The notes under the pieces were generated by a model. It saw only the letters and a program-made list of their open reading frames with translations, was not told where the DNA came from and made no database searches. Source: Escherichia phage EC.P2. Taken from it: a stretch of 64,000 nt of DNA. The number at the start of each line of letters is the position of its first letter. Positions within the stretch are counted from its first letter, which is position 1. The stretch is taken from the sequence record PQ631072.1; one strand, 5' to 3'. Shown here piece after piece: positions 1 through 64,000 of the stretch. Made by a program: the position numbers and the translations under genes.

Positions 1-302
1 AGCGACTAGGTAGATTAGTTAAAGATTACGATGAAGCTACTTGGACTTCTTTACGGGAGAAGATTGTCAAGCGTGGTTTGTATCTTAAATACACACAAAA
101 TGAAGATCTCAAAAATAAACTTATCGCTTACGCAGATAAGGAGTTCGTAGAGGCAAGCCCTTATGATTCTATTTATGGTATCAAAATGGGGATGTGGGAT
201 CGTGATGTGGAAAATAAGGACTGTTGGAAAGGACAAAATCTTTTAGGAAAATGGCATACAGACCTTGCTGTTTATCTAAAAGCACAATCTGATATTTCCT
301 GA
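1..302 (+). CDS. NADAR-domain (YbiA-like) protein, C-terminal fragment; 5' end outside window
   Basis: In-frame translation from base 3 ends ...KEFVEASPYDSIYGIKMGMWDRDVENKDCWKGQNLLGKWHTDLAVYLKA*, matching the conserved C-terminal block of the NADAR family as recalled. Confidence 0.55.
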   Translation, partial: RLGRLVKDYDEATWTSLREKIVKRGLYLKYTQNEDLKNKLIAYADKEFVEASPYDSIYGIKMGMWDRDVENKDCWKGQNLLGKWHTDLAVYLKAQSDIS

Positions 303-519
303 TATTTTGAAAATTTTTATTTTTATAAAAAGGGGTGTGGGTTTCATGTACAGAAATTCACCCTCTGCACAGTATATCCAGAGTAAATATTATTCTGTAC
401 TCTGTTAATAAAGTATTTAATTTGTTTGTTGGATTATGGTATCTGATCTTTAAAAGGCATACTATCTCTTAACTACTACTTATAACAGAACAGTAAAATC
501 ATTTTTATAAAAAGGACAA

Positions 520-727
520 AATTATTTAAAGTTTTTACAGATTTTTGGGTACAAATTTTGAAAATGAAAAGTTCAAGTTTGGTCAAAATTATTTAAAGTT
601 TTTGTACGTATTTCTATCCAGATTTTGAAAATGAAAACTTCAATTTTTTAAAAATTCCCCAGTTTATTTAAAGTTTTTTTGCCTTTTTCCGTAGAAAAAT
701 CAAAAATGAAAAGTTCAATTTCGTGTT
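520..727. repeat. Three tandem ~65-70 bp direct repeats (units start ~520, ~586, ~659)
   Basis: Each unit carries attatttaaagttttt and ttttgaaaatgaaaa(g/c)ttcaa; read directly. Confidence 0.8.
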
Positions 728-730
728 TTT

Positions 731-858
731 ATGGGTATGCGTATGATAATCATTCTCATTTGTAAATGAGAATCATTATCATTTAATTATGTAAATGATA
801 AGCATTCTCACTAAGAGAATGAGAATCATTAGCAAATGAGAATTTTTCTCATTTACAG
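731..858. promoter_or_regulatory. Array of Fur-box-like hexamer repeats (GATAAT/ATTATC units)
   Basis: tgataatcattctcatt, aatgagaatcattatcatt, aatgataagcattctcact, gaatgagaatcattagc; aatgagaatcattatc matches the E. coli Fur consensus core aatgataatcattatc at 15 of 16. Confidence 0.45.
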
Positions 859-1115
859 AATAACGCGCAGGGGCGGTGTTTGTCTCGCGCTCCCGTGTCC
901 CCTCGCCATACAATAAGAATAGCATAACCAACAACAAAAGCAAGCGATTATTTTTATCTTTACATTTCTTTACAAATTTATTTTGGACGAGCTACCGGCG
1001 ATCAACCTTCCAACCAGTGCCCCCTGGTATGTTAGCCCCGCCTTTACGCCGTGGGGGTGGCGTTTCCTCTTCTGTATGTAAAACAGTATAAGCCCGATCC
1101 CTGGGCTTGTCAAGA

Positions 1116-1382
1116 TTATTTTTTGTTTTCTTGCCAGGATAGGACACCTAACCAAAAATACATGTCGCCCCGCGCCCCTGGCGGGATCTTGCTTTCCCCG
1201 CCGCCACTGCAAGCCCATAGATAACCATCAGCGAACGGATCAAAGTTTTCTATTTCTTCCACCTTATGATCGCCCAGGTTGAGAACGGTTTCAACCTTTA
1301 AGCCCGTTGCGCTTGCTACCTGGTGCACCGTGCCGCCTTGCCAGCCCAATGAGTGCATGAGATGTAAAGGAGTATTTGTCAT
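1116..1382 (-). CDS. Hypothetical protein (88 aa) in a GC-rich islet
   Basis: ORF with AAGGG RBS; GC-rich codons atypical for the window; no recognisable motif. Confidence 0.3.
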   Translation of the reverse strand: MTNTPLHLMHSLGWQGGTVHQVASATGLKVETVLNLGDHKVEEIENFDPFADGYLWACSGGGESKIPPGARGDMYFWLGVLSWQENKK

Positions 1383-1493
1383 GGTATCGCCCTTTCTTTG
1401 ATGTGCGCCCTGGTTGGCGCGGTAGAAAGATAATAGCCGTTTCCTTTATAGATAGCAAGCAAAAAAGAAATGAAAAAAAGATTAAAAAAATGG

Positions 1494-1522
1494 TTGACGT
1501 TCCTCACCTGGTAGCGTAGTAT
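1494..1522 (+). promoter_or_regulatory. sigma70-like promoter (ttgacg-N17-tagtat)
   Basis: -35/-10 hexamers with 17-bp spacer, upstream of GC hairpin and RBS of gene 1578. Confidence 0.6.
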
Positions 1523-1577
1523 TCATCTTGTCGAGGGGCGGCAATAGTGCCGCTCATAACAGAAGAGAGAAATAATC

Positions 1578-1850
1578 ATGGCATCATATAGCGCATCAAT
1601 GATCGTAGCTGGCATCACTGGTAAACCTATGCGCGGTGGCGGATCTTTCGCTAACATCAATATTGATGGACGTTTATCCCTGGACGCAGCGATCACAGTG
1701 GCACGGGAAACGTTTAAAAAAGAATGTAATTTCAATAAACAAGATTATCTCGGTTTCGCTATTGAAAAAACCGCGCGCTTTGTGGATTATAAAAGCCCGA
1801 AAATGATCGACACTACACTAAAAGCGCAAGATGTAGCGTTTTTGCTTTAA
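1578..1850 (+). CDS. Hypothetical early protein (90 aa)
   Basis: ORF preceded by promoter, 5' hairpin and RBS. Confidence 0.55.
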   Translation: MASYSASMIVAGITGKPMRGGGSFANINIDGRLSLDAAITVARETFKKECNFNKQDYLGFAIEKTARFVDYKSPKMIDTTLKAQDVAFLL

Positions 1851-1853
1851 GGC

Positions 1854-1882
1854 TTGACACTGAAAAATAATTTGGTAATATA
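1854..1882 (+). promoter_or_regulatory. sigma70-like promoter (TTGACA-N17-aatata)
   Basis: Consensus -35, AT-rich -10; followed by hairpin 1893-1914. Confidence 0.6.
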
Positions 1883-1892
1883 TACCACGTAA

Positions 1893-1914
1893 GGCGGGGA
1901 AATGGTTTCCCGCC
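1893..1914 (+). other. Conserved 5'-UTR GC hairpin ggcgggGAAATGGTTTcccgcc (representative of about 16 copies)
   Basis: Inverted repeat between promoter -10 and RBS; no downstream T-tract. Confidence 0.7.
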
Positions 1915-1936
1915 AAATCAAAGAAAGGGTAATGCA

Positions 1937-2299
1937 ATGAGCAAGCAAATCAATACTATCATGTTTAATCTGGTATCTTTCCGCGATGACGTGAAAAATC
2001 TTTCGCGTGATGCAGTGGATGCACGGATCGAAAGCTATCGCACACAGATCGCAACATTACCGTTAAAACGTGATCAACATGCCGCTAATATGATGCTTGA
2101 TGCTATGATTAAAAAGATGATTCAATGTGATCTTACCCTGGCTTATGAATATGCTGGCGATCTCTTTGTAACATATAGCAAGCCCGTTCCAGGTATGAGC
2201 ACCACGGAAGAATTGCATGCCTTAAATCTGCGACAAGATGCATGGGATAACATGCGCCGTGTTATGGTATGGGTAGAAAGCGGTAAAATTTACGAATAA
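1937..2299 (+). CDS. Hypothetical early protein (120 aa)
   Basis: ORF; promoter, hairpin and RBS upstream. Confidence 0.6.
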   Translation: MSKQINTIMFNLVSFRDDVKNLSRDAVDARIESYRTQIATLPLKRDQHAANMMLDAMIKKMIQCDLTLAYEYAGDLFVTYSKPVPGMSTTEELHALNLRQDAWDNMRRVMVWVESGKIYE

Positions 2300-2377
2300 A
2301 AACGGTTGACATTGCACTAAAACCTGATAAGCTATCTTAAAGCGGGAACTATTCCCGCTTACATAGGATAAAACTTT

Positions 2378-2524
2378 ATGAAACAATATGTAATGAGTAT
2401 TCACACCAAAAACGGCGCTACTGTTACGACTCCGGCACGGTTTGCACTTGTAAACCGTTGCAAGAGACTAAAACGAGAGCTAAAAAATAACCGTGCAACG
2501 GGCTTTAAACGCTGGGGAGGATAA
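2378..2524 (+). CDS. Small basic hypothetical protein (48 aa)
   Basis: Short ORF after hairpin 2341-2358; below the ORF-track cutoff, found by reading. Confidence 0.35.
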   Translation: MKQYVMSIHTKNGATVTTPARFALVNRCKRLKRELKNNRATGFKRWGG

Positions 2525-2526
2525 TC

Positions 2527-2787
2527 TTGTTTTTTCTAAAAGTTTTTGATAATGTGATCGCTTTTGAACATGCTACAACGTTCGACCTGGCGAGATACGC
2601 TATCAGGTTTAAAGATAATGTTTATCCCCGTGCTGGCGGCGGTTACACTATTTTTAATCATCGCAACGCGCAACTGACTGATGTAACTAATCCAGATCCT
2701 GGAGTGTATCGGATAGGCTGGCTACCGTCAAAAGACGCTGCAAGCATGTTTAAGGTATGTAAACTACTAACAGAAGAGGCGAACTAA
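2527..2787 (+). CDS. Hypothetical protein (86 aa, probable TTG start)
   Basis: ORF with GGAGG 7 nt upstream of TTG; no ATG alternative. Confidence 0.35.
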   Translation: MFFLKVFDNVIAFEHATTFDLARYAIRFKDNVYPRAGGGYTIFNHRNAQLTDVTNPDPGVYRIGWLPSKDAASMFKVCKLLTEEAN

Positions 2788-2788
2788 C

Positions 2789-3343
2789 ATGGGGCGTGAA
2801 TATGTGATCCAGTCCTGGGTAAAGCATGACGCAAATGATCCGCGCATAATACCAGATGACATGATCGATCACATGGTAGGGTATAGCGGGGAGCAGATAG
2901 GAAATCGAGCGGCAAAGAGCAACGGCAACACCAGGACGCGATCCGTTCGTCCTGGATGGCTGGCGAATGGTAACGCTGACATTGCAAGCGCCGCAGATCC
3001 AAGCGATGACGCTAAAAATAATCCCTTGTACAGCATTGATCCGGCTTTTAAGGTGTTGGAAGAGTATCCCGCTAAATTAGCCGCACTAGATAAGGCATAC
3101 GAAGAAAAGCGCATGGCCTGGACTGTATACAACACCGCTAAAATGGTGCTAGATGCAAAATTGATTAAAGCCCAGGAGAAGATCAATAAACTTGTTACAG
3201 TAGCGCAAGAGGAAGACCAGGGCGACCAGGAGGAAGAGGAAGAAATCATGCCCACCCTGGAAGAGGAAGAGATCCAGCCATACATGCCGACGGAAGAGGA
3301 AAAAAGACAAGCCTTAAAAAATTATGAAAATTGCATTGTGTAA
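2789..3343 (+). CDS. Hypothetical protein with acidic E/D-rich C-terminus (184 aa)
   Basis: ORF with RBS; low-complexity EEEE tract. Confidence 0.55.
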   Translation: MGREYVIQSWVKHDANDPRIIPDDMIDHMVGYSGEQIGNRAAKSNGNTRTRSVRPGWLANGNADIASAADPSDDAKNNPLYSIDPAFKVLEEYPAKLAALDKAYEEKRMAWTVYNTAKMVLDAKLIKAQEKINKLVTVAQEEDQGDQEEEEEIMPTLEEEEIQPYMPTEEEKRQALKNYENCIV

Positions 3344-3424
3344 GGCTTGACATATGCAAACAAGCCCCGTAATATGTACCACATAAAGCGGGGCAACGCC
3401 CCATAAGGTGAAATAAAAAATCAC

Positions 3425-3452
3425 TTGACACCTGAAATCAGTAAGCTATAAT
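3425..3452 (+). promoter_or_regulatory. Consensus sigma70 promoter (TTGACA-N16-TATAAT)
   Basis: Perfect -35 and -10 hexamers. Confidence 0.7.
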
Positions 3453-3489
3453 GCTTATATAGATTGAAACATTACTAAGGAATAAAAGC

Positions 3490-3669
3490 ATGGCTATTAT
3501 TGCAAAGACTGAGATCGTAGGTTTAGATTCTATCATCCTGGCATATGAGGAAGCTATAGAAATGTATGTGGTTTCCTATGGTGAATATATTCGTGAATAT
3601 AAATCTATTGATCTAGCTTTTGAATGCTATATTCGCCAGGTCAATAAAGCATATGATGATTATCGTTAA
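3490..3669 (+). CDS. Small hypothetical protein (59 aa)
   Basis: ORF downstream of consensus promoter and RBS aagga. Confidence 0.4.
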   Translation: MAIIAKTEIVGLDSIILAYEEAIEMYVVSYGEYIREYKSIDLAFECYIRQVNKAYDDYR

Positions 3670-3688
3670 AAGTTTTAGTCTTGTGCTA

Positions 3689-3717
3689 TTGACAACGAAC
3701 GATAGTACAAGCATAAT
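3689..3717 (+). promoter_or_regulatory. sigma70-like promoter (TTGACA-N17-cataat)
   Basis: Hexamers read directly. Confidence 0.6.
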
Positions 3718-3764
3718 AACTTTTATCGGGAATACTCCTAACTAATCAAAAGAGATTAAAGACT

Positions 3765-4130
3765 ATGGCTAAAAATATCAATGTTTCTGCTTATGCTACC
3801 CTGGCTAACACTGCTAAAATTGAACTATCCAGCATTGAAGCGGTACATATTAGCGCCCGTCGCTGGTTTCAAAAGTCTTATGGCAATACTTATTTCTCTT
3901 TGATGGTTGACGTTGAGATCGGCGGTAAACTGATTGAAGTCGTTAACGTTCCGTTTCAATATGGCTATGGGGATCATTTTGATACCGTTGCCCTAGAAGA
4001 GTTTAGCAAGGTTATCAACCTGGAAGGTAAAGACTTTTCAAATTATGCTTACCTTTCCCGTTTTTGCCGTGACAATGGGATCGCTGTATACAGTCATGCA
4101 AGCGATGTAAAACGTAAAAAAGATTTATAA
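3765..4130 (+). CDS. Hypothetical early protein (121 aa)
   Basis: ORF with RBS and promoter. Confidence 0.6.
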   Translation: MAKNINVSAYATLANTAKIELSSIEAVHISARRWFQKSYGNTYFSLMVDVEIGGKLIEVVNVPFQYGYGDHFDTVALEEFSKVINLEGKDFSNYAYLSRFCRDNGIAVYSHASDVKRKKDL

Positions 4131-4136
4131 AAAGCA

Positions 4137-4164
4137 TTGACAGCACGAATAAAAAGCATATAAT
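4137..4164 (+). promoter_or_regulatory. Consensus sigma70 promoter (TTGACA-N16-TATAAT) followed by hairpin 4178-4194
   Basis: Hexamers read directly. Confidence 0.7.
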
Positions 4165-4218
4165 ACTTATATCGAGAGCGGGAATAGTTCCCGCCTCACT
4201 GAAAAAGAGATTAACATC

Positions 4219-4458
4219 ATGGCTAAATCTAAAATGTACAACGGTCACAAAAATAAAACTCATTGGAATGTAAGCCTTTGGATTAATAACGATCCAGGTT
4301 TTTATAATATGGCAAAAGAATTTATAGCCGTGAACAACAATAAAGATAACGCCGCGCGTGAAATGATGGCACTACTTAACGAAATGGGCCAAAATACTAC
4401 GCCAGATGGCTATAAATTCAGTAAAACCAGTATCCGCGCCGCTATGGTAGGAATGTAA
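4219..4458 (+). CDS. Hypothetical early protein (79 aa)
   Basis: ORF; promoter, hairpin, RBS. Confidence 0.55.
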   Translation: MAKSKMYNGHKNKTHWNVSLWINNDPGFYNMAKEFIAVNNNKDNAAREMMALLNEMGQNTTPDGYKFSKTSIRAAMVGM

Positions 4459-4467
4459 TAAAAGCAG

Positions 4468-4495
4468 TTGACAACGTTTTTTAATCTGGTAAAGT
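4468..4495 (+). promoter_or_regulatory. sigma70-like promoter (TTGACA-N16-TAAAGT, TG-extended) followed by hairpin 4506-4527
   Basis: Same module recurs at about 5348, 8005, 8869, 9851. Confidence 0.6.
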
Positions 4496-4549
4496 TTATC
4501 ACATAGGGCGGGAAATGGTTTCCCGCCAAATGAAAGAAAGGTTATCATT

Positions 4550-4777
4550 ATGGCTATCGTTATTGTTCGCGTATCCGGTACGGTTGGAATCTCTCAGGTA
4601 GTAGCAGTTATCACAGAGAAGAAAGGGGATGATCTTCACTCCTCCTTGAATAGCTGGGCGGTCGCTAACTTTGGGCAATGGTCGAGCGTTGAGTACATCG
4701 AATCCTACCAGGTGCCAACGATTAGCCTAACTGATCTCAACGTTGATCGCTTGTTGTGCCTGGATCAATTAAACTAA
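4550..4777 (+). CDS. Hypothetical early protein (75 aa)
   Basis: ORF; promoter, hairpin, RBS. Confidence 0.55.
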   Translation: MAIVIVRVSGTVGISQVVAVITEKKGDDLHSSLNSWAVANFGQWSSVEYIESYQVPTISLTDLNVDRLLCLDQLN

Positions 4778-4864
4778 AAATAATATTGACAAGATAACTA
4801 AAATCAGTAAAATGTAATGCATAGGGCGGCAATAGTGCCGCTCCTAGTGAGAGAGATTATCAAA

Positions 4865-5080
4865 ATGGCTAATATCCGCACCTTGTTAAAAAATGCAAAG
4901 CAAGTTTTATTTTCAGATGACGAATATTTTAATAAAGATATTACAGGCGTGAAAAATCTTAAAGATGTGAAAGATGTTATCGGTATCCGTGGATCTTTAC
5001 GTAAAGGTGACATATACGGTAACAAGGTGCAATATAAATTGTCAAAAGATTATGATTTTACTTTGACAATTATTTCATAA
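4865..5080 (+). CDS. Hypothetical early protein (71 aa; start moved to internal ATG after hairpin)
   Basis: Track ORF 4817 starts inside hairpin 4824-4843; ATG 4865 has an RBS. Confidence 0.5.
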   Translation: MANIRTLLKNAKQVLFSDDEYFNKDITGVKNLKDVKDVIGIRGSLRKGDIYGNKVQYKLSKDYDFTLTIIS

Positions 5081-5170
5081 AACTACTTGCAAACCTGGTA
5101 AAATAAAGTAAACTATATTCATTAAGGCGGTGGAATAGCCCACCGCCTAACAAAGAGAAGAGGAAACATC

Positions 5171-5341
5171 ATGATCACTTTCGCCACCCGTGAAGCCGCT
5201 CGCAACGTTGCACGTAAAGTTAACGCCGCCAACCTGGGCGCTACGCTTAAAGCCCCGGTGAAAGATGAATCAGGAAAATGGATCTTTCCTGGTCTGCGTC
5301 ACGCTGATAAGCTGGGAACATTAACGTTAAAAAATAAATAA
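5171..5341 (+). CDS. Small hypothetical protein (56 aa)
   Basis: ORF after hairpin 5127-5147 and RBS aggaaac. Confidence 0.4.
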   Translation: MITFATREAARNVARKVNAANLGATLKAPVKDESGKWIFPGLRHADKLGTLTLKNK

Positions 5342-5427
5342 TATTCGCTTGACAGTAGCATCATTTATAAGTAAAGTAACAACAACGGCGGGAAATGGTT
5401 TCCCGCCATCAATAAAGAGATAAGATT

Positions 5428-5787
5428 ATGAAATCAGCAAAAGCAATTAAAACTTACATTTTATCGGCTATTTCTTTTGATGGTACTACAACCGAAAAAG
5501 AAAAAATCACCGAACTGATGCGCCGTTTTAATTCTGAATACTGGTATCCCGATAATCAAAAACGTTACAATTATAACGTGATCAAGGCAATAGCCTCATG
5601 GTTACAAGGTTTACCGTCAGAAATCAATATTGCTTTTGATTATAACGAGATCGATCACTTGTTAATTGAATGGAAGTACATAAAAGAAACAAGCAAAGAA
5701 ACAACCGTTACCCGTGAGCGGGAAAATTATTGGTTATATATTGCAAGCATGATCGTAACTTTGGCAAAATATCATAACGTAGCGTAA
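5428..5787 (+). CDS. Hypothetical early protein (119 aa)
   Basis: ORF; promoter 5348-5376, hairpin 5388-5407, RBS. Confidence 0.6.
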   Translation: MKSAKAIKTYILSAISFDGTTTEKEKITELMRRFNSEYWYPDNQKRYNYNVIKAIASWLQGLPSEINIAFDYNEIDHLLIEWKYIKETSKETTVTRERENYWLYIASMIVTLAKYHNVA

Positions 5788-5801
5788 TCGAGAGGAAAAA
5801 C

Positions 5802-5939
5802 ATGAACGCATCACAGCAGATCGAAAAATTCAACCGCAACAAAGCGCGTAAAGATTGGAACGAAGAGATCACCAAGAAAGGCGACAAGCGGAACAAAACA
5901 AAAAGAGATCGCAGCACTAAAAGACACTGGAACGGATAA
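5802..5939 (+). CDS. Small Lys/Arg-rich hypothetical protein (45 aa)
   Basis: Short ORF with RBS gagagg, followed by terminator. Confidence 0.35.
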   Translation: MNASQQIEKFNRNKARKDWNEEITKKGDKRNKTKRDRSTKRHWNG

Positions 5940-5945
5940 CAAAAA

Positions 5946-5966
5946 GGGCGCAATAAGCGCCCTTTT
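5946..5966 (+). terminator. Rho-independent terminator (gggcgc-aataa-gcgccc + TTTT)
   Basis: GC stem-loop followed by T-run. Confidence 0.6.
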
Positions 5967-6057
5967 AGCTTATATAGAGGCTTGTTACCCATAGGCAATG
6001 GTAACGCCAGGGCAAGCCTATAAATCAACGTTAGACAGCTTTACAGGAGCTTTAAAA

Positions 6058-6240
6058 ATGAAATTAGACGAAATAAGCAAGGCACTAGCCCAGGGGCAAA
6101 GGTTATGCGCCCGATATCGTGATCAATATGGTTTCATAACTAGCGGCGTGATCCTGGGGATTGAAGGAAATAAAATTTTTATTGACACGTTGAAAAACGT
6201 TGTATATAGTGACAATATAATCTCAATAAAACATATATGA
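6058..6240 (+). CDS. Small hypothetical protein (60 aa; start at ATG with AGGAG RBS)
   Basis: Track ORF 5998 trimmed to RBS-supported ATG. Confidence 0.4.
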   Translation: MKLDEISKALAQGQRLCARYRDQYGFITSGVILGIEGNKIFIDTLKNVVYSDNIISIKHI

Positions 6241-6248
6241 GGCAAGAA

Positions 6249-6650
6249 ATGAAAAAATTATTGATCGCTGGTTTAATCTATTTTGGCATGGTTGGAACAT
6301 CTAGCGCGGCGATATCCTCCACAGTAGCAGAATTAAGCGCCGTTGATGCAATGGAAAACGTCATGATCATTAATAACGCGATCCCCGATGAAATCATGGA
6401 GGATTCACACATGATCGCTTATGGTGCTGTTACACAATTAACGGCAAAAATAGATAAATCTATTGTTAATGGCTTAAATGAAGATGTGCCATGTGAAATT
6501 ATTACCAGTGTGCTCACTACTCAAAATTTTACGCCGTGGTTAAAAAGTATTCAAAAAGTACACAGTACAGCCGCAGATCGTAGCAATGAAAAACTAGTGT
6601 CAGCACTTGCAACGTATACCCTAGCAAAATGTACCGAGATAAAAGATTGA
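6249..6650 (+). CDS. Putative secreted protein with N-terminal signal peptide (133 aa)
   Basis: MKKLLIAGLIYFGMVGTSSAA hydrophobic leader. Confidence 0.5.
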   Translation: MKKLLIAGLIYFGMVGTSSAAISSTVAELSAVDAMENVMIINNAIPDEIMEDSHMIAYGAVTQLTAKIDKSIVNGLNEDVPCEIITSVLTTQNFTPWLKSIQKVHSTAADRSNEKLVSALATYTLAKCTEIKD

Positions 6651-6697
6651 CAATATAGAAAGCACGTTATAAGATACACACAACAAAGGAGAACTAC

Positions 6698-7000
6698 ATG
6701 AACGGCATAGCTAAAACGTTTTTTCTTTTTTCTGGTGTAAATGATCCATCAATAAAAGTCGATAGTGTAAAAGAAAACAATACTATCACAGCTAAATTGT
6801 CTCAAGATGAAACAAATAACGTGCTAATCATTAATCTTAAAGAAATAACAAAAGGTTATTATACTATTGCTTACCATGCGATTTATCATGCTGGTACTAA
6901 TGAGGAAGTGCAAACAAGCAACAACGAAAGCGCGGCGCTACCTGGTAATCTGGTGCTGGGCGTTATCAGTTTAATTGTCAATGATTTTTTTAAGGAGTAA
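6698..7000 (+). CDS. Hypothetical protein (100 aa)
   Basis: ORF with RBS aaggag. Confidence 0.5.
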   Translation: MNGIAKTFFLFSGVNDPSIKVDSVKENNTITAKLSQDETNNVLIINLKEITKGYYTIAYHAIYHAGTNEEVQTSNNESAALPGNLVLGVISLIVNDFFKE

Positions 7001-7329
7001 AACCATGCCCTATTTACATTTATTTTTCGGGATCTTATTGACAGGATCTTTTTTCTTCTGTATGCTTGTTTCTATTGTAAACCACGTTTTAAGACATTAA
7101 GGAAACAGCATGAAAATTATTCCCGTACAGTATAGCGTAATAAATCCAGCATATGAGGAAGGAAGGAAAACAAGCATGGCTTTATGTTGTATTGCTACTA
7201 TAGCCATGTTATTATATATTGTGTTTTAATAGGTTTTATAGTTGTACGCTTTAAAGGCTTGACAATTTTTTGTTATGCTTTAAACTATATCTTGAAAACG
7301 GCAAAGGCCGCAAACAAAAGGGTAAAATT

Positions 7330-7653
7330 ATGAAATCTGTGATCGGTGTTTATTTGGATAACTCTGATTTTTTCTATCATCGTGCGCGTTTACTTGATGC
7401 GATTGAAATGATAGAATCAGGCTTTAAAGAGTATCGCCTTGCACATGATGACCTGGAAGCATTACAGGGCGATAGTGTTTTTACATTGCAAGCTAAAGCA
7501 CTATGCAAAAGCCGGATCGACATTGCGAGCAAAAAGATAGAACGCGGCATGTCCTGGTTGCGCACCGCAGAAATCAACATGGGGCAATGGTACGGCGAAA
7601 ACTTAGAAAATAAACGCCCTTTTGTAAATGTAGAAAATATTAAAGATTATTGA
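7330..7653 (+). CDS. Hypothetical protein (107 aa)
   Basis: ORF; promoter ttgaca at 7263-7268; start trimmed to ATG 7330. Confidence 0.5.
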   Translation: MKSVIGVYLDNSDFFYHRARLLDAIEMIESGFKEYRLAHDDLEALQGDSVFTLQAKALCKSRIDIASKKIERGMSWLRTAEINMGQWYGENLENKRPFVNVENIKDY

Positions 7654-7735
7654 TTGACAGCACACCTGATAAGTAATATATTGTATCTCATAGAGCGGGG
7701 AAATGGTTTCCCCGCCTTAACAGAAGAGATAAGAT

Positions 7736-8020
7736 ATGAAGATCACAAAAGCACTTTCCAACTATGCAGCACGTCGCGGCTTATGCTTAACCGTTGAAAA
7801 CTTAGGGAAAGAAGATTTTTTGTGCTTTTGGGAGCTTGAGAATGATAATGAGTGGATCTTCTCTTATTCTATCTGCAAAGATCAAAATGGTTGCTTGTTA
7901 ACCTGGCGCGGTAATATCTATTTACCGGAAGAAATAAAACAAGAATTACCAGGCACGATCATGACTGAGAAACAGCTTAAGGAAGTGATCAATTTTGTAG
8001 GGCAAAACATTAAAAAATAA
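7736..8020 (+). CDS. Hypothetical early protein (94 aa)
   Basis: ORF; promoter 7654, hairpin 7695-7716, RBS. Confidence 0.55.
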   Translation: MKITKALSNYAARRGLCLTVENLGKEDFLCFWELENDNEWIFSYSICKDQNGCLLTWRGNIYLPEEIKQELPGTIMTEKQLKEVINFVGQNIKK

Positions 8021-8104
8021 TTTGACAGTAGGCAAACAACGTAGTAAAGTTTACCACATAGGGCGGGAAATGGTTTCCCGCTCACAACAAAAGAGAAACA
8101 AATC

Positions 8105-8275
8105 ATGATCCCGACTATGTTTTACGTATCGCGCAAAGGTCACAATATTTTTTGGTCTGAAGATTTAAATGAAGCCATGACGTTTGCCCGTGATCGTGTT
8201 GCTATCGGTGGCGTTAATATTACCGTAACCGATGAAAACGGCATTGAATACTACAACGGCGACGATGAAGAGTAA
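8105..8275 (+). CDS. Small hypothetical protein (56 aa)
   Basis: ORF after promoter 8005 and hairpin 8061-8081. Confidence 0.4.
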   Translation: MIPTMFYVSRKGHNIFWSEDLNEAMTFARDRVAIGGVNITVTDENGIEYYNGDDEE

Positions 8276-8322
8276 TTAATAAGGCGGGGGAGTATTCCCC
8301 GCCGTCAATAAAGAGATAAATC

Positions 8323-8592
8323 ATGAAAATAACATTAGATGACGCAATCAAGGCTATCGAATCCGGTTACACCCTGGTAAAAGATGATAAGGCTAAAATA
8401 GTGCATCATGTTAACAAGGAAACAGGCGAAAGCATGATCACGTATAAAACTGCTTACTTTCTCCAATGGGTAGTAAACCCGCGCATTCAAATAAAAATTA
8501 CTGTGGCTATTGCTAAAAAATTATGTGCTTTACAGGGCACAAGTTTTAACGAGATCCCGCCGTGTTTTGACTGGTCGAGCTTGAAAAAATAG
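8323..8592 (+). CDS. Hypothetical early protein (89 aa)
   Basis: ORF after hairpin 8283-8303 (no separate promoter seen). Confidence 0.55.
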   Translation: MKITLDDAIKAIESGYTLVKDDKAKIVHHVNKETGESMITYKTAYFLQWVVNPRIQIKITVAIAKKLCALQGTSFNEIPPCFDWSSLKK

Positions 8593-8672
8593 TTTGACAA
8601 TAATTATAAATAGGGTAGAATGTATTGCGTAGGGCGGCAATAGTGCCGCTCACAACTAAAAGAGAAATCATC

Positions 8673-8867
8673 ATGGCGCTTAAAAAACTAACAAGCAATA
8701 CTCGTTGGGATGAAATTGACGGGGAAGTATACATTTTCGCCCGTAAACCAGGTGATCAAAAATGGTCAAAGGCTTTTACTTGTCACCCTGCAACAATAGA
8801 TCTAATAAAAAGTAAAGGTTTTCGTGAAGCAGTAGCGAGAAGTTTACTGATCCCTTGTAAAAAATAG
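8673..8867 (+). CDS. Hypothetical early protein (64 aa)
   Basis: ORF; promoter 8594-8621, hairpin 8632-8651; start trimmed. Confidence 0.5.
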   Translation: MALKKLTSNTRWDEIDGEVYIFARKPGDQKWSKAFTCHPATIDLIKSKGFREAVARSLLIPCKK

Positions 8868-9246
8868 TTTGACAATATGCGGTTATCTGGTAAAGTGTAC
8901 CACGTAGGGCGGGAAATGGTTTCCCGCCAGAATAGAGAGAACTAAAATGATTATTCTTACCATGATGTGCGCGGCGGTTATTATTCCTTTGATAACGCTT
9001 ATTGTTTCTGAGATCGATGATCTTCTCTTTGAAAGAAGTTTAAAAAAGTAATTGACAACGGCTAATAAGCTGATAATATGTATCACATAGGGCGGGGCAA
9101 TAAGGCAACGCCCACTAATGAGGGTAGCATCATGTTAGAGAAAATTTTCACGGTTGTAATAGTGGGCCTGGCGTTATCGGTTGGAGTGATTGCAACTATG
9201 GCTAACATGATTCTATCTTCCCACGGTATTGGATAAGGTGAAACAA

Positions 9247-9462
9247 ATGATCACGAACAAAACAGGTAAAACGGAATTTTTACGTAACTTGCAGATCGGC
9301 AAGCCTGAGATCTGGTATTGCACTAAAACACCACGTGACGAAATGAAAGATTTCACCGCTACTTTACAACGTGTTAAAATATCTATCACACAGAAAAAAG
9401 CCTTGATAGTTGCAGAAAACGAGATCCCGCAAACCATTATCATTGTTGAGCGTACAGCATGA
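9247..9462 (+). CDS. Hypothetical protein (71 aa)
   Basis: ORF with RBS aaggtga. Confidence 0.45.
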   Translation: MITNKTGKTEFLRNLQIGKPEIWYCTKTPRDEMKDFTATLQRVKISITQKKALIVAENEIPQTIIIVERTA

Positions 9463-9845
9463 AAACAGAAATCATTATTGAAATCATCAACGGCTATAAA
9501 GAAGCCTTTATTTTTGCCGAACCAGCGACGGATCACAATGGGGAATATATTGAGAATCTAGGCGATTATGATTTTTCAGATCAAGCCCATCAGCGGATCA
9601 TTCATGACGTAGCGGCTTATTGTGATGCCAATGATGCGGCTATCTCTGAGGCAATGAGCGACGGCGCAACAGCAAACCAGATCGGGAATGATTTACATTT
9701 TACCCGTAACGGTCACGGCGTTGGTTTTTGGGATCGCCCTGAAATATACACTACTAACACAGCAAACCGTTTAACTAATGCAGCTAAATTAATGCCATCG
9801 GTGCATGCTTACATTGGTGAAGATAATTTGATTTATATTGAATAA
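9459..9845 (+). CDS. Hypothetical protein (128 aa)
   Basis: ORF overlapping upstream stop (ATGA). Confidence 0.55.
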   Translation: MKTEIIIEIINGYKEAFIFAEPATDHNGEYIENLGDYDFSDQAHQRIIHDVAAYCDANDAAISEAMSDGATANQIGNDLHFTRNGHGVGFWDRPEIYTTNTANRLTNAAKLMPSVHAYIGEDNLIYIE

Positions 9846-9932
9846 AAGTATTGACACCGATCCCCAATATGGTATTATTTACCACGTAGGCGGGAAATGG
9901 TTTCCCGCCAGGTAATCAAAAAGGTAAATACT

Positions 9933-10322
9933 ATGCGCAACCTGGTTTCTGTTTCTAACGTTGAAAAATTCCAATCCTTGCAGGGTATCGTTAACAACGT
10001 AGCGCCTTTTTTAGTCAATGGCTTGATTGCAAAGATGAAAAATAAACATCATGCGGCATGGTCTGCTTACTGCTTTGACAATGATGAAAAAGCGGCTGAA
10101 ATGATGTTAAATATGCTGTTAGACAGTGTAGAATCATCTTTACCGGAAAACATCGCAGAAGAGATCACCTATCGTTATAATATGGCGATCACTTACCAGG
10201 AGGTTGCGCAATTTAATATGATGGACGATGACGAACAACAGGATCAGGAAATTTTCTGGGAGTATGCTGATCGTCAATCGGCTTTTGATGAAAAGTTAGC
10301 GATGTATTATAATGAATATTAA
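9933..10322 (+). CDS. Hypothetical early protein (129 aa)
   Basis: ORF; promoter 9851, hairpin 9889-9908; start trimmed. Confidence 0.55.
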   Translation: MRNLVSVSNVEKFQSLQGIVNNVAPFLVNGLIAKMKNKHHAAWSAYCFDNDEKAAEMMLNMLLDSVESSLPENIAEEITYRYNMAITYQEVAQFNMMDDDEQQDQEIFWEYADRQSAFDEKLAMYYNEY

Positions 10323-10337
10323 TACACGGTAAAAGAA

Positions 10338-10363
10338 AGGGGCGCACTAAGCGCCCTTTTTTG
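10338..10363 (+). terminator. Rho-independent terminator (aggggcgc-actaa-gcgccct + TTTTTT)
   Basis: GC stem-loop followed by T-run. Confidence 0.7.
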
Positions 10364-10784
10364 TATTCTTTTTTCACGATGGAAACAACACGTAAAGAAT
10401 AGGCGTAAAGGTGGCGTAAAACCATCTAAAACCGATTGTAACCGTTTAAACAAGGTAGGAATGATTAATCACCTTGCCAGGATGAAAAAGCTGTTATAAA
10501 GCTATATAGGGCGTTTAAAGCACATAGGAAATAATTTGCTTTTTATCTTGCCTTTTATTCTGCTTTTGATTATTATTATGGAACGGGCGGCACCTGGGAA
10601 CAGGGGAAGATAATCACCGGACGACCCCGCTATATATTGATAGCTAACATCTATCAAACAACAAAACATCAAAGGAATAAACTATCAAATCTTTACAATC
10701 TCATCTATTGACCGGTAAATCATAGCAGTTTAATATTGTTTTTAGAGGGTAGAACATACCCAAAACGAAAACAGGAAAAAGAAA

Positions 10785-11021
10785 ATGAAAGAAGTCATGA
10801 TCCTCAAAAAATCACCTATTTTACGTGGTGGCTTTATCGCTTACTCTGATGATCTGTTAATTGCAACGGTTGCAAAAATACTAAAATCAGAAGAGGATAG
10901 TAAAAACGGCGTTTATCGTATCTGTTTCACCCGTGGGAAATTGCAAGGCAAGATCGCCTATGCTTTTGATTTACAAGATGTAAATGATAAAATCTGCGCT
11001 GTTATTGATTATGCAAAATAA
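10785..11021 (+). CDS. Hypothetical protein (78 aa)
   Basis: ORF; promoter ttgacc at 10708. Confidence 0.5.
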   Translation: MKEVMILKKSPILRGGFIAYSDDLLIATVAKILKSEEDSKNGVYRICFTRGKLQGKIAYAFDLQDVNDKICAVIDYAK

Positions 11022-11108
11022 TTAACTTTCTTATTGACACCGGATCACGCTTACATTATTATTTATCACGTAGGGCAAATCATTTTAAACGGTAAACGAG
11101 GAATCACC

Positions 11109-11492
11109 ATGAGCAATATCATCAACCTGGCGGCTACTGTAAACGGTAAAGACTTTAACGGCGCTGTAGATCGTGATCCTATGTGGTGCTTATCAGTGTT
11201 TAAAGGCGATCTGGTTGAAGTTAGAACAACCGAAGGTTATAGCGACGATTATAAATGCGAGATCCATTTACATAACTGGTACACGGGTAAAACTTATGCG
11301 CTGAATCACGCGTTTATCGGGAAAATTGAATATCGCGAAATGATCGACGAAGAAACGGGGCAAGATTTTAGCGATTATGTTTATATTCGTTCCGAAACAT
11401 TAGCCGAACGGTTGATCGAGAAAATGAAAGCAAAAAATAAAATTAATTTAACTCATTGGATTGATATAACAAACGATCCAGCTTATCAGTAA
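11109..11492 (+). CDS. Hypothetical protein (127 aa)
   Basis: ORF; promoter ttgaca at 11043; start trimmed to RBS-supported ATG. Confidence 0.5.
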   Translation: MSNIINLAATVNGKDFNGAVDRDPMWCLSVFKGDLVEVRTTEGYSDDYKCEIHLHNWYTGKTYALNHAFIGKIEYREMIDEETGQDFSDYVYIRSETLAERLIEKMKAKNKINLTHWIDITNDPAYQ

Positions 11493-11508
11493 ATAACATT
11501 CCATACAA

Positions 11509-11534
11509 GGGCGCAATAAGCGCCCTTTCTTTTT
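11509..11534 (+). terminator. Rho-independent terminator (gggcgc-aataa-gcgccc + T-run)
   Basis: Same stem sequence as terminator 5946. Confidence 0.65.
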
Positions 11535-11739
11535 ACCTCAATAAAGATGATAGCTTTTACCTATCAAAAACGTTCACCGAAAAAAGTGAATAGATCGCGG
11601 TATCGAGCTAATCAAGGAGCAGATGAATAACCATACCATGAAGATCATAAGGCGCTTACAACGTGTTTTAGACCGCTTATTTTTAATTTCTCCATGTAAC
11701 TATCTGGCAAAAACAGCCTTTTTCTTATCTTTCCTCTTA

Positions 11740-11820
11740 AATAATAATCATTCTCATTTATAGCTGATTATTTATGCAATAAACTGAATAATGCAATAAT
11801 GATAATCATTCTTAACTTAA
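11740..11820. promoter_or_regulatory. Fur-box-like repeat cluster (second region)
   Basis: aatgataatcattctcatt and aatgataatcattctt. Confidence 0.4.
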
Positions 11821-11829
11821 GACCATCTA

Positions 11830-12130
11830 ACCTATAAAATAATAAGTTATCTAACTAAATTAAAACTAATTATCTTACTTTTATTTATAACTTACTGTTA
11901 CTACCTCATTGATAACCTTATATTAAACAACAATAACTAATATAAATCATTACTAAGCTAAATATAATCTATCTAACCTTTAAAACTATAACTATAATCT
12001 ATTTAATTATTGCACAAAGTAACTATTAAATCGTTAGTAACATTACTAAATAATTAATATCCTATCTATTTATGATCTAATCTTTACCTTACTATCTATT
12101 ACCTAAATAATCATTTCGTACCGTAATCAT
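11830..12130. repeat. About 300-bp tract almost devoid of G on the + strand, with degenerate short repeats
   Basis: Only about a dozen G in about 300 nt by eye; strong strand compositional skew. Confidence 0.6.
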
Positions 12131-12654
12131 TTCATACAATAATTATAACAAGAAATATAATTCGCAAGCGTATCATTAGCAGCCTATGCCGGACACATAG
12201 GCGGCTAATAATAACGCAACTACACATCCCACATAATAACCATCACCGATAGTTATTATTTGTGCTTATGTAGCTTGCAACAACTGCAAGCGCAACAATA
12301 TACATGGTATATTGTATTCCCTTACATTGTTGCGGTGCGTTATTATTAGCTAATGTTTGGAACATTGGCTATAATATAAGCTATCCAATAATAAACATAG
12401 TGAATAATAACCCTGATGATCATAATGCGCCACCTTCCAGGGGGCGCTATGTGAACACAAAGAAATCTTTCTTGTCAAGAAAAATATTACCATTATTGCG
12501 CAAAATTATTTACATCTGAATAGATGGTTTTTCATACTATTGCCCCCAAATTATGCCCCTTTTGTTGCAATATAAACTACTATTTGTTGAGCCTACTTTC
12601 TTAAAAGCGCAATAAATTAGAATTATCTTGATTTTTAGGACGTTTTATAGTATA

Positions 12655-12885
12655 GAAAGTATGCAAATGATAATCATTATCAGCTATCTTCCACGGGTGG
12701 CACTATTTCACGCAGGATCATTTCATTTGGCAAGGTGTATATAGATGTTTAGACTTGCCAAGTCATTGATTTACTTAGAATTTATCTGTTTTGTTGGGAA
12801 TAGTGCCTTTATTGTTCAGAAAATAATCAAAAGTCTTATAAGTCATTGAATGATAATGCAAATGATAATAATTCTCATTGATATT
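12655..12885. promoter_or_regulatory. Fur-box-like repeats incl. perfect core aatgataatcattatc (12664-12679)
   Basis: Also gaatgataatgcaaatgataataattctcatt near 12845. Confidence 0.45.
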
Positions 12886-13237
12886 TGAGGGGGACGGTCG
12901 GCAGAAATCGGGGGCGCTGAAAATCGCGTTAAGCACCTCTCGCAAGCGAGCAGTATTTTGCGGCAAGTTATTGATATTATTGACTTTACGCTTATGAAAA
13001 GGGGGTGTGTCGAAATAAATCGGGTATACCGGAAAATTTTTGTGGCATAGATATTTATTTGTCTATATTATGTACTAAGGGGTGTGTTAAAAATAATAGG
13101 TATATATAGAATAATTGATAGGGAAATCCTATACTAAATCCTTCATTAATGATGTTCCTATGTTGCTGTCCTTGTAACAGATGAAAAGACGCTGTATGAT
13201 GTGTGGCATGAAACGTAAATTTATAAAGGAGTCTGAT

Positions 13238-13603
13238 ATGTGTGTTCCTCTTAGCAGTCCACTGCTGTTAGAATTTTACAAAGCATGGATGGAAGATCAT
13301 TCCTCAATGCATCGTGAGAATGTTGGTTTGTGTAATTGCCTTATGGATTACCTGGCAACCACTATGTCAAAGAAAAAACCTACGCAAGAAGATATAGAAC
13401 ATTTCAAGATGGTTCGTAGCAAAACGCTGGAAGAGATGAAACTGCAATTCACGTGTGCTGGGCTATCCTCCTTCCTACCCTTTAATTATGATCTTCTGTG
13501 TTATGAAGATGAAGGTAAGACACATTCTTGCCATACCAACCCAAAGAGATTGCAGTGGGTGAAAGACAGAATCGAAGATGCAAATAATGCTTGCATTGAG
13601 TAG
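13238..13603 (+). CDS. Hypothetical protein, paralog family member A (121 aa)
   Basis: Shares LLxFY, GLCxCL, HPFN and KRxQWVxDRI motifs with ORFs 15383 and 16375. Confidence 0.55.
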   Translation: MCVPLSSPLLLEFYKAWMEDHSSMHRENVGLCNCLMDYLATTMSKKKPTQEDIEHFKMVRSKTLEEMKLQFTCAGLSSFLPFNYDLLCYEDEGKTHSCHTNPKRLQWVKDRIEDANNACIE

Positions 13604-13673
13604 AAATGTCTGTACACTGTGTTCCATATAATATGCAATACCGCGCATAACAAACTACTAATGAGAGGTGTAA

Positions 13674-13991
13674 ATGAAAACCTTAGCTTTGTATATTGAT
13701 CGTCACTCCATTCGAGAAATGCGAGATGTAGAACAGGATTATGAATTCTACCCAGAAATTTGTGAACGCTATGAAACAATTCTTAGTTCTGTAGAAGATC
13801 CAGATACTAGTGAAACAGGTGCTTCCCACTTACTGTGGATGTTGAGTGAAATTCAGGATGGGTGTAATGGTATGTCTGAAACCAAACGCCATCGTTGGCT
13901 AGGCTATATTCAGGGTGTTATGGTTATGAAAAACCTTATTACAGTGAACGATGAACGTAATGCTACACGCCCCGTCTTTAATGGAGCATAA
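13674..13991 (+). CDS. Hypothetical protein (105 aa)
   Basis: ORF with RBS gagagg. Confidence 0.55.
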   Translation: MKTLALYIDRHSIREMRDVEQDYEFYPEICERYETILSSVEDPDTSETGASHLLWMLSEIQDGCNGMSETKRHRWLGYIQGVMVMKNLITVNDERNATRPVFNGA

Positions 13992-13992
13992 C

Positions 13993-14208
13993 ATGAAAAG
14001 CATTAGGGTGTGTATTGAAAATAATTGTGGCTATCTGGGGTTGACACACGTCACTTTCCCTCTTATATTAGATGCCGATATAGCTTACAGCGGAGTTGCT
14101 TATGTGTCATTCAAGACAATGAGCCAAGTACCTGGCTGGAATTGGGAAGTGGTTGATGTTGTTGAAGGAGAAGATTATGTTTTCCTTCCACACGAATATA
14201 CTGTTTAA
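13993..14208 (+). CDS. Hypothetical protein (71 aa)
   Basis: ORF; start trimmed to ATG with RBS ggag. Confidence 0.45.
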   Translation: MKSIRVCIENNCGYLGLTHVTFPLILDADIAYSGVAYVSFKTMSQVPGWNWEVVDVVEGEDYVFLPHEYTV

Positions 14209-14221
14209 AAGAGGAAAAGAA

Positions 14222-14398
14222 TATGGATAAACAAACTACTGTGTACTTAGTAACAAAGAATACCCCAGGCTGGAGCCAATGCAGCACTGTTCCTTACAAG
14301 ATCTGTGCAACATTAGAACTAGCACAACGTGCAGAAGCAGAAGTGAATGCCATGCAATACAGCTATGGTGAGATCATTCCTTTTACTCTTGAACAATA
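14222..14398 (+). CDS. Small hypothetical protein (58 aa)
   Basis: ORF with RBS gaggaaaag; below track cutoff. Confidence 0.4.
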
Positions 14399-14410
14399 AG
14401 GATTTGTGTA

Positions 14411-14863
14411 ATGTTTGAAATTGGTAAAGTATATCGTTTTAAAAACGCATCTTATATCCGTAAGTTTGGTAATGTGTCTGAGTGCAATAGCAAGATTGCT
14501 TTTTTCTTAGGTGATTCCTGTTTTCGTGTATTGGATGTGGATGACTGGTATGGTGTCACTTCTTTGCAATCCTTAGCAGGAGAACAAGAAATTATCACTC
14601 AAAACGAAGGCGATTTTCGTCAGTGTTACACATTGCTTGCAAAAAGTGAGTTTGAATACTTTGTAGAAGTATTAGAGGAAGCACCAAAAAGTAAACATGA
14701 AGAGAAATATCTTCTCGTAGTGGACGGAGTTCCAATCATGGAAACCATCTACCGTGAGGAAGTTGAAAAAGAGGCAAAACGTTACAAGCTGGATCGTACA
14801 CAGAGTGTAGTTGAAGTATATTCTCTTATTGGTGTTGCAGATATTCATGTGAACATTGTATAA
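14411..14863 (+). CDS. Hypothetical protein (150 aa)
   Basis: ORF. Confidence 0.55.
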   Translation: MFEIGKVYRFKNASYIRKFGNVSECNSKIAFFLGDSCFRVLDVDDWYGVTSLQSLAGEQEIITQNEGDFRQCYTLLAKSEFEYFVEVLEEAPKSKHEEKYLLVVDGVPIMETIYREEVEKEAKRYKLDRTQSVVEVYSLIGVADIHVNIV

Positions 14864-15077
14864 TATGTGTAATGATAGATACATTCTTCGTGTATCTGAT
14901 AAGTCTCCAATGTTTGACTGGCGGGGCTGGTGGCTACTAGCTCCGATACAAGGTCTGACAGACGTGGAAAAGGAGGCTTATGTGTATACAAAAGAAGAGA
15001 TAGAAGATAGCCTTTATTTGACAGATAACATTAAGAATGGTATCTTTGAGTGTAAATTGAAAGGAGAGGAAGAATGA
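14856..15077 (+). CDS. Hypothetical protein (73 aa)
   Basis: ORF overlapping neighbours. Confidence 0.45.
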   Translation: MYNMCNDRYILRVSDKSPMFDWRGWWLLAPIQGLTDVEKEAYVYTKEEIEDSLYLTDNIKNGIFECKLKGEEE

Positions 15078-15373
15078 CTGTTACAGAAAAACTGCGCTGT
15101 ATTGCAAAGCAAAGTGGAGAAGGCTTGTGGTTTCCTATTGATGAAGTTATTCAGGACTGTTATGATCAGGCTAAGACTGGCAAATACTCCAAAGCATTTA
15201 AACCATCTGTTTTCGGTTTGGATGACTATCCGACAAATGAACAAGCAAAGAAACGCCAAGTGGATTTGATTGATCTTGCTATGGAAGCACTACGAGAGCG
15301 TGGTCTTAGTAAGGTGTATGCTTTAAACACCAAAGAGGGTTTTGTAGATTCAGTGATCGTAGACTGGCATTAA
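15074..15373 (+). CDS. Hypothetical protein (99 aa)
   Basis: ORF with RBS ggagagga. Confidence 0.55.
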   Translation: MTVTEKLRCIAKQSGEGLWFPIDEVIQDCYDQAKTGKYSKAFKPSVFGLDDYPTNEQAKKRQVDLIDLAMEALRERGLSKVYALNTKEGFVDSVIVDWH

Positions 15374-15382
15374 GGATAGATC

Positions 15383-15751
15383 ATGCAAGAGAATAATAAA
15401 GTGTGTAACATGAAAAGCAGCCCCTATTTGCTACAATTTTATGAGTGGTGGTTAGAACAAGAAGATACAAACTTTAGCAAAAAGCATTATGGTCTTTGCA
15501 CGTGTCTTGTAGACTTCTTATACAATATTGCTTGGATAAAAGACGTTGAGAATGTAGCAAACCTTCAAACCTCTGTACGAGAGGAAATGAAGGAACAGTT
15601 TAAGAAAGCTGGTTTGAACCATTTACACCCATTTAATACAGATTTCTCACACTACTTTACGGAAACAGAGTTAGGCATTGCACACCTTAACAAAGAACGT
15701 GTACAATGGGTGATTGATCGTATTCGTGATATGGAGGAATATAATGGTTAA
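15383..15751 (+). CDS. Hypothetical protein, paralog family member B (122 aa)
   Basis: Motifs shared with 13238 and 16375. Confidence 0.55.
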   Translation: MQENNKVCNMKSSPYLLQFYEWWLEQEDTNFSKKHYGLCTCLVDFLYNIAWIKDVENVANLQTSVREEMKEQFKKAGLNHLHPFNTDFSHYFTETELGIAHLNKERVQWVIDRIRDMEEYNG

Positions 15752-15962
15752 GTTTAAAACTTTCTGTGCAATCTCTGTTTGTCTTATTTTTGCATACGTG
15801 TTATTCTCTGGTATCATTCGTTTAGGTGATCATATGGCAAGAGAAGCTCGTGAAAGTGAAGCTAAAAAAGAACAGTGTATTGTGTTCAAGCATCAAAGAA
15901 ATGCTGAAAAGTTTCTCGCACTTGATTGTAATCGTTATGTATCTTATCAAATGTATGAGTAA
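15744..15962 (+). CDS. Small single-pass membrane protein, TM-paralog 1 (72 aa)
   Basis: Hydrophobic N-terminus; C-terminal block similar to ORF 19815. Confidence 0.5.
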   Translation: MVKFKTFCAISVCLIFAYVLFSGIIRLGDHMAREARESEAKKEQCIVFKHQRNAEKFLALDCNRYVSYQMYE

Positions 15963-15971
15963 GGAGGATTT

Positions 15972-16196
15972 ATGGTAAAACGTCTGGAATGGGATGCGTG
16001 TACTGCTCACGCTTGTCACTGCGCTATTGTGGAAGATCCTAATGGAGAAATGGTGTATTATGAAGATTACGAAGCATTGCACAATGCTGTGATTGCTTTG
16101 CTGGATGATATTAGCTCACGCTACCCAGGACAACAATTCACGTGTCCACATATTCAACTGTTAGCCAAACTTACGGAGTATCCAAGTGTTCCATAA
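15972..16196 (+). CDS. Hypothetical protein (74 aa)
   Basis: ORF with RBS aaggagg. Confidence 0.55.
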   Translation: MVKRLEWDACTAHACHCAIVEDPNGEMVYYEDYEALHNAVIALLDDISSRYPGQQFTCPHIQLLAKLTEYPSVP

Positions 16197-16197
16197 T

Positions 16198-16365
16198 ATG
16201 GGTGTCCCTGAACAACTGCTCTTTATTGTAGGACTAGTAGGCTTATTGGCGGCTGGAGCTAAAGCCGCTTCTCACACGCGTCACATAATGTTAAGATTTC
16301 TATTCCTGCTCCCTTCTATCCTCGTGCTACTAGTCATACTGATCGATAACATTTTTCACAATTAA
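16198..16365 (+). CDS. Small hydrophobic membrane protein (55 aa)
   Basis: Two hydrophobic segments; below track cutoff. Confidence 0.35.
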   Translation: MGVPEQLLFIVGLVGLLAAGAKAASHTRHIMLRFLFLLPSILVLLVILIDNIFHN

Positions 16366-16374
16366 GGAGAGGTC

Positions 16375-16959
16375 ATGAGTAAAATTATACCAAGCAGTTA
16401 TGAATTATTGCAGTTTTATGTGTATTATATAGACTGGGTTACTAGATCGAATGTTAAAGATAATGCAATGTTTAGTAAAAGCATCTGTTTAACGGAAAGT
16501 ATCTTCCGTTATTGGCACACAGGTAGAAAGTGTACACACAGTGAAGCTATGCGCATTGTAGGTGAATACCTGGAGCAATTGCAAAAAGCAGAACTTCCTG
16601 TCCTTCACCCATTCAATGAATCTAAAGAAGAATTAGAACAAGAGTGTAGGGAAGGTAAGTGCCATTTGAATGAAAAACGTATTGAATGGGTAAGGCAACG
16701 TTTAGCCGATGCAGGAAAGACTCCTAGTGACTCTGACTACACGTGGTACGATGTAGAGGGTTTAGTTCAGGGTTTTGAGGCTTGTGCTATAGATAATACC
16801 AATTTTGCCAAAGTTTTATGCGAGGCTTATGATCTGGCAGATAAAATCCGAAAGCAAGGATGGAAACAAGAGCACAAAGAATCATATGAACGTCTTGACA
16901 AGATTTTCAAACAGATCTATTCTAACCACAAAGAGATGTTCCAAATGGAGGATGTGTAA
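16375..16959 (+). CDS. Hypothetical protein, paralog family member C (194 aa)
   Basis: Motifs shared with 13238 and 15383, plus C-terminal extension. Confidence 0.55.
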   Translation: MSKIIPSSYELLQFYVYYIDWVTRSNVKDNAMFSKSICLTESIFRYWHTGRKCTHSEAMRIVGEYLEQLQKAELPVLHPFNESKEELEQECREGKCHLNEKRIEWVRQRLADAGKTPSDSDYTWYDVEGLVQGFEACAIDNTNFAKVLCEAYDLADKIRKQGWKQEHKESYERLDKIFKQIYSNHKEMFQMEDV

Positions 16960-17014
16960 TGAAAGAGATTATGTTTTATTGAATTGCTAAAACACGTTAA
17001 ATAAGGAGAGTGAT

Positions 17015-17419
17015 ATGTGGTCTGTTAAAATCAAATATAATGCGCAGTATTATGGTGGAAAACCTTACGAAGTTGTTATTTGTGATTGTATCTCTGAAGA
17101 AGTTGCACAGCTTTGTGGCGCTGGTGTTAGTGAAGCTATGAACAAAATGCATAATTCTACTGTGCGTTTCCTGGATCGGGATATTCCAGAAGATGTAAAT
17201 GACTATGGTTACGAAGTTATTTACAGTGAAGGTAAGAAGCTCTCTATTGAAGATGCACTTAAAGCACTACCTGCTATGTGCAACCCGACACCAGAAGCAG
17301 TTAAAGAGATTTTACCAGAATCCAACCCCGATGAATATGCTTCTATGGTTGCTTCAGATATGTGGAATCTCTGTCGAGAAACTATGATTAAAAATCTTGT
17401 GGAAATGGCACATGAGTAA
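17015..17419 (+). CDS. Hypothetical protein (134 aa)
   Basis: ORF with RBS aaggagag. Confidence 0.55.
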   Translation: MWSVKIKYNAQYYGGKPYEVVICDCISEEVAQLCGAGVSEAMNKMHNSTVRFLDRDIPEDVNDYGYEVIYSEGKKLSIEDALKALPAMCNPTPEAVKEILPESNPDEYASMVASDMWNLCRETMIKNLVEMAHE

Positions 17420-17630
17420 AACGCACTTTATACATCCGTTTGATCCAAAGAACAAGGCGGTTATACACCGCCGTTGGACTGAAACGCGCATTACAAAATG
17501 TCCTGTGCCAGCAGCACAGGAATATAACAAAACATATAAAGCAGAATTTGTGGAGTACACCTTTGTGAATAACAAAGGGAAGGAGATTTATGTTCCAGAA
17601 TACTGCCTTTGGATAAAATGGGAGGAATAA
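17412..17630 (+). CDS. Hypothetical protein (72 aa)
   Basis: ORF; start trimmed to ATG. Confidence 0.45.
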   Translation: MSKTHFIHPFDPKNKAVIHRRWTETRITKCPVPAAQEYNKTYKAEFVEYTFVNNKGKEIYVPEYCLWIKWEE

Positions 17631-17797
17631 TGCAAACATTTTTTATCGACAAGTTCAACAAAAATATGAACACGTGGATGGCAACATTCACTATGCAATT
17701 TGCGTCATTTAAAGAGGCTCAAGAATGGTGCGATCAACACAAGGATTTTGATTTTTACTATCAAATTAATACAAATCTTTCTCCAGAGGATAAATAA
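17630..17797 (+). CDS. Small hypothetical protein (55 aa)
   Basis: ORF with RBS gggagg. Confidence 0.4.
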   Translation: MQTFFIDKFNKNMNTWMATFTMQFASFKEAQEWCDQHKDFDFYYQINTNLSPEDK

Positions 17798-17798
17798 T

Positions 17799-18143
17799 AT
17801 GTTGGCTGATATTGAAATCCTTATGTACCGACAAGGTATGATCAAAATGTGGCTGGATTCTTTTAGCAACATATACTCCACAGTACGATCAGCAGACGAG
17901 CGTAAAACGCTTATTTTATCTGCTATTGTTGATAAACAACGTTTCTTCAAGGAAATTTTACAAACAGGCTTCTCCGATGCAGGAGTAGAGATTGCAACTC
18001 TTAGTCTTGGGGTGCTGTCTTACTTGGAATCCGTTGTTTTATATGTCTTCTCTTTGGAAGAACACTTGCAATTTGAAGCATTAAAACTTATCTTAGATGC
18101 TGCAATTGACATAGAACAAAATCGAATTGACTCTTTTAAATAA
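17799..18143 (+). CDS. Hypothetical protein (114 aa)
   Basis: ORF; start trimmed to ATG after RBS. Confidence 0.5.
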   Translation: MLADIEILMYRQGMIKMWLDSFSNIYSTVRSADERKTLILSAIVDKQRFFKEILQTGFSDAGVEIATLSLGVLSYLESVVLYVFSLEEHLQFEALKLILDAAIDIEQNRIDSFK

Positions 18144-18159
18144 AAATAAGGAGAAAACT

Positions 18160-18618
18160 ATGCAAGAGGTTAAACATTATCCACATGGTCGTAGTTTTGT
18201 AGCTGTATGGCATGTTCCTGCTCGTAATGAACTTTTTTGTGCATCTTTTCATTATAAAGATGGACAATATTTCACCTATGACGAAACGATGGATGATTTT
18301 ATCCCAGAGTGCGATCATGGGTATACACCAATGTTCTTTAAACGTATGAAAGCTCGTTTCTTCGTTACAGATGTTGATGGTGAACCTACTTGGCACATCG
18401 AAGAAGATTGGCAAGATTCTGTGGATATTAAAGAAGCCCCAGAATGGGCTACACTGCTGGTACACGTCAAAACCCCTACCCTTGACGTTATGGCGTGGGT
18501 TAATCATGATGATACCCATTTCCAATACATAAATAGTAGCACAGAGATTTCTGGTGAGATTATTGGTCGTTGGAAACCTACGAATCAGGTTGCTATTGTC
18601 GGGTATAAGACTGTATAA
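18160..18618 (+). CDS. Hypothetical protein (152 aa)
   Basis: ORF with RBS aaggag. Confidence 0.55.
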   Translation: MQEVKHYPHGRSFVAVWHVPARNELFCASFHYKDGQYFTYDETMDDFIPECDHGYTPMFFKRMKARFFVTDVDGEPTWHIEEDWQDSVDIKEAPEWATLLVHVKTPTLDVMAWVNHDDTHFQYINSSTEISGEIIGRWKPTNQVAIVGYKTV

Positions 18619-18619
18619 T

Positions 18620-18814
18620 ATGAAAAATAGTATAGATTGGGATGATTTATCCGATTTTGAAAAATGGTTCTTAGGTAGTGGTTGTTATGCAGATGGGGAT
18701 CTCGAAAGAGATCCTTCTGGAAACTACACTATGCCATTAACCCAAGGTTTTTATGAGTGCTGGTGCGCAGCACAAAACAACGTACTGAATAAGGAGACAA
18801 CACAATGCAATTAA
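18620..18814 (+). CDS. Hypothetical protein (64 aa)
   Basis: ORF; start trimmed. Confidence 0.45.
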   Translation: MKNSIDWDDLSDFEKWFLGSGCYADGDLERDPSGNYTMPLTQGFYECWCAAQNNVLNKETTQCN

Positions 18815-19044
18815 ACATCGGACAACCAATTTTTGATGAAGATACTGGTCAATATGCAGTGATTGTTGCTCGTATGAGCGGTCATGACCTTATTGTTTCA
18901 GAGCTACTCGGATCAGATCCGCAACTGCGCGTAGTTTGTGACCTATATCTTCGAGACGAAAGTGATCGCATTGCACTGAAAGAAGATGGTATGCTCTACT
19001 ACACCTGGACTAGAGATCCTGGGGTAACGGAGGTAGAGGTATAA
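18805..19044 (+). CDS. Hypothetical protein (79 aa)
   Basis: ORF with RBS aaggag. Confidence 0.5.
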   Translation: MQLNIGQPIFDEDTGQYAVIVARMSGHDLIVSELLGSDPQLRVVCDLYLRDESDRIALKEDGMLYYTWTRDPGVTEVEV

Positions 19045-19343
19045 TGGTAAGGAACAGGGGTTTACATAAAAGAAGACACCTTACTTACTGGCATCGTAAA
19101 GTACATGAACCTGTATCAAAGAAAGAATGGCAATATCTGCCTTATGGGAAGGAGCGAAGAAAGTATTTGTTAGCTCATTTAAGGGTACATGGTTCGCTTC
19201 CTGTTAACAGTAAGTGGCAATTGCAAACAGCTTATGACGAAGATATGAAATATCTGTTAAAGAGAGGCATTATTTGCCTTGTTAAGATAGGTAGATGGAA
19301 ATCTCGTCAATCTTATATCGTACTTAAACAGGAGAAACGATGA
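19044..19343 (+). CDS. Highly basic hypothetical protein (99 aa), possible nucleic-acid binder
   Basis: Arg/Lys-rich composition; inference only. Confidence 0.45.
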   Translation: MVRNRGLHKRRHLTYWHRKVHEPVSKKEWQYLPYGKERRKYLLAHLRVHGSLPVNSKWQLQTAYDEDMKYLLKRGIICLVKIGRWKSRQSYIVLKQEKR

Positions 19344-19591
19344 ATATCAAAGATGTTGTAGCCTACGTAGAAGATGAAGTTAAAAACCATACAAGTTTAC
19401 TGAAAGTAATGGTTGTGGTTAAAAATGGTGTTGGACAAGTAAACGTACAACATGTCTTATCTGACACTGTATACAATGTGTTTGAATGCAAAGAAACACC
19501 TCATGGAGTACGTGTGGTTTATATTGATAACAATTTCAAAGAATGTGTGAGACATACTTTAGAAAATGAACTAAGGATCACAATCCTATGA
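19340..19591 (+). CDS. Hypothetical protein (83 aa)
   Basis: ORF overlapping neighbours (ATGA). Confidence 0.5.
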   Translation: MNIKDVVAYVEDEVKNHTSLLKVMVVVKNGVGQVNVQHVLSDTVYNVFECKETPHGVRVVYIDNNFKECVRHTLENELRITIL

Positions 19592-19761
19592 GTTATTATG
19601 TTGTACCTTATGCCAATAAGTGGAGAGTAAGAGAAACTTGTTTTCTATTCTCCTGGTGGGCTACATTCGGAGATGGTTGTGGAAATGATACAGGAAAGCC
19701 TGTAGAGTATGACACAAAAGAAGAATGTGAACAGTGGATAAAATTAACACAAAGATGTTGA
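19588..19761 (+). CDS. Small Cys/Trp-rich hypothetical protein (57 aa)
   Basis: ORF below track cutoff. Confidence 0.35.
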   Translation: MSYYVVPYANKWRVRETCFLFSWWATFGDGCGNDTGKPVEYDTKEECEQWIKLTQRC

Positions 19762-19814
19762 CACGATCTTAACTTCTTGTTAGTATCAATGTGTACTAAC
19801 GATAAGGAGGGTTC

Positions 19815-20039
19815 ATGAAGTCTGTAAACAAGTTGCAACAATTTTTGTTATCAACAGCAATCTTTTTGCTTTTGTTAATTGGTATTCTGTATGGTGCAGC
19901 TAACTTATACAATCTACACAACAATGTAGAACATAACATAGAGAAGTGCACCATTCTAAAACATAATAAACAAGCAGAAGATTTCTTAAAGAATAAGTGT
20001 TACAATTACGTTGATTATGAGGAGACAAACAATGATTAA
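19815..20039 (+). CDS. Small single-pass membrane protein, TM-paralog 2 (74 aa)
   Basis: EKCTILKHNKQAEDFLKNKCYNYVDY versus EQCIVFKHQRNAEKFLALDCNRYVSY in ORF 15744. Confidence 0.5.
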   Translation: MKSVNKLQQFLLSTAIFLLLLIGILYGAANLYNLHNNVEHNIEKCTILKHNKQAEDFLKNKCYNYVDYEETNND

Positions 20040-20274
20040 AGAATTAGGCATGCGAGTATACAGTGAGTGGACTCCAAGCAATGGCCCAGGAATTGTTGCA
20101 GCTAAGTGTATCAATGGTCGTATTGAGTACCTGGAAGGTTATGAAGATAATGAAGAGTTAGTAGATTATGCTAAATCTTTTATTGAAGATGATACAGACT
20201 TTATTGTATTATATGATACAGGAGAGTTGGAGTATGGATATGATGGAGATGGGGATATCTTTGAACTTCAATAA
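20032..20274 (+). CDS. Hypothetical acidic protein (80 aa)
   Basis: ORF with RBS ggag. Confidence 0.5.
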   Translation: MIKELGMRVYSEWTPSNGPGIVAAKCINGRIEYLEGYEDNEELVDYAKSFIEDDTDFIVLYDTGELEYGYDGDGDIFELQ

Positions 20275-20481
20275 GAGTAGTAAGTAAGATATAAAGAGTA
20301 TATAGTTAGTTATAGAGTTAGTAACATTACATATACTCTTTCCATGTATAACATGGAATATTCTCTACCTCGCTATCGCTCGGTATATAAGATTAGGGTA
20401 GCATGTTTTTTACGAAAAGTAAAACTGTTTGTACCGATTGATAGCAGGTTTTTAATAGATTTTATCTATGAGGAGTAGAAA

Positions 20482-20700
20482 GTGTACAAATTATATAAAG
20501 CAAAAGATAAGTTTACGGGTAATACATCTGGTTTCTATGTAACACCTCGTGGTGTTGCTGTGTTCGATTGGATCTCTGGTACTCCAGATCGTGAAATGAT
20601 CTCTCTTGTAAAACTGTCGGAACAAGAGTACACTTACGGTGACATTACAACATTCTATTCTCGTGCAGAAAATCCAAAACTGATCGCGGAGTGGGAATAA
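20482..20700 (+). CDS. Hypothetical protein (72 aa, GTG start)
   Basis: ORF with RBS gagg. Confidence 0.4.
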   Translation: MYKLYKAKDKFTGNTSGFYVTPRGVAVFDWISGTPDREMISLVKLSEQEYTYGDITTFYSRAENPKLIAEWE

Positions 20701-20963
20701 TGGTTACACGATATGGCTTAGAGGTGTACAGCCAAGGTGCTGCTGGTCAATGTGATATTGTACCAGATCCAGAAGGGGATTATGTTCTTCTTGCTGATTA
20801 CAATAAGCTAGAAGAAAGACTTCTGGCTGTGTATGCTAAAGAGAACAAAACAATCTGCCCTTATTGCAGTGGAATGGGTTGGGTGGTTGCAGATGTTGGA
20901 CAAATGTACGAATGTGTGCCTTGTAAAACCACAGGATTTATTGAAAAGGATACTGACAAATGA
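20700..20963 (+). CDS. Hypothetical protein with C-x2-C ... C-x2-C (87 aa)
   Basis: CPYCSG ... CVPC pattern suggests zinc ribbon. Confidence 0.45.
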   Translation: MVTRYGLEVYSQGAAGQCDIVPDPEGDYVLLADYNKLEERLLAVYAKENKTICPYCSGMGWVVADVGQMYECVPCKTTGFIEKDTDK

Positions 20964-21208
20964 CTGTAGCAGATAAAATGAGAGAACTGGCAGAAAACGC
21001 AGAACTTAACAAAGCAAAGGATAGTCTACAAAATATCTACTCGTATATTGAGAGAGCAGCTAAAGATGGAGACAGAGAAGTTGCTATATACACGCTTTAT
21101 CCAACTTTTGTAAAAGTTAACTTGGATGCTGAAGGTTTTTCAACTTTTATTGATACAGAAACATCTCATTACGACGAAAACTTTACTCGAATAGTTATTC
21201 GATGGTAA
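20960..21208 (+). CDS. Hypothetical protein (82 aa)
   Basis: ORF. Confidence 0.5.
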   Translation: MTVADKMRELAENAELNKAKDSLQNIYSYIERAAKDGDREVAIYTLYPTFVKVNLDAEGFSTFIDTETSHYDENFTRIVIRW

Positions 21209-21313
21209 ATTTCTGATATTTATGCGCCCTGGCTACCTGGGCGTAATAAATTCAGCTTATATTTGATCCGCGCCTTCGGCGCTTAGGCAAAGCCACGCCA
21301 CACAGGAGGGTTT

Positions 21314-21724
21314 ATGTTCAAATGGTTAAAAGGGTTTCTAACATCTTTGGCAGAACCTAAGCAAGATGTTATTAAAAGCTCTATCACAGGGAAACCGCTT
21401 GTTATAGTTACAGGCGGCTTTGGTCATGGGTTTTCTCTTAAACAAACAGATATAGGTTTACAGGGGTGTCTGATTAGCTTTAGAATCACTCAATTAGGAG
21501 ATAATAGACAAACAATCTTAGATCTTTTCAATGGGGAGTTTGATGATTATTTATCTAAGAGTGATAAAGAACGTCTGATCGAGCATATAAAACACCGCTA
21601 TGAGCGTGGTGGTTACTATTTAGAGACAAAACGTAACTCACAAGGTGATCTTGACATAGTTAGCATAGCGTGGGATAATGAATTTAAAACTAAACTTGGT
21701 AAACTTCTGGAGGAGTTATGGTAA
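21314..21724 (+). CDS. Hypothetical protein (136 aa)
   Basis: ORF with RBS aggaggg. Confidence 0.55.
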   Translation: MFKWLKGFLTSLAEPKQDVIKSSITGKPLVIVTGGFGHGFSLKQTDIGLQGCLISFRITQLGDNRQTILDLFNGEFDDYLSKSDKERLIEHIKHRYERGGYYLETKRNSQGDLDIVSIAWDNEFKTKLGKLLEELW

Positions 21725-21900
21725 ATATTAAAACAGGTGATATTGTACGTCTTGCCAGCGAAGAAATGTTAATGACTGTAATGGTATCTACTTACGATAC
21801 TTGCGAAGTAGTGTGGTTTGATGTTAATGAGCAACTACAGAAAGCTACATTTGATAAACGTATGCTTCGTAAAGTTGAAGAAGTGAAGGAGGAAGAATAA
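21718..21900 (+). CDS. Hypothetical protein (60 aa)
   Basis: ORF. Confidence 0.4.
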   Translation: MVNIKTGDIVRLASEEMLMTVMVSTYDTCEVVWFDVNEQLQKATFDKRMLRKVEEVKEEE

Positions 21901-21901
21901 T

Positions 21902-22114
21902 ATGGGAATATTGCTTCGTGTTTTTGTGTTTCTTATGTTCTGGATTATCGTTGGTAACGGTATCGTATTTTTGATTTTTCCTGAAGTAATGACAGGTAAT
22001 GAAAATAAAGCCGTGCCTTACATTATGCTTATCGGTTACGGTATTGGTACACTTGGACTACTGTTTGCTGATTGGTTAATCAATACTTTGTTCTCTAAGT
22101 ACAGGAACAACTAA
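21902..22114 (+). CDS. Small membrane protein, two predicted TM segments (70 aa)
   Basis: Hydrophobic stretches. Confidence 0.5.
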   Translation: MGILLRVFVFLMFWIIVGNGIVFLIFPEVMTGNENKAVPYIMLIGYGIGTLGLLFADWLINTLFSKYRNN

Positions 22115-22115
22115 T

Positions 22116-22388
22116 ATGTCGGAAAACTTACCTAATGTTTTCTTTTGTTTTGTAGATTGTGTTACACAAGAAATTATAGTTGACGAAGAAGGTATGTTTA
22201 CTTATTTTGCATCTGAAGAAGAGGCAAAACTATCAGCTATGAAATGTATAAGCCAAATGTCAGTACCTGCTGTCAACAGGTTCGGTATTGCCCAGGTGTA
22301 TAAAACAGTAACAGAGTTTACACCAGATCGAAAACTAACTTTTCTTAACGTTCACTTTGTTTGTAAGTTTAGTGAACTACGACATTAA
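22116..22388 (+). CDS. Hypothetical protein (90 aa)
   Basis: ORF. Confidence 0.5.
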   Translation: MSENLPNVFFCFVDCVTQEIIVDEEGMFTYFASEEEAKLSAMKCISQMSVPAVNRFGIAQVYKTVTEFTPDRKLTFLNVHFVCKFSELRH

Positions 22389-22402
22389 AAGCAGGAGTAA
22401 AA

Positions 22403-23002
22403 ATGAAAGAATATTGGAGTGGTGAGAAGGGCTTGCTAAAGCCAGGGATGCTTTTGCGAGTAAAGAACATGTTGATCACACAAGATTACATAATGCCTAA
22501 TCCTGGAGCATTAGTAGAATTCCTTACTGCGCGAGATCAACCTGGGGTTGGTGAAATGTGGATTGTAACGTGGATATCTCTCGATAGTAAATTGCGCGTT
22601 GCTCCTATTGACCCAAAACACTTGGAATCTCCTTACGCCAGCATTGATTCTCGGATCATAGATTTGGCTAGAGTTTATAAAGCTAGGACTGGTGTAGAAT
22701 TAGATGTAGAAATTTTAAATCAATGTATTGACTTCTTACCTGAAAAAGTGCATAATGCACAACAAGAAGATAGCAGTTTAGAAGTTATTCTTCTGAATGA
22801 TGGGATGTTCTCTGGTTTAGCATCTGTAGATTTTCCAATAACATTAAGATTGTTACCTGGGGAATACGTACTGGATGAAGATACTATTGCTATATCCTCT
22901 AAAATTTTAGAACTCATTCCAGGTGCAAGGTGTGTTGGTGATACATCTTCCTTGCTGTTCACTCTGAATGAAGAAGCCATTATAGTTAAAAAGGAGAAGT
23001 AA
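22403..23002 (+). CDS. Hypothetical protein (199 aa)
   Basis: ORF with RBS aggag. Confidence 0.6.
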   Translation: MKEYWSGEKGLLKPGMLLRVKNMLITQDYIMPNPGALVEFLTARDQPGVGEMWIVTWISLDSKLRVAPIDPKHLESPYASIDSRIIDLARVYKARTGVELDVEILNQCIDFLPEKVHNAQQEDSSLEVILLNDGMFSGLASVDFPITLRLLPGEYVLDEDTIAISSKILELIPGARCVGDTSSLLFTLNEEAIIVKKEK

Positions 23003-23158
23003 ATGATGACGTTTATTGTTGGTGTTGTTGTTGGTTATTTTGGTCACAAGTATCAAGATGTTATCATCGCTAAAGTTGACGAAGTAATCGAAAAATTTAA
23101 ACACTAATTTTCTAAAAGGCTGTACTATTGTGCAGCCTATCTTTCAAAGGAGAGTAAA

Positions 23159-23333
23159 ATGTTCAAAGATACCAATTATAAATGTGTACATTGTGGTAAA
23201 TCTTTTGGTGATCACCAAGCTAAGACGTTCAATTGTCCACGAAAAGGGCGAGGTAGCTTTAAAGGTTTTAATCCATCCCACGTTTATTCTCCCAACTACG
23301 AGAAACCAGAAGAAGAAAAATTTGTAATCTGAG
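23159..23333 (+). CDS. Small zinc-ribbon-like protein (58 aa)
   Basis: CVHCG ... NCPRKG; RBS aaggagag; below track cutoff. Confidence 0.35.
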
Positions 23334-23341
23334 GAGGAAAT

Positions 23342-23629
23342 ATGGAACTAGTACAAGAAGTTTATGAAAAACTAAAAGAAGAGAATCTTGATTGGCCTGA
23401 ACATGCTCTTATTGTCGTCAAAGATACCAGTGGTGAAATAAAATTCTCAAGTGTAAGTGAAGATGATGTTGTTTTAAGTCCTACAGGATATTATATGAGA
23501 GGTGTTACGTGTCTGTTCAACACCAAAGTGTATCCTGAAGTTAAACTTAGTTACGGTGAACCTGATCATCCAGAAATCGTTACACGTAATGAATATGAAA
23601 ATTATTATTTTGCTCGTGAAAGCAAATAA
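23342..23629 (+). CDS. Hypothetical protein (95 aa)
   Basis: ORF with RBS gaggagg. Confidence 0.55.
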   Translation: MELVQEVYEKLKEENLDWPEHALIVVKDTSGEIKFSSVSEDDVVLSPTGYYMRGVTCLFNTKVYPEVKLSYGEPDHPEIVTRNEYENYYFARESK

Positions 23630-23637
23630 GGAAAACT

Positions 23638-23961
23638 ATGCAAAAAATAAACACTGGTTCTCGTCCTAAACAGAAGCAAACAAAAGCAAGGGTATCTTAT
23701 GTTGATAACTCTTGTTATAATTTTAAAAATGTTAAAGAAGTCATCATTGACGAAAAAGAAGGTTTGATTCACATTTCATCTGAACGTTTGAAAGGTAGTG
23801 TTACTATTCGTGAGAATGTATCTGTACCTATGAAAGTCGTGGCTACACTCTGTGTTGATAAACCAGATGTTGTTAACTACTATGTGTTCCGTGATAACTA
23901 TATTGCATTACATAATAAGATTTTTAAATCTTCGCACGTTAAAACAAAACACATTGTATAA
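23638..23961 (+). CDS. Hypothetical protein (107 aa)
   Basis: ORF followed by terminator. Confidence 0.55.
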   Translation: MQKINTGSRPKQKQTKARVSYVDNSCYNFKNVKEVIIDEKEGLIHISSERLKGSVTIRENVSVPMKVVATLCVDKPDVVNYYVFRDNYIALHNKIFKSSHVKTKHIV

Positions 23962-23966
23962 CACTA

Positions 23967-23989
23967 AACCCGCTTCGGCGGGTTTTCTT
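23967..23989 (+). terminator. Rho-independent terminator (aacccgc-ttcg-gcgggtt + TTTT)
   Basis: GC stem with tetraloop and T-run. Confidence 0.7.
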
Positions 23990-24045
23990 GTATGTATGCT
24001 CTTTATCTGTTATAAACACTTTTAGCATAAACAATAGGAGGTATT

Positions 24046-24267
24046 ATGTCTGTAGTTGTAGAAGGTAGTATTGGTTTCTTAGTAGATAACCCTCACCCTT
24101 TCGTGGTTAAGGTTCATATTCAAGAAAAGGTAAGCAACAATACGTGGCTGTGTTTGTTAGATAGTAAGATACACTCTTATACAGAGGTTTATCTTCACAC
24201 TTGGCAAATTGGTACAATAACAGCAGAGGATGAATTGATAATTGAACTCTATGAACGAGATCTATAG
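24046..24267 (+). CDS. Hypothetical protein (73 aa), last gene of + strand block
   Basis: ORF with RBS aggagg. Confidence 0.5.
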   Translation: MSVVVEGSIGFLVDNPHPFVVKVHIQEKVSNNTWLCLLDSKIHSYTEVYLHTWQIGTITAEDELIIELYERDL

Positions 24268-24349
24268 ATGACTTTACTAGAGAGTATTGTAGTGTTAATC
24301 ATCTTTATCATTATTGTCATAGGATATTTTACAGAAGACTAAAATAAAG

Positions 24350-24377
24350 CCCCTAGAAGCGATTCTAGGGGTTTTTG
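24350..24377 (+). terminator. Rho-independent terminator (cccctagaa-gcga-ttctagggg + TTTTT)
   Basis: 9-bp stem followed by T-run; closes + strand block. Confidence 0.7.
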
Positions 24378-24442
24378 TTTGCATTAGGTAGGGAAACGTA
24401 TTACTAAAATAAAAAGTGCGTTAGAATGCGTTACAGGAGGTT

Positions 24443-24700
24443 TTAGGAATGCATAAAATCTTCTTCAGGGCAGGTTGAGAGATAAGAGATGCACGTTGGG
24501 ACAACAACAACATTATCTTTAAGGTTTTCAACCAAGCCTTTTGTAATTCCAGCCACTGCCCCGTTAATATCTGCTTGACGGATACCAAAGCCTTGTTGTG
24601 CGGATAGATAACAAAATCCCTCGCCTTTCTGTTGATTGTTATTGAAGTAATAAACGTAGTGCATCATAAAATGGTCTTTAACGATTTGTTCTGTGGTCAT
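24443..24700 (-). CDS. Hypothetical protein (85 aa)
   Basis: ORF with RBS aggag. Confidence 0.5.
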   Translation of the reverse strand: MTTEQIVKDHFMMHYVYYFNNNQQKGEGFCYLSAQQGFGIRQADINGAVAGITKGLVENLKDNVVVVPTCISYLSTCPEEDFMHS

Positions 24701-24716
24701 AATATTCTCCTATAAG

Positions 24717-24736
24717 AAAAGGGGCTTTCGCCCCCT
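24717..24736 (-). terminator. Hairpin ggggc-tttcg-gcccc with A-run (minus-strand terminator)
   Basis: Same ggggctttcgcccc stem recurs at 36009 and 49094. Confidence 0.5.
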
Positions 24737-24744
24737 TGGTTAAG

Positions 24745-25557
24745 TTATTTAGTCAAATGATCTTCTATCATTTTTATGAAAGCAGGATTGCTAAAAGCAT
24801 CTGCGGCTTTTTCTCGATAAACAAAGACTCCTCTATCTTCGTAAAGAAGAGTTTCTTCGTAATTAATTCCTGGGTTAACAACAATCATTTTTGTACCCAT
24901 ATTAAGTGCAGGGAATAATTCCCAATTAAAATTGATAACTTGGTTTGAACATCCTACTACAACAACCAAATCTTGCATGGTCAAAGTATCAAACAAGTGA
25001 GCCATATCTGCATACAAAGGTGCAGCCTCACCAAAAAATACAACATTAGGCTTCACCCAGTTATAATCATCTATGTTTATGCTGTTGTAACCAATATCTA
25101 CCAGTGTTTTGTAATCTCCAGGATGCATACGGTAAACTACTTCAGGAAGATATCCGTGCACGTGAATAACCGAATCTCTGTCTACACCTGCTCGCTCTAG
25201 TAGATCATCAACGTTTGTTGTCAAGTTTATTACTTGGTTAGGATATTCCTTAAACCACTTTGCTATTTGAATATGTGCAGCATTAGGTTGTACATCTTTA
25301 AGCTCAACACGTCTTTTGTTATAAAATTCGTGTGTTTTGGCATACAAATCCATACCATTTTCGTCTACACCACCAACCACTGGAAGATCTGGAGATGTTC
25401 TCACACGATAACCTGCTTGGAAAGCTCCAATATCGCAGACCTCTTCTAAATCATATTCTTCCCATAAAGCACGACCACTATCTGTGTCTGTTCGGAATGT
25501 TCGAATCCCACTGTCTGCACTTAAACCTGCACCACTGACAAAAATTACTCTTCGCAT
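24745..25557 (-). CDS. Sir2-family (sirtuin-like) NAD+-dependent enzyme, no zinc-ribbon cysteines (270 aa)
   Basis: GAGLSADSGIRTFR, TTNVDDL, HG and VVFFGE motifs; no CxxC pairs. Confidence 0.7.
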   Translation of the reverse strand: MRRVIFVSGAGLSADSGIRTFRTDTDSGRALWEEYDLEEVCDIGAFQAGYRVRTSPDLPVVGGVDENGMDLYAKTHEFYNKRRVELKDVQPNAAHIQIAKWFKEYPNQVINLTTNVDDLLERAGVDRDSVIHVHGYLPEVVYRMHPGDYKTLVDIGYNSINIDDYNWVKPNVVFFGEAAPLYADMAHLFDTLTMQDLVVVVGCSNQVINFNWELFPALNMGTKMIVVNPGINYEETLLYEDRGVFVYREKAADAFSNPAFIKMIEDHLTK

Positions 25558-26099
25558 TCAATATCCTCTTCGTAATCATCATACCAAGAAGATGCGTCGT
25601 AACGCTCTTCCTCTTCGAAATCCCAATTAATTTCTACTCCAAAATCTAAAAACAATTTAACAATGTTTTCTGTAGAGTAGTATTTATCATAAGCATTAGC
25701 TAGTTCCCAATACTTATCACTCAATTTTTTATAATTAGGATCATTATAATCATGAGCTACTTTATCACCATAATCATACATCTCTTGTTCAGCTTTAAGC
25801 ATAGCTTCTGGTGTAAGAAGATTAGGGAACGGACGATTTCTTTCTTTTAACTTAGAAGCAATCCAGTTTGCAACATTCGCCACTTCACCATCTCGATTAT
25901 CACCTAAACAGCTTGCATAATCTCCATCTTGGTAAGTGCCTAAATCCCCACTGACTTCATGTACAATAGATGAATACGATCCACACGTTTCACAATCTGA
26001 AAAAGTGTCTACTGTTGTAATATCAATAGATAAAACTGGTAAAGCCATAGCTTCTTTCACACAAGCCTCCTCATATAATAACATATCATCAAAACCCAT
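25545..26099 (-). CDS. Highly acidic hypothetical protein (184 aa), co-transcribed with Sir2-like gene
   Basis: ORF with GGAGG RBS; D/E/Y-rich C-terminus; 13-nt overlap with Sir2 start. Confidence 0.55.
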   Translation of the reverse strand: MGFDDMLLYEEACVKEAMALPVLSIDITTVDTFSDCETCGSYSSIVHEVSGDLGTYQDGDYASCLGDNRDGEVANVANWIASKLKERNRPFPNLLTPEAMLKAEQEMYDYGDKVAHDYNDPNYKKLSDKYWELANAYDKYYSTENIVKLFLDFGVEINWDFEEEERYDASSWYDDYEEDIECEE

Positions 26100-26152
26100 A
26101 TATCCTCCAGACAAATAAAGCCCCTGGTTGGGGCTTTGGTTAAGTTTTACGG

Positions 26153-26182
26153 ATTATACCAGACTTTTAAGGTAGTTGTCAA
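26153..26182 (-). promoter_or_regulatory. Consensus sigma70 promoter on minus strand (TTGACA-N18-TATAAT) for the acidic protein/Sir2-like pair
   Basis: Reverse complement of 26153-26182 gives ttgaca ... tataat; followed by GC hairpin 26113-26137. Confidence 0.55.
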
Positions 26183-26765
26183 GTGCTTCTTGATCACCTT
26201 GACAAACATAGCAACGGAAATCTTGAGCAGAAGGTTCTTTGTCCTCTTCCCAATCCCAATAGACAGTACCTTTATAGCGTGAACCTGGGAACTCGAAGTA
26301 TGCTACGTGGGTAATATGGTGTGGGCCACCCCAAAACTCTGTAAAAGTAAATTGAGGATATGCTGCTTTAACTGTATTTTCAAACCAAGTTTTACGATCT
26401 AATGCTTCGTTTATAAAATAAGCATGGCGTTCCATTTCATCCCAATCTTTCCAAACGCATTTTTCATCCAGGGAAAAAACAAAATTCTCACTGTTAAAAT
26501 CGTCTGTATCTGATTCCAAAATATCATAATCATATGCGCTAGGTATCCACCATCCAGCTTCTAATAGTGCTTTCGCAGGTACAAAACCTTTTTCAGCGTA
26601 TTGATCAAATTCTTTTACTCTACGTACAGTGCAGTATTCATCTTCACCACCAATGTCCAGCATACAAGCGCCTTTGCGTCTTGCTGCAAGACCATGTGTA
26701 TCAAAAACTACAACACTACCTTCACCATCTTCACGATCTACTTGATATGCAACTTTTTGAGTCAT
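26154..26765 (-). CDS. Hypothetical protein (203 aa)
   Basis: ORF. Confidence 0.55.
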   Translation of the reverse strand: MTQKVAYQVDREDGEGSVVVFDTHGLAARRKGACMLDIGGEDEYCTVRRVKEFDQYAEKGFVPAKALLEAGWWIPSAYDYDILESDTDDFNSENFVFSLDEKCVWKDWDEMERHAYFINEALDRKTWFENTVKAAYPQFTFTEFWGGPHHITHVAYFEFPGSRYKGTVYWDWEEDKEPSAQDFRCYVCQGDQEALDNYLKSLV

Positions 26766-26888
26766 ATTACCCCCAATGTATATGGGAAATTAACCAAAAG
26801 ATAAATTCCCAAAAACACCAACCAAGAAAAGTTAATGGAATTATAAAAGCTATCAGAGCAGTCTTCCAGCCTTTCCACAATGTTTCCA

Positions 26889-27878
26889 TCATTCCTCCAT
26901 ACACTTAAGAATATGTGCAATGACAGGTATAGTCCAACCATTACCTAACATCTTATATGCTTGTGTGTTACTACTCACTTTAAAGTAATCATCTGGAACA
27001 CCTTGTAAGCGGCAACACTCTTTAACCGTTAACTTTCTATAATGCACGCCTTCGCTCAATTTTTCAAAGGCATCCAGATATCTTCCAGGTGGAATGTAAG
27101 CTAATAGTACATCTTTCGGCACAGTCGTGAGGCAACGAGTTTTTTCACTGTCTTGAACTTCCAAGCAATGTACCAAACGATCAGTTTTAGATGTACTACG
27201 TTTGCCATTTTCATTAATTCTACGCCCATATATTGCTGCTGGATAAAAAGCCAGTTGTCTGCGACTCTTTTCAAAATACTGTTCTATATTACCACCTTTG
27301 GCATAATTTGCATCTATGCAATAAGCCTTATCTCTGTCTACGATACTATCATCTTCAATGATATCTTGCAACACTTCATTGGTAATATCCCAAGGTTTTA
27401 TTTCCCAATTGCACCAGTATAAACGTTGTCTATTCTGTGCAGTGAAATCTGCGGAGTTAATGAATACGGGATCAACACCTAAGTAACTTGTGATCACGTT
27501 TTCCCACTCCACCTTCATCTTAACGTTTTCAAGCATGAACTTAACATTAGGGTTAAACTTTTTAATATGTTCAAGAATTTCAACATATTCAAAGAACAGT
27601 TTAGATCGCGGATCTTGAAAGTTCAAACCCTTACCAGAAGAAGAGAAGCCTTGGCACGGGCTACCACCTAACAAAAGATCAATTTCTCCCCACGGGATAT
27701 CCCATTCTCTCCATTTTGTAACATCCCCTAATTGAATAATGTCTGGAAAATTGGCTTGGCTTTCAGCTATGGCAAATTTGTCCAATTCTGAGGCATAATA
27801 TTTATCTACTTCAATACCTGCACTTTTTAGTGCAAGCATTCCTCCTGACATACCATCAAAAAGACTTAAAACTTTCAT
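26889..27878 (-). CDS. DNA (cytosine-5)-methyltransferase
   Basis: Motif I FDGMSGG, motif IV GGSPCQGFS, motif VI ENV, C-terminal GNGWT. Confidence 0.85.
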   Translation of the reverse strand: MKVLSLFDGMSGGMLALKSAGIEVDKYYASELDKFAIAESQANFPDIIQLGDVTKWREWDIPWGEIDLLLGGSPCQGFSSSGKGLNFQDPRSKLFFEYVEILEHIKKFNPNVKFMLENVKMKVEWENVITSYLGVDPVFINSADFTAQNRQRLYWCNWEIKPWDITNEVLQDIIEDDSIVDRDKAYCIDANYAKGGNIEQYFEKSRRQLAFYPAAIYGRRINENGKRSTSKTDRLVHCLEVQDSEKTRCLTTVPKDVLLAYIPPGRYLDAFEKLSEGVHYRKLTVKECCRLQGVPDDYFKVSSNTQAYKMLGNGWTIPVIAHILKCMEE

Positions 27879-28291
27879 TATTGCTTCTTCTCCTTAACAC
27901 TAGCTGGTAATTCTGCCTTAAGGCAGAAGTTTAAACGGTAAGCCTCATTTTCATTTAAAAGTACAGATTCACACGATAACCAAAACAAGAGATCCTCAAT
28001 ACTAGGACTGTGGAGCCAACAGTGCAGAAGAGAATGTTGTTCTATATCAATGTAATTTAGCAACAAGCCTTGTAAGGCGTAACTAGTTCCTGTCGCTTTT
28101 GCTTTTTCAAGGATGATATTGTGTTTACTAACAACCTTCTTTCTAAGACCAAACCATTTACTAACAACAACAGTCTCTTCTTGTAGTTGTTTTCTTATTT
28201 TCTCACATTCTTTAACTACAATCTGCATCTTATCCACTGCTGATTGAAGTTGTTCTTTTGTTGGGTTTACAAAATAGTCACTATAATACAT
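27878..28291 (-). CDS. Hypothetical protein (137 aa)
   Basis: ORF with RBS gaggag. Confidence 0.5.
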   Translation of the reverse strand: MYYSDYFVNPTKEQLQSAVDKMQIVVKECEKIRKQLQEETVVVSKWFGLRKKVVSKHNIILEKAKATGTSYALQGLLLNYIDIEQHSLLHCWLHSPSIEDLLFWLSCESVLLNENEAYRLNFCLKAELPASVKEKKQ

Positions 28292-28374
28292 GCTAATCTC
28301 CTCTTCTGTTTTTGTGTAGTTTATTCGAAAAAACTGGTGTTGTCAACAAAAAAACCCGCCGAAGCGGGTTTATA

Positions 28375-28632
28375 TTATTCTACAGGAATTTCTTCACCAA
28401 GAGAAACTTCCAAACGGAATGCTTTACTTTCAATACATTCACTACCTTTTAAGAAATCGAATTGCACTATAGACTGACTTAATAGAATAGATAGAATCAC
28501 ATCGCAATCTTCACTAGGAGCTAGATGTTTGTATTCTTCCTTCAAGGTAACATCATAAAAACATAAATCCCCTACCCCTAGTTCATCCCATCCTTCCCAC
28601 GCATCTACAAAATTAAACTCTAAACCTTTCAT
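28375..28632 (-). CDS. Hypothetical protein (85 aa)
   Basis: ORF with RBS ggagg. Confidence 0.5.
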   Translation of the reverse strand: MKGLEFNFVDAWEGWDELGVGDLCFYDVTLKEEYKHLAPSEDCDVILSILLSQSIVQFDFLKGSECIESKAFRLEVSLGEEIPVE

Positions 28633-29153
28633 ACAACCTCCTCGTAATTGTTATTGTGTTTTACTGTCTCAACATACAATAAAGATTCCATCTGTAAGAC
28701 ATTACCAGAAATAATAAACCCATAAGCCATTTCAGATGTGTCTATATCGTATGCCCCATCTTCCGGTTTAGCAAAGTGTAAAACTATTTCATCTGGGTTT
28801 TCTTCATCCCATATTTTAGAAATTTTCCGAACCAGAATATTAGCTAAAATAGTTGACATTCGGGATAAAGCTGTATCCTCGTATCTTTTAAAACCTAACC
28901 AATAGAGGTTAAGAATTTCTACTTCTTCTTGTGTTAAGTTTTTGTCTAAAGTAATCAGATCTGTAGTGCACGGCGTTTTTGTTGAACCTACTGTTACAAA
29001 ACCTGGAGTGTTATGAAAAACAATCTTAACTTTATCACGTATGAAGTTTAAACCTTGTGCTTCAACTATATATTGTATTGTAGGTACAATATCGTTTGTT
29101 ACATCAATAAAGCTATCTTTAATGACGCTTATATTATTTCTGGACAAGACCAT
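28629..29153 (-). CDS. Hypothetical protein (174 aa)
   Basis: ORF with RBS gaggag. Confidence 0.55.
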   Translation of the reverse strand: MVLSRNNISVIKDSFIDVTNDIVPTIQYIVEAQGLNFIRDKVKIVFHNTPGFVTVGSTKTPCTTDLITLDKNLTQEEVEILNLYWLGFKRYEDTALSRMSTILANILVRKISKIWDEENPDEIVLHFAKPEDGAYDIDTSEMAYGFIISGNVLQMESLLYVETVKHNNNYEEVV

Positions 29154-29712
29154 TCTCCTCTAAAATAGGTTTAATAAATTCGAAAATTTGTTTTTTACTT
29201 TTACCTCGAATATTAAAACAAGGAACATTAAACTTTTTAGCCAACATCCAAGCTGTTCTCGTACCACCTAAAGGATCTCCATTTTTATCTGTATTTGCAC
29301 AAGCTAAAAGAAAACAAGATGGTTTTGGATTCTCAAGATCTCTGCCAAGAACTTGGTGGATATTCCTTTGATGTAATTTTTTAGCACCTTGAGATAATCT
29401 GTCCCAAGCCGGATGCAATTCTTTTGCATATTGCAATGTTAGAGCATAGTTCACACTATCTGGTCTGTCAAGAACAATAACCTCTCCCTCTATCTCATTA
29501 CCTTTAAACGAAGACCAAGGAATGTATATTTCTTTCTTTGTGTTGTTTCCACTATCATATACCCCGCATTCAAATGCGGAATCTGCACCTTCTGCTTTAC
29601 CAGATCGTAAAATGAACCATGTAGATAACCATTTTGCAACAGCTACCATAGTGTCCCATTCTTCGTCTGTAATATCTCTGCTACCAACACCTGTGTAGAA
29701 TAAATCGCTCAT
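29134..29712 (-). CDS. DprA/Smf-like Rossmann-fold (SLOG-superfamily) protein, putative (192 aa)
   Basis: GVGSR ... SGKAEGAD pattern resembling DprA GSR ... SGxAxGxD; start trimmed to ATG with AAGGAG RBS. Confidence 0.35.
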   Translation of the reverse strand: MSDLFYTGVGSRDITDEEWDTMVAVAKWLSTWFILRSGKAEGADSAFECGVYDSGNNTKKEIYIPWSSFKGNEIEGEVIVLDRPDSVNYALTLQYAKELHPAWDRLSQGAKKLHQRNIHQVLGRDLENPKPSCFLLACANTDKNGDPLGGTRTAWMLAKKFNVPCFNIRGKSKKQIFEFIKPILEENGLVQK

Positions 29713-29722
29713 GGTTTTCTCC

Positions 29723-30043
29723 TTAACAAGTAATATTGGGAATAATACTGGGAGTAACAATTGGAGTAATAGGGTACGTAAACCAAGGGCTTCCAATTTC
29801 CCAAGGACTATAAGGTGTACGAGGATCAAATGGAGGCGTTACTTGAGGCTTTTTCCAAATCTCCGCTAGTTGTTTCTTCCATTTATCCCTTGCTGTATCA
29901 TTATCTTCATCCAACTGTTCGTCATTATCTTTTATTTCTGATTTTGGAAATAAAAGCTCTTTGACTAACTCAACGTCTTCCGTTTCAATAGTAGTTTCTT
30001 TCGTAATATTCCCTACCGTCTCTTTAATTGTGACTTTATACAT
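29723..30043 (-). CDS. Hypothetical protein (106 aa)
   Basis: ORF with RBS ggagg. Confidence 0.5.
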   Translation of the reverse strand: MYKVTIKETVGNITKETTIETEDVELVKELLFPKSEIKDNDEQLDEDNDTARDKWKKQLAEIWKKPQVTPPFDPRTPYSPWEIGSPWFTYPITPIVTPSIIPNITC

Positions 30044-30789
30044 TAGTCCTCCTCTAAAGTAGAATAAAATTGTAACGTATTTGAATCATCAAAATATGCA
30101 AAGGTTAAATTACCATTGAAGCAAGATCCTGTATCCATATATACCCTATTACTGCTAATTACAGGTTTAGGAACATAAGAATGCCCGTGAAATACATAAT
30201 CTACTCCTGAAACTCTAGGAAGAAGAATCCCTTCAAGGGCGCAATCTATCATATCACGATCCCACATTAAAGATTCTGTGAATCGAGATACTTGTTCTTT
30301 ATTCATATTCGAACAAAATGGCAAAACTTCCGTCACTGGCAGATGTTCCAAAACTGAAGGATATCCACCGTGAATAAAGCCTAGTTTCATATTACGATAG
30401 TTGACAACAAGTACAACAGGTAAATCTTCTAGCATCAAAGCAAGAGCAGTTGCACCTTCTTCTCCACACTCATTTAGAACTGTATGACCTCCGTTCTGAA
30501 ACCAACATTCGTAATATCGTCTATCACCTTCTAGCAACCCTTTAATCATCATATCTTCGTGATTTCCACGAATAGCATAGCGATTTAGCTTTCTGGTGAA
30601 TTCAACGGTACAACGAAAATTCTGCTTGCCGCGATCTGTAAGATCTCCTAAAGATACAACAACATCTTGATCTCGGATACCTAAAGTATTAACACCTTTC
30701 TGGTATAAATCAAAGCAACCATGTAAATCACCAATAATAAACAGGTCTTGATCATCTTTTACACTAATTTCTTGATATACTAGCATCAA
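30043..30789 (-). CDS. Ser/Thr protein phosphatase (calcineurin-like metallophosphoesterase)
   Basis: GDLHG, GDLTDRG and GNHE motifs. Confidence 0.8.
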   Translation of the reverse strand: MMLVYQEISVKDDQDLFIIGDLHGCFDLYQKGVNTLGIRDQDVVVSLGDLTDRGKQNFRCTVEFTRKLNRYAIRGNHEDMMIKGLLEGDRRYYECWFQNGGHTVLNECGEEGATALALMLEDLPVVLVVNYRNMKLGFIHGGYPSVLEHLPVTEVLPFCSNMNKEQVSRFTESLMWDRDMIDCALEGILLPRVSGVDYVFHGHSYVPKPVISSNRVYMDTGSCFNGNLTFAYFDDSNTLQFYSTLEED

Positions 30790-31112
30790 CTCTCCTCAAA
30801 ATCCATAAGTATAAAGATATTAACTTTACCTTCTATATTATGTTCTACAACAAGATCTGCAAATTCTTTGTAGGCTTTTTCTTCTATTTGTTCAATGTGA
30901 GACGCTACATCTTTGTATATAGCGTCACCATCTACTTTAACAAGGAGGAATAGAGATCTTACCTCAATCTCTTTATTTTTTCGGGGTAGAAAATCGACGG
31001 CTTCTTGTATACGCCAGCCGAGATACCCTGGAGTCCTTTGAATATCCTCCAAATGACTTTCTAAGATTTCCCTTCCTTTGTCTATTAAAGCCTGTTCTGT
31101 CGTTATTTTCAT
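30786..31112 (-). CDS. Hypothetical protein (108 aa)
   Basis: ORF. Confidence 0.5.
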   Translation of the reverse strand: MKITTEQALIDKGREILESHLEDIQRTPGYLGWRIQEAVDFLPRKNKEIEVRSLFLLVKVDGDAIYKDVASHIEQIEEKAYKEFADLVVEHNIEGKVNIFILMDFEES

Positions 31113-31122
31113 CCCCTTCTCC

Positions 31123-31695
31123 TTAATGTGTTAATGAAACTGCGTAACTAAACACAGGTTCAGATATTACATCGGCTACAGTAATAAAAACGTCCTCATC
31201 TTGCGTTGTTTCTACACGACATACAGTTACACCATTTACTACAAATTCAACGCAATGTGGAATATCTTCACAAACGAATGTAGTGTAAGTAACACCCAAA
31301 GCATCATACAAAGATTTAACAGTATTTGCAAGTGCCGCAGTTTCTTCTTTTTCTGAGACAATGAATGCTGTAACAACAAGATTGTTTGCATAGTTTAGAC
31401 TGTCCTCTATAGCCAATGATTTACAAGGTAGTAATGCAAAATATTTACCTGGTTTAATCAGACCTGCTTCCCATTGATTCAAAATTGCTTGGGATGGTTT
31501 AGTAATGTAAAACAGATTTTCGCTTGGGTTATCAATATTACTTCTGGCAATACAACGTGAAGGATTATTAATATCAAACACATGATCAAAATCTACACAA
31601 ACTGGTAAACTGAAAGGTGTGAATTTTTTACCTAATAATCCTACTGCTGACAATATGTTTGCTGTGCTTATCTTCCCGTTAAAAGCTAAACGCAT
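31123..31695 (-). CDS. Hypothetical protein (190 aa)
   Basis: ORF. Confidence 0.55.
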   Translation of the reverse strand: MRLAFNGKISTANILSAVGLLGKKFTPFSLPVCVDFDHVFDINNPSRCIARSNIDNPSENLFYITKPSQAILNQWEAGLIKPGKYFALLPCKSLAIEDSLNYANNLVVTAFIVSEKEETAALANTVKSLYDALGVTYTTFVCEDIPHCVEFVVNGVTVCRVETTQDEDVFITVADVISEPVFSYAVSLTH

Positions 31696-31706
31696 ATTTA
31701 ACTCCT

Positions 31707-31910
31707 TTAACTAGCAACCGTAACTTCCGAACTTTCTTCTTTCGTACTGTCTACGATATGCCTGGTGGCAATATACGAGACTTGCCAGTTACCATCTGGT
31801 GTAGTCTCAATAAGTACCCTATCTACTTCGAGAAAATGCAAAAATTCAACCATCGCTCGCTTCGATAGGAATTGTTTTTTAACAGTCTCCTCAAAAGATT
31901 GAACTGCCAT
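31707..31910 (-). CDS. Hypothetical protein (67 aa)
   Basis: ORF. Confidence 0.4.
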   Translation of the reverse strand: MAVQSFEETVKKQFLSKRAMVEFLHFLEVDRVLIETTPDGNWQVSYIATRHIVDSTKEESSEVTVAS

Positions 31911-31919
31911 GTTTCCTCC

Positions 31920-32582
31920 TTATTTAATATTCAATTTTGCACAAAGACGTTGTACCGCTTTGGCATCGAACAAACTCCCACGAATAGTTCTCTTTCCTGA
32001 TTCATTCAGATGCTTTGCAATAGTCATATATGGCGTTTTACAAGCTCTGTATGCAACTAAAGAATCTTTTAAAGAAAGTGCAAACTCTTTTGAGCGTTTT
32101 GCTTCTTCCGTTTTCGTATAATCTGTTCTTTTGTATTTAGGGTTTGCTGCACCAAGAAGCGTTCCCTTCGCTTTTGCTACCTTAAGGCTCTTCTTAACAC
32201 GATCAGATATTGCACGAGCCTCTTCTTCTGCCAGAACTGCTAAAATATTTATTATCATATTTTCAGCGGAGGGCATAGTTGCTATCCGCACATTAATCAT
32301 CTCTAACAAGGTTGCAACAGAAGCTGTGTTACGTCCAAGACGGTCAACCTTAGCAACAACAAGTGTAGCACCTGTTTCTTTGCAAAGATTAACAGCTTTT
32401 ACAAGCTCTCTACGTTGCTTCCAATCGCCTTTACCAGAATAAAACTCTGCAAAGCTACCTACAATAGTATAATTTTCTTGTGAATCCAAGAAGCGTTGGA
32501 TATCTGCTTCCTGTGATTCTATACCATACTGGTTGCCTTGTTGTTTCTTCTTAGAAAGTCGATGATACAGTACAAACTTCAT
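31920..32582 (-). CDS. Serine recombinase (resolvase/invertase family)
   Basis: N-terminal YHRLSKKKQ (catalytic Ser), LVVAKVDRLGRN motif, C-terminal HTH-like segment. Confidence 0.7.
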   Translation of the reverse strand: MKFVLYHRLSKKKQQGNQYGIESQEADIQRFLDSQENYTIVGSFAEFYSGKGDWKQRRELVKAVNLCKETGATLVVAKVDRLGRNTASVATLLEMINVRIATMPSAENMIINILAVLAEEEARAISDRVKKSLKVAKAKGTLLGAANPKYKRTDYTKTEEAKRSKEFALSLKDSLVAYRACKTPYMTIAKHLNESGKRTIRGSLFDAKAVQRLCAKLNIK

Positions 32583-32639
32583 AATACCCTCCTGTTCTGT
32601 TGCAGGAAGTATGCACTACCTTAATGTTAAAGTCAACAG

Positions 32640-32843
32640 TTAAGTAGTGGTAATATCATCTTCTTGAATATCAGGGTCAACTTCTGCAAAGATAGCCTCT
32701 ACAGGAATTTCTTCACCTGCTATTCTAGAAAGAAGCACTGAACCAATAGCTTTTGCGTGTTCTTCGGATTCCGCATAAACATTAGTTCCTGTGTCTTTTT
32801 TCTTAGTTTCGTTAAAATATACCAGATAGTAATTGTATGCCAT
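32640..32843 (-). CDS. Hypothetical protein (67 aa)
   Basis: ORF. Confidence 0.4.
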   Translation of the reverse strand: MAYNYYLVYFNETKKKDTGTNVYAESEEHAKAIGSVLLSRIAGEEIPVEAIFAEVDPDIQEDDITTT

Positions 32844-33094
32844 TATTCATCCCAATCGTTGTTGCGAGCACTTTCAAGAACCTTGACAACTTCTGCGTAC
32901 TCTACAGCTAAACCAGCACACACTTCAGCTTGTTTTGCAATTGCTTGCTTAAAGAACATAGCGATTGCAACACTCTGTGTTGTGTGAATGTTATCTGCTT
33001 TAGTTGATACATGAAGATCAAAATCTTCTTCATCAAAGGTGAGTTCCATAGTAACAATAAATTTCTCGGTCATAAAAATGCTCCTCTTAAACAA
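32843..33094 (-). CDS. Hypothetical protein (83 aa)
   Basis: ORF. Confidence 0.45.
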   Translation of the reverse strand: MFKRSIFMTEKFIVTMELTFDEEDFDLHVSTKADNIHTTQSVAIAMFFKQAIAKQAEVCAGLAVEYAEVVKVLESARNNDWDE

Positions 33095-33596
33095 AATAGA
33101 AAGGTTGAGTTAAACCCAGCCTGTTTTTTGGGTCGTAGACGTACCAAGCATATGCTGTCTTGTCAGTACCACCTGCAACAAAAGATGGTCGTTCAGAAAG
33201 AACAATCAAATTTGTTGGTGGGTTCTGTTTATGGAATTCCCTTCGTTTAATAGACTCTAGGAACCCAAGACGCAACAAGTATATGCAAACGTCTGCTTCT
33301 TTTAAGCTCTTTTGCAAGAACTCAAGTGCAAGTCTGAATGGTGGATTTGTGATTATAATATCCGGCTTAGTATGCCATTCGTGGTTAAAATAATCCTTCC
33401 CTTCTTCTAACTCGCAATATTCTGATCCTTCTGGAAAATGTTGATAAATTGCAGCAGCAGCGCCTTTACACGGTTCTGCAAAAATAAAACCTTCTTCTTT
33501 AAGGTTATTAAAATCTATTACACTAAACAATGCATTTATACATTTTTGTGGAGTAGGATAGTAATCAGTTGGTGGACGATCATACTTATTTGCCAC
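33087..33596 (-). CDS. Phage-type DNA N6-adenine methyltransferase, putative (169 aa)
   Basis: NPPF catalytic motif, EPCKGAAA AdoMet-like motif; size typical of small phage Dam proteins. Confidence 0.6.
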   Translation of the reverse strand: MANKYDRPPTDYYPTPQKCINALFSVIDFNNLKEEGFIFAEPCKGAAAAIYQHFPEGSEYCELEEGKDYFNHEWHTKPDIIITNPPFRLALEFLQKSLKEADVCIYLLRLGFLESIKRREFHKQNPPTNLIVLSERPSFVAGGTDKTAYAWYVYDPKNRLGLTQPFYFV

Positions 33597-34014
33597 TACT
33601 TAAAATCTCCTCTTTTGTGATTTCAGGGTTTTCTTCAAAAACCATAATATCTCTTAAGAACGTTAATTCTTCCATAGATACTGGTATTGTATCTTCTTCT
33701 GTTTTTCGTTTACATAAGTCGTCAAGAAAGTTTTTAACGCTTTCTGACACATCGTAAAATTTCAACAGTTGATAATCACAGGAGGAGATCCTATCTAGTT
33801 CTAACATTCTTTCTAAGATATTTTCTGTGTTGCCGTACAACACACGAACTTCTCCGAAAGGGTTGACTAAATATTGTGAAGTTCTGAACCATCCCTTTTT
33901 AGATACAGTGTAACGCTGTTCTGCTAAACTTTCAATAAAATTTTTAGCTCTTTTACAGTTTTGTTCTAAAGAGTAATAGGCTTTTTCTACAAAGATTACA
34001 GGTACTGGTAACAT
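33586..34014 (-). CDS. Hypothetical protein (142 aa)
   Basis: ORF. Confidence 0.5.
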   Translation of the reverse strand: MLPVPVIFVEKAYYSLEQNCKRAKNFIESLAEQRYTVSKKGWFRTSQYLVNPFGEVRVLYGNTENILERMLELDRISSCDYQLLKFYDVSESVKNFLDDLCKRKTEEDTIPVSMEELTFLRDIMVFEENPEITKEEILSSGK

Positions 34015-34054
34015 ATCTCCTCCTAATAACCCCCGTGAGGGGGTTTATGTTAGA

Positions 34055-34708
34055 TTAATTATCAGAGGACACTTTATCAAGTTTTTCAGAGACTGTCAAT
34101 ACTTTTTCTTGTGATTCTTTCATTTCTGCTAAAATACTTTCAGCTTCATCACTATCAGGATCACCAGTCAACAGCATACTAATTAGTTGCTCCTTGCTGA
34201 AGTTCAGAATATCTTCCGCTGTTAGCTCCAGTTGTTCTTCGATCTCTTCAACAAAAGTTTCACCGCCTGAAAAAGCATCTCGTAGTTTTGCAACTTCCAT
34301 CGCTTCTTCTGGGGTTGCCCCAGCGTCTAAAGCTGCTAAAGCAAAATCTGCCCCACTACCAACAGCATAGTAATCTTCAGTTAAAGGATATGCTCGCGTT
34401 GGATTATTACCCTCGTGCATATAAATTTTACCGTCTGGGTGAACAACCAATGCCACAAACTCTTCATCTTCTTTATCAGGATCTGATTGGATCACCAAAC
34501 CTGGGATTGTCTCTTGTGCTGCCTGGCACTGTAAGTTTTGTTCAAACCAAGAAAAGAAAGTCAGGATAGAAGACAGACGTCCTGCACCACCAACAAGGTA
34601 ATCCCCAATTTTACGCACTTTCTTGAAATTTAAAGTGTCTACTCGATTACCTACTGTTACTTTACCGTCAGATAGAATTTTGTTATGTGTTGCAATAATT
34701 GTTGTCAT
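34055..34708 (-). CDS. HslV-like N-terminal-Thr peptidase with acidic C-terminal extension
   Basis: MTTIIA start, KKVRK ... GGAG and YAVGSGADFALAA blocks resembling E. coli HslV as recalled. Confidence 0.6.
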   Translation of the reverse strand: MTTIIATHNKILSDGKVTVGNRVDTLNFKKVRKIGDYLVGGAGRLSSILTFFSWFEQNLQCQAAQETIPGLVIQSDPDKEDEEFVALVVHPDGKIYMHEGNNPTRAYPLTEDYYAVGSGADFALAALDAGATPEEAMEVAKLRDAFSGGETFVEEIEEQLELTAEDILNFSKEQLISMLLTGDPDSDEAESILAEMKESQEKVLTVSEKLDKVSSDN

Positions 34709-35199
34709 TGTACTTCCTCCTGTAGTGTTTTAAGGACTGCTTTACCACCGCTTACATACTTACGTAGGTAATCAATAGCTCTTAGTGTTTCTTTATCCAC
34801 AAGAATTTTATTGGTTCTTGTTAGTGGATGATTTAGTAAATCACTGCAATTTCTTACTAACATAGATTTCTTGTGAAAGATACTGCTAAGAAAAAGAAGT
34901 TTAGAATCTTCTTCATCAATCAGGAGTAATTCTGAATTAGATCCGGCTACATTTATTATACACTCAAACAAGCCTTCTTGACTATCAGATAATTCCTGGT
35001 AATATTTAGTTAGCCAATCCTCTCCTTTTAACCAACTAAAAAACATCTGAACTTTTTGTAAAGTTGTCATGTTCTCTAAACGAAGAGATATTTCTTTTTC
35101 AATCTTGTCAATATAAATCTGTCTAAACTCATTCGGCTTAACTAAGCCAGCTTGATAGCATTCATCAATACCATTGCGATCAATCTCAATTAGCGTCAT
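34705..35199 (-). CDS. Hypothetical protein (164 aa)
   Basis: ORF. Confidence 0.5.
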   Translation of the reverse strand: MTLIEIDRNGIDECYQAGLVKPNEFRQIYIDKIEKEISLRLENMTTLQKVQMFFSWLKGEDWLTKYYQELSDSQEGLFECIINVAGSNSELLLIDEEDSKLLFLSSIFHKKSMLVRNCSDLLNHPLTRTNKILVDKETLRAIDYLRKYVSGGKAVLKTLQEEVQ

Positions 35200-35235
35200 T
35201 TAACCTCCATAACAGGCATCCTTGCCTTGTAATTA

Positions 35236-35988
35236 TTAATATACTTCCGTGATAAACTGAGACAAACGGGAACGTTGGTTATCAGCAGTTGTCATTTCAA
35301 CATAACCAATAAAATCTACAATAGCTTCCCTTTCTCCTTCTTCGTTAATAGGAACAACACGATCTAACAAATCACCTAACCCATTAGCTCTTCGTTTAAT
35401 TGCATATGTTTGATTAACATCGCCCATAATGACAATACGTGTATTAAGACCTGCTCGCTCAAGGAGAAGTTTTACTGTGTTTGGTGACATAAGTTGAACT
35501 TCATCAATAAGAATAATGCTGTTATCCCACGTAGCACCTAGTGCATAGTTTGGAATATTAAGTTCAATTTTGCCACTTGCAATATCGTTTTCCAATTTAT
35601 TTGCAGTCATAAACTGTTGGAAAATTCGTTTAGTTGATTCGTAGTGTGCTGCTAGTTTATCAGTCTTATCTCCAGATAAGAAACCGATTTGGTCATCACC
35701 TACTTCTGTCGGGTTTTTAAGGAAAATCAACTTTCTGAAGTCACCAGCTTTAAGCATTTGTAATGCTTTCCATAGTGCTGTTGTCGTTTTTCCTGTTCCT
35801 GCTGGGGCATTAACAATGGTTAAATCATTCCAAACCATGCTTCTTACAATAGCTTCTTGATTCCCAACAGGGGTAAATTCATCAAGACGGTAATCATCAT
35901 TTCCTACTGCTTTAGCCGCATAACGACTGGCACGTTTGTCATCATTGGCTGCTGATTGACGACGAGCCTTTGCGGTTTTATTTCCCAT
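35236..35988 (-). CDS. phoH: PhoH-like ATPase
   Basis: Walker A VNAPAGTGKTTTAL; PhoH-like organisation. Confidence 0.8.
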   Translation of the reverse strand: MGNKTAKARRQSAANDDKRASRYAAKAVGNDDYRLDEFTPVGNQEAIVRSMVWNDLTIVNAPAGTGKTTTALWKALQMLKAGDFRKLIFLKNPTEVGDDQIGFLSGDKTDKLAAHYESTKRIFQQFMTANKLENDIASGKIELNIPNYALGATWDNSIILIDEVQLMSPNTVKLLLERAGLNTRIVIMGDVNQTYAIKRRANGLGDLLDRVVPINEEGEREAIVDFIGYVEMTTADNQRSRLSQFITEVY

Positions 35989-36026
35989 GTTTGCACTCCT
36001 TATAAAAGGGGCTTTCGCCCCTTTGT

Positions 36027-36527
36027 TTAGTTATAAGCGTCTAATGTTCCAGTTTTAAGCACCTGAATTACACGCTCTGCGCGATTAGGCGTTTGGCGAT
36101 ACCATTTACTTTTACGTAAATTTATAGAGGCTTGAGTATAATATGAATTACTCACTAAAGTCAAGCTATTTTTGAAAGATTCTGCACCTTTCAATCCCAT
36201 TTGAAATACCATATTGATAATAGCCATTTTACGATTAGGACTTACTTTATCGTAAATAGGAGATAATATGGTACTTGAATGGATTTGTTGTATCGCTTTC
36301 TTTACGTCACCCTCAAAGATTTTTCTAGCTTCCGCTTCAGTAATAACCCCATTAGTTTTTCTACCTACTAAGTTATCAAGAATGCGTATAGCTTCTGATT
36401 TATCTTTAAGTTTTGTCAGAAGGTGTCCAATACCAACCGTCCAATACCCTTCGGTATCAGTATATACAGTTAGCTTTAGTCCTTCATCAAAACGTAACAT
36501 ATCAAACACATCAACTACTTTAGCCAT
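36027..36527 (-). CDS. T4-type lysozyme (GH24 muramidase, endolysin candidate)
   Basis: FDMLRFDEGLKLTVYTDTEGYWTVGIGHLL closely resembles the T4 lysozyme catalytic N-terminus. Confidence 0.85.
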   Translation of the reverse strand: MAKVVDVFDMLRFDEGLKLTVYTDTEGYWTVGIGHLLTKLKDKSEAIRILDNLVGRKTNGVITEAEARKIFEGDVKKAIQQIHSSTILSPIYDKVSPNRKMAIINMVFQMGLKGAESFKNSLTLVSNSYYTQASINLRKSKWYRQTPNRAERVIQVLKTGTLDAYN

Positions 36528-36687
36528 GTTTTCCTTATATTAGTCGCCCTCCCCATGATCTAGCTCTTGAAACAGTAGGTGTTCAGGAGACATTTCACGT
36601 TTAGGCTTCGTCTTTTTAGTTTGGGACTTAAGCTCTGTTGCCAAAGCACGAGAAAAGATCTTACGTTTCTGTTTACCTTTCATATTG

Positions 36688-36954
36688 TTACTCCGCAATC
36701 TGAGCCATGAATTCACGTAGTTCAGAAAAACCTCCTACGTGGGTTAGATGTTCACCATCTTCCACAAAAATTTGAGGGAAGGTACGTGGCAGAACACCTG
36801 TTTTCTCTAAAACCAGATTCTGAATCTGATCTAAAGAATAGTCTTCATCTAAGGTAAGGTATTTAAAATCCTGTTCACGCTGTTCTAGCAGAATTTTAGC
36901 GTTAGTGCAGAAAGGACAATTTGGTTTACCGTAGATAATAAAATTCATTTTCAC
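36688..36954 (-). CDS. Glutaredoxin-like protein (CPFC active site)
   Basis: IYGKPNCPFCTNAK motif; 88 aa. Confidence 0.75.
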   Translation of the reverse strand: MKMNFIIYGKPNCPFCTNAKILLEQREQDFKYLTLDEDYSLDQIQNLVLEKTGVLPRTFPQIFVEDGEHLTHVGGFSELREFMAQIAE

Positions 36955-37781
36955 TCCTTGTTTAAAAGTATAGTTAAAGTTCTTACAATACCGCTATCAA
37001 CACTTCGCGGATTTAAAGTAGGATCTGTTTTTAAATAAGATGTTGCTGGTCTGACTGCTTTAGAATTATAGGTTGAAGCAGATACAGGATTAACTGTAAC
37101 AGATAAATCTATAACAAGAAATATCTTTCGTGCAAAATCATACCAAGAAATATAATCTGCACCTGCATAGTGTACAATTTTACTATTTACACCATCTTTT
37201 ACAAGTTTAAAAATTGTTTCTGCCAGATCAGGTGCATAAGTAGGACATGATAAATGATCACATACTACATTAAATTCTTTTTGACCACCGTTGTAGCGTT
37301 CCAACATAGTTTTCAAAAAGTTATGTCCAAACTCACTATAAACAGAAGCTGTTCTGATAATAAGTGCTGTAGGACAAACTGTTTGTACTAAAGTTTCACC
37401 TAATTGTTTACTGTAACCATAGGTGTTCAAGGGGTTTGTTTTACTATCTTCTGTGCCAGCGACATGCCCATCAAAAACATAGTCTGTTGAAATATGTACA
37501 AACTGTATCAGTAAATCATTACATGCTTTGGCAATGTTTGTTGCACCGTATGCATTAACATTTATACAGGTGTTAACATCTTCTTCAGCTTTATCTACTG
37601 CTGTGTAAGCCGCACAATTCACAACAACATCAGGCACGTGCTGTACAAGACTATTCATAACATCTTTAAAGTTGGTAATGTCTATATCACTTGCTTCAAT
37701 CAAAATAACATCTTCTGGCGCAACTTTTGCCAAAGACTGTCCTAATTGACCTTTTGAACCAAAGATTAAAAATTTTGTCAA
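36951..37781 (-). CDS. rmlD: dTDP-4-dehydrorhamnose reductase
   Basis: N-terminal FGSKGQLG Rossmann motif; position in rmlBACD cluster. Confidence 0.8.
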   Translation of the reverse strand: MTKFLIFGSKGQLGQSLAKVAPEDVILIEASDIDITNFKDVMNSLVQHVPDVVVNCAAYTAVDKAEEDVNTCINVNAYGATNIAKACNDLLIQFVHISTDYVFDGHVAGTEDSKTNPLNTYGYSKQLGETLVQTVCPTALIIRTASVYSEFGHNFLKTMLERYNGGQKEFNVVCDHLSCPTYAPDLAETIFKLVKDGVNSKIVHYAGADYISWYDFARKIFLVIDLSVTVNPVSASTYNSKAVRPATSYLKTDPTLNPRSVDSGIVRTLTILLNKE

Positions 37782-38332
37782 AATATGATCTCCTTTAGTG
37801 TTTTGGCTTGCTGATCTTTTTGTGACAAGATAGGTTTAAAATTAATATCATTAAAGATTAAATCAAAACCCCAATCTATATTGATATCTGGATCATTCCA
37901 CGCAAGACTACACTCTGAAGTCGGATCGTAATATTCTGTGCATTTATATTCAAAATCAGCAATATCGCTAATCACAACAAAACCATGAGCGAAACCAGGA
38001 GGAATCCAAAATTGTGTTTTATTCTTTTCAGATAAGAGAACACCTACCCATTCTCCAAATGTTGGACTACCAACCCTAATATCTACAGCAACATCATAAA
38101 CTTCACCACGAACACAACGTACTAACTTCCCTTGTGGGTTTTTCTTTTGAAAATGAAGCCCACGTAGAACTCCTCGAATAGAACGTGAATGGTTATCTTG
38201 GACAAAGTTTTGTTTACCTATGTATTGATCATATAAAGCCTGATTAAAACTTTCTAAGAAAAAACCACGTTCATCTCCGTAAACGTCAGGTTGAATGATC
38301 AACAAATCTTCGATTTTTGTTGCTTGAATCAT
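37778..38332 (-). CDS. rmlC: dTDP-4-dehydrorhamnose 3,5-epimerase
   Basis: RGVLRGLHFQ cupin motif; 184 aa. Confidence 0.85.
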   Translation of the reverse strand: MIQATKIEDLLIIQPDVYGDERGFFLESFNQALYDQYIGKQNFVQDNHSRSIRGVLRGLHFQKKNPQGKLVRCVRGEVYDVAVDIRVGSPTFGEWVGVLLSEKNKTQFWIPPGFAHGFVVISDIADFEYKCTEYYDPTSECSLAWNDPDINIDWGFDLIFNDINFKPILSQKDQQAKTLKEIIF

Positions 38333-38344
38333 TTAACTCCCCCT

Positions 38345-39214
38345 TTATTTTAATTTAAGTAAATACTTACCGTAGTCTGTTTTACTTAAAACCTCTCCAG
38401 AACTTCTTACAGAGTCTAAAGTAATCCATTCATTTTTAAAAGCAATCTCTTCTAGGCATGCAACCTTCATCCCTTGTTGCTTTTCTATTGCATGAACAAA
38501 TTGAGATGCTTCCATAAGACTTTCATGTGTTCCTGTATCCAGCCAAGTGAAACCCCTTCCTAGTTTACAGACACGTAAAGTCTTTTCTTTCCAGTACATC
38601 TCATTTATATCTGTAATCTCTAACTCCCCTCTAGCAGAAGGTTTAACGCTCTTAGCTTTCTGTATAACAGAATTATCGTAAAAGTACAAGCCTGTGATTG
38701 CATAGTTGCTTTTTGGTGTTTTTGGTTTTTCTTCAATACTCACCACTGTACCTTCAGAATCAAATTCAACAACACCAAATCTTTCAGGATCATTTACGTG
38801 ATACCCAAAAATATTAGCTCCACCATTCTTTTCAATATGTTCTTTAGCAGAATCTAAAATGCTACCAAAACTCTGACCAAAGAATAAATTATCACCTAGC
38901 ACAAGTGCTACAGAATCTTCACCAATAAAGTTCTCACCAATAATAAAGGCTTCTGCTAAACCTTTTGGGCTGTTCTGTACTGCATACTGTAGGGAAATAC
39001 CAAAAGAAGAACCATCACCTAGAAGATTTACAAAATTAACTTGATCTTCTGGTGTTGTAATTATTAGTATTTCCCTAATTCCAGAAAGCATTAGGACAGA
39101 GAGTGGATAATAAATCATAGGCTTATCGTAAATTGGTAATAGTTGTTTACTAACCCCTTTAGTAACTGGGTAAAGTCTTGTTCCACTACCACCTGCTAAG
39201 ATAATACCTTTCAT
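38345..39214 (-). CDS. rmlA: Glucose-1-phosphate thymidylyltransferase
   Basis: [19 protein letters not shown]-terminus; 289 aa. Confidence 0.9.
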
Positions 39215-39222
39215 ACTCCTCC

Positions 39223-40212
39223 TTAAACTTTATTTTCCCACCACTCTTTGTTATCTACATACCAATCAATGGTTGAATAAAGTTTTTCTTCAAATGTGCC
39301 TTTAGCTTTCCACCCTAATTCCTTTTCAATCTTATAAGGATTCACTTCGTATCTTAAATCATGCCCAGGTCTATCTGTAACCATCTCAATGAGGCTACAA
39401 GCATCTGTTTCAGATGGATACACCGCATCCATATAATCACAAATCATATAGATTACATCAATATTAGTTCTAGGGTTTCTGCTTCCAATATTATATGTTT
39501 CTCCAGGTTTGCCTTTAGTTACTACTAGGTGTAATGCTTCTGCGTGATCGTCAACGTATAACCAATCTCTTACTTGAAGACCATTACCATAAACAGGGAT
39601 TGGTTTATGCATCAAGATATTTGTTATCGTTTTAGGTATTAGTTTTTCTGGATGATGATATGCTCCAAAATTATTTGAACAATTTGTTATAACTGTCGGA
39701 ACACCATAAGTACGATGCCACGCTCTTACCAAATGATCGCTTGCTGCCTTAGATGCAGCATATGGACTACTTGGCTTATAAGGATTCTGTTCTGTAAACG
39801 GATAATCCCCTTCTTCCAGATCACCATACACTTCATCTGTTGAAATATGATGGAACATTTTAAGATTTGATTTATCTCCCATTAAACGAACAGCTTCTAG
39901 AAGATTAAATGTCCCAACAATATTTGAATTTATAAAAACACTCGGTGATGCTATTGAATTATCTACGTGACTTTCTGCTGCAAGATGCATTATATAATCT
40001 GGATTAACATCTGCCACAATCTTAGCAGTTAACTGCGCATTTGTCAAGTCAACACGACAAAACTTTACATTAGGTGTTTCTGATAAATTTCTAGGGTCTG
40101 AAGCGTAACCCCATTTATCTATAACGTAAATATCATTCTTAGTATTTTTAGCCAGGAAACGAACTACTGCACTTCCAATAAAGCCTAAACCACCTGTTAC
40201 TAAGTATTTCAT
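39223..40212 (-). CDS. rmlB: dTDP-glucose 4,6-dehydratase
   Basis: [18 protein letters not shown]-terminus; 329 aa SDR. Confidence 0.85.
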
Positions 40213-40406
40213 TTAGTCTCCTTCCAATTATTTCCTTCAGTAAAAATAATACCTTCATAAAACAACCATCTGGAACCTTTTTCAACAGGAACAGGAATCT
40301 CTTCTTCAGTAAAGTTATAAACCTCTCTAGCATCTTCTAAAAGTGATGCAAATGTTTTTGGACTTACTGTTACGCGAGGAGCATTGATCAGTCGATCTAG
40401 CATCAT
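40209..40406 (-). CDS. Hypothetical protein (65 aa)
   Basis: Track ORF trimmed to ATG with GGAGG RBS. Confidence 0.4.
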   Translation of the reverse strand: MMLDRLINAPRVTVSPKTFASLLEDAREVYNFTEEEIPVPVEKGSRWLFYEGIIFTEGNNWKETK

Positions 40407-40419
40407 TCTACTATCCTCC

Positions 40420-40746
40420 TTACCAAACGTGTTGAGAAATAATAGTTTCCGTTTCAATGTTATATTTTTCAAGAAGTTGTACGTAGGCTTCTTTTGCATT
40501 CTTATTTAGTTGCTCAAGATCTACAGCTATACTTCCTTCGCCACCTTCTAAATAAATGCCATATATGCAATAAGATTCATCAGCATCATAGAAAGGAGAG
40601 ATACGACTTAAATCAAGACCTTCTTGTAAGAACCAGTTCAAATCTCCATCAAATTCTTCTTCAATTTTAGGATCTTCTCCTACAGCCTCTTCCCATTTAT
40701 TAAAAGGTGCACCCTGTAACATACGCCATGCAATATCAACTCCCAC
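40420..40746 (-). CDS. Hypothetical acidic protein (108 aa, GTG start)
   Basis: ORF with GAGGAGG RBS. Confidence 0.45.
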   Translation of the reverse strand: MGVDIAWRMLQGAPFNKWEEAVGEDPKIEEEFDGDLNWFLQEGLDLSRISPFYDADESYCIYGIYLEGGEGSIAVDLEQLNKNAKEAYVQLLEKYNIETETIISQHVW

Positions 40747-40882
40747 TATCTTCCTCCTCTTCTTTTTCTTCTGTATGAACGAAACCTAAGCCGTTACAAT
40801 TCCAACAAGGAATAAATTGTTCCATACTAACAATAAAATTCCCAGTACCACCGCAGACAGGACAAATACTTACATCGTCCAT
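40736..40882 (-). CDS. Small zinc-ribbon protein (48 aa)
   Basis: CPVCGG ... CWNCNG; below track cutoff. Confidence 0.35.
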   Translation of the reverse strand: MDDVSICPVCGGTGNFIVSMEQFIPCWNCNGLGFVHTEEKEEEEDSGS

Positions 40883-40884
40883 TA

Positions 40885-41067
40885 TTAAAGCTCCTCAATC
40901 TTTTCTAACATCTGTTTTAACTCATTCTCTGTTAACAGAATTTCTGTGATACCATCATAAGTTTCTACCATCAGAGTAAAACATTTCTCTCCATCTGAAC
41001 ACACAAAAGCGCCACCTTCATCTTCTGTTAAGTCAGAATTAATATCTACATCAACAAAATCAATCAT
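40885..41067 (-). CDS. Hypothetical protein (60 aa)
   Basis: Trimmed to ATG with AAGGAG RBS. Confidence 0.4.
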   Translation of the reverse strand: MIDFVDVDINSDLTEDEGGAFVCSDGEKCFTLMVETYDGITEILLTENELKQMLEKIEEL

Positions 41068-41278
41068 CTTTTTCTCCTTTGATAATTTCAAACTTGGCTA
41101 CACCATTAACTATAATATGACCGCAAGACATAACTCCTAGCCAATGATCACCATTCTTTTTTAAACGTTTGCCGTAAACATCACAGAAACCATTCTGTAA
41201 TTCGGAAGCCTCATAAGAGGCTCCCTTTTCGAAAACGTCTTTGAAGTCAGAAATTAATCCAACACAAAGTAGTTTCAT
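41060..41278 (-). CDS. Hypothetical protein (72 aa)
   Basis: ORF. Confidence 0.45.
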   Translation of the reverse strand: MKLLCVGLISDFKDVFEKGASYEASELQNGFCDVYGKRLKKNGDHWLGVMSCGHIIVNGVAKFEIIKGEKDD

Positions 41279-42363
41279 TAGAAGTCTAACTCCTCGTCAT
41301 CACTTACATCTTTATTTGCTGAATTCAGTTTGTAAGCTGTAATTTGGATCTCCTGTGCTGCTGCTTGAATTTGATCTGGATTTAACCAAACATCCATCCA
41401 AGGCAGTGGACTTTTCTTCGGTGCACGGAATTTGTGTTTCATTTTCAGTCTGCGATAGATAGGTGCAGCATTGAAGTAAACCCAAAGTTTGAACAACTCT
41501 GCGTTACCACCAACGATAACCCTTCCTTCACTAAACAAATAGTCACACCAATCTTCCTCTTGTCCAACTACCGTATCAAGAATTTCTGTCAGAACGTCGA
41601 TATTATCTTCGTATACTTTTCTCCAAACAGGATCTTTCAGCAGTGCATCAATAATAGCATAATCCATTTTAACGTGCAATAGTTCATCCAACATAATTTT
41701 TTGAATGAGTTTAGCTGCACCTACAAACAATTGCTGCTCTGCTAAGGCAAATGTTGCAGCAAAAGAGGATATGAATTGAATGCCTTCCAGACCGATAAGT
41801 GCAATCATTCCTTTCAAGATCAGTAGACGAAGGTTATCATCCTTCTCAATCAGACCTAGAGCATATTTATGTCCTGCCTCTGCCAGATCACCCATTATCT
41901 CTTCAACTATACCCATCCTCTGGAAGATTCTTTCATTCTCCATAATCTGATCGATAACTTCATTTGGATTAGGGATACACTGACGAATAATTTCAGAATA
42001 TGTCAAAGCGTGTAAAACTTCCATTTCTGATTGCTTCATCATCATTGCACATGCTTCGTTGTTGCTTAAAAATGGTGCAAACAAAGTGATAATTGATTTA
42101 GCAAGTGAATCATTTTCCCATTGGAAAGATAGGTTTTTGATCATAACATCATAGTTGCTTTTAGAACAAGCTACGAAATCTTTTCGTGTCTGATCTAAGT
42201 CTACTTCGTTTTCATCCCAATCTTGCTGTTTTTGTAGTTTGTACAGACGATGCATTTCTGGGTATGTTACATTAATAGAATCAAAAATACCTAACTGTTC
42301 TCCCAAAAATACAGGATAGAAACCTTCTTTGTAAGTGTCGTTGTATAAATTAATCGCTGCCAT
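41278..42363 (-). CDS. nrdB: Ribonucleotide reductase class Ia small subunit
   Basis: LIGLEGIQFISSFAATFALAE block; adjacent to nrdA. Confidence 0.85.
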   Translation of the reverse strand: MAAINLYNDTYKEGFYPVFLGEQLGIFDSINVTYPEMHRLYKLQKQQDWDENEVDLDQTRKDFVACSKSNYDVMIKNLSFQWENDSLAKSIITLFAPFLSNNEACAMMMKQSEMEVLHALTYSEIIRQCIPNPNEVIDQIMENERIFQRMGIVEEIMGDLAEAGHKYALGLIEKDDNLRLLILKGMIALIGLEGIQFISSFAATFALAEQQLFVGAAKLIQKIMLDELLHVKMDYAIIDALLKDPVWRKVYEDNIDVLTEILDTVVGQEEDWCDYLFSEGRVIVGGNAELFKLWVYFNAAPIYRRLKMKHKFRAPKKSPLPWMDVWLNPDQIQAAAQEIQITAYKLNSANKDVSDDEELDF

Positions 42364-42685
42364 TTAAATCCTCCACAATATCACACATTGCTTTTATTGT
42401 ATCAATGTGTTTTCTCTCCATACCATTCTCTATGTAAGCCTTCTCTAATGCGTTCCATACACTCTTTGTGAGTAGTACAGTAACCTCTCCGTCATATCTT
42501 GCCCTGGTTAAAGCATACCAGGTAGCTTCTGGATCATTGGAAGCCCATATTTCAACACTGGAAAATTGAAAACCTGCAATATAATGGCAACACCAATCGA
42601 ATGTAAAATCTTTACTATCTACCAGTGTATAATTTCCCCAACGTCTTTGTGGTGTTGCCCCAGGTAATACAACTAATGTAGGCAT
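42350..42685 (-). CDS. Hypothetical protein between nrdA and nrdB (111 aa)
   Basis: Trimmed to ATG with AAGGAGG RBS. Confidence 0.45.
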   Translation of the reverse strand: MPTLVVLPGATPQRRWGNYTLVDSKDFTFDWCCHYIAGFQFSSVEIWASNDPEATWYALTRARYDGEVTVLLTKSVWNALEKAYIENGMERKHIDTIKAMCDIVEDLNGSD

Positions 42686-42725
42686 ATTCCTCCTTAAGAA
42701 AGGGGGACAAAGCCCCCTAGTTTCA

Positions 42726-44987
42726 TTACATCTTACAAGCCTCACAACCAGATTCTTCATCTTCTTGAGCGAGTGAGGTTGCCGATTTTGTTCTACTATT
42801 TAGATAGTACAAAGATTTACCACCAAGTTTTGCAAACTGAAGGATATATTGCATTTCTGATTTAATGGATAAACGACCACCTTCCATTTTAGAATAGTCA
42901 ATCCACTTATCACATGATGCACCTTGATCTAAGAATTTAGTCAATAATCCATATGCTTCAGCCATATCTTTATCTGGCGTATCCCAAGCCGATTGGTAAA
43001 TATCTTTTAGTTTATCATAGTCTGGCACAATAAACAGGACATTACCTTTTTGGCTTTGTTTATAAACTATAGTATCACGTACAGGATACACAGAGTTAGT
43101 CGTATTACTTACAAGACTACTGGACTCATTCGGAGCAATAGCTGCTAATACGCTATTTCGGATACCGCCTTGTGCAATGATATCTTGTCGTAAACCTTCC
43201 CAATCCATTTTAAGTTTAAAATTGCCAATATCGTCTACAGCTTTAGCGTAGGTGTCAATAGGCAACCATCCTTCAGGCCATTTGGTTTTATGCATCCATT
43301 CTGCATTACCCTTCTCTTTTGCCAAACGAAGAGAAGCTCTTGCTAACCAGTAATAATGCCTTTCTGCTAATTCGTGAATTAGTTTTTTGCCGTAAGGATC
43401 TGAATAAGTAACAAAATTACTTGCCAGATAATGTGCAAGGTTTGTAATACCTACACCGATAGACCTACGTGCTTTAGCAGTGATTTCGTTATGTTTAAAC
43501 GGATACTGCATTGTTTCAATAACATTATCAATAGTTAGAACTGTATAGTATGCAACATCTTCATATTCTTCTGGTGTAACACGACCAGCTACAATAGAAG
43601 ACAGGAAGCATAATGCCAATTCTTGATCTTCTGTATTCTCACCTGTGAAAAGATCAGTCATATTGTGAAATGCTTTCGTAGGTAAGAAAATTTCTTGACA
43701 CAAGTTTGACTGATAAATAACATCCTTAAACGGAGTATGCCTATTAGCATTATCCGCAAAGAACATATAAATACGTCCTGTCTCTGCTCTTTGTGTAATA
43801 ATTTCTGCCAGAAGATCTCGTGCTTTTACGAACTTTTTCTTAATTCGTTTGCGACTAACTTTTTCATATACTTCTTCAAACTCTTCCTCGCTTTTATAAA
43901 GCGCCTCATAGAGTTCTGGTGCTTCGTCATAACTAACTAGCATCCAATCTTTACCTTTTGCTGCACGGCGCAGGAAAGCATTGTTTACTACGATAGAGTA
44001 ATCAAGTTTATCTACTCGTTTTTCACTAACAGTAGTTGGGTTTTTCAAACGTACCAGATCTTCAAAATCAGGTTCTAATATTGTAAACGTTACTGTTGCA
44101 CTTCCACCACGACTTGCTTGTTTTGATGCTCCAACACTTGTTTCCATCCATTTCAGATATGGTAAAAGACCACCGTGAACGATACGGTTGTTCTTAACAC
44201 CTTGTCCTGTGGCACGGGTTTGGAGGTTAACACCAATACCTGCATTATTCAATGTATATTCATGCGCAAGATAGTTAGCAATTGCTAAAGATTCTGCTGT
44301 ATCATCTGCTCTAAACAGACAACAAGAAGCACTACCTTTAATCTTAGTACGCAAAGTTGTTAAATAAGGTGATGGTAAATTAATCTTAAGATCACTTACG
44401 TAGGTATATAGACGTTTAATGTCTTCTACTCTGCGATCTTTTGGTTGGATTTCCATTACCTTCATTGCTACACCAATGAATAAAAACTGTGGTGATTCAA
44501 AAACAACATCATTGATCGCATCTTTCACAAGATACTTATCAACCATCTGGCGCAGTACGGAATAACCATAAGTTAGGTTTTTATCGTGATTGACAATCTT
44601 ACCAATCTCAATAATTTCTTCTTCTGTATAATCCATTTTTCCCCAATAGCCTTTACTTACAGACATATTGTAGAAATCCAGGAGGGAGGGGATATTGTGA
44701 TATCCCCCATGAGCCTGTTTATAAATCATACCAAGAAGTAACCGACCTGCCATATCACTATATGCCTGATCTTTCTTATCAATACATGCTGCTATCATAG
44801 CTTTATGTAAATCACGAGTAGGCACACCATCGTAACAACGTTTAACAGCTTCAAGTTCAATTTCAGACCAATTTAATTTACCAGCAGCAAACTCTGACCA
44901 TTTACGAAGTTTTTCTGGATTAAATTCTTCTTTCTTGCCGTTTGTTTTTGTTACATAACGGATAGATTTGCTTAGATACTGAGTCAC
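42726..44987 (-). CDS. nrdA: Ribonucleotide reductase class Ia large subunit
   Basis: NLCQEIFLPT active-site motif; C-terminal CEAC tail; 753 aa. Confidence 0.9.
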   Translation of the reverse strand: MTQYLSKSIRYVTKTNGKKEEFNPEKLRKWSEFAAGKLNWSEIELEAVKRCYDGVPTRDLHKAMIAACIDKKDQAYSDMAGRLLLGMIYKQAHGGYHNIPSLLDFYNMSVSKGYWGKMDYTEEEIIEIGKIVNHDKNLTYGYSVLRQMVDKYLVKDAINDVVFESPQFLFIGVAMKVMEIQPKDRRVEDIKRLYTYVSDLKINLPSPYLTTLRTKIKGSASCCLFRADDTAESLAIANYLAHEYTLNNAGIGVNLQTRATGQGVKNNRIVHGGLLPYLKWMETSVGASKQASRGGSATVTFTILEPDFEDLVRLKNPTTVSEKRVDKLDYSIVVNNAFLRRAAKGKDWMLVSYDEAPELYEALYKSEEEFEEVYEKVSRKRIKKKFVKARDLLAEIITQRAETGRIYMFFADNANRHTPFKDVIYQSNLCQEIFLPTKAFHNMTDLFTGENTEDQELALCFLSSIVAGRVTPEEYEDVAYYTVLTIDNVIETMQYPFKHNEITAKARRSIGVGITNLAHYLASNFVTYSDPYGKKLIHELAERHYYWLARASLRLAKEKGNAEWMHKTKWPEGWLPIDTYAKAVDDIGNFKLKMDWEGLRQDIIAQGGIRNSVLAAIAPNESSSLVSNTTNSVYPVRDTIVYKQSQKGNVLFIVPDYDKLKDIYQSAWDTPDKDMAEAYGLLTKFLDQGASCDKWIDYSKMEGGRLSIKSEMQYILQFAKLGGKSLYYLNSRTKSATSLAQEDEESGCEACKM

Positions 44988-44998
44988 TTCCTCTCCTA

Positions 44999-45247
44999 TT
45001 AATTGTGCATGTTTAGAACATCTACATCATAACCGCCACGCATCTCATTATATAAGCCATTTGCGTATAGAAAACCTTCAAAATGATCTATACCTTCAAA
45101 ACCTTTTGCCTTTGCTTTGCGGTCTGCTTCTTGTCTTTTTGGTGATAATCTTTTAGATGTATCAAGGATAACTGTTACATTGCAACCTAATGTTTCATCA
45201 AAATAGACTTCAATTTCACAGCCTTCATATTTATTACTTTCTGTCAT
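44999..45247 (-). CDS. Hypothetical protein (82 aa)
   Basis: Trimmed to ATG with gagagg RBS. Confidence 0.45.
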   Translation of the reverse strand: MTESNKYEGCEIEVYFDETLGCNVTVILDTSKRLSPKRQEADRKAKAKGFEGIDHFEGFLYANGLYNEMRGGYDVDVLNMHN

Positions 45248-45259
45248 TTGGCCTCTCAA

Positions 45260-45670
45260 TTAGAATTCAGAATCATCATCTCGTGATGGATCATGTTCAT
45301 TTCCGAAGTCTTCCATTTTGATATGAGAGCTACCCCAACCTGTAAAATCTTCTTCTCCAAAGTGCAAAATATCTACACCTTGATAGATTCGCTTATATTT
45401 ATAGTCTTGTCGAACTGGGAAAGTATACAATGTAGTATTTGCAAACACCACACGTCGATTGTTGTTACTACGAATATTAACACCACGTTCTACTGTATAA
45501 TGTCCATCGGTAGACATACCAAGCATTACTAATGCTGCTCGCAATGTGGTGTTATGATACTCGTGAGGAATTTTTCCTCCGTGCTTTTTAGCCATTTCTT
45601 TCCAGATCGGTGTAGCCTTAATGGTAGACATACTTACGGTCGCCCAAATGGTTGTATTAATTAGTGACAT
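45260..45670 (-). CDS. Hypothetical protein (136 aa)
   Basis: ORF with AAGGAG RBS. Confidence 0.5.
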   Translation of the reverse strand: MSLINTTIWATVSMSTIKATPIWKEMAKKHGGKIPHEYHNTTLRAALVMLGMSTDGHYTVERGVNIRSNNNRRVVFANTTLYTFPVRQDYKYKRIYQGVDILHFGEEDFTGWGSSHIKMEDFGNEHDPSRDDDSEF

Positions 45671-45767
45671 AAATTCTCCTTCTCTCTTTTAAGGAGAGCA
45701 TAGCTCTCCTAACGTTAGCCTATACTACACGAATCTCAATTAAAAGTCAACTATAATTTTAAGTTGA

Positions 45768-46739
45768 TCACCATTTTGTATGGTTCGTCAAAAGTTGACG
45801 ATGTTGAATCCAACCACAGAAGTTTCCACTCCACAAACGATGTTTACGATCCATATGTGTAATACCTTCTTCCCAAGAGGAAGGGAACGGAGGAATATTA
45901 ATACCACCTTTCTGTTGTTTTAATCCTGACAAATCCATTTCTTTCATTGGCGTTGCCTGGTGTTCAAACGGAGATGCATGTACCTTTTGTCCAGACAGCA
46001 AACGAGAATAGATATCCAATGCTTTATCTTTAGTATCATTCAACTTACGATAACTTACCTGAGCGCAACAAGAAGCTGAAATAGCTTTTGCTTCATCTTC
46101 TGTCAACACTTTCTCGTTGGAGAAGGTTTCACCCAAGAAATAACGGATCATACCAGTTTCTGGATCTCGATCACGATTAACGTAAGGTGTATGCCATTCC
46201 CCTGGGAAAAGAAGATATGGTTCAGAAGATTCATACAGTTTTTTAATTTCTTTAGCAAGAGCCTCAATAGTAGGATCTGCATCAGCATCTACGCGCAACC
46301 ACAAGAAGTTTTCTAGCTCTGTAGTGGTTACTACAGTCTTCATACGCTGAAATGGTTCTAGTAGGCGGTTTGCAACCTGTTTATGATAACCAGCAAGGGC
46401 AAACTCTTCTGCAAAACGTGCAGCACTTAGTGCAGCCAAGTCCCACCATTCTTTTGCAGTATAACCTGCATCAATCAGGGCATCGTGATCTGTGCCTTTA
46501 TCTTGCATACCTGGTTGGTTAGCACCAAAACGATAAGGACGTGCTGGAGATTGCCGTACCATTTCAATCAGAGTTTTAACAGGGATAGCTCGACTTGATG
46601 CGGCATTACGAGAAAACAAACGATGCGTCATCAATTCAGAGTGAATGATTCGAGGATATTCAAGTTCAAAGGTAACAATATCCTTACCTTCGGATGTTTG
46701 AGAGTGTGCAATAATTTTTGCTGAAATAGAATTTGTCAT
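45768..46739 (-). CDS. thyX: Flavin-dependent thymidylate synthase (ThyX-like), putative
   Basis: HRLFSRNAASSR resembles the ThyX RHR-x7-8-S-x-R signature (first Arg replaced by Thr). Confidence 0.55.
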   Translation of the reverse strand: MTNSISAKIIAHSQTSEGKDIVTFELEYPRIIHSELMTHRLFSRNAASSRAIPVKTLIEMVRQSPARPYRFGANQPGMQDKGTDHDALIDAGYTAKEWWDLAALSAARFAEEFALAGYHKQVANRLLEPFQRMKTVVTTTELENFLWLRVDADADPTIEALAKEIKKLYESSEPYLLFPGEWHTPYVNRDRDPETGMIRYFLGETFSNEKVLTEDEAKAISASCCAQVSYRKLNDTKDKALDIYSRLLSGQKVHASPFEHQATPMKEMDLSGLKQQKGGINIPPFPSSWEEGITHMDRKHRLWSGNFCGWIQHRQLLTNHTKW

Positions 46740-46748
46740 TATTTCTCC

Positions 46749-47339
46749 TTAAGGTAGTAAAATACTTTCAATTTCTTCCCACTGATTATCTAAACCAGTG
46801 ATAATTACATTAGGAAGTTTCTTTAACTCTTCCAAATATGGATCTTCGTAAATAGTGTTGAAATATATTTTCAACGTTTCATCTGGAAACAGGACAAGAT
46901 TTTCAGCCCTATCGTCAATAGTTACATCGCAAGGTAATAAGTATTTTTCTTTTGTTGCGAAAAAGCCATTACCAGATGTTCTACTAAAATCCACTTTATC
47001 TAAAGATCGTGTTACGTGTCTATATTTAGAACTAAGGTGTCCACCCTTAGTGTGGCTCGCTATAGATATATTAGCTCCATTTGCAATTATACGATGAACA
47101 ACATCTGTACTATTAGGTACTACTCCCATAGTATCATATAGATGTTGGTTATCCCAAAAAGAGTAAGGATCTACACCAAATTGCTTTTTAAAATCAGGGA
47201 AATATTTCGTAATATCATAGTGCACAGTCTTATGTGTCTTATCAAATTTGATATTAGATCTACTTACCGCATTTAACCAATTTAACCATTCTATATCCGC
47301 TGGAGCTATTACTAAATCCCAATCACATACTAGACGCAT
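46749..47339 (-). CDS. HAD-like 5'(3')-deoxyribonucleotidase, putative
   Basis: N-terminal VCDWDLV resembles the HAD DxDx(V/T) motif; weak call. Confidence 0.3.
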   Translation of the reverse strand: MRLVCDWDLVIAPADIEWLNWLNAVSRSNIKFDKTHKTVHYDITKYFPDFKKQFGVDPYSFWDNQHLYDTMGVVPNSTDVVHRIIANGANISIASHTKGGHLSSKYRHVTRSLDKVDFSRTSGNGFFATKEKYLLPCDVTIDDRAENLVLFPDETLKIYFNTIYEDPYLEELKKLPNVIITGLDNQWEEIESILLP

Positions 47340-47886
47340 TATTTCTCCTGTTATAACATTTTCTACACATTGTTTCGTAAATGTCTTCTCCTCCAATAAC
47401 AATCTGTTCTTTAGAGTCGATAAGTCTAGCATTGAAAATAGCTTTTCTTCCACATTTACAAATGCTTTTCAATTCTGTAATTGAATCTGCTATGGCTAAT
47501 AACCGTTCAGAACCTTCAAACAATTCTGTAGCAAAATCTGTTTTAAGTCCATAGCAGAATACAGGAATATCGTAATTGTCTACCACATCTCCAAGAATGT
47601 CAACCATATCTTTAGTTAGGAATTGTGATTCATCCACAAATACTGCATCTACTGGATTCTCTTTAAGTTGTGTATAAATTTCCAGCATATCTTCTTTTGT
47701 TTTAACTGGTTTTGCTTCCTCTTTAATACCTATTCTAGAAGCAATAGCACCACCAGATCTGGTATCTAAAGCTGAAGTTAAAAGAAGAACTTTCATATTT
47801 CTTTCTTTATAGTTCCAAGCTGTTTGTAGAAGATGTGTGCTTTTACCACTGTTCATCGGACTATATCGGAAATAAAGTTTAGCCAT
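47323..47886 (-). CDS. tdk: Thymidine kinase
   Basis: P-loop SPMNSGKST; C-terminal Cys cluster; 187 aa. Confidence 0.9.
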   Translation of the reverse strand: MAKLYFRYSPMNSGKSTHLLQTAWNYKERNMKVLLLTSALDTRSGGAIASRIGIKEEAKPVKTKEDMLEIYTQLKENPVDAVFVDESQFLTKDMVDILGDVVDNYDIPVFCYGLKTDFATELFEGSERLLAIADSITELKSICKCGRKAIFNARLIDSKEQIVIGGEDIYETMCRKCYNRRNNASSM

Positions 47887-47931
47887 ATTTTCTCCTCTAA
47901 CGCTCCCGTTTGTGGGAGCGATAATACTTTA

Positions 47932-48507
47932 TTATTTCTCTTCGTCAAGAAGAATTTTTACTATTTGTTTTCTTCGCTTACTTACTGTACTTTCTGGTGA
48001 AATTCCGCGCTTCGTTAGCCAATTTTTATCCTTTTTAGACTGGCATAAAGCTATCGCTTCCTTCTCCGCTTTTGCTTCCCTGAATGTTATATCGTGCTTG
48101 TCAGCATAAGCTAGGATAGCGTTACACTGCTTACAAACTACACGCAGGTCGTCTTCTGTTACATACAATAGGCGTAAAACAAAACTTGGGATATCTTCAT
48201 AACAGGTTAATGTACCTGCTGCATTAATATGGTCTACTTGAAAGTCTTTCATACCTCCTGTATGTCCACACAATTCACATTGACAATTCCAAACCTGTTT
48301 CGGTTTGCCTGTTTTCTTATCTAAAACTACATTGCCATCTTTATCCAACCTATCGGCTTTAAATCGTACAGATTGGATCTTTTTTATCTTATTCGGGTGT
48401 CTCACCCATGCTTTCCTTAAGCAACCTCTTAAATATGTATAAAAGGCTGCTTGAGTTTTCCAAGGTGTTCCATCTCCCCAAATAACTTTAGGTTCTTTAT
48501 TTTCCAA
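47932..48507 (-). CDS. HNH endonuclease-like protein
   Basis: CELCGHTG ... DHINAAG ... CKQCN pattern. Confidence 0.5.
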   Translation of the reverse strand: MENKEPKVIWGDGTPWKTQAAFYTYLRGCLRKAWVRHPNKIKKIQSVRFKADRLDKDGNVVLDKKTGKPKQVWNCQCELCGHTGGMKDFQVDHINAAGTLTCYEDIPSFVLRLLYVTEDDLRVVCKQCNAILAYADKHDITFREAKAEKEAIALCQSKKDKNWLTKRGISPESTVSKRRKQIVKILLDEEK

Positions 48508-48691
48508 TAGTGCTCACCTTTTTAGCTACATAATCTCCAGGTGGAATGTTATATTTAAAGAAAAGCATACGGTCTAAACCAGCCTTACACATGTTTTCTG
48601 GGATTGTGATTGTATATAGGAGTTTATCTCCACGTTTATTGTATATTTTATATACTTCACCCTCTCCGTATTGTTTACCGTGAGAAGCCAT
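48497..48691 (-). CDS. Hypothetical protein (64 aa)
   Basis: ORF. Confidence 0.4.
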   Translation of the reverse strand: MASHGKQYGEGEVYKIYNKRGDKLLYTITIPENMCKAGLDRMLFFKYNIPPGDYVAKKVSTIGK

Positions 48692-49076
48692 CTACACTCT
48701 CCTTCAATTGTTCAATAGCATCTGCTGCTTCAATATACTTACCTTTATACATTGCTTTTAAAGCCTTACGAACAAGATCATCGTCTGTGTATAAATCAAT
48801 TAGCTGATTAGCTAACTCAATTTTTACAGGATTTTTTAAGTTAGGGTAGGCTTCATACAACATATTGTAATATTTATCACTCAATTCTTTTTCAATATGA
48901 ATAACGTGAATCGCTTTGTTTAGGTTGATCACACGATCACCTTTGTTTCGACAAGCATACTTAGCTAACTTAGTGAAACAAGGAGTTGCACCAATTAGAT
49001 ATGCAAGTTCCAAAGGTTGCATACGCATACGTTTGTAGTGATCACCATCAATTTGAATATCCAGTGCTGTAGTCAT
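48675..49076 (-). CDS. Hypothetical protein (133 aa)
   Basis: ORF. Confidence 0.5.
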   Translation of the reverse strand: MTTALDIQIDGDHYKRMRMQPLELAYLIGATPCFTKLAKYACRNKGDRVINLNKAIHVIHIEKELSDKYYNMLYEAYPNLKNPVKIELANQLIDLYTDDDLVRKALKAMYKGKYIEAADAIEQLKESVDGFSR

Positions 49077-49085
49077 AAATCCTCC

Positions 49086-49112
49086 AAAAATAAAGGGGCT
49101 TTCGCCCCTTTT
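49086..49112 (-). terminator. Bidirectional-looking terminator hairpin (ggggc-tttcg-gcccc flanked by A- and T-runs)
   Basis: Stem-loop with T-tract on both strands. Confidence 0.6.
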
Positions 49113-49114
49113 TA

Positions 49115-50077
49115 TTAAATTCCAATAACAGTGTTTACACGCTTCTCTTTGCTACGCAAATTAACACGTCCACGAGACAGGCTATTACATGATGTGCATC
49201 TTAGCACTTGGAATGTACTAACCGCTGTTGTGTAAACCTTACCAGGAACAACTTCAAGGTGCTCTTTACCGCAACGAGGACAACGAAGTTTTTCATCGTC
49301 ATAGAATGCAGATACGTTAGGATGTTGTGGAATCCACGCACGAAGTTTGATGTAAAGATCTCTAAGAGAAACAACATCACCATCGTTGTATGTTTGCATA
49401 CGGAAGAAGGCGTGTCTGTCTCCTTCACAACATGCTTTCCACAAAGGAAAACCTTCATTATCAAGTTTAAAGTTTTCTGTATCAAAATACAAACACATTT
49501 CTTTAAGCGCATTAGAAGGTAGTGCAAACTGCTTCTTAGCTGCCTTGAGTGTATCAATTACAACATAGTGTGATGGTGGCTCCATACCGTGGAAAGCAAA
49601 ACGTTGGTTAATATAAGCCTTATCAAACTTAATACCGTTGTGCGCGATCACAATATCTGCATCGTCAAGCAAGTGCCACAGATCTTGACATAATTCCCAA
49701 TCGTCTGTATGATCTATGTCAAACAGAGGGTAATTGCTAAGGTTCTTACCTTCTACTTCTCCTGTTTCTAAATCAGCAGATGAATAGGAAAGCAAGTAAC
49801 CTCGACGAATAACTTGTTCAGGTGCAATAAAGGCTTTGAAACGTGAGAAGCTATACACAATCTCCGGTGCTGTCTCTACGTCAATAATTTTAATTACTGG
49901 CCCACCTTTATCTTGCGGAGCACCGCGATGTGGTGAATTTACACGAGCTAAGTAATCATTTACTGTGCTCTTCTTAGTAGAACTTCCCAACACCTCTTGT
50001 GCAATCTTACGCGAAGAATAACCTTGTGCTTTCATAGATACAATCAAGGCTTTCTGTTCGTCTGTTAATTTACTCAA
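49115..50077 (-). CDS. DnaQ-like (DEDD) 3'-5' exonuclease with N-terminal HTH
   Basis: IIDVETAP (Exo I) and AHNGIKFDKAYI (Exo II) motifs. Confidence 0.55.
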   Translation of the reverse strand: MSKLTDEQKALIVSMKAQGYSSRKIAQEVLGSSTKKSTVNDYLARVNSPHRGAPQDKGGPVIKIIDVETAPEIVYSFSRFKAFIAPEQVIRRGYLLSYSSADLETGEVEGKNLSNYPLFDIDHTDDWELCQDLWHLLDDADIVIAHNGIKFDKAYINQRFAFHGMEPPSHYVVIDTLKAAKKQFALPSNALKEMCLYFDTENFKLDNEGFPLWKACCEGDRHAFFRMQTYNDGDVVSLRDLYIKLRAWIPQHPNVSAFYDDEKLRCPRCGKEHLEVVPGKVYTTAVSTFQVLRCTSCNSLSRGRVNLRSKEKRVNTVIGI

Positions 50078-51108
50078 TGTTCCTCCTGCTCTGAAATATA
50101 TGCTTGTAGCATACTTTCAAAAGTTGTTTCATCATTCGCCCAACGTTTCATATATACCAACTGAAAAATTGTCTCTATCCATTCGTCAGTTGTCATCTCT
50201 ACTTCTTCACCATCCCAAGAAGTAAATTTAACGCCATCTGGGAACCATTCATAATACTGATCTTTAACTGTCTGAAAAAGTTCAGCCTGTGTTTTACATT
50301 TGGAAATAAGATTAAAGCAAGTAATATCTCCAAACTTAACATCGAAATCTTGGTAAGGTCGAATACTATCTGTCTTATCACCCATTAGCATTTGATAAGC
50401 TAACCAGTAACTACCCCAACCCTTAATTTCTTTTTTCTTACCTTTTTCTACGATCCAGATATCACCAATAGATTCATCAATCAGAATAATACAAGGATTT
50501 TTATAAACACCATCCTCTTTATAAAAGTTAAAGAGTAAACTTGGTGTGTGCAAGCTATCTTTGTCGATAGATGCTACAATATGAGAAAACTTACCAGTTT
50601 CCTTGTAGGCTTTATACCCTGCATATCCATAGATTTCTAAAGCATCATCTGCCTCAATACCAGTAACAACGTCACCGTTATGTTTTTCAACTAGATAATC
50701 TTTAGTATCTGATAAATGGATTGGTCTTAAATCTGATCGTTCTGATTTATATTCTTTTGGCATCTTGAAAGAATGCCGGAAGGTTTTTCCTACCCCGATG
50801 ACACCGCAATACTTTTGAAGTTTTAGGTGATCCATCATCTGGGTTATTTTTGTCTTTGCAGCTTGAAACGTAAAAGAAATATTATCTGGGACTATTTGAA
50901 CGTCTTTTATTTCAAAATCTTCTCTAGAGAACAACTTCTTACCAGCAGCTTCGCGTTGCGCGTTAAGTGCTCCTAACCATCCTCCAATATTTTTTGAAGA
51001 TTTACCCCAAAAATCTGTTCTTGTTTCAAACTCTTTTACATTACCGGAAGCCTTGTGTACAGCGTGGATTTTTCTTTGTTCTAAAGCTGAAGACGCTTGG
51101 AACGCCAC
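50074..51108 (-). CDS. 5'-3' exonuclease / flap endonuclease (FEN family)
   Basis: GIEADDAL ... SIDKDSLHTP resembles the FEN GxEADD ... DKD signature. Confidence 0.6.
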   Translation of the reverse strand: MAFQASSALEQRKIHAVHKASGNVKEFETRTDFWGKSSKNIGGWLGALNAQREAAGKKLFSREDFEIKDVQIVPDNISFTFQAAKTKITQMMDHLKLQKYCGVIGVGKTFRHSFKMPKEYKSERSDLRPIHLSDTKDYLVEKHNGDVVTGIEADDALEIYGYAGYKAYKETGKFSHIVASIDKDSLHTPSLLFNFYKEDGVYKNPCIILIDESIGDIWIVEKGKKKEIKGWGSYWLAYQMLMGDKTDSIRPYQDFDVKFGDITCFNLISKCKTQAELFQTVKDQYYEWFPDGVKFTSWDGEEVEMTTDEWIETIFQLVYMKRWANDETTFESMLQAYISEQEEH

Positions 51109-51200
51109 TTGATCGTAGTCTATTGCAAGAATTGTGTTCTCGTCAACATATTTGTGCAGGTCTTCCGGTTGGATTAAAATGTAACCGCTAATATTACCTC

Positions 51201-51413
51201 CTATTCATCATCTGAACTCTCTGTTGAGAATGTTCGTGTGTAGGGACACTGACGACTTGCAGAAACCTCTATAACCTTGTCGTACATACCGTTAGAGTAA
51301 AAACAGTATTTTGTACTTCCAGAAACTTGTTCTCCAGAATTAATTAAAGTTATTTGACCAGCATAAGAATAAGAACTGATTACTAGAAGTAAACCGACAA
51401 GAAGTTTTTTCAT
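51201..51413 (-). CDS. Small secreted protein with signal peptide (70 aa)
   Basis: MKKLLVGLLLVISSYSYA leader. Confidence 0.5.
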   Translation of the reverse strand: MKKLLVGLLLVISSYSYAGQITLINSGEQVSGSTKYCFYSNGMYDKVIEVSASRQCPYTRTFSTESSDDE

Positions 51414-51487
51414 GGTGTGTCTCCTTAAAAGCCCACCTAACTAAGTAGGTAGGCATATTAACACATATTAAATTAGTAAGTCAAGTA

Positions 51488-52372
51488 TTATTTTTGAATA
51501 GTTGACTTGATAAGGTCTTGCATAATACCACGGATTTCGTTAAAGCACAGAAGGACAGATGCTTCAAAAGATCCTTCTTCATCATTAAAGTATTTAGGGA
51601 ATTTAATACCACTCAACTTAAATTCTTTATCAACAATAAAGTTAACGAAGCCGTCATATTCCAGGCCAATGGCAACAACGTGCTTACCATCTTCCATAAG
51701 TTCTACTGCACGAGATTCATAAAGGGACTCTTTACTCCATACAACCACACCTTCCGAATCTTCAAGTTTAATATAATTACCCAGGGTCAGTCGTTCAGCT
51801 TCATGTTCTTCTAAGATGGTATCAAAACCTTTAATAATCGCTTCTTCGTGTACACTAAACGGCAGAACTGGGAAAGTACCCAACACCTCACGAAGAAATA
51901 CAGCAATATCTTCACTAATTTTCTTAGTACCATTAAGAACATAGGTAATACTGTTTTCAGTGTCTACAACAACATAGTTATAGAAATCATCTGCCTCTGT
52001 TTCTGGGAGCAAAGAAAACACAATATCAGCCTCAATTGCTTTTTTACTTTCTTTGTCCAAGAAAAACTCTTTGGTAGGATTTGCAGCAATAAACTCTTGT
52101 TCCATTTCCTGGAGCTTTTCATTAAGAATGCGTTTAACTTTCTTCTTGTTAACTTTCTTAACAGACTGCCCTACTTTAATAACCTCTAAACCAGAGAACA
52201 CTTTTACATAGGAACCATCATCTTCAAAACGAACAAGACCAATGGTATGTGCTTGTTGCCCCTGTGCCACAACAAAATCCAGCGGTTTGTCTGTTACTGT
52301 GTTCAGTGCTGAAATAGACAGACCATCACCAGAAATCAGGGTTACGCAAGATTTGAAATTTTTAGCAAACAT
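51488..52372 (-). CDS. Hypothetical protein (294 aa)
   Basis: Trimmed to ATG with GAGGAG RBS. Confidence 0.55.
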   Translation of the reverse strand: MFAKNFKSCVTLISGDGLSISALNTVTDKPLDFVVAQGQQAHTIGLVRFEDDGSYVKVFSGLEVIKVGQSVKKVNKKKVKRILNEKLQEMEQEFIAANPTKEFFLDKESKKAIEADIVFSLLPETEADDFYNYVVVDTENSITYVLNGTKKISEDIAVFLREVLGTFPVLPFSVHEEAIIKGFDTILEEHEAERLTLGNYIKLEDSEGVVVWSKESLYESRAVELMEDGKHVVAIGLEYDGFVNFIVDKEFKLSGIKFPKYFNDEEGSFEASVLLCFNEIRGIMQDLIKSTIQK

Positions 52373-52382
52373 AGTTTTCTCC

Positions 52383-52661
52383 TCAAATAACAACTACAAA
52401 ATATTTTACACCATCATATTCGACAATATGATCAGGATATTTAAATCCTTTATAAGATTTACCAAACAGACTAACAGCTTCATTAGCTTTGTTTTGCGGA
52501 TTACTCAACCACTGTTCTTCTGTGTAAAACTTAAATTCTGTTCTCTTACCTTCTTTTTCTAAACCAACAATTTCCTGTGTGATATCTTCAATACCTGCAT
52601 TCTTCAAGGATTTGATTACCTGACGCAAACCGTGTTTAAAGATATCTTCTGCTGTTAACAT
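52383..52661 (-). CDS. Hypothetical protein (92 aa)
   Basis: ORF with GGAGG RBS. Confidence 0.5.
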   Translation of the reverse strand: MLTAEDIFKHGLRQVIKSLKNAGIEDITQEIVGLEKEGKRTEFKFYTEEQWLSNPQNKANEAVSLFGKSYKGFKYPDHIVEYDGVKYFVVVI

Positions 52662-52697
52662 AATACCTCCAATAAGCCCCCGAAGGGGCTTTATTTC

Positions 52698-53420
52698 TTA
52701 AGCAATGATTGCTGCGATATTAGGTTTAACAAAGGTAGATGGTTTCATAATTTTACCTTTGTCATCAAAGAATACGTATACCTTTTGAACTTCGTTATAT
52801 ACAGCATGTACTCCAGTATAAGAACCTTCTGCACGATCTTTGCTTCGCATCTCGATAGCATCACACTCTTTTTCAAGAGCTTCAACAATATCCTTAGTTT
52901 CCCAAATAGCCAGGAGTTGCTTCTTGGTAGGATACTTGGACTCATTGCTATTCAACACTTCACGCATAACCTTCTTCTCGTTATAAACAGAACGCACCAA
53001 AGTATCTCGTGCCATACGTGTAAGTGTAAGAGACATTAGGGCAAATTGCAAGTCATTTTCTACCATTTTATCAAATTCAATGATAACATCGTAGATGTTT
53101 TCTGCCAGAACATCTCCTGTCGGCATTTCCAGAGCTTTATCAACACCTTCTTTACCAAAGAACATAAACGCCAGGTAGGATGCTACCACAAAAATATCTG
53201 CTGCTGCATCAAGTAATTCAACGTGATCATTTTCCTGTGCTGCTGCTTGGAACTCTTTTAGTTCTTCTCGTACAAAAGAAAGTTGAGCTTCAAACATCTC
53301 TTGAGTAAATTCTGGGGTTACGCCACCACGTGCCTTAGCATTCCAAGCAACAATTTGATCGGCAGCCTTGATAAAGAAGCTATTGTCCACTTTTACTTGT
53401 TTGAAAAAATTCTCGATCAT
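52698..53420 (-). CDS. MazG-like nucleotide pyrophosphohydrolase, putative
   Basis: EELKEF ... ELLDAAADIFVV resembles the MazG ExxE ... D metal-binding helices; weak. Confidence 0.3.
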   Translation of the reverse strand: MIENFFKQVKVDNSFFIKAADQIVAWNAKARGGVTPEFTQEMFEAQLSFVREELKEFQAAAQENDHVELLDAAADIFVVASYLAFMFFGKEGVDKALEMPTGDVLAENIYDVIIEFDKMVENDLQFALMSLTLTRMARDTLVRSVYNEKKVMREVLNSNESKYPTKKQLLAIWETKDIVEALEKECDAIEMRSKDRAEGSYTGVHAVYNEVQKVYVFFDDKGKIMKPSTFVKPNIAAIIA

Positions 53421-53618
53421 TGTTTCTCCTTATTTAAAATATTGTTCTAACAAAACACTAATGCGAACTACCGATTCGCCCATATACGCCCCAGCACAGA
53501 GGAAAACAATAAATCTACAAAAATTGCAGTACCATTTGTCCACTGGAAACGAGCCTAACATTATAATTGCAATAGCAATTAACATCATAAGAACTGTTAC
53601 TAATACCATACTTACCTC

Positions 53619-54734
53619 TTACTCTGCTGGCTCCCAAGTACCTGGAATCATCTTACGTAAACGGACACCTGTTGGTTTAGTAGGTATTCCACCATCGGAA
53701 AACTCTTCATACTCAATCTCAACAAATTTACCAATTAACATTTCAGCATTTTCTGCTTTACGATAGTTAATGGTTTCATCTGAATCCTTACGCATCAGGA
53801 ATTCGACTACTTTACCATTTTCCATCTCGCCTGTCAATACCCCGTCACCATTTTTATCACGTTTTGCACTTACCACCTTAACTTCAAGCGTCTGCCGTGG
53901 TTTACGTTTAATAACATCATAAGAACGTTTATCAAACTCGTAAACACCTTGTGCATTACGATAAACAACACCTTCAGCTTTCTCACGCAGAGCTTTTGCA
54001 TAGAACGCATCAAACTGCTCTTGGTTTTCAATGTACTCTGTATGCACTACACAAATAAGTTCATCTAAACCTTTATCTTCAACTACTTCTTTTAGAGCAG
54101 CCAAAACTTCAACCCTCTTCTCAAATGGTACAGATGGTACAGGAACATCATATACATAGTATTTAAGAAGCGGAGTGTTAGCATTATGCTTTTTCCACGC
54201 ACTATTAATTTGTTGAAGGCTAAGGACACCCAAACCAGCAAAAACTTCACCGTCAAGAGGATGACCAACTACTTCTTTAATGAAGGTTGGAATTTCTTTC
54301 CAGTGAGGTGGAAGTTTATATACTTCCCCAGCTTTAGATAAGCATTCACCTTGCATGTTAATCATTGAACGTAGACCATTCAATTTATATTGTGCATAAC
54401 CTGGGAACAAAACACGATCAGCATAATCTTTATAATCCTGACATTTCATGGGTGTGGAAGGAACATGGTTTTCAGCTTCCTCTTTTGTTTTATAATACCC
54501 ATTCTTAAGTTGCTTTGTCCATTTGGCAAGAGCTTCGATTTCAGCTTGTTCTTCTGCTGTTGTTTCATTTGAGCGACCAATATTTTTAGGTTCTGCTGTA
54601 TAAGATTTGCTAGTAATCTTTCCACCTAATTGACCATGAGCAACAGTTACAACACTACCTTCGGTATAGACTGACCACTGTTTAATTTTACCTGTAGAAG
54701 TTTTACCATATAGTGTAGGATTAGTTTGTTTCAT
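53619..54734 (-). CDS. ATP-dependent DNA ligase-like nucleotidyltransferase
   Basis: Motif I-like KLNGLR (N in place of usual D), motif III LDGEVF, motif IV EGVVYR, motif V IKRK, C-terminal OB-like GGIPTKPTGVRLR. Confidence 0.5.
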   Translation of the reverse strand: MKQTNPTLYGKTSTGKIKQWSVYTEGSVVTVAHGQLGGKITSKSYTAEPKNIGRSNETTAEEQAEIEALAKWTKQLKNGYYKTKEEAENHVPSTPMKCQDYKDYADRVLFPGYAQYKLNGLRSMINMQGECLSKAGEVYKLPPHWKEIPTFIKEVVGHPLDGEVFAGLGVLSLQQINSAWKKHNANTPLLKYYVYDVPVPSVPFEKRVEVLAALKEVVEDKGLDELICVVHTEYIENQEQFDAFYAKALREKAEGVVYRNAQGVYEFDKRSYDVIKRKPRQTLEVKVVSAKRDKNGDGVLTGEMENGKVVEFLMRKDSDETINYRKAENAEMLIGKFVEIEYEEFSDGGIPTKPTGVRLRKMIPGTWEPAE

Positions 54735-54924
54735 CTTTAACCTCCAGTTGCGAAAGAACCCATTTAGCCATTTCAATTTCACCGTGTAGTCTGCCTAGTT
54801 CATAGGCATCATCAATATTACCACCAGTGTAATCATCCACCATAAAGTAAGGATCTTCGCTACTGTTAGGTGCGTTTGCAATTCTCGTTAGTTCTTCGAT
54901 AAATGTCATAGTTACCCTTACCAA
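54721..54924 (-). CDS. Hypothetical protein (67 aa)
   Basis: ORF. Confidence 0.4.
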   Translation of the reverse strand: MVRVTMTFIEELTRIANAPNSSEDPYFMVDDYTGGNIDDAYELGRLHGEIEMAKWVLSQLEVKDETN

Positions 54925-55142
54925 TTATACACAAGAGTTTGAATCTCTTCCATCAAGTCTTCAAGATCTGTATCAACGTATTCAGAAGATGTTGCCATAA
55001 AGTATGTAATCATTGTGAACCCTTCCGAAGAAAGGGCATCAAGGATATCATTAAACATATCTTCCATTTCAGTATTCTCACCAAATGAGAATAACATTTG
55101 TTGATCTTCGCTTACACCTTTAACATAGATAGCTGTACTCAT
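54918..55142 (-). CDS. Hypothetical acidic protein (74 aa)
   Basis: ORF. Confidence 0.4.
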   Translation of the reverse strand: MSTAIYVKGVSEDQQMLFSFGENTEMEDMFNDILDALSSEGFTMITYFMATSSEYVDTDLEDLMEEIQTLVYNW

Positions 55143-55145
55143 ATA

Positions 55146-55466
55146 TTAATCCTTAAGACGTTCATTTAAATCTGCAATAACATCACCTAAATCTTCACAT
55201 TCCAGTGTTAACTCTGAAACTTGTCCACTCAAATAACAAACTTCTTCATTTAAATCTGAAATAATGTTTTCTAATGAATCTACTTGGTCATCATATGAAC
55301 GTTTTGTTTCTTCAAGTTCTTCCGTAAGATCATTAATCAAACGGAGCAAAGATAAGATATAGCCGTCTCCTGTCTCGTTCCTCCACTCACTTCCATAGCG
55401 ATAAATAATAATTTCACCATTATCTACTACTGTAAAATACTTACCTTCACCAGAATAAATTTCCAT
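55146..55466 (-). CDS. Hypothetical coiled-coil-like acidic protein (106 aa)
   Basis: ORF. Confidence 0.45.
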   Translation of the reverse strand: MEIYSGEGKYFTVVDNGEIIIYRYGSEWRNETGDGYILSLLRLINDLTEELEETKRSYDDQVDSLENIISDLNEEVCYLSGQVSELTLECEDLGDVIADLNERLKD

Positions 55467-55475
55467 ACACTCTCC

Positions 55476-55880
55476 TTATTGTAGCTTAAGTGAACTGCGA
55501 AGACGTTTCTCTTGCTGATCACGAATATGTTGTGGAACCTCATGAATTGAGTCGTTACCGTGCCTATTTTCAACAACTAAGGAGATAACTTGATAACCAA
55601 ACTCTTCAGCAAGAGTAAAATAAGGTTTAAGTTCTTTCTCTGTGGTTGAAGTGTTAGAGACAATAATCTTTTTAATATTAGATGCCATAGCATCACGAAC
55701 AATACTCTGACACCATGCGTGTGCTTTACCTACATTCTCTGGCTTCCAATCGTAAACACCACTATCTGTGTAATGATATTGATCTGCCTCACAGATAGGC
55801 CAATAACCTTCAGAAATAATTTCTGCTACTGTAGATTTACCTGCACCTGAAACACCACGTAAGATGATAAGTTGTTTCAT
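55476..55880 (-). CDS. P-loop kinase, polynucleotide-kinase-like
   Basis: Walker A LRGVSGAGKST; adjacent to RNA-ligase-like gene. Confidence 0.5.
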   Translation of the reverse strand: MKQLIILRGVSGAGKSTVAEIISEGYWPICEADQYHYTDSGVYDWKPENVGKAHAWCQSIVRDAMASNIKKIIVSNTSTTEKELKPYFTLAEEFGYQVISLVVENRHGNDSIHEVPQHIRDQQEKRLRSSLKLQ

Positions 55881-56813
55881 TTAGCCTCCAAAGAAGTTTT
55901 CTATTTCTTTACGTCGCTCTTGTGGATCTAAAGCAGCCCATTGAGTTTTAGTAAAGTTGTTTCGAAGCCATTCTAGCAAAGTATAATATTCTTCGTCAAC
56001 AATTTGTTTAGCATTTTTTGGGTTGTCCCAAATCATATCCCACTTCTTATTGCCACCACGCATAAGGAATTTCTTAGCAAGATAGTATGGTGACTTAATC
56101 TTTAACAGCAAGTTAAACGGATAGTTTGTTTCACGAACAACAAACCCTTCGTGCTTACAATGTTTAGACATTTCAACAACATCTGAAAATTTAATCATCG
56201 GATAAACTTCAGGACGTTTAAATTTTGTAATAGATGCAATCCCATCAAGCACACCTTCAGGTAGCATGAAACTTGTCCCATCAGGATTTTGAATCCTTGC
56301 TCCAATTAAGTATGCGCCTGGTTCTTCTTCAACAATATGTGGATCAGAAGGATCACAGATTTCAAAAAGGAAAGTTGCTTTTGCACTTTCTGTCCACTTA
56401 ATGAAATATTCTATGTCATCACACTCGGAAACAATATGATTCTTGGCAAGAATTGCAAAATCTGACTCTAGGCTCCCTGTTGTTGATACAATAAGTTGCC
56501 CTTTGTACACACCTACAGATGCCATAAAACCGTTTACTTTACGGACAGCATCTACAAGCTGGTCTGCTGGAAGATCTGTACCATTCTCAAAACGATTAAA
56601 GATTTTAGTAAAAGGCCAAATAACAACATTGTCTTCTGAGTCAACAACCAACCCACGACAATCTAGAAGGCGTTTGTCTACGTCCCACAAGTTGTCCCAG
56701 AATACATTGTTTTTGTATTTAAGTACAGCAAGACCAGCATACTCTCCAGATTTAACTTCTTTTTTATGCACTAAACCTTTTGCAATCAGGTCATCACAAT
56801 TGAACTTAGCCAC
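55881..56813 (-). CDS. RNA ligase, T4 Rnl1-like (putative)
   Basis: LLDCRGLVV ... KIFNRFENG and KVNGFM resemble T4 RnlA LECRGIMF ... FFNLNEN and KEDG as recalled. Confidence 0.5.
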   Translation of the reverse strand: MAKFNCDDLIAKGLVHKKEVKSGEYAGLAVLKYKNNVFWDNLWDVDKRLLDCRGLVVDSEDNVVIWPFTKIFNRFENGTDLPADQLVDAVRKVNGFMASVGVYKGQLIVSTTGSLESDFAILAKNHIVSECDDIEYFIKWTESAKATFLFEICDPSDPHIVEEEPGAYLIGARIQNPDGTSFMLPEGVLDGIASITKFKRPEVYPMIKFSDVVEMSKHCKHEGFVVRETNYPFNLLLKIKSPYYLAKKFLMRGGNKKWDMIWDNPKNAKQIVDEEYYTLLEWLRNNFTKTQWAALDPQERRKEIENFFGG

Positions 56814-56814
56814 C

Positions 56815-57366
56815 TTAATCTCCTTTGATTATCTTATGATGGTCTACAACAACAATATCACGCTTATCCATAATAGAGATGATTTCGTCAAAATGCAAGA
56901 TTTTTCCGTGTGCGTCCCAACCAACATCCAACATTTTCCCATACAAATGATCAGGGAATGATCCGTGAGAGTGCCCGTGTAGCATGATTGATCCATGCCC
57001 TTGTTTATTCCAGGAAGCCATAGGGTAATGGCTTAAGACGAAGAACAGTTTCTGATATTTCACTTCATCATAATACACCACCTCGCCATATTCTGCAAGC
57101 ACTTCTCGGTGTTTGCTGTAATCATGGTTCCCAACACAGTAAGTGATATCACCTTGGAGACGGGAAGCAATCTTACGGGTATCTTCTTCAGTCCCGAAAC
57201 AGAAGTCCCCAAGATGGTACATCTTTACTCCTGGTGTTGTGGCACATTTATTCCATGCTTCGATCAGTGCTTCTGTCATATGCTCCATATCTTCCCACGG
57301 GCGATATTCAGGAGCAAACTCTCGGATACGTTTGTGCATAAAATGCAAATCACTTGTAATAAACAT
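56815..57366 (-). CDS. Calcineurin-like metallophosphoesterase
   Basis: DLHF, GDF, GNHD, GHSH metal-binding motifs. Confidence 0.7.
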   Translation of the reverse strand: MFITSDLHFMHKRIREFAPEYRPWEDMEHMTEALIEAWNKCATTPGVKMYHLGDFCFGTEEDTRKIASRLQGDITYCVGNHDYSKHREVLAEYGEVVYYDEVKYQKLFFVLSHYPMASWNKQGHGSIMLHGHSHGSFPDHLYGKMLDVGWDAHGKILHFDEIISIMDKRDIVVVDHHKIIKGD

Positions 57367-57725
57367 TAGTATAATCCCTCGCTGAATAGTTCACTGTCGT
57401 GACCATTTCTTTCGTAGTTAATTTGTTTGGCGTTATCTGCAATGATATAAGCATCTTTGCGACTCCACCAGTTATAATACTGGTCAATAAACCCTTGATT
57501 ATCAGGTAAGCAAAACAGTTTATCAATCAATCCTGCATCTTTTAAAACATTAATTTGTGCAGATAGTACAGGATTCGCATGCCTAACACAAGGAATAATT
57601 AACTCTTCGCCATTGTTGAGAATATACTTATTCGCAGCGCAGACTATAACACGTTGAGCATAGTGATCCTCACCAATCCAAGTAAGAGGTTGGTAACAAA
57701 TATCATGTTGATTAGTAGTGCACAT
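57366..57725 (-). CDS. Hypothetical Cys-containing protein (119 aa)
   Basis: ORF, ATGA overlap with upstream gene. Confidence 0.45.
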   Translation of the reverse strand: MCTTNQHDICYQPLTWIGEDHYAQRVIVCAANKYILNNGEELIIPCVRHANPVLSAQINVLKDAGLIDKLFCLPDNQGFIDQYYNWWSRKDAYIIADNAKQINYERNGHDSELFSEGLY

Positions 57726-57871
57726 CAATTTTCTTCATACTCTTCGTCTGTATGTATATCGTAAAAGCAATCTTCAAAAGTTGCAAGTGCTTTTTCTACA
57801 TCGGGCCAATGGTTAGTGTGTTTGTATATATAAAACCCATCCCCTTCATCTACCCAAATAACATAAAGCAT
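57725..57871 (-). CDS. Small acidic hypothetical protein (48 aa)
   Basis: AAGGAGG RBS; below track cutoff. Confidence 0.35.
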   Translation of the reverse strand: MLYVIWVDEGDGFYIYKHTNHWPDVEKALATFEDCFYDIHTDEEYEEN

Positions 57872-57880
57872 AACACCTCC

Positions 57881-58222
57881 TTAATAGTTAACACGTTTAA
57901 TTTCAACACCATAGGATGAAATAAAATTTTCCTTAGCTAACATATATTTACCAGCAGCAGAAGGGTTTGATGTATGGACATAGATAGTTTTAAGAGCATC
58001 CCATTCACCCGCATACAACATACATTCTACGTCTAAGAATGCATGATATCCTTCCTGATCTTCTCCAAGATCATTATCGAAGTGTATCTCTGAGATATTA
58101 TTGAAATTATCTTCATCTGAAACAAAAGATAACCAATCCTCAAAAGATTTTAACCAAATGGCATCCTCATAACCATAATCTTTAGGATCTCTTAAATCGT
58201 CTAACCAAAGAATTTTAGCCAC
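57881..58222 (-). CDS. Hypothetical protein (113 aa, GTG start with GGGGG RBS)
   Basis: Track ORF trimmed; no ATG available. Confidence 0.4.
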   Translation of the reverse strand: MAKILWLDDLRDPKDYGYEDAIWLKSFEDWLSFVSDEDNFNNISEIHFDNDLGEDQEGYHAFLDVECMLYAGEWDALKTIYVHTSNPSAAGKYMLAKENFISSYGVEIKRVNY

Positions 58223-58224
58223 TA

Positions 58225-58416
58225 TCAACCCCCTTCTTGTTTCTCTTCTTTCCAAGTTTTACCATTATCTACCAACCTCTTAGAAACAGCAAATCTTTCT
58301 CCATTGATATAAAACAAATAAAGAATAAAGGATTTTCCTATAGTTACAGTATCTACTACTTCTACACGCTTCACACCTTGCATGTATTTGGCTTTACCTG
58401 AATAAATAAGGAACAT
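58225..58416 (-). CDS. Hypothetical protein (63 aa)
   Basis: ORF. Confidence 0.4.
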   Translation of the reverse strand: MFLIYSGKAKYMQGVKRVEVVDTVTIGKSFILYLFYINGERFAVSKRLVDNGKTWKEEKQEGG

Positions 58417-58694
58417 TACTTATTCCTTTTGTTGTTGATCACATCTAAAGCTGTGTAAGGTTTGTTTGTACCGCTGTATTCAAGAATAATTGGTACATAT
58501 TCATAGACCAACTCAAAAGTACCATACATAGAATCTGCAACTGAAATAAGCATTTCAGTGCCTTTGTCGTTCTTAATTAATGAAAATCTTGCCCCTGGTT
58601 TATTGAGCACTTCATATTTCTTACCTGCTGTCAGCAAACCTGAATACCATTCATTTTGCACAACAGACAAACACTTCAGATAAGTTTTTCTCAT
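58416..58694 (-). CDS. Hypothetical protein (92 aa)
   Basis: ORF. Confidence 0.45.
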   Translation of the reverse strand: MRKTYLKCLSVVQNEWYSGLLTAGKKYEVLNKPGARFSLIKNDKGTEMLISVADSMYGTFELVYEYVPIILEYSGTNKPYTALDVINNKRNK

Positions 58695-59026
58695 TTCTTT
58701 TTGCTCCTTCTTTTAGGCTTCTCGTATAAACCTAACACAGCCGACTCTTTTGCGCAAATAGGAACTGACTTCATTCCTCGTTTTTTAGCTTCTGGTAGAT
58801 TCAAAACCCACCAGCCAAACCAGTACAATTCATCTTCTGTGAAAGGATCTGCCATAGGATCTGCATCACGTGCTTCAAATTTAGCAAGAGCTTCTTCTAT
58901 CTTTTCTATTGGAGTATCAAAGACAAAAGCCTCTGTGTCAAATTTTTGTTTCTTAGGAGCGGCTTTTGCCGCCCCATCTTTAGATGCGCGCTTTGTTACG
59001 GATCGCTTCTTCGGTGTTTTCGCCAT
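58691..59026 (-). CDS. Hypothetical protein with Lys-rich N- and C-termini (111 aa)
   Basis: ORF with GGAGG RBS. Confidence 0.45.
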   Translation of the reverse strand: MAKTPKKRSVTKRASKDGAAKAAPKKQKFDTEAFVFDTPIEKIEEALAKFEARDADPMADPFTEDELYWFGWWVLNLPEAKKRGMKSVPICAKESAVLGLYEKPKRRSKKK

Positions 59027-59219
59027 CAACAACCTCCATGCGGTGTAAGAAATCTTGCTGGAATCGCCAATACTGTTGACCAGTCCTTACATCTTCGTAG
59101 ATCACAACAGGATCAAATACTTTAGATACACCCGCTGGTTTAGGAAAGCCAACTACACGATATAAACCGCCTTTGCTAATACAAGAATATGTTACACCAG
59201 TTAAAATTTCTTTTTTCAT
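58980..59219 (-). CDS. Hypothetical protein (79 aa)
   Basis: ORF; 3' end overlaps next gene by about 45 nt. Confidence 0.4.
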   Translation of the reverse strand: MKKEILTGVTYSCISKGGLYRVVGFPKPAGVSKVFDPVVIYEDVRTGQQYWRFQQDFLHRMEVVDGENTEEAIRNKARI

Positions 59220-59413
59220 TTCTTAATAAACTCCAATACAGGTACGTGATCAGCAGTTAAAGTTACACAATTGTAACTTACCTTTTCAACTTCAGAGAAT
59301 GCTTCAACCCATAGCAAGAAATTCTCTTTAGCTTCTTCATAATTCAATGTTGACTTAACAACATGGAACTCACCAAGGATTACTCTATAGATTGTTTGCA
59401 TAGTTTGATTCAT
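59216..59413 (-). CDS. Hypothetical protein (65 aa)
   Basis: ORF. Confidence 0.4.
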   Translation of the reverse strand: MNQTMQTIYRVILGEFHVVKSTLNYEEAKENFLLWVEAFSEVEKVSYNCVTLTADHVPVLEFIKK

Positions 59414-59479
59414 TTATTTTTCCTTTGTTTAAAATGTGTTAAACAATCGCAAATGCTTGTGACGCACTTTGTGATCCCA

Positions 59480-59848
59480 CTAATTAATGTCAGCACTATG
59501 ATTGTTGAGAGTATAGGATACTCCATCGCCCAAGTCAACATGAATCTCAACTCCTAACTGTCTTTCTAATGGTAAACGTTTTGAGAATTGATAATTACAA
59601 AGTTTACAGTCTAAGTCAAGCAACTCATGTTTGCTTAAACCTGCAACGATAACTTTGCTTCCCACTGTCCACTCAATACCTTCAAAGTTATCTCTTCTTT
59701 TCAAAATGTCAAGTAAGAAGATTATTTGTTGCCATTCCGTAGACAAGTCTTCTTCATAGAATGCAGAACAAAAAGTTTTATCATCGTAGAAAGCATACAT
59801 TATGCCTCCATCTATTGTTTCACTTCTAACGTAACGTGTGACCCTCAT
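59480..59848 (-). CDS. Hypothetical protein (122 aa), first gene of minus-strand block
   Basis: Trimmed to ATG with AGGAGGG RBS. Confidence 0.5.
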   Translation of the reverse strand: MRVTRYVRSETIDGGIMYAFYDDKTFCSAFYEEDLSTEWQQIIFLLDILKRRDNFEGIEWTVGSKVIVAGLSKHELLDLDCKLCNYQFSKRLPLERQLGVEIHVDLGDGVSYTLNNHSADIN

Positions 59849-60189
59849 TATTCCCTCCTGTATGGCTCTGTAACGAGCTAATAGCACCTAAGATATGCAA
59901 TCACCTTACCTCACAGTAAAACTCGTTACAATCGTTTTTAGGAGGTTCAGGTTGTACTTAAAAATAATCTAAAAAGGTGTTGACAAACGCAAAAAAGTAT
60001 GCTACCCTAACCCCCGAAAAACGCCGAGCGCAGCGAGGGGGTGTTATCTAATCTTGTGATACATGATCTAACAGACAACTGAGTAGTCTACATATAGCAC
60101 TATGTTATGTCTATAATACTAACATACATGCTCTATACTAACAATAGATTATTTATTAATTTTATTATTAATTAAATAATAAATATCTA

Positions 60190-60218
60190 TTGACTTTAGA
60201 TCTATCTGTATGTAGAGT
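60190..60218 (+). promoter_or_regulatory. sigma70-like promoter (ttgact-N17-tagagt) for prs-like gene
   Basis: Hexamers read directly; RBS aaggag follows. Confidence 0.55.
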
Positions 60219-60257
60219 AGAGAACATAAAGTCCTAACTCAACTAAGGAGATAAAGA

Positions 60258-61151
60258 ATGAAAGTTAGTATTCTGCATGGTGTTGACTGTTATGTTACTG
60301 ATGTAGACGTTAAAGTGTTTACATTCTCTGGTGGAGAACAACATGTTCAATTAGATACGAATCTATCAGGTTTCAATCATGCTACAGACAGAATCTTACT
60401 CACTTTAGAAGTAAGATCTGCTAAAGACTTGATGACTTTGGTTATGACTAAGAATGCATTGGACAATATGCTATATCATAAACCATATTGTGTTGATTTA
60501 CTCATGTTGTATGTGCCGTATGCACGACAAGACAGAGTGTGTGAGCCTGGGGAAGCATTCGGAGTTAAAGCATTTGCTTCTATAATTAATTCATTAAATT
60601 TCTCACGTGTTATCGTTGCTGATCCGCATAGTGATGTTACTCCAGCAGTGTTTGACAGACTCTGTGTAATACCTCAAGAAGAGATTGCTTACGAAACTTT
60701 AAAGTGGAAGTTACGTATGGAGAATTTTGCTCTTGTTAGCCCTGATGGTGGTGCTCTTAAGAAAATATTTAAATTATCTAAGAAAATGTCTTTAGATGTG
60801 TTCTGTGCAGAGAAGGTTAGAGATACCGCAACAGGTGCTATTGTTCGTACAGACATTTCTGTACAGGATTTCAATAAGCGTAACCTGATGATCGTAGATG
60901 ATATCTGTGATGGTGGTAGAACTTTTATCGAATTGGCTAAAGTGCTACGTGCTCGTAACGCAGGTAAGATTGAGCTATATGTTACGCACGGTATCTTTTC
61001 TAAAGGTCTTAAAGAGTTAAGTGAGCACTTTGACTGCATTCATTCTCTTAATGTGTGGGAAGATAACATCCAAGAAGATTCTGGTGTTCTTGTTAAGAAT
61101 CAGTCAGATTTGCAACAACAAATTGTATCTCCATACGTGTGGAATTTTTAA
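60258..61151 (+). CDS. prs: Ribose-phosphate pyrophosphokinase (Prs) family protein; candidate ADPR-PP synthetase of a NARP1-like module
   Basis: YARQDR, VSPDGGA and IVDDICDGGRT Prs-type motifs. Confidence 0.8.
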   Translation: MKVSILHGVDCYVTDVDVKVFTFSGGEQHVQLDTNLSGFNHATDRILLTLEVRSAKDLMTLVMTKNALDNMLYHKPYCVDLLMLYVPYARQDRVCEPGEAFGVKAFASIINSLNFSRVIVADPHSDVTPAVFDRLCVIPQEEIAYETLKWKLRMENFALVSPDGGALKKIFKLSKKMSLDVFCAEKVRDTATGAIVRTDISVQDFNKRNLMIVDDICDGGRTFIELAKVLRARNAGKIELYVTHGIFSKGLKELSEHFDCIHSLNVWEDNIQEDSGVLVKNQSDLQQQIVSPYVWNF

Positions 61152-61161
61152 ATAATAAGTG

Positions 61162-61190
61162 TTGACAATAGGGAGTATGCTTAGTAAGAT
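61162..61190 (+). promoter_or_regulatory. sigma70-like promoter (TTGACA-N17-taagat) overlapped by inverted repeat gggagtat/atactccc
   Basis: Hexamers and 8-bp inverted repeat read directly. Confidence 0.5.
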
Positions 61191-61222
61191 ACTCCCACAT
61201 TAACAAACAAGGAGACATAACT

Positions 61223-62956
61223 ATGAATATTTTTGCACCTTTTGCTACTGATTGGTACAAACCTGGTCACAAGCAGATGTACAACCAAAATACAAAACTT
61301 ATTTTCTCTAATTTAACTCCTCGTAATGATAAAAACTTTGCACACTATGCAGATCGTGAAGCACGTGGTGTGATTGTTTTAGGTATTCGTCGAGCAGTCA
61401 CTGATGCTCTTGTAACTATGTGGGATAGCTTCTTTAAAATGTCTCGTAGTGCAGCAGTAAATAAGTTTTATCGTATGTCTAAAAATGCATTAGGTGCTTC
61501 TGCGCCTTCTGCTGAATGTTGGGGAGAATTGCACGACTTAGGTTATCTTCCGCTGGAAGTTCGATCTCTGCCAGAGGGTGTTTTGTGTCCTATTGGTGTT
61601 CCTGTATTTACTGTGCATAATACTTTAGAAAAATTCTTTTGGTTAACTAACTATGTGGAAACACTGTTGTCAGATGAAACTTGGAAGACAATGACTAATG
61701 CCACAGCAGCTTTTCAGTATAAGCGTATCGCTATGGCATATGCGATGGCAACGTGTGATAATATTGATCACGTTAACTTCCAGTGTCATGATTTTAGCCT
61801 ACGTGGTTTAAGTAATATCGAAGATGGTTATAAGAGTGGTATCGCTCACTTGGCATCGTTCACAGGAACAGATAATATTCTGGCTATTGAAACTGTGCAT
61901 GATTATTATGGTATTGATTATGATCAGTTTGTTGCAGGTTCGATTCCGGCAACAGAACATTCAGTAGCAACGACTAACATTGGAGCTATTGTTGAAGATC
62001 TGAAGAAACATTTCCCACATCTTAAAGATGATGTAGATGGGCTTCGTTATGTAGCAGAAAAAGAGTTTCTTCGTCGTTATATCGAAGAAATTGTTCCAGA
62101 AGGTTTTTGTTCATATGTAGCAGACTCTTATGACTATTGGGCTGTATTGACTCGCATTCTGGTAGAATTGAAAGATTCCATTATGTCACGAAATGGTCGT
62201 CTTGTTATTCGTCCAGATTCAGGAGATCCGGTTAAAGTTGTTGCAGGATACAATGTTGAATCTTTTGATAACTATGAAGACCTTTTAAATAATGGTATTG
62301 CGACAGCCACTGAAGTAGTTCATTTGGCTGATGTTAATAAGTATTACAATGTTCTTCAGGATTGCAGTGTTGCTGATTGCATTGATGAAACTTATGAGAT
62401 TCCTTATTGTGAAGCAGTAGGTTCTATTCAAATTCTTTGGGAAGTGTTTGGTGGTACTATCAACCGAAAAGGCTACAAGGTTCTTGATCAGCATATCGGT
62501 ATGATTTATGGTGATTCTATTACTGTTGAACGAGAACACGAGATCTTACGCCGACTGAAGAAGAAAGGTTTTGCAGCTTCCAATATTGTATTTGGTGTTG
62601 GTAGTTATACTTATCAGTTCAATACACGAGATACTTTTGGTTTTGCTGTTAAAGCAACAGGTAGTATCATCGGTGAACACGAAATTTTGGTAAGTAAGGA
62701 GCCTAAAACTGATCCTGGTAAACGCTCTGCAAAAGGTTTTATTAAGGTTGTTAAGGATACCAATGGTAATCTTTCTCTTGTAGATAATCTTTCTTTTAAA
62801 GATATCCAGGATGAAGACAATGAGTTACAAGTTATCTTCAAGAATGGTAAGGTTATTACACCACAAGTAGAAGGTCGTGATGAAACATTCACTGATATCC
62901 GCAACCGTGTTGATGTAGAGGTTCTTCGTACTATGGGAACCATCCAGGTTGACTAA
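61223..62956 (+). CDS. nadV: Nicotinamide phosphoribosyltransferase (Nampt/NadV) family protein with C-terminal extension
   Basis: N-terminal FATDWYKPGHKQMY characteristic of Nampt; 577 aa. Confidence 0.8.
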   Translation: MNIFAPFATDWYKPGHKQMYNQNTKLIFSNLTPRNDKNFAHYADREARGVIVLGIRRAVTDALVTMWDSFFKMSRSAAVNKFYRMSKNALGASAPSAECWGELHDLGYLPLEVRSLPEGVLCPIGVPVFTVHNTLEKFFWLTNYVETLLSDETWKTMTNATAAFQYKRIAMAYAMATCDNIDHVNFQCHDFSLRGLSNIEDGYKSGIAHLASFTGTDNILAIETVHDYYGIDYDQFVAGSIPATEHSVATTNIGAIVEDLKKHFPHLKDDVDGLRYVAEKEFLRRYIEEIVPEGFCSYVADSYDYWAVLTRILVELKDSIMSRNGRLVIRPDSGDPVKVVAGYNVESFDNYEDLLNNGIATATEVVHLADVNKYYNVLQDCSVADCIDETYEIPYCEAVGSIQILWEVFGGTINRKGYKVLDQHIGMIYGDSITVEREHEILRRLKKKGFAASNIVFGVGSYTYQFNTRDTFGFAVKATGSIIGEHEILVSKEPKTDPGKRSAKGFIKVVKDTNGNLSLVDNLSFKDIQDEDNELQVIFKNGKVITPQVEGRDETFTDIRNRVDVEVLRTMGTIQVD

Positions 62957-63027
62957 ATAAAAACTTCGTGATAAGATTAAGGTAAGGAGAGCCTACAACT
63001 GCCCTGGATGGGCTTCACGAAGGATTT

Positions 63028-63249
63028 ATGAAACAACATAATTTTTATTTTCGTTGCCGAGCCTGTAACAGACACTTGACTAATCATTCCCGTAGAGACA
63101 GGAATGGTAATATTCAAGAGTCGGATCTATGCTCGATTTGTACAAGTTTGGCATTCGATGACAGTCCCGAAAGGGTTTATCAACATCAAAGTGTAACTGA
63201 TCTTCTTCTAAATTACACAGCACCAGAGGAGGAATTAGATTTCACATAA
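63028..63249 (+). CDS. Small zinc-ribbon-like protein (73 aa)
   Basis: CRACN ... CSIC pattern. Confidence 0.45.
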   Translation: MKQHNFYFRCRACNRHLTNHSRRDRNGNIQESDLCSICTSLAFDDSPERVYQHQSVTDLLLNYTAPEEELDFT

Positions 63250-63369
63250 TTAAGGAAACAGTATGTCTACAGAAATTATTTTTTGCTTATCTGTTTTTAT
63301 TGCTCTTGTATCTTTTGTATGCGGTTATACACTAGGTTACAGATCAAGAAAAAATATTGTAAAAACTAG

Positions 63370-63399
63370 TTGACAACATAGCTAGTTATTTGCTAAGAT
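63370..63399 (+). promoter_or_regulatory. sigma70-like promoter (TTGACA-N18-taagat)
   Basis: Hexamers read directly; precedes ORF 63430. Confidence 0.5.
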
Positions 63400-63429
63400 A
63401 AGCCCAAGTTAAACAAAAAGGAGAAAACT

Positions 63430-63696
63430 ATGACAGAACGTACTTATGGTAAAGAACTGATTGAGAAGCACGTATTGATTGATAATAAAGGTGGAGCAAT
63501 CTTTATTTTTGAACCTGAATCAGTTCTTACTGAAAACGAAAATGGTAGCGTTAGCCTTAAAACAGAAAGTTTGGTAATTGACTTCCTTGCTCTTCTGGAT
63601 GAAATGGGGCTTCCTCACGAAGAAGAAGCAGCTATTGCTTTGATTACAGTTCTTCTGGAGAAACGCGAAGCTGGTGAAATGACCCAGTATGCTTAA
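63430..63696 (+). CDS. Hypothetical protein (88 aa)
   Basis: ORF with AAGGAG RBS. Confidence 0.5.
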   Translation: MTERTYGKELIEKHVLIDNKGGAIFIFEPESVLTENENGSVSLKTESLVIDFLALLDEMGLPHEEEAAIALITVLLEKREAGEMTQYA

Positions 63697-63703
63697 TATT
63701 CAA

Positions 63704-63779
63704 GGTTCCATAGCTCACTGACGAGAGCGCACACCTCATAAGTGTCGAGGGCAGGGATTGTAACCCTGGGGAACCACCA
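63704..63779 (+). tRNA. tRNA with CAT anticodon (Met, or Ile if lysidinylated), CCA encoded
   Basis: Manual cloverleaf: acceptor ggttcc/ggaacc, D-stem gctc/gagc, anticodon loop cuCAUaa, T-stem caggg/ccctg. Confidence 0.7.
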
Positions 63780-63810
63780 TTTAAAAGGAGGTGCTATGCA
63801 TCTCCTATAT

Positions 63811-63896
63811 GCAAGTGTGGTGGAATTGGTGATACACATTGTGCTTAAAACGCAACGCTTAAATGATTGAGGGTTCGAATCCCTCCACTTGCACCA
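63811..63896 (+). tRNA. tRNA-Leu (TAA anticodon), type II with long variable arm, CCA encoded
   Basis: Acceptor gcaagtg/cacttgc, anticodon loop cuUAAaa, 13-nt variable arm, T-arm gaggg-ttcgaat-ccctc. Confidence 0.75.
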
Positions 63897-64000
63897 ACGC
63901 CTAGTAGGGTATTTGGTAATTCCGAGGCCATCAAAGCCTGAAAAATATGTTAGACCGCTTTGTCTAACTAAATACGAAATATGGTTCGATTCCATAACTA

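Follow-up and report, generated by a model that had tools for sequence, protein, structure and literature searches.

An orphan NADAR gene of probable anti-DarTG1 (AdfN) type at the start of a sequenced window of the phi92-like Escherichia phage EC.P2

The DNA analysed here, hereafter the window, is a stretch of 64,000 nucleotides from Escherichia phage EC.P2 (PQ631072.1), and it opens inside a gene. Positions 3-302 on the plus strand hold 99 sense codons and a TGA stop at 300-302. Read from position 3, the translation is RLGRLVKDYDEATWTSLREKIVKRGLYLKYTQNEDLKNKLIAYADKEFVEASPYDSIYGIKMGMWDRDVENKDCWKGQNLLGKWHTDLAVYLKAQSDIS*, and bases 1-2 are the final two bases of the codon for K84. A previous interpretation, made from the letters of the window without database searches (the sequence-only reading), had placed this fragment in the NADAR/YbiA family and taken the gene to be cut by the window edge. 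Both points hold. The two motifs on which it relied are present, FVEASPYDSIYGIKMG at residues 132-147 and NLLGK at residues 163-167, and the complete gene measures 552 bp and encodes 183 aa in all four relatives inspected at full length (Bas62, SD2, Bas60 and muut). The visible part corresponds to residues 85-183 of the 183-aa NADAR protein, the C-terminal 54% of the gene.

The Pfam NADAR profile PF08719 (DUF1768) matches the fragment alone with 84.6 bits (E=1.2e-23) over profile positions 72-154 of 163. The curated cut-off of this profile is 35.1 bits, and the match is far outside chance. A profile search had been proposed by the sequence-only reading as a check on the family; run with the full-length ortholog of phage Bas62 it gives 125.5 bits on PF08719. 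The same ortholog matches phrog_1017 (E=6.8e-50) and the PADLOC model PDC-M42C (E=1.5e-34), and it matches the NCBIfam model 'DS32_2 NADAR family anti-phage protein' weakly, with 26 bits against a cut-off of 240. The matches to PDC-M42C and DS32_2 mean only that candidate defence systems also contain NADAR domains.

The features of the gene are given below. PnNADAR is the NADAR protein of Phytophthora nicotianae, solved with ADP-ribose (8BAU). Residue roles follow Schuller et al. 2023 (PMC11543638), and the chain index of 8BAU equals the numbering of that paper plus 2.

1..302, plus strand: 3' end of the NADAR/AdfN gene (residues 85-183 and stop), from translation, PF08719 and identity to bas60_0111 and bas62_0106
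12..14, plus strand: codon for R88, counterpart of PnNADAR R79 (pyrophosphate contact), from the phmmer alignment to 8BAU with roles from PMC11543638
42..56, plus strand: codons for W98 (42-44) and R102 (54-56), counterparts of PnNADAR W89 and R93 (pyrophosphate contacts), from the 8BAU alignment and PMC11543638
150..167, plus strand: E134-A-S-P-Y-D139, with the codons for E134 (150-152) and D139 (165-167), counterparts of PnNADAR E125 (the distal-ribose glutamate) and D130, from the 8BAU alignment and PMC11543638
231..248, plus strand: conserved C-terminal motif G161-Q-N163-L-L165-G166, from an alignment of 62 homologs
Upstream of the window: E47, counterpart of PnNADAR E43 and E. coli C7 NADAR E88
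Upstream of the window: K54, counterpart of PnNADAR K50 and E. coli C7 NADAR K95
Upstream of the window edge: K84, counterpart of PnNADAR K75 and E. coli C7 NADAR K115

The sequence-only reading had made its family assignment depend on the NADAR catalytic residues, and the full-length orthologs carry E47, K54, K84, R88, E134 and D139. The first three of these fall outside the window in EC.P2; Bas60, Bas62, SD2, muut and the cluster representative P0001 all carry them. In the alignment of 62 homologs, which reaches down to 36% identity, E47, K54, K84, W98, E134 and D139 are invariant, as are G161, N163, L165 and G166 of the C-terminal motif. R88 is conserved there in at least 90%, and R102 is not among the conserved positions. 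One position is regarded as a hallmark: Asp is found in the DarT1-linked antitoxins, His in the T4-type phage NADARs, and Glu in the NADARs that are neither DarG1 nor T4-like (PMC11543638). The hallmark residue of the phage protein is Glu (E134).

An AlphaFold2 model of the cluster representative P0001, an ortholog 98% identical to the phage protein, has a mean pLDDT of 96.8 and displays the YbiA-like fold, an alpha-helical core with two small flanking beta sheets. Foldseek searches of the PDB with this model gave significant matches only to 8BAU (TM 0.77) and to E. coli YbiA, 2B3W (TM 0.67). By sequence (phmmer), the only solved structures matched were 8BAU, with E=2.4e-12, and marginally 2B3W, with E=0.032. 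No DarG1 structure was matched, either by sequence at E<=10 or by Foldseek with the ortholog model. Compared with bacterial homologs of 157-160 aa, the phage protein has insertions of its own at about residues 26-40 and 70-80.

The first 3 kb of the window share 97-99% DNA identity with phi92-like E. coli myoviruses of the genus Justusliebigvirus (Stephanstirmvirinae). Among these are W22, SD2, PHB05 and the BASEL phages Bas60 (PaulScherrer) and Bas62 (JohannJBalmer). Over 25 kb the best relatives found by megablast in the phage collection are mosaic, with 95.5-98% identity. The region downstream of the gene is syntenic in relatives at about 97% nucleotide identity. The NADAR fragment is identical to bas60_0111 in 97 of 99 amino acids, with D96A and T178A as the only differences, and to bas62_0106 in 98 of 99, with the difference T96A. 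Residue 96 varies among the relatives between D, T and A, and both D96A and T178A fall at non-conserved positions. Codons of the fragment differ from those of the four relatives synonymously at 5-7 positions and non-synonymously at 1-4, and this excess of synonymous changes fits purifying selection on a live gene.

A tblastn search with the 183-aa protein found NADAR homologs in 716 of 50,697 phage records. In 55 records the homolog reaches at least 95% identity, and query coverage is 80% or higher in 699 of the 716. The carriers are mostly large myoviruses, namely Staphylococcus K-like, Listeria, Enterococcus and Bacillus phages, Phapecoctavirus (with 56-59% identity), rV5-like phages and jumbo phages. 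This distribution agrees with earlier surveys (Iyer et al. 2022). The metagenomic protein cluster P0012 holds, from public assemblies, a frameshifted allele of 103 aa that is identical up to about residue 96 and then runs out of frame, so the gene is occasionally lost or mis-assembled. Also, 19 records labelled as Campylobacter phages match EC.P2 DNA; one of them, MG065639.1 'Campylobacter phage A150', covers 98% of the first 25 kb with 96% identity. The host labels of these records look doubtful, through mis-assignment or contamination.

In the relatives, the start codon of the NADAR gene abuts the stop codon of a gene for a CapR/T5orf172 (GIY-YIG-type) homing-endonuclease-like protein, which is itself preceded by a gene for an AAA ATPase. 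The homing-endonuclease-like gene was located in the sequences of relatives as follows.

L001 6578-7750; L002 6761-7750; L003 1-1250; L005 14399-15589: CapR/T5orf172 gene, directly upstream of the NADAR gene

Its product is 330 aa long in SD2, 390 aa in Bas62, about 397 aa in muut and more than 416 aa in Bas60. Such variable length among near-identical phages suggests ongoing rearrangement at this junction. No ART or DarT domain was found by Pfam in the five upstream gene products of relatives, nor by PADLOC and PHROGs in the three that were searched with these as well. A toxin-antitoxin pair with an adjacent ART or DarT toxin is hence rejected, the upstream neighbours being only the homing-endonuclease-like protein and the AAA ATPase. 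With no ADP-ribosyltransferase nearby, the NADAR gene is an 'orphan antitoxin', as published.

On its 3' side the NADAR gene is followed by a non-coding gap of 1.6 kb that is nearly free of ORFs. Rfam, tRNA and promoter/terminator scans of this gap found no known RNA family. Just 3' of the gene, at 501-721, a unit of about 70 nt is repeated three times in tandem, and the units share 72% identity. Each unit carries ATTTAAAGTTTTT ... GAAAATGAAAA(G/C)TTCAA and lacks an Rfam match; they may be phage promoters in an array, or else repeats of the iteron kind. Within the otherwise AT-rich gap, positions 860-1400 form a GC-rich island in which several hairpins occur. On the minus strand of this island a strong sigma-70-like promoter is predicted (1113-1085, 11/12). 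An 88-aa ORF on the minus strand, at 1116-1382, is annotated as hypothetical in Bas60, Bas62 and SD2 and has no Pfam match.

Clusters of Fur-box-like palindromes lie in two long non-coding gaps of the window, at 742-860 and at 11742-11814 and 12663-12877. The 7-1-7 motif TGATAATNATTATCA, allowing at most 2 mismatches, has 11 matches in the window against 1.09 expected, and none of 100 shuffles reached 11. Eight of the 11 fall in the two gaps, four at 744-834 and four at 11742-12877; the match at 12668-12682 is perfect. For the 19-bp Fur consensus, 5 matches were found where 0.05 are expected. Conservation of the region in relatives is about 96-97%, and at the corresponding positions the record of phage muut has no annotation beyond 'repeat_region'. 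No relevant paper on Fur boxes in phi92/rV5-like phages came up in a literature search. From the motifs we regard it as possible that these arrays are iron- or Fur-responsive promoters, or that they titrate Fur.

The nearest characterised counterpart of the NADAR protein is AdfN^Bas60, the anti-DarT factor NADAR of the BASEL phages Bas60, Bas61 and Bas62 (Johannesman, Carlson, Awasthi and LeRoux; bioRxiv 2024; Nat Commun 2025, PMC11825919). In that study, which searched the BASEL collection, ectopic expression of the Bas60 protein neutralises the DarT1 toxin without other phage factors, and with it RB69, T5 and Bas25 regain full titre on a host that carries DarTG1; it is of no help to T5 against the thymidine-modifying DarTG2 (PMC11825919). 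The same study grouped AdfN^Bas60 with bacterial NADARs that are neither DarT-associated nor of the YbiA type, and inferred independent capture by phages. We equate bas60_0111 and bas62_0106 with AdfN^Bas60 on the statement in PMC11825919 that Bas60, Bas61 and Bas62 encode AdfN, together with the annotation 'putative YbiA-like N-glycosidase'. These two are the genes annotated as YbiA-like in the inspected stretches of the Bas60 and Bas62 records.

EC.P2 shares with AdfN^Bas60 (Phi92_gp223 in the type phage) the gene, its genomic position, the genus and the downstream non-coding region, and differs in the two substitutions given above, a comparison that covers residues 85-183 only. We regard the gene as an ortholog of Bas60-type AdfN by its 97/99 identity to bas60_0111 and the syntenic downstream region. 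It is very probable that the gene at the start of the window encodes an antitoxin-like orphan NADAR, of the same type as AdfN^Bas60, with which this phi92-like E. coli phage counters DarTG1. The assignment is based on family, fold, residue conservation and near-identity to a tested protein. The EC.P2 copy is presumably full length, and it would serve EC.P2 in the same way. Reversal of DarT-type guanine ADP-ribosylation had been put forward by the sequence-only reading as an activity of NADAR proteins, and it gains support from AdfN^Bas60, identical in 97 of 99 residues, which neutralises DarT1 and rescues phages from DarTG1 (PMC11825919). In the literature on anti-DarT NADARs we found no report of a Justusliebigvirus in which the gene was deleted.

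We suggest the following course of events. The host toxin DarT1 would attach ADP-ribose from NAD+ to guanine in the phage DNA, by which replication is blocked. The phage NADAR would then cut the N-glycosidic bond between ribose and guanine, so that ADP-ribose is released from N2 of guanine and replicable DNA is restored. By this removal of ADP-ribose the phage would escape the DarTG1 abortive-infection system. It should be noted that the NADAR of phage T4 is active in vitro yet gave no protection from DarT1 in one assay (Cihlova et al.), so specificity in vivo differs among NADARs.

As the ortholog of an experimentally characterised anti-DarTG1 factor, the gene is already known. Many Justusliebigvirus records label it 'hypothetical protein', 'YbiA-like N-glycosidase' or 'GTP cyclohydrolase II'; the fitting name is AdfN, or anti-DarT1 NADAR. 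The practical value of the assignment is re-annotation, and the understanding of DarTG/NADAR systems is unchanged by it.

Among other known NADAR proteins, DarG1 (the BC4488 family; E. coli C7, G. lovleyi) does the same job as AdfN^Bas60, in that it removes ADP-ribose from guanine and neutralises DarT1 in cells. However, DarG1 sits next to DarT1, whereas the phage NADAR gene is without a DarT neighbour. The N-terminal beta1-beta2-alpha1 extension of DarG1 would find no room in the phage ortholog, where the model places the first strand of the core, E7-10, at the very start. Further, D171-x-E173 of E. coli C7 DarG1 corresponds to F132-V133-E134 in the phage protein, with Phe in place of the catalytic D171. 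Membership in DarG1 was rejected on these three differences and on the lack of a match to a DarG1 structure. AdfN^T4 (T4 gp30.3) is likewise an orphan phage NADAR that counters DarTG1. It belongs to a separate, DarG1-related clade with His at the hallmark position, and it needs the T-even context, whereas AdfN^Bas60 is independent of other phage factors. The closest solved structure is that of PnNADAR, which has 28% identity to the phage protein and shares with it the residues that contact ADP-ribose, including the Glu at the E125 position. PnNADAR differs in being a eukaryotic stand-alone protein, and its W133 is replaced by Tyr (Y142) in the phage protein.

PnNADAR belongs to the general 'NADAR' family, and this bears on whether DarT1-modified DNA is the main target of the phage protein. 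In both the general NADAR family and the YbiA type, the members that were tested, PnNADAR not being named among them, strip guanine-ADPr as well as cytidine-ADPr from DNA and RNA; DarG1 and T4 NADAR do not remove cytidine-ADPr (PMC12945103). From gene context, Iyer et al. 2022 argued that the targets of phage NADARs are for the most part soluble derivatives of ADPr, and the 716 phage records with homologs include phages of Gram-positive as well as Gram-negative hosts. The main target could accordingly be cytidine-ADPr, guanine-ADPr in RNA or small ADPr-derived immune signals, with the reversal of DarT1 as only one facet. We consider this unlikely. Activity against DarT1 and DarTG1 is the one activity assayed for the Bas60-type protein, and the outcome was strongly positive, with phages at full titre (PMC11825919). 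Moreover, a broader target range would extend the explanation by anti-DarTG1 activity instead of excluding it.

It is very improbable that the gene encodes a YbiA-type N-glycosidase that destroys reactive intermediates of riboflavin biosynthesis, as metabolic damage control. The NCBIfam model TIGR02464, 'riboflavin biosynthesis intermediates N-glycosidase', does match the full-length ortholog with 109.7 bits, above its cut-off of 73.7, and gives the fragment 67.4 bits, below that cut-off, and sequence by itself does not separate the two activities. E134 places the protein on the YbiA side of the hallmark, away from the Asp of DarG1 and the His of the T4 type; the BASEL annotation and the 'GTP cyclohydrolase II' labels on relatives point the same way. 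E. coli YbiA also has the same fold (TM 0.67-0.73) and the same Glu. However, its direct similarity to the phage protein is marginal (phmmer E=0.032, against 2.4e-12 for PnNADAR), and the phage gene is without the riboflavin or LexA-operon context; no riboflavin genes and no RibA/RibD fusion are found in the NADAR neighbourhood of the relatives. YbiA gave no protection from DarT1 in cells (Cihlova et al.), whereas AdfN^Bas60 does protect, and it was placed with NADARs that are neither YbiA nor DarG1 (PMC11825919). The TIGR02464 model appears to capture Glu-type NADARs broadly, and its name is compatible with activity on ADPr since E. coli YbiA also hydrolyses guanine-ADPr in vitro (Cihlova et al.). 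Lastly, such damage control is of no evident use to a lytic phage.

Least probable of all is that the gene in EC.P2 is a decayed or truncated remnant without function: the 5' 46% lies outside the window, a frameshifted variant exists in cluster P0012 and the variable-length gene directly upstream in relatives indicates a recombinationally active locus, but the 99 visible codons are intact with all conserved residues in place and mostly synonymous differences, 55 records hold the gene at 95% identity or more, nearly all homologs (699/716) cover at least 80% of the query, and the four relatives all encode 183 aa.

Returning to the NADAR as an anti-DarTG1 factor of the AdfN^Bas60 type, the sequence-only reading had also set the gene within a theme of NAD+/ADP-ribose chemistry, together with Sir2-like and 'Prs/Nampt' genes. 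These genes exist in the window.

24745..25557, minus strand: Sir2-family gene, 270 aa (PF02146 E=1.5e-22; 'sirtuin family protein' in Bas62)
60258..61151, plus strand: Prs-like gene, 297 aa, Adps of NARP1 (PF00156/PF14572; 99.3% identical to phi92 gp107; N-terminus identical to the orthologs of Osterman et al.)
61223..62956, plus strand: Nampt-like gene, 577 aa, Namat of NARP1 (PF04095 E=5e-38; N-terminus matches the orthologs of Osterman et al.)

The theme stands as far as the presence of the genes goes. They are located 24 and 60 kb away in separate transcription units, and there is no shared operon. The label 'Prs/Nampt' needs revision in that the pair is not a classical PRPP/NMN salvage route; its genes are catalogued as Adps and Namat, the two enzymes of NARP1. 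In brief, phage Adps converts ADPR to ADPR-PP, Namat makes NAD+ from ADPR-PP and nicotinamide, and NARP1 counters defences that deplete NAD+ (Osterman et al.). The Adps orthologs of phi92, Bas60 and Bas62 are in the Adps/Prs table of that study, and their Namat orthologs are listed in its supplementary tables as 'Adps-associated'. By adjacency and catalogued orthologs, the predicted products of 60258-62956 are identified as NARP1 (Adps and Namat). The annotations 'phosphoribosylpyrophosphate synthetase' and 'nicotinamide phosphoribosyltransferase' are out of date for these genes, and NARP1 (Adps/Namat) is apt. As for the sirtuin, most phage sirtuins are predicted to act in RNA repair (Iyer et al.).

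The thread shared by these genes is counter-defence against host immunity that consumes NAD+, by separate and mostly already described modules; it is not a new pathway. A phage with both AdfN and NARP1 is expected to be resistant to DarTG1 and to NAD+-depleting systems (SIR2-HerA, DSR and type I Thoeris), and this is relevant to the prediction of host range in phage therapy. It is unlikely, though conceivable, that the Glu-type NADAR acts on cytidine-ADPr or on guanine-ADPr in RNA and protects beyond DarTG1, or that it is metabolically coupled to NARP1. Under such coupling, DarT1 would turn NAD+ into DNA-bound ADP-ribose and nicotinamide, and the NADAR would free the ADP-ribose, the substrate of Adps. 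Adps and Namat would then rebuild NAD+ from it and close the cycle.

Genes for tRNA-Met (CAT) and tRNA-Leu (TAA) are located just 3' of the NARP1 pair, at 63704-63896 on the plus strand; Rfam at its gathering threshold recovers only the tRNA-Leu there. On the minus strand, at 26154-28291, three ORFs of 203, 329 and 137 aa separate the Sir2 cluster from the conserved gene that comes next; Bas62 lacks them at that position. The 329-aa ORF encodes a Dcm-type C5 cytosine DNA methylase (PF00145 E=2e-43). The segment looks like a strain-specific insertion, and from its predicted products it probably provides anti-restriction methylation.

Follow-up and report, generated by a model that had tools for sequence, protein, structure and literature searches.

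The non-coding DNA of a phi92-like Justusliebigvirus, a virulent phage of E. coli, carries palindromes that are operationally boxes for the host iron repressor Fur, and the matches described below support a specificity like that of footprinted host operators. We put the chances at about even that these palindromes are genuine host Fe2+-Fur sites under selection, working locally in cis in three non-coding regions rather than as operators of early promoters. They show Fur-operator sequence, extended hexamer arrays and 6-bp offsets, they are confined to non-coding DNA, and their positions relative to other cis elements are kept across genera. We found no description of Fur-box arrays in these phage regions in the literature searched.

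Fur-like boxes in three control regions

The window (the whole stretch of 64,000 nucleotides analysed) contains nine palindromes of 21 bp with the consensus AAATGAkAATCATTmTCATTT, all in the non-coding DNA of three control regions (five at 741–854, two at 11739–11817 and two at 12665–12880):

741–854, unstranded: set A, five Fur-like boxes (21-mers at 741, 764, 793, 817 and 834; spacing 23, 29, 24 and 17 bp)
11739–11817, unstranded: set B, two Fur-like boxes (21-mers at 11739 and 11797), just past the last early-gene terminator
12659–12685, unstranded: box C1 in the terminal repeat, with a perfect 15-mer TGATAATCATTATCA, 17/19 to the classical consensus, and a weaker overlapping site offset by 6 bp
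12846–12887, unstranded: box C2 in the terminal repeat, a hexamer array GATAAT-GCAAAT-GATAAT-a-ATTCTC-ATTGAT

These boxes are real and far exceed chance expectation. The classical Fur 19-mer GATAATGATAATCATTATC has five matches with three or fewer mismatches in the 64 kb, versus 0.05 expected, the best reaching 17 of 19 positions. The 15-mer TGATAATNATTATCA occurs with at most two mismatches at 744, 767, 796, 820, 11742, 11800, 12668 (a perfect copy) and 12863, and a ninth copy with three mismatches is at 837; against the 7-1-7 core TGATAATnATTATCA of the 19-bp consensus, one of the 15-mers is perfect, three have one mismatch, four have two and one has three. Observed numbers compared with dinucleotide shuffles of both non-coding regions were 4 versus 0.02 and 4 versus 0.08. 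The remaining 85 kb of the genome, taken from phage W22 (99.7% identical), holds just two equally good boxes, both intragenic and both lacking AAA/TTT flanks.

GATAAT/ATTATC arrays had been reported in an earlier note at 731–858 and 11740–12885. Boxes are present in both, but the second region is not a single array: they lie at its two ends (11739–11817 and 12665–12880), and the intervening 830 bp has background hexamer density. The sequence identical to the Fur core, aatgataatcattatc, and the copy with one mismatch, aatgagaatcattatc, are also present, albeit at 12666–12681 and 765–780 rather than at 12664–12679 and 757–772.

Similarity to E. coli Fur operators

A scoring matrix derived solely from the phage boxes was run on 40 kb of MG1655 and on the ryhB locus. 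The six best matches in the 40 kb all belong to three intergenic regions, those of fepA-fes, fepD-entS and fepB-entC, which are footprinted Fur sites (PMC2189734), and the sole match in the ryhB locus is the ryhB Fur operator. Phage boxes score 22–33 compared with 12–22 for the ent sites, placing them above most host operators. Overlapping sites 6 bp apart are found in the window (12659/12665), in T5 (9655/9661 and 9690/9696) and in phiWec190 (2016/2022), and such offsets are typical of natural Fur clusters (PMC2189734). The C2 array fits the other form of Fur cluster, that of adjacent NATWAT hexamers. Judged by these similarities, Fur is likely to bind the phage boxes; a Fur homologue was sought in the phage, and none is encoded. 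The box cluster had no BLAST match in E. coli genomes at E up to 1, because such matches are too short for a 28-Gb database.

The E. coli operators (fepA-fes, fepB-entC, ryhB and iucA; 19-bp box, 9-1-9 model) thus share with the phage the consensus and its GAGAAT variants, extended hexamer arrays and 6-bp-offset overlaps, and one matrix recognises both. They differ in that host operators form a compact cluster over sigma-70 promoters, whereas the phage boxes are separate, 23–35 bp apart, and do not sit over such promoters. The setting of the phage boxes differs too: the phage that carries them is virulent, and they are placed within a terminal repeat and next to iteron-like repeats.

Set A adjoins a conserved non-coding element

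The surroundings of set A include three further features:

501–721, plus strand: three direct repeats of 67–79 bp, AT-rich and iteron-like, directly left of set A
856–1078, unstranded: conserved non-coding element, adjoining the last set A box in ten lineages
1085–1113, minus strand: near-consensus sigma-70 promoter TTGACA-17-TATACT, directed leftwards across the conserved element towards set A

The same element adjoins the boxes in ten lineages of the Stephanstirmvirinae and Vequintavirinae, with a modal box spacing of 29 bp and between one and five boxes per lineage (a single box in PVP-SE1, for example). It carries indels that are not multiples of three, which argues against coding, and a counterpart of the leftward promoter at 1113–1085 is readable in all ten aligned lineages. 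The three-repeat layout recurs with other sequence in PVP-SE1, 4MG, Mydo, CR3 and phiTE. Of the features of an iteron-type replication origin, the three 67–79-bp repeats (24% GC), the Fur boxes and a strong neighbouring promoter are present here, whereas searches gave neither DnaA boxes in the two regions nor an initiator protein, and the skew does not switch at this site.

Early promoters and the boxes

Sets A and B bracket the early genes:

1578–11492, plus strand: early block of small genes with about 20 strong sigma-70 promoters

This block lies within the last 12.5 kb at the physical right end, and phiWec190 and KP2025 have a box at the place equivalent to set B. The earlier note had proposed that Fur binding makes part of the phage programme iron-responsive; an iron-responsive early programme is not supported, since none of the approximately 20 strong TTGACA-type promoters (1854–11062) overlaps a box; nor does any conserved sigma-70 -10 element in the aligned lineages. 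According to PMC2189734, approximately 83% of the Fur clusters in E. coli lie over sigma-70 promoters, versus none conserved here, and the classical mode of Fur action therefore appears to be absent.

Classical operators that repress overlapping phage promoters, with transcripts made only under iron limitation as for RyhB, are accordingly an unlikely explanation, although one with a specific candidate: a non-coding RNA transcribed rightwards from near 862 to a terminator-like hairpin at 1046–1070, about 205 nt in all. TTGAAT and CAGAAT, with 18 bp between them, flank the last box in the Vequintavirinae, comparable to the overlap of the ryhB promoter by its Fur box, and on the plus strand the conserved element shows a stem at its 5' end and, at its 3' end, a hairpin followed by a U-rich tail. 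However, the key A at -11 of this -10 element is not kept (the hexamer reads CGGAAT in KP2025 and phiTE and CTGAAT in Mydo) and the Stephanstirmvirinae have no -35 (GCAAAT, GTAAAT or CAAAAT), and for these reasons we demoted the rightward promoter TTGAAT-18-CAGAAT. Its two flanking hexamers are explained equally well as extra hexamers of an extended Fur array, and structure predictions do not favour either strand, RNAalifold giving weak structures for 856–1118 that are similar on either strand.

The terminal repeat

The second non-coding region contains the genome ends:

12590–12931, plus strand: direct terminal repeat (physical genome ends), homologous to phi92 DTR-L and DTR-R (PMC12210895, for BME3; PMC12695924)
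12759–12771, minus strand: IHF-consensus site WATCAANNNNTTR, midway between C1 and C2, with a second copy at 12964–12976

The repeat is 342–343 bp long and holds the two Fur-like boxes C1 and C2; relative to the left cut at 0, a Fur box is at +85, the IHF-like site at +175, the second Fur box at +280 and the right cut at +342. C2 is its best-conserved stretch, with 81% of columns invariant in three lineages versus 39% elsewhere. Counterparts of the boxes and of the IHF-like site are present in Justusliebigvirus, Phapecoctavirus and Klebsiella phages, with C1 weak and displaced by about 27 bp in the last. The IHF consensus is degenerate, with ten matches across the window; the position of this site is kept in phi92, phiWec190, KP2025 and phi1_175008.

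The extent of the repeat is agreed upon by the last 342 nt of the BME3 record, the curated repeats of phi92 and the starts of seven other listed records (five further phages). The repeat annotated for BME3 corresponds to 12663–13003 and would begin exactly at the 19-bp Fur box; we rejected this coincidence, the annotation being shifted by 73 nt, which is its distance from the record end.

Fur as a possible local factor in cis

If the palindromes are cis-acting sites for host Fur, iron-loaded Fur, which is abundant in the host, would coat them once the DNA enters the cell. The two Fur sites in the terminal repeat flank the IHF-like site almost symmetrically, and an IHF bend could bring together both Fur sites and both ends of the repeat, such that Fur and IHF may have an architectural role there, in how genome ends are formed, paired or protected. 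Set A is next to the iteron-like repeats and directly in the path of leftward transcription from 1113–1085; Fur bound here would most plausibly be a roadblock or insulator, in which case the leftward transcript reaching the iteron block would be iron-dependent. We infer these consequences of Fur binding from the arrangement of the sites, and to our knowledge there is little precedent for Fur as a roadblock or architectural factor.

Host architectural proteins are known from phage packaging and replication sites, IHF at lambda cosB among them; their sites lie between phage cis elements near terminase cuts, as here, although Fur is not known to act in this way and its use by terminase here is conjectural. 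Fur acts at stx1 of Shiga-toxin prophages, and DtxR at tox of corynephage beta. The sitABCD genes carried on lambdoid phages also have a Fur box (PMC6969025). All three place a site for a host iron repressor on phage DNA, as in these phages, but they are single promoter operators of temperate-phage cargo genes, whereas the present arrays are in non-coding cis regions of virulent phages and have no gene to regulate. We know of host-regulator operators on phage DNA only as promoter switches for such cargo genes.

Alternative explanations

The earlier note had also raised titration of Fur. On this reading the boxes would do no more than sequester Fur while the phage genome multiplies, so that host iron uptake is derepressed or free iron changes, much as in the plasmid Fur titration assay. 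The numbers are compatible with this. There are nine boxes per genome (11 in virion DNA), with scores exceeding those of most host operators, T5-like phages have a similar number, and the Fur pool is roughly 5,000–10,000 monomers per cell, which the sites would match at 100–200 genome copies. A sponge does not need fixed positions, however, yet the boxes hold exact places relative to the conserved element and repeat boundaries across genera, which weakens the proposal, and some lineages such as PVP-SE1 have a single box. Moreover, T5 degrades host DNA in first-step transfer (T5 record annotation), so derepression of host genes would be pointless for this phage, and we regard titration as the sole function as quite improbable.

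Recognition of the palindromes by a phage-encoded protein that shares the specificity of Fur, or by the terminase small subunit, in place of host Fur is in our assessment very unlikely. Initiator and packaging proteins would be expected where the boxes are, beside iteron-like repeats and in the terminal repeat, and many small early proteins have no assigned function. But the same 21-mer and 29-bp spacing are found in three phage groups of widely different gene content, the genome encodes neither a T5 first-step-transfer homologue nor a Fur homologue, six tested ORFs have no Pfam match above family cut-offs, and Fur would bind a perfect consensus site regardless.

The readings that the palindromes are RNA hairpin terminators or DNA cruciforms resembling Fur boxes by chance, or separately that the two regions bound a 10-kb terminal repeat, are largely refuted by sequence comparison and barely credible: the boxes are palindromic, one is flagged as terminator-like on the minus strand, and the genome terminus does fall in the second region, but in most boxes the palindrome is imperfect, the arms differing by uncompensated T/G changes (GATAAT versus GAGAAT) while the Fur consensus stays, as for a protein site rather than a hairpin, loops would be 1–5 nt with AT-rich stems and no U tract, and the regions share the boxes and no long repeat, the true terminal repeat being just 342 bp.

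Relationship to the T5 injection stop signal

In T5, boxes are present at 9522–9716, inside the annotated injection stop signal (Repeat Region 3, with palindromes palE-J, DRC repeats and DnaA boxes). There are five to six of the same boxes, and that at 9655 is identical over all 21 bases to the set A box at 764, AAATGAGAATCATTATCATTT. The T5 region is likewise a large non-coding region about 10 kb from a genome end, past sigma-70-driven early genes. T5 differs in having 10-kb terminal repeats, DnaA boxes and nicks, and its first-step-transfer proteins are not shared; neither A1 nor the DNA-binding A2 has a homologue in this genome. We know of no two-step injection in phi92-like phages. The suggestion in the earlier note that the regions mark replication or injection control is nonetheless plausible, with indirect support from two observations, the location in the terminal repeat and the T5 injection-stop arrays.

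The T5 array region matches 533 phage records, 411 of them over at least 80% of its length, and the matrix confirmed boxes in two distant matches, Pectobacterium DU_PP_V (of a second subfamily) and a Klebsiella T5-like phage. Fur-box arrays thus appear to occur independently in the Demerecviridae. Scanning viral contigs with GGTGTTTGTCTCGCG gave mainly chance matches; only 5 of the 48 loci belonged to true relatives. Literature searches linking Fur with T5 or Phapecoctavirus found nothing relevant, and Fur is not mentioned in the T5 literature searched. T5 is routinely grown on fur mutant hosts, and Fur is therefore not essential for it.

A broader reading, which we hold to be speculative and rather unlikely, is that host Fur and IHF are structural cofactors at genome ends and at the boundary of the first-entering DNA in at least the Stephanstirmvirinae, Vequintavirinae and T5-like Demerecviridae, that entry, end pairing or packaging is checked against cell iron, and that the T5 injection-stop palindromes are Fur sites. 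These palindromes, described since the 1980s without a binding factor, would gain Fur as a testable candidate. Apart from this reading, predicted high-affinity Fur sites are a conserved part of non-coding cis-acting regions in virulent phages, among them the model phage T5 and many phages of the phi92, phAPEC8, rV5 and PVP-SE1 groups that are candidates for therapy. The iron status of the host is the main nutritional signal both in the gut and during infection, and it is thereby predicted to be linked to phage DNA transactions, and replicating phages of these groups may perturb Fur-controlled host physiology.

Other features of the non-coding regions

Rfam searches of both regions (gathering and E-value thresholds) gave only chance miRNA-like matches on the palindromes. 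The six ORFs searched against Pfam were five in or beside the non-coding regions, with an 88-aa minus-strand ORF at 1116–1382 among them, and the first early gene. An 'attL' on Salmonella phage R7 is an automated annotation and was uninformative. One further motif had been reported as common to both regions:

330–339, also 13000–13009 and 13077–13086, plus strand: aaGGGGTGTG motif, unrelated to the Fur boxes

It was found at all three places (with one mismatch at 13000), but four matches versus 2.5 expected are not significant. The copy at 13077, followed by TATATA, is kept in phiWec190 and Klebsiella phages.

Fur-like boxes in the non-coding DNA flanking the early genes

The window sequence is that of a phi92-like myovirus (Justusliebigvirus, subfamily Stephanstirmvirinae); Escherichia phage W22 is 99.7% identical across 300-1500, and many other records are 93-98% identical. 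Records labelled as Campylobacter, Acinetobacter, Pseudomonas and Serratia phages share 89-97% identity with these coliphages, except for an Acinetobacter-labelled record with only ~72% across the conserved element described below; the hosts named are probably incorrect, or the result of contamination. The early block (1578-11492) consists of small plus strand genes, mostly each with its own near-consensus sigma-70 promoter, and within 1854-11062 the TTGACA of ~20 promoters is perfect. Three groups of Fur-like 21-mer boxes, Sets A, B and C, occur in the non-coding DNA on either side.

Features of the non-coding regions (window coordinates)
303-1577 and 11493-13180: large non-coding regions flanking the early block
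741-854: Set A boxes, after three iteron-like direct repeats (501-721; AT-rich, 67-79 bp each)
856-1078 (wider span 856-1118): conserved non-coding element, directly adjoining Set A
11739-11817: Set B boxes, ~210 bp past the last early-gene terminator
12665-12685 and 12860-12880: Set C boxes, within the direct terminal repeat
330-339, 13000-13030 and 13077-13108: GGGGTGTG sites

An earlier note had described repeat regions with Fur boxes at 731-858 and 11740-12885. The boxes themselves are borne out: the classical Fur 19-mer, allowing three or fewer mismatches, is matched five times in 64 kb against 0.05 expected, always within the two non-coding regions, and shuffles of these AT-rich regions give expectations of 0.02 and 0.08 where four and four boxes are observed. 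The coordinates were displaced by 2-8 nt, and 11740-12885 is not one continuous array, the boxes lying at its two ends. The 7-1-7 core 15-mer TGATAATNATTATCA is present with at most two mismatches at 744, 767, 796, 820, 11742, 11800, 12668 (perfect) and 12863, and a ninth copy at 837 has three mismatches; with their flanks, the nine copies yield the 21-bp palindrome AAATGAkAATCATTmTCATTT. The other 85 kb of the genome, as read from W22, contain only two comparable matches, both intragenic and both without the flanks. The boxes are confined to non-coding cis-acting DNA.

A position matrix derived from the nine phage boxes alone was used to scan the enterobactin cluster of E. coli MG1655 with its surroundings, 40 kb in all. 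Its six top matches are all intergenic, between fepB and entC, fepA and fes, or fepD and entS; these three regions represent 1.8% of the sequence scanned and are those of the footprinted Fur operators of this cluster (PMC2189734). At the ryhB locus the sole match is the operator directly 5' of ryhB. Phage boxes score 22-33 with this matrix versus 12-25 for host operators, and they would thus rank among the best Fur sites of the infected cell. Secondary sites at a 6-bp offset and runs of GATAAT-like hexamers are further features that they share with natural Fur clusters (PMC2189734). Judged by sequence, the sites are operationally Fur boxes.

Set A adjoins a conserved non-coding element

The element next to Set A is present in 236 phage records across the Stephanstirmvirinae and Vequintavirinae. 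We aligned ten lineages (the window, phAPEC8, the Klebsiella phages KP2025 and FBKp34, PVP-SE1, 4MG, ABPH49, phiTE, Mydo and CR3), and all ten have between one and five boxes directly upstream of the element, with a constant distance from the last box to the element and a modal spacing of 29 bp between box starts. Every lineage also has a near-consensus promoter on the opposite strand (TTGACA or TTGCAA, 17-18 bp, TATAnT; 1113-1085 in the window) that is directed through the element toward the Set A boxes; the spacer of this minus strand sigma-70 promoter is always a GC-rich hairpin. The 3' half of the element (957-1082) retains 80-87% identity even in CR3, phiTE and Mydo. The element is not coding, because its indels are not multiples of three; its consensus folding is weak and alike on either strand, and it has no match in Rfam. 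A duplicated word, TCTTTACA, is found within it. Convergent with the element is an 88-aa minus strand ORF (1116-1382) without a Pfam family, and small minus strand ORFs are annotated at this position in PVP-SE1 (gp201), 4MG, Mydo and KP2025.

Set C lies within the direct terminal repeat

The earlier note had also suggested that the arrays could bound a terminal repeat of about 10 kb. This 10-kb block is no terminal repeat; the actual repeat is 12590-12931, to which the curated phi92 DTR-L (1-343) and the DTR-R of the same sequence both map. Among the matches listed, 7 other records (5 further phages) begin at 12590, and the UAB_1 record has a left terminal repeat annotated there. Stephanstirmvirinae genomes are stated to end in direct terminal repeats (PMC12695924), and that of BME3 is reportedly 342 bp by PhageTerm (PMC12210895). 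The final 342 nt of the BME3 record, PP239276.1, likewise map to 12590-12931, and its DTR-L feature (2458-2799) is out of register by 73 nt with both the phi92 repeat and the record's own end. An apparent exact coincidence of repeat boundary and Fur box came from this shift and was rejected. The same record also holds the terminal region in redundant copies. At the physical right end of the genome, the final 12.5 kb are occupied by the early block and Set A.

Halfway between the two Set C boxes, C1 and C2, is an IHF-consensus site, such that from the left boundary (0) the repeat reads Fur at +85, IHF at +175, Fur at +280 and right boundary at +342. This layout is found again in phi92, phiWec190, KP2025 and phi1_175008, and the record of the last begins at the homologous terminus. 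Within the repeat, C2 and its hexamer flanks are kept best (invariant columns: 81% versus 39% elsewhere); in the Klebsiella phages C1 is shifted and weak.

Similar boxes in the injection stop region of T5

T5-like phages were also matched in a BLAST search with the Set A cluster. T5 has boxes at 9522, 9551, 9586, 9655 and 9690 (array 9522-9716), that at 9655 being the same as the window 764 box over 21/21 bases. The annotated injection stop signal (9140-10149) contains them all; they adjoin DnaA boxes shortly ahead of the major nick at 9748 (7.9% nick), and the 10,219-bp terminal repeat has its inner end ~500 bp away. The array region matches 533 records, and boxes are also present in Pectobacterium phage DU_PP_V, of a second subfamily, and in one Klebsiella T5-like phage, often at a spacing of 29 or 35 bp. 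The palindromes of the T5 injection stop region resemble Fur boxes, as do its direct repeats, and both are kept across the Demerecviridae. The most detailed analysis of this region describes palindromes and direct repeats, names DnaA as sole binding factor and mentions neither Fur nor iron (10.1101/866236). The phi92-like genome has no homologue of the T5 first-step-transfer proteins, including the DNA-binding A2, and with no such proteins in common, a common host factor is the economical explanation of the common motif.

In temperate lambdoid phages, a Fur box is known to precede sitABCD (PMC6969025). The literature searched yielded no Fur boxes elsewhere on phages and nothing on Fur boxes for T5, Phapecoctavirus or lytic phages, and the rV5 paper only marks a 'non-coding' box (PMC3606486). 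A host-regulator site on phage DNA is of a known kind; the context of use is new.

Possible roles of the boxes

The positions of the boxes relative to the conserved transcribed element and the terminal repeat are kept across deep divergence. We favor a local role in cis, to which we give about an even chance. Fur is present at ~5,000-10,000 monomers per cell, abundant enough to bind on entry, and Fe2+-Fur would occupy the phage sites as the DNA enters. At the terminal repeat it may play an architectural part jointly with IHF, and at Set A it could act as a roadblock, or insulate the iteron-like repeats from the strong leftward promoter. Classical Fur control of the early program is unlikely because no early promoter is overlapped by a box.

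Fur might instead classically repress a rightward non-coding RNA, a reading we consider unlikely. The last Set A box is flanked by a -35-like TTGAAT and a -10-like CAGAAT; this pair carries less weight as a promoter, as its critical bases vary and extended Fur-array hexamers fit equally well. Titration of Fur by the boxes is more doubtful, since a pure sponge would not need fixed positions and would be pointless in T5, where host DNA is destroyed early; titration is thus a possible side effect, not the selected function. Slightly less probable again is a phage protein of Fur-like specificity that binds the boxes, and the phage has no Fur homologue of its own, tblastn giving noise only (E > 3). 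Nucleic-acid structure or chance is very improbable: most boxes are imperfect palindromes with GATAAT in one half and GAGAAT in the other, an uncompensated difference that favors a protein site over a hairpin.

Set B and neighboring sequences

A box is found at the place equivalent to Set B in phiWec190 (Phapecoctavirus) and Klebsiella phage KP2025. A 350-bp stretch (11810-12160) is almost G-free on the plus strand (GC 0.20, GC skew -0.57 to -0.67) with recurring ATCTA(A/T) words, and the phiWec190 counterpart is A+C-rich. A strongly structured element (12182-12351), 240-400 bp ahead of the terminal repeat, has the hairpin GCCTATG-ccggaca-CATAGGC and after it a long-range stem of 16 bp (12203-12218 with 12336-12351) around three hairpins. 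Its consensus fold across Justusliebigvirus, Phapecoctavirus and one Klebsiella phage has 57 pairs and -60.7 kcal/mol, with compensatory double changes in 14 pairs; it has no match in Rfam, and because G:U pairs are almost absent it could form as either RNA or a DNA cruciform.

The GGGGTGTG motif to which the earlier note drew attention is indeed present at 330, 13000 and 13077, albeit not significant by itself. Immediately to the right of the terminal repeat, TATATA follows it after 14 nt, an arrangement that phiWec190 and the Klebsiella phages share in the same position. This combination is unrelated to the Fur boxes and could be a promoter, or a protein site, specific to the phage.

Follow-up and report, generated by a model that had tools for sequence, protein, structure and literature searches.

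PeSL-like promoter–hairpin cassettes in the right-end gene block of a Justusliebigvirus phage

The cassette array and its genes

The window analysed here, a 64-kb stretch of phage DNA, belongs by its sequence to a Justusliebigvirus (phi92-like) phage, with 95–97% identity to Justusliebigvirus phages. Its right-end block consists of small genes without known function, and the counterpart of the array in phi92 (gp225–gp248) adjoins the right terminal repeat. Between positions 1494 and 9933, the + strand carries 15 cassettes made of a sigma70 promoter, a GC hairpin and an RBS, and one hairpin without promoter (8283–8303); a scan of both strands of the 64 kb found no promoter-plus-hairpin arrangement outside 1494–9909 (+). 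The unit spans about 85 bp. Its near-consensus sigma70 promoter is preceded by an A-rich tract and followed by a conserved start-site context, TAyCACrTAG, and by the GC hairpin (folding energy about −15 kcal/mol); an A-rich stretch of about 20 nt containing a weak SD then leads to the ATG of a small gene. The hairpin 21-mer GGCGGGAAATGGTTTCCCGCC is present in four exact copies, where shuffled sequences give an expectation of 0.00, and in two further + strand copies with one or two mismatches. These units are real and non-random. They are confined to the right-end block and are common to the Stephanstirmvirinae, with few copies in rV5 (two clear ones). The cassettes are as follows:

1494..1577, +, cassette 1: −35 TTGACG at 1494, −10 TAGTAT ending at 1522; hairpin 1536–1555, GGGCGGCA-ATAG-TGCCGCTC; A-rich leader; drives gene 1578–1850
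1854..1936, +, cassette 2: TTGACA/TG-TAATAT; hairpin 1893–1914, GGCGGGGAA-ATGG-TTTCCCGCC; drives gene 1937–2299
2306..2377, +, cassette 3: TTGACA/TAAGCT; hairpin 2340–2360, AAGCGGGAA-CTA-TTCCCGCTT, just 6 nt from the −10; drives ORFs 2378–2524, 2527–2787 and 2789–3343
3347..3402, +, gene-less cassette: TTGACA/TAATAT; small hairpin 3390–3402, GGGGC-AAC-GCCCC
4137..4218, +, cassette 5: consensus TTGACA-16-TATAAT; hairpin 4178–4194, GCGGGAA-TAG-TTCCCGC; drives gene 4219–4458
4468..4549, +, cassette 6: TTGACA/TG-TAAAGT; hairpin 4507–4527, GGCGGGAAA-TGG-TTTCCCGCC; drives gene 4550–4777
4786..4864, +, cassette 7: TTGACA/TAAAAT; hairpin 4824–4843, GGGCGGCA-ATAG-TGCCGCTC; drives gene 4865–5080
5087..5170, +, cassette 8: −35 TTGCAA 5087–5092, −10 TAAACT 5109–5114; hairpin 5125–5148, AGGCGGTGG-AATAGC-CCACCGCCT; drives gene 5171–5341
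5349..5427, +, cassette 9: TTGACA/TAAAGT; hairpin 5387–5407; drives genes 5428–5787 and 5802–5939, followed by terminator 5942–5966
7654..7735, +, cassette 10: TTGACA/TATATT; hairpin 7695–7715, GCGGGGAAA-TGG-TTTCCCCGC; drives gene 7736–8020
8022..8104, +, cassette 11: TTGACA/TAAAGT; hairpin 8061–8083, GGGCGGGAAA-TGG-TTTCCCGCTC; drives gene 8105–8275
8594..8672, +, cassette 13: TTGACA/TAGAAT; hairpin 8632–8651, GGGCGGCA-ATAG-TGCCGCTC; drives gene 8673–8867
8869..8946, +, cassette 14: TTGACA/TG-TAAAGT; hairpin 8908–8928; drives gene 8947–9051
9052..9131, +, cassette 15: TTGACA/TG-TAATAT; degenerate hairpin 9090–9113, GGGCG...CGCCC, 5-bp stem and long loop; drives genes 9132–9236, 9247–9462 and 9459–9845
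9851..9932, +, cassette 16: TTGACA/TG-TATTAT; hairpin 9889–9909; drives gene 9933–10322, followed by terminator 10334–10362

The −35 of cassette 8 reads TTGCAA here and TTGACA in phage muut. The 15 hairpin positions given in the first-pass annotation all carry a GC hairpin, and 14 of them are preceded by a TTGACA-type promoter, the exception being 8283; the hairpin of the gene-less cassette, absent from that list, is the sixteenth. Because a second promoter (3425) lies directly downstream, the gene-less cassette looks like a recombination scar. The same annotation over-counted the array as about 30 single-gene cassettes: about 10 of the 15 cassettes lead to a single ORF each, the others to none (3347), two (5349) or three (2306 and 9052). 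It gave nearly every small ORF a promoter of its own; the array holds about 22–23 promoters for about 30 ORFs, with a strong promoter every 350–450 bp or so. About seven strong promoters have no hairpin (3425, 3689, 6182, 6647, 7259, 10708 and 11034). The hairpin without promoter, the promoters without a full hairpin and the terminators of the block are:

8283–8303, +, hairpin without promoter: GGCGGGGGA-GTA-TTCCCCGCC
3425..3489, +, promoter without hairpin: consensus TTGACA-16-TATAAT; drives gene 3490–3669
3689..3764, +, promoter without GC hairpin: TTGACA/CATAAT; drives gene 3765–4130
6647..6697, +, promoter without hairpin: TTGACA/TAAGAT, short leader, strong SD AAGGAG; drives gene 6698–7000
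7259..7329, +, promoter followed in the corresponding place by just a weak hairpin of 4 bp, CGGC-AAAG-GCCG: TTGACA/TAAACT; drives gene 7330–7653
10708..10784, +, promoter followed in the corresponding place by the weak hairpin GGGTA-GAACA-TACCC: TTGACC/TAATAT; drives gene 10785–11021
11034..11108, +, promoter that has lost the hairpin and retains the start-site motif TTATCACGTAGGG: TTGACA/TATTAT; drives the gp30.8-like gene 11109–11492
5942..5966, +, canonical intrinsic terminator: AAAAGGGCGC-AATAA-GCGCCCTTTT, T-run
10334..10362, +, canonical intrinsic terminator: T-run
11507..11527, +, canonical intrinsic terminator: T-run; closes the array

Position and structure of the hairpin

In the window, the stem starts 6–14 nt after the −10, mostly 10–11, a wider spacing than the distance of about 8 nt initially annotated. 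Among 115 cassettes from 11 phage sequences, 10 relatives being included in the comparison, it starts 8–15 nt after the −10 and ends 17–27 nt before the ATG. Being always downstream of the −10, the hairpin is predicted to be transcribed. Promoter geometry alone would place the transcription start about 7 nt after the −10, at CA/CR steps, leaving the 5′ end with roughly 0–8 unpaired nucleotides (median about 4, commonly about 3–6). The previously suggested 5′ stem-loop thus agrees with the geometry of the 115 cassettes, but not with the 8283 copy. As had been noted, no T-run follows the hairpins: the 8 nt after each of the 16 stems are A-rich and contain 0–2 T. The three canonical terminators have T-runs and form a separate stem family (GGGCGC/GCGCCC). 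As judged from these features, the cassette hairpins are unlikely to be terminators. In folding, the hairpin did not alter RBS accessibility in a consistent way; compared with the rest of the block, cassette genes have weaker SDs (median −3.6 vs −5.9 kcal/mol, p=0.0045).

The 115 cassettes contain 31 distinct hairpins, 13–24 nt long overall, with arms of 5–10 bp and 12 different loops of 3–6 nt (TGG, ATGG, TAG, ATAG, CAC, AAC, CGGT, ACGG, AATAGC, AATCCC, ATAA and ATGA). The hairpin type in front of orthologous genes changes from phage to phage; for instance, gene 8105–8275 follows a TGG-loop hairpin in the window and its orthologue in phage muut an ATAG-type one. Pairing, by contrast, is retained: in the cassette comparison, 6 of the 9 stem pairs have changed on both sides, pairing holds in 99.1% of cells, none of 500 shuffles matches the observed score, and slid registers collapse. 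This comparison shows a hairpin maintained as a structure by compensatory change, with the loop and the exact stem free to vary. G-T pairs extend the stems 18 times, versus one A-C/C-A pair, an asymmetry that appears to point to + strand RNA rather than duplex DNA. In all 31 variants, the G-rich arm is the 5′ one and an outer GCGG/CCGC core is preserved. The same order of promoter, hairpin, SD and ATG, with unrelated hairpin sequences, is found in uncultivated viral contigs (L111, L020/L034 and L032).

The hairpin at 8283–8303 lies 8 nt downstream of the stop codon of gene 8105–8275 and 19 nt before an ATG at 8323. It is kept 3′ of the same upstream gene in nine relatives, with variations in stem and loop, and stays with the 3′ end of this gene even when another sequence lies downstream, as in ZCKP1. 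Since it is devoid of promoter and tied to the upstream gene, at least that copy is not a 5′-terminal element.

Cassettes as boundaries of gene indels

Comparison of this phage with seven relatives yielded 30 indel/replacement clusters, 26 of which have their breakpoints in or at most 15 bp from a cassette, whereas 24% would be expected there (binomial test, 5e-13). At this level of sequence comparison, gene indels and replacements between related phages are shown to start and end at cassettes. The junction overlaps are 7–27 bp long and the junctions are spread over the −35, the spacer, the −10 and the hairpin, some of them lying inside the hairpin (5395, 8913 and 9901); one deletion in PHB05 used the hairpin arm GCGGGAAA as microhomology. 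The location of the indel limits, together with the overlapping junctions, indicates recombination between repeated cassettes. Cassette copying and recombination also give the better explanation for the identity between hairpins within the window. In particular, conservation beyond the needs of a stem, including the loop AAATGG, had been taken to favour a protein or RNA recognition site; given the 12 loops, the 31 hairpins and the orthologues with different types, it would reflect recent copying instead. The role of cassettes as indel boundaries and their resemblance to the PeSLs described below had both escaped the earlier annotation.

Related systems and the role of the hairpin

The cassettes resemble the PeSLs (promoter-early stem-loops) of the T4-like phages RB49/phi1, PST/T4 and nt-1/KVP40 (Arbiol et al. 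2010, PMC2839356; Comeau et al. 2014, PMC4122927), repeats of about 100 bp that combine an AT-rich tract, a near-consensus sigma70 early promoter, a GC-rich Gn-loop-Cn stem-loop, an SD and a start codon. In both cases, the units cluster in a hyperplastic region of small genes without known function and bound indels and replacements between close relatives, with degraded or solo copies marking old events. They differ in lineage (Straboviridae versus Stephanstirmvirinae, with few copies in Vequintavirinae) and in the position of the stem-loop, which fills the −35/−10 spacer or overlaps the −10 in RB49, as tested in this analysis, and lies upstream of the promoter in PST and nt-1, whereas here it always lies 6–15 nt downstream of the −10, within the transcript of its cassette, with about 20 nt separating it from the ATG. 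Terminator activity and mini-circle formation have been demonstrated in RB49. In the present cassettes, the absence of a T-run and the location of the hairpin within the transcript speak for another main role.

Stem-loops in 5′ leaders offer another comparison, such as the hairpin of the T7 gene 10 leader and the 5′-terminal stabilising stem-loops of the ompA and papA mRNAs (Emory, Bouvet and Belasco 1992, as cited in PMC3997798). Like these, the cassettes have a stable hairpin a few nucleotides from the predicted 5′ end, and the leader between hairpin and RBS is single-stranded; the differences are that the element is here a module that is repeated and recombines and that serves about 15 genes of one phage block, and that the predicted tails of about 3–6 nt are at the upper limit for protection. 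Intergenic GC hairpins in a multi-promoter early region also recall intercistronic stabilisers and punctuation elements, namely REP hairpins and the T7 early RNase III sites, and could likewise shield an upstream 3′ end, as fits the 8283 copy. Most copies, however, keep a fixed distance from a promoter. REP elements are ruled out, as enterobacterial genomes lack the hairpin 21-mer.

Several roles can be envisaged for the hairpin. It might be a terminator, an attenuator or a 3′-end barrier, as proposed for PeSLs, that stops or trims incoming upstream transcripts, leaves them with a protective 3′ hairpin and avoids cumulative over-expression. Insulation of this kind would be useful with such closely spaced strong promoters, the 8283 hairpin follows a gene end in nine relatives, and the RB49 stem-loop, placed between a promoter and lacZ, cut expression as strongly as rrnB T1 (PMC2839356). 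The GC-rich stem of 6–10 bp and the short loop are also those of Rho-independent terminators, but an A-rich tract replaces the U-tract in all 16 hairpins, while the true terminators of the block have another stem. Moreover, the T4-like stem-loops sit upstream of or inside the promoter, a logical site for a terminator, whereas an efficient terminator at a near-fixed distance downstream of its own promoter would also abort the transcripts of its cassette, which makes this role doubtful. Processing by RNase III, which in T7 cuts polycistronic early RNA so as to release monocistronic messages, would account for sites between genes and had been one of the options initially annotated; it is highly improbable, since RNase III substrates are duplexes of about 20 bp, i.e. 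about two helical turns, far longer than the present stems.

The inverted repeat could also be a recognition site, either a DNA operator at which a phage or host regulator shuts off the early promoters jointly or an RNA tag for an RNA-binding protein or nuclease of phage or host. Extending from about +3 to +25, it occupies a classic operator position; the start-site context is conserved as well, (A)TGG or (A)TAG is common among the loops, and the outer core and arm polarity are invariant. Yet a dimeric operator with fixed spacing would not tolerate such variation in length, arms and loops, whole hairpin types are swapped between orthologous genes, the G-T pairs point to RNA, and no candidate regulator was identified, all the block genes tested being without known function; we regard such a site as improbable. 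Equally improbable is a hairpin devoid of RNA or regulatory function, hitch-hiking with the promoter as a homology block or replication-slippage hotspot and persisting because it promotes cassette shuffling. The concentration of breakpoints in cassettes, the junctions inside hairpins, the PHB05 deletion and the several promoters that work, by sequence, without a hairpin would all be accounted for. But the hairpin is no special crossover point among the cassette parts, the viral contigs, which are unrelated, keep the order of elements with different sequences, and the compensatory substitutions and scarcity of decayed copies indicate selection on structure.

We favour, with a probability of roughly 0.55, modular early-expression cassettes, functionally of the PeSL type, in which the hairpin is a 5′-proximal RNA clamp (stabiliser or insulator) and the repeats double as recombination sites. 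Host RNA polymerase would initiate about 7 nt after the −10, and each early mRNA would begin with a short tail and then the hairpin; this clamp, whose function we infer, may slow 5′-end-dependent decay (RppH/RNase E) of early messages that have a weak SD and are poorly translated. Where transcription reads through, the hairpin would punctuate the message as a 3′ barrier for the upstream gene, and the identity within the genome would be due to cassettes being copied and converted by one another rather than to a sequence-specific reader. The clamp is consistent with the stabilisation of E. coli mRNAs by 5′ secondary structure, which excludes RppH and the 5′ sensor of RNase E, both of which require single-stranded 5′ ends; the pyrophosphohydrolase requires merely 2–3 unpaired nucleotides (PMC3997798), so that predicted tails of about 3–6 nt, and up to 8, are borderline for such a block. 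Note that the cassettes are recombining paralogues; the spacing, covariation, G-T and weak-SD statistics are therefore not independent and partly reflect common descent. In addition, a palindrome likewise “covaries” under a DNA-level model, and a pure structure model does not predict the polarity of the G-rich 5′ arm.

Under the RNA clamp reading, the weak SDs of cassette genes are taken to reflect a need for mRNA protection. The cassettes resemble units of the known PeSL kind, with the difference that the hairpin is here predicted to be transcribed, and they are sites of gene gain and loss among related phages.

The cassette array and its genomic setting

The array was checked by reading the sequence, by a hairpin scan and by a combined promoter–hairpin scan that covered the full 64 kb on either strand. 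A GC hairpin is present at every one of the 15 positions where the first-pass annotation had placed one (reading, hairpin scan and promoter–hairpin scan). Its description was largely right, except for the inference that the hairpin is a recognition site, discussed below, and for the number of hairpin cassettes, put at about 30, which was too high: the region holds 15 hairpin units with a promoter plus one without, 22–23 promoters or so, and about 30 ORFs.

Promoters, hairpins and terminators of the array region (cassettes are named by their -35 start)
1494, 1854, 2306, 3347, 4137, 4468, 4786, 5087 (-35 starts), + strand: TTGACA-type promoter followed by a hairpin
5349, 7654, 8022, 8594, 8869, 9052, 9851 (-35 starts), + strand: the rest of the 15 promoter–hairpin sites
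9052, + strand: cassette with a degenerate hairpin
8283–8303, + strand: hairpin without a promoter
3425, 3689, 6182, 6647, 7259, 10708, 11034: about seven strong promoters without a hairpin
7259, 10708: promoters with weak 4–5 bp hairpins at the equivalent position
11034: promoter with the start-site motif kept and the stem lost
5942–5966, 10334–10362, 11507–11527: canonical terminators with T-runs, stem GGGCGC/GCGCCC

The promoter has the form TTGACA, 16–17 nt, TAnnnT in 14 of the 15 cassettes, and the -10 is TG-extended in five. The hairpin 21-mer GGCGGGAAATGGTTTCCCGCC has four exact copies in the window and had no match in 100 shuffles, and none of the approximately 100 promoter-like sites found outside 1494–9933 on either strand of the 64 kb carries a hairpin of the cassette family. 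Given the hairpins confirmed by the scans, the excess of the 21-mer over shuffles and the confinement to 1494–9933, the cassette array is real and far beyond chance. The 3347 cassette, which has a small hairpin, lacks a gene of its own and is directly followed by promoter 3425, a perfect consensus; segment 3347–3452 holds a tandem pair of strong promoters, spaced by 78 bp and enclosing no ORF, which is probably the scar of a cassette after gene loss.

In megablast searches of isolated phages, region 1494–11492 is 95–97% identical, over 92–98% of the query, to the Escherichia phages W22, KKE7M, ESCO8, BME3, Nernie and VivaForever; identity is 95–96% over 81–83% of the region for muut and PHB05, and 96% over 74% for alia. 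Those of these phages whose records were fetched are classed as Justusliebigvirus (phi92-like), subfamily Stephanstirmvirinae, and the window phage belongs there too; it is not a T4-like myovirus. The homologous block of phi92 (gp225–gp248, + strand) stops some 1.1 kb short of the right direct terminal repeat, and its GenBank record annotates CDSs and weak RBS motifs only in this block, with no promoter or stem-loop. The ten largest ORFs of the block all match PHROGs of unknown function, and its only Pfam match is a T4 gp30.8-like protein (11109–11492).

Two sets of database records matching the block call for comment. Nineteen records labeled "Campylobacter phage" match it, among which MG065639, MG065656, MG065645 and MG065689 are about 146 kb long and about 96% identical; their host label or sample purity looks doubtful. 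In the record of Enterococcus phage heks (locus L141, MT119359.1), positions 177–899 contain one cassette and two genes typical of Justusliebigvirus coliphages (VOG6062 and VOG5518, the groups to which the homologues of window 1578–1850 and 1937–2299 in alia are also assigned), and the first ~900 bp of this record look like an assembly chimera.

The DNA around the array has features of its own. A conserved 88-aa ORF (1116–1382, - strand), homologous to phi92 gp224 and without a Pfam match, lies just upstream, within an island of higher GC content that contains several hairpins. Further upstream, non-coding segment 501–721 contains three tandem-like direct repeats of about 70–79 nt (…TTATTTAAAGTTTTT…GAAAATGAAAAGTTCAA) that are 72% identical, possibly an origin or a packaging-related site. 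Finally, the AT-rich non-coding zones flanking the array contain clustered palindromes similar to the Fur box of E. coli (742–860 and 11740–12890; for example ATGATAATCATTCTCATT and GCAAATGATAATCATTATC). The Fur consensus is GATAATGATAATCATTATC; with up to three mismatches it is matched at five sites versus 0.05 expected, and the local palindrome consensus at 11 sites versus 0.12 expected.

Position and structural constraint of the hairpin

For comparison, the corresponding block was retrieved from seven Justusliebigvirus phages (muut, alia, ESCO8, BME3, Nernie, PD06 and PHB05), from the Phapecoctavirus phages ESCO13 and ZCKP1, and from Citrobacter phage Tr1; the scan used for the window, applied to these blocks, gave 115 promoter–hairpin cassettes with 31 distinct hairpins. 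In these cassettes the stem starts 8–15 nt downstream of the -10, most often 10–11 nt (6–15 nt when the separate scan of the window is included, and never upstream), and the ATG follows 17–27 nt after the end of the stem, most often 21 nt, with a weak SD in an A-rich leader. Since the hairpin of the window cassettes always lies downstream of the -10, it falls inside the predicted transcript of its own cassette. The sequence upstream of the -35 is also A-rich, as seen in the profile of 101 unique cassettes.

The hairpin arms are 5–10 bp long and variable in sequence, with a palindrome length of 13–24 nt, a folding energy of about -15 kcal/mol and 12 different loops (TGG, ATGG, TAG, ATAG, CAC, AAC, CGGT, ACGG, AATAGC, AATCCC, ATAA and ATGA). 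In all hairpins the G-rich arm is on the 5' side, a polarity that a pure structure model does not predict and that may result from common descent alone. Because MAFFT alignment of the in-window hairpins misregistered the 3' arms, we used a covariance model derived from the 9-bp hairpin type, which recovers hairpin copies in all loci. In the resulting alignment, 99.1% of the cells pair and both sides have changed in six of the nine pairs (57 cells), counts that are not clean, since the alignment is fitted to the model and also holds minus-strand hits of the palindromes, and since the copies are related by descent. No shuffle reached the observed pairing score, and sliding the partner collapses the pairing. 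Moreover, G-T pairs lengthen the stems in 18 cases, and an A-C/C-A pair does so in one; this excess, to which many G-T cases of shared ancestry contribute, favors a structure of the + strand RNA (or single strand) rather than a duplex-DNA palindrome.

Hairpin types can differ between orthologous genes. The gene encoding MIPT... is preceded by a GGGCGGGAAA-TGG hairpin in the window (8061) and by a GGGCGGCA-ATAG hairpin in muut, and the muut cassette preceding the equivalent of gene 4550 combines the hairpin of window cassette 1854 with the leader of cassette 4468. The hairpin is constrained in structure, not in sequence. Because hairpin types swap in this way, the loop identity seen within the window, which the first-pass annotation had taken as favoring a recognition site, is not a conserved recognition feature.

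Recombination boundaries, distribution and resemblance to known units

Breakpoints between relatives were defined as the ends of collinear megablast blocks between window 1–12500 and seven Justusliebigvirus loci. They form 30 clusters, 26 of which lie within a promoter cassette or at most 15 bp from one, when 24% of the region qualifies (binomial P ~5e-13, keeping in mind that whole-gene indels necessarily end in intergenic DNA, which here is essentially all cassette). One of the four exceptions is a deletion in PHB05 (5395 joined to 5718) that runs from the hairpin arm GCGGGAAA to a GCGGGAAA occurring by chance in ORF 5428–5787. The sequences overlap at the junctions, usually by 7–27 bp on one side, as expected if deletions, insertions or replacements arose by recombination between two homologous cassettes. 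These overlaps and the chimeric cassettes are stronger evidence for recombination than the breakpoint statistic. The junctions are scattered from the -35 through spacer and -10 into the hairpin, hence the recombination substrate is the whole cassette and not the hairpin alone. In conclusion, the cassettes mark recombination boundaries.

Such cassettes occur beyond the closest relatives. The right-end block of phi92 has 11 of them; in rV5 (Vequintavirinae) two copies are clear, GGCGGGAA-TGT-TTCCCGCC and GGCGGGAA-AAC-TTCCCGCC, each 10 nt after a -10, and two more are weak. Most matches from a degenerate IMG/VR scan (TTGACA..TAnnnT..GGCGG) were isolated and due to chance, arrays emerging only when the returned loci were re-scanned: the uncultivated contigs L111, L020/L034 and L032 display a consensus promoter, hairpin, SD and ATG in the same order, repeated 3–7 times, with hairpin sequences unrelated to those of the window, and they match no isolated phage. 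Bacterial genomes gave seven isolated matches to the 21-mer, in high-GC MAGs and none in Enterobacteria; a host REP-like origin was rejected on account of this absence from enterobacterial genomes. At the gathering score, Rfam assigned no family to the hairpins, its single match over the 64 kb being a tRNA. Our literature search found no description of these hairpins for phi92, phAPEC8 or rV5-like phages, although the phi92 genome paper might mention them, and no transcriptome for the phi92-like group; the rV5 paper lists sigma70 promoters and terminators only.

The closest known counterparts are the promoter-early stem-loop (PeSL) cassettes of the T4-like phages RB49, PST and nt-1, which consist of a repeated AT-rich tract, a consensus sigma70 promoter, a Gn-loop-Cn stem-loop and an SD/ATG; they cluster in hyperplastic regions whose genes lack known relatives, are implicated in modular shuffling and mini-circles, and their stem-loop is reported to be a terminator/attenuator (PMC2839356, PMC4122927). 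The window cassettes share with them (i) an early sigma70 promoter close to consensus, its -35 preceded by an AT-rich tract; (ii) a stable GC-rich Gn-loop-Cn stem-loop next to the promoter; (iii) an SD and a start codon that close the unit on its 3' side; (iv) restriction to a hyperplastic block of genes of unknown function; and (v) the coincidence of the units with indel or replacement boundaries between close relatives. They differ in the place of the stem-loop, which is upstream of the promoter in PST and nt-1 (PMC4122927) and, as checked in the RB49 sequence, occupies the -35/-10 spacer (TTGACA-GGGGATC...GATCCCC-TATAAT) or extends over the -10 in that phage, whereas the window hairpins lie downstream of the -10. 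They also differ in host genome, the PeSL family having been described in T4-like myoviruses and the window phage being one of the Stephanstirmvirinae. As for termination, the sequence of the window hairpins shows no U-tract. Judged by their sequence, the cassettes are PeSL-like units outside T4-like phages, with a hairpin predicted to be transcribed.

Proposed role of the transcribed hairpin

We favor, with a probability of about 0.55, a composite reading in which each unit is an expression cassette, a recombination module and the source of a transcribed stabilizing or insulating clamp. From its position relative to the -10, the hairpin is predicted to be transcribed: E. coli RNA polymerase would initiate some 7 nt past the -10, on conserved CA/CR steps within TAyCACrTAG, and the hairpin would then fold behind a short 5' tail of the early mRNA. 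Stabilizing stem-loops of the ompA/papA type are set off from the mRNA 5' end by no more than a few unpaired nucleotides and lengthen the half-life of the message; here the tail is predicted to be 0–8 nt long (median ~4, roughly 3–6), given the assumed start 7 nt after the -10. Secondary structure at the 5' end is an established stabilizer of mRNAs in E. coli, since both RppH and the 5' sensor of RNase E require a single-stranded 5' end (PMC3997798). The SDs of the cassette genes are weaker than those of their neighbors (median -3.6 versus -5.9 kcal/mol, p=0.0045), suggesting an SD-poor initiation of translation that would depend on the A-rich leader. The leaders themselves (1578–9933) have AAAGAGA-type SDs and contain 45–65% A. 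Owing to these weak SDs and A-rich leaders, ribosomes would give the messages little shielding, and a 5' clamp would benefit them. Insulation of the RBS by the hairpin was rejected: neither destroying the hairpin nor adding 150 nt of upstream read-through changed the predicted unpaired probability of the RBS consistently.

In read-through RNA, a hairpin between cistrons could also protect the 3' end of the upstream message. Hairpin 8283–8303, of the cassette family and devoid of any promoter, directly follows the stop of the "...NGDDEE" gene, and it is kept behind this same gene in nine relatives (Justusliebigvirus and Phapecoctavirus; for example L003:14352-14388 and L004:13473-13511) with a different stem and loop; in ZCKP1 it is retained where the downstream sequence is unrelated. 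This tie to the upstream gene means that a 3'-shield role has to be taken seriously, and it speaks for the alternative that the hairpin is mainly an attenuator or 3' barrier. We nevertheless hold this alternative to be rather unlikely because the stems lack terminator features: no U-tract follows any of the 16 stems, the sequence behind them being A-rich with 0–2 T in the next 8 nt, which led us to reject a Rho-independent terminator, while T-runs are present in the true terminators (5942, 10334 and 11507).

The view of the hairpin as a recognition site is improbable in the face of the 12 loops and the exchange of hairpin types between orthologous genes. Operators of dimeric regulators have conserved half-sites at a fixed spacing; an operator of this kind was rejected in view of the variable arms, the palindromes of 13–24 nt with 12 different centers and the G-T asymmetry, which favors RNA. 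RNase III processing sites require a double-stranded RNA of at least some 20 bp, and with stems of only 5–10 bp in the window and its relatives, processing by this enzyme is hardly credible. We give little weight to the possibility that the hairpin has no RNA function. Equally speculative is a "self" tag on early phage mRNAs, read by a phage- or host-encoded factor through the invariant G-rich 5' arm, the GCGG core and the loops, which are often (A)TGG or (A)TAG; so tagged, early messages might escape the RNase E-driven destruction of host mRNA induced by the phage or, alternatively, be marked for coordinated shut-off at the early-to-middle switch.

In practical terms, the cassettes allow start codons and operon boundaries to be set reliably for some 30 tiny genes, whose annotation is inconsistent among the GenBank records of the group. 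The transcribed hairpin makes the unit a natural, compact and standardized part (strong promoter, proposed 5' RNA clamp and leader), with which the effect of 5'-terminal structure on the stability of early phage mRNAs can be tested directly. If confirmed, our reading would mean that the shuffling of promoter–stem-loop cassettes, so far described only in T4-like phages, also operates in unrelated large coliphages, namely the Stephanstirmvirinae, with traces in rV5-like phages and uncultivated viral contigs; this would point to a general route by which phages plug new early genes, often candidates for anti-defense functions, into a ready-made expression slot.
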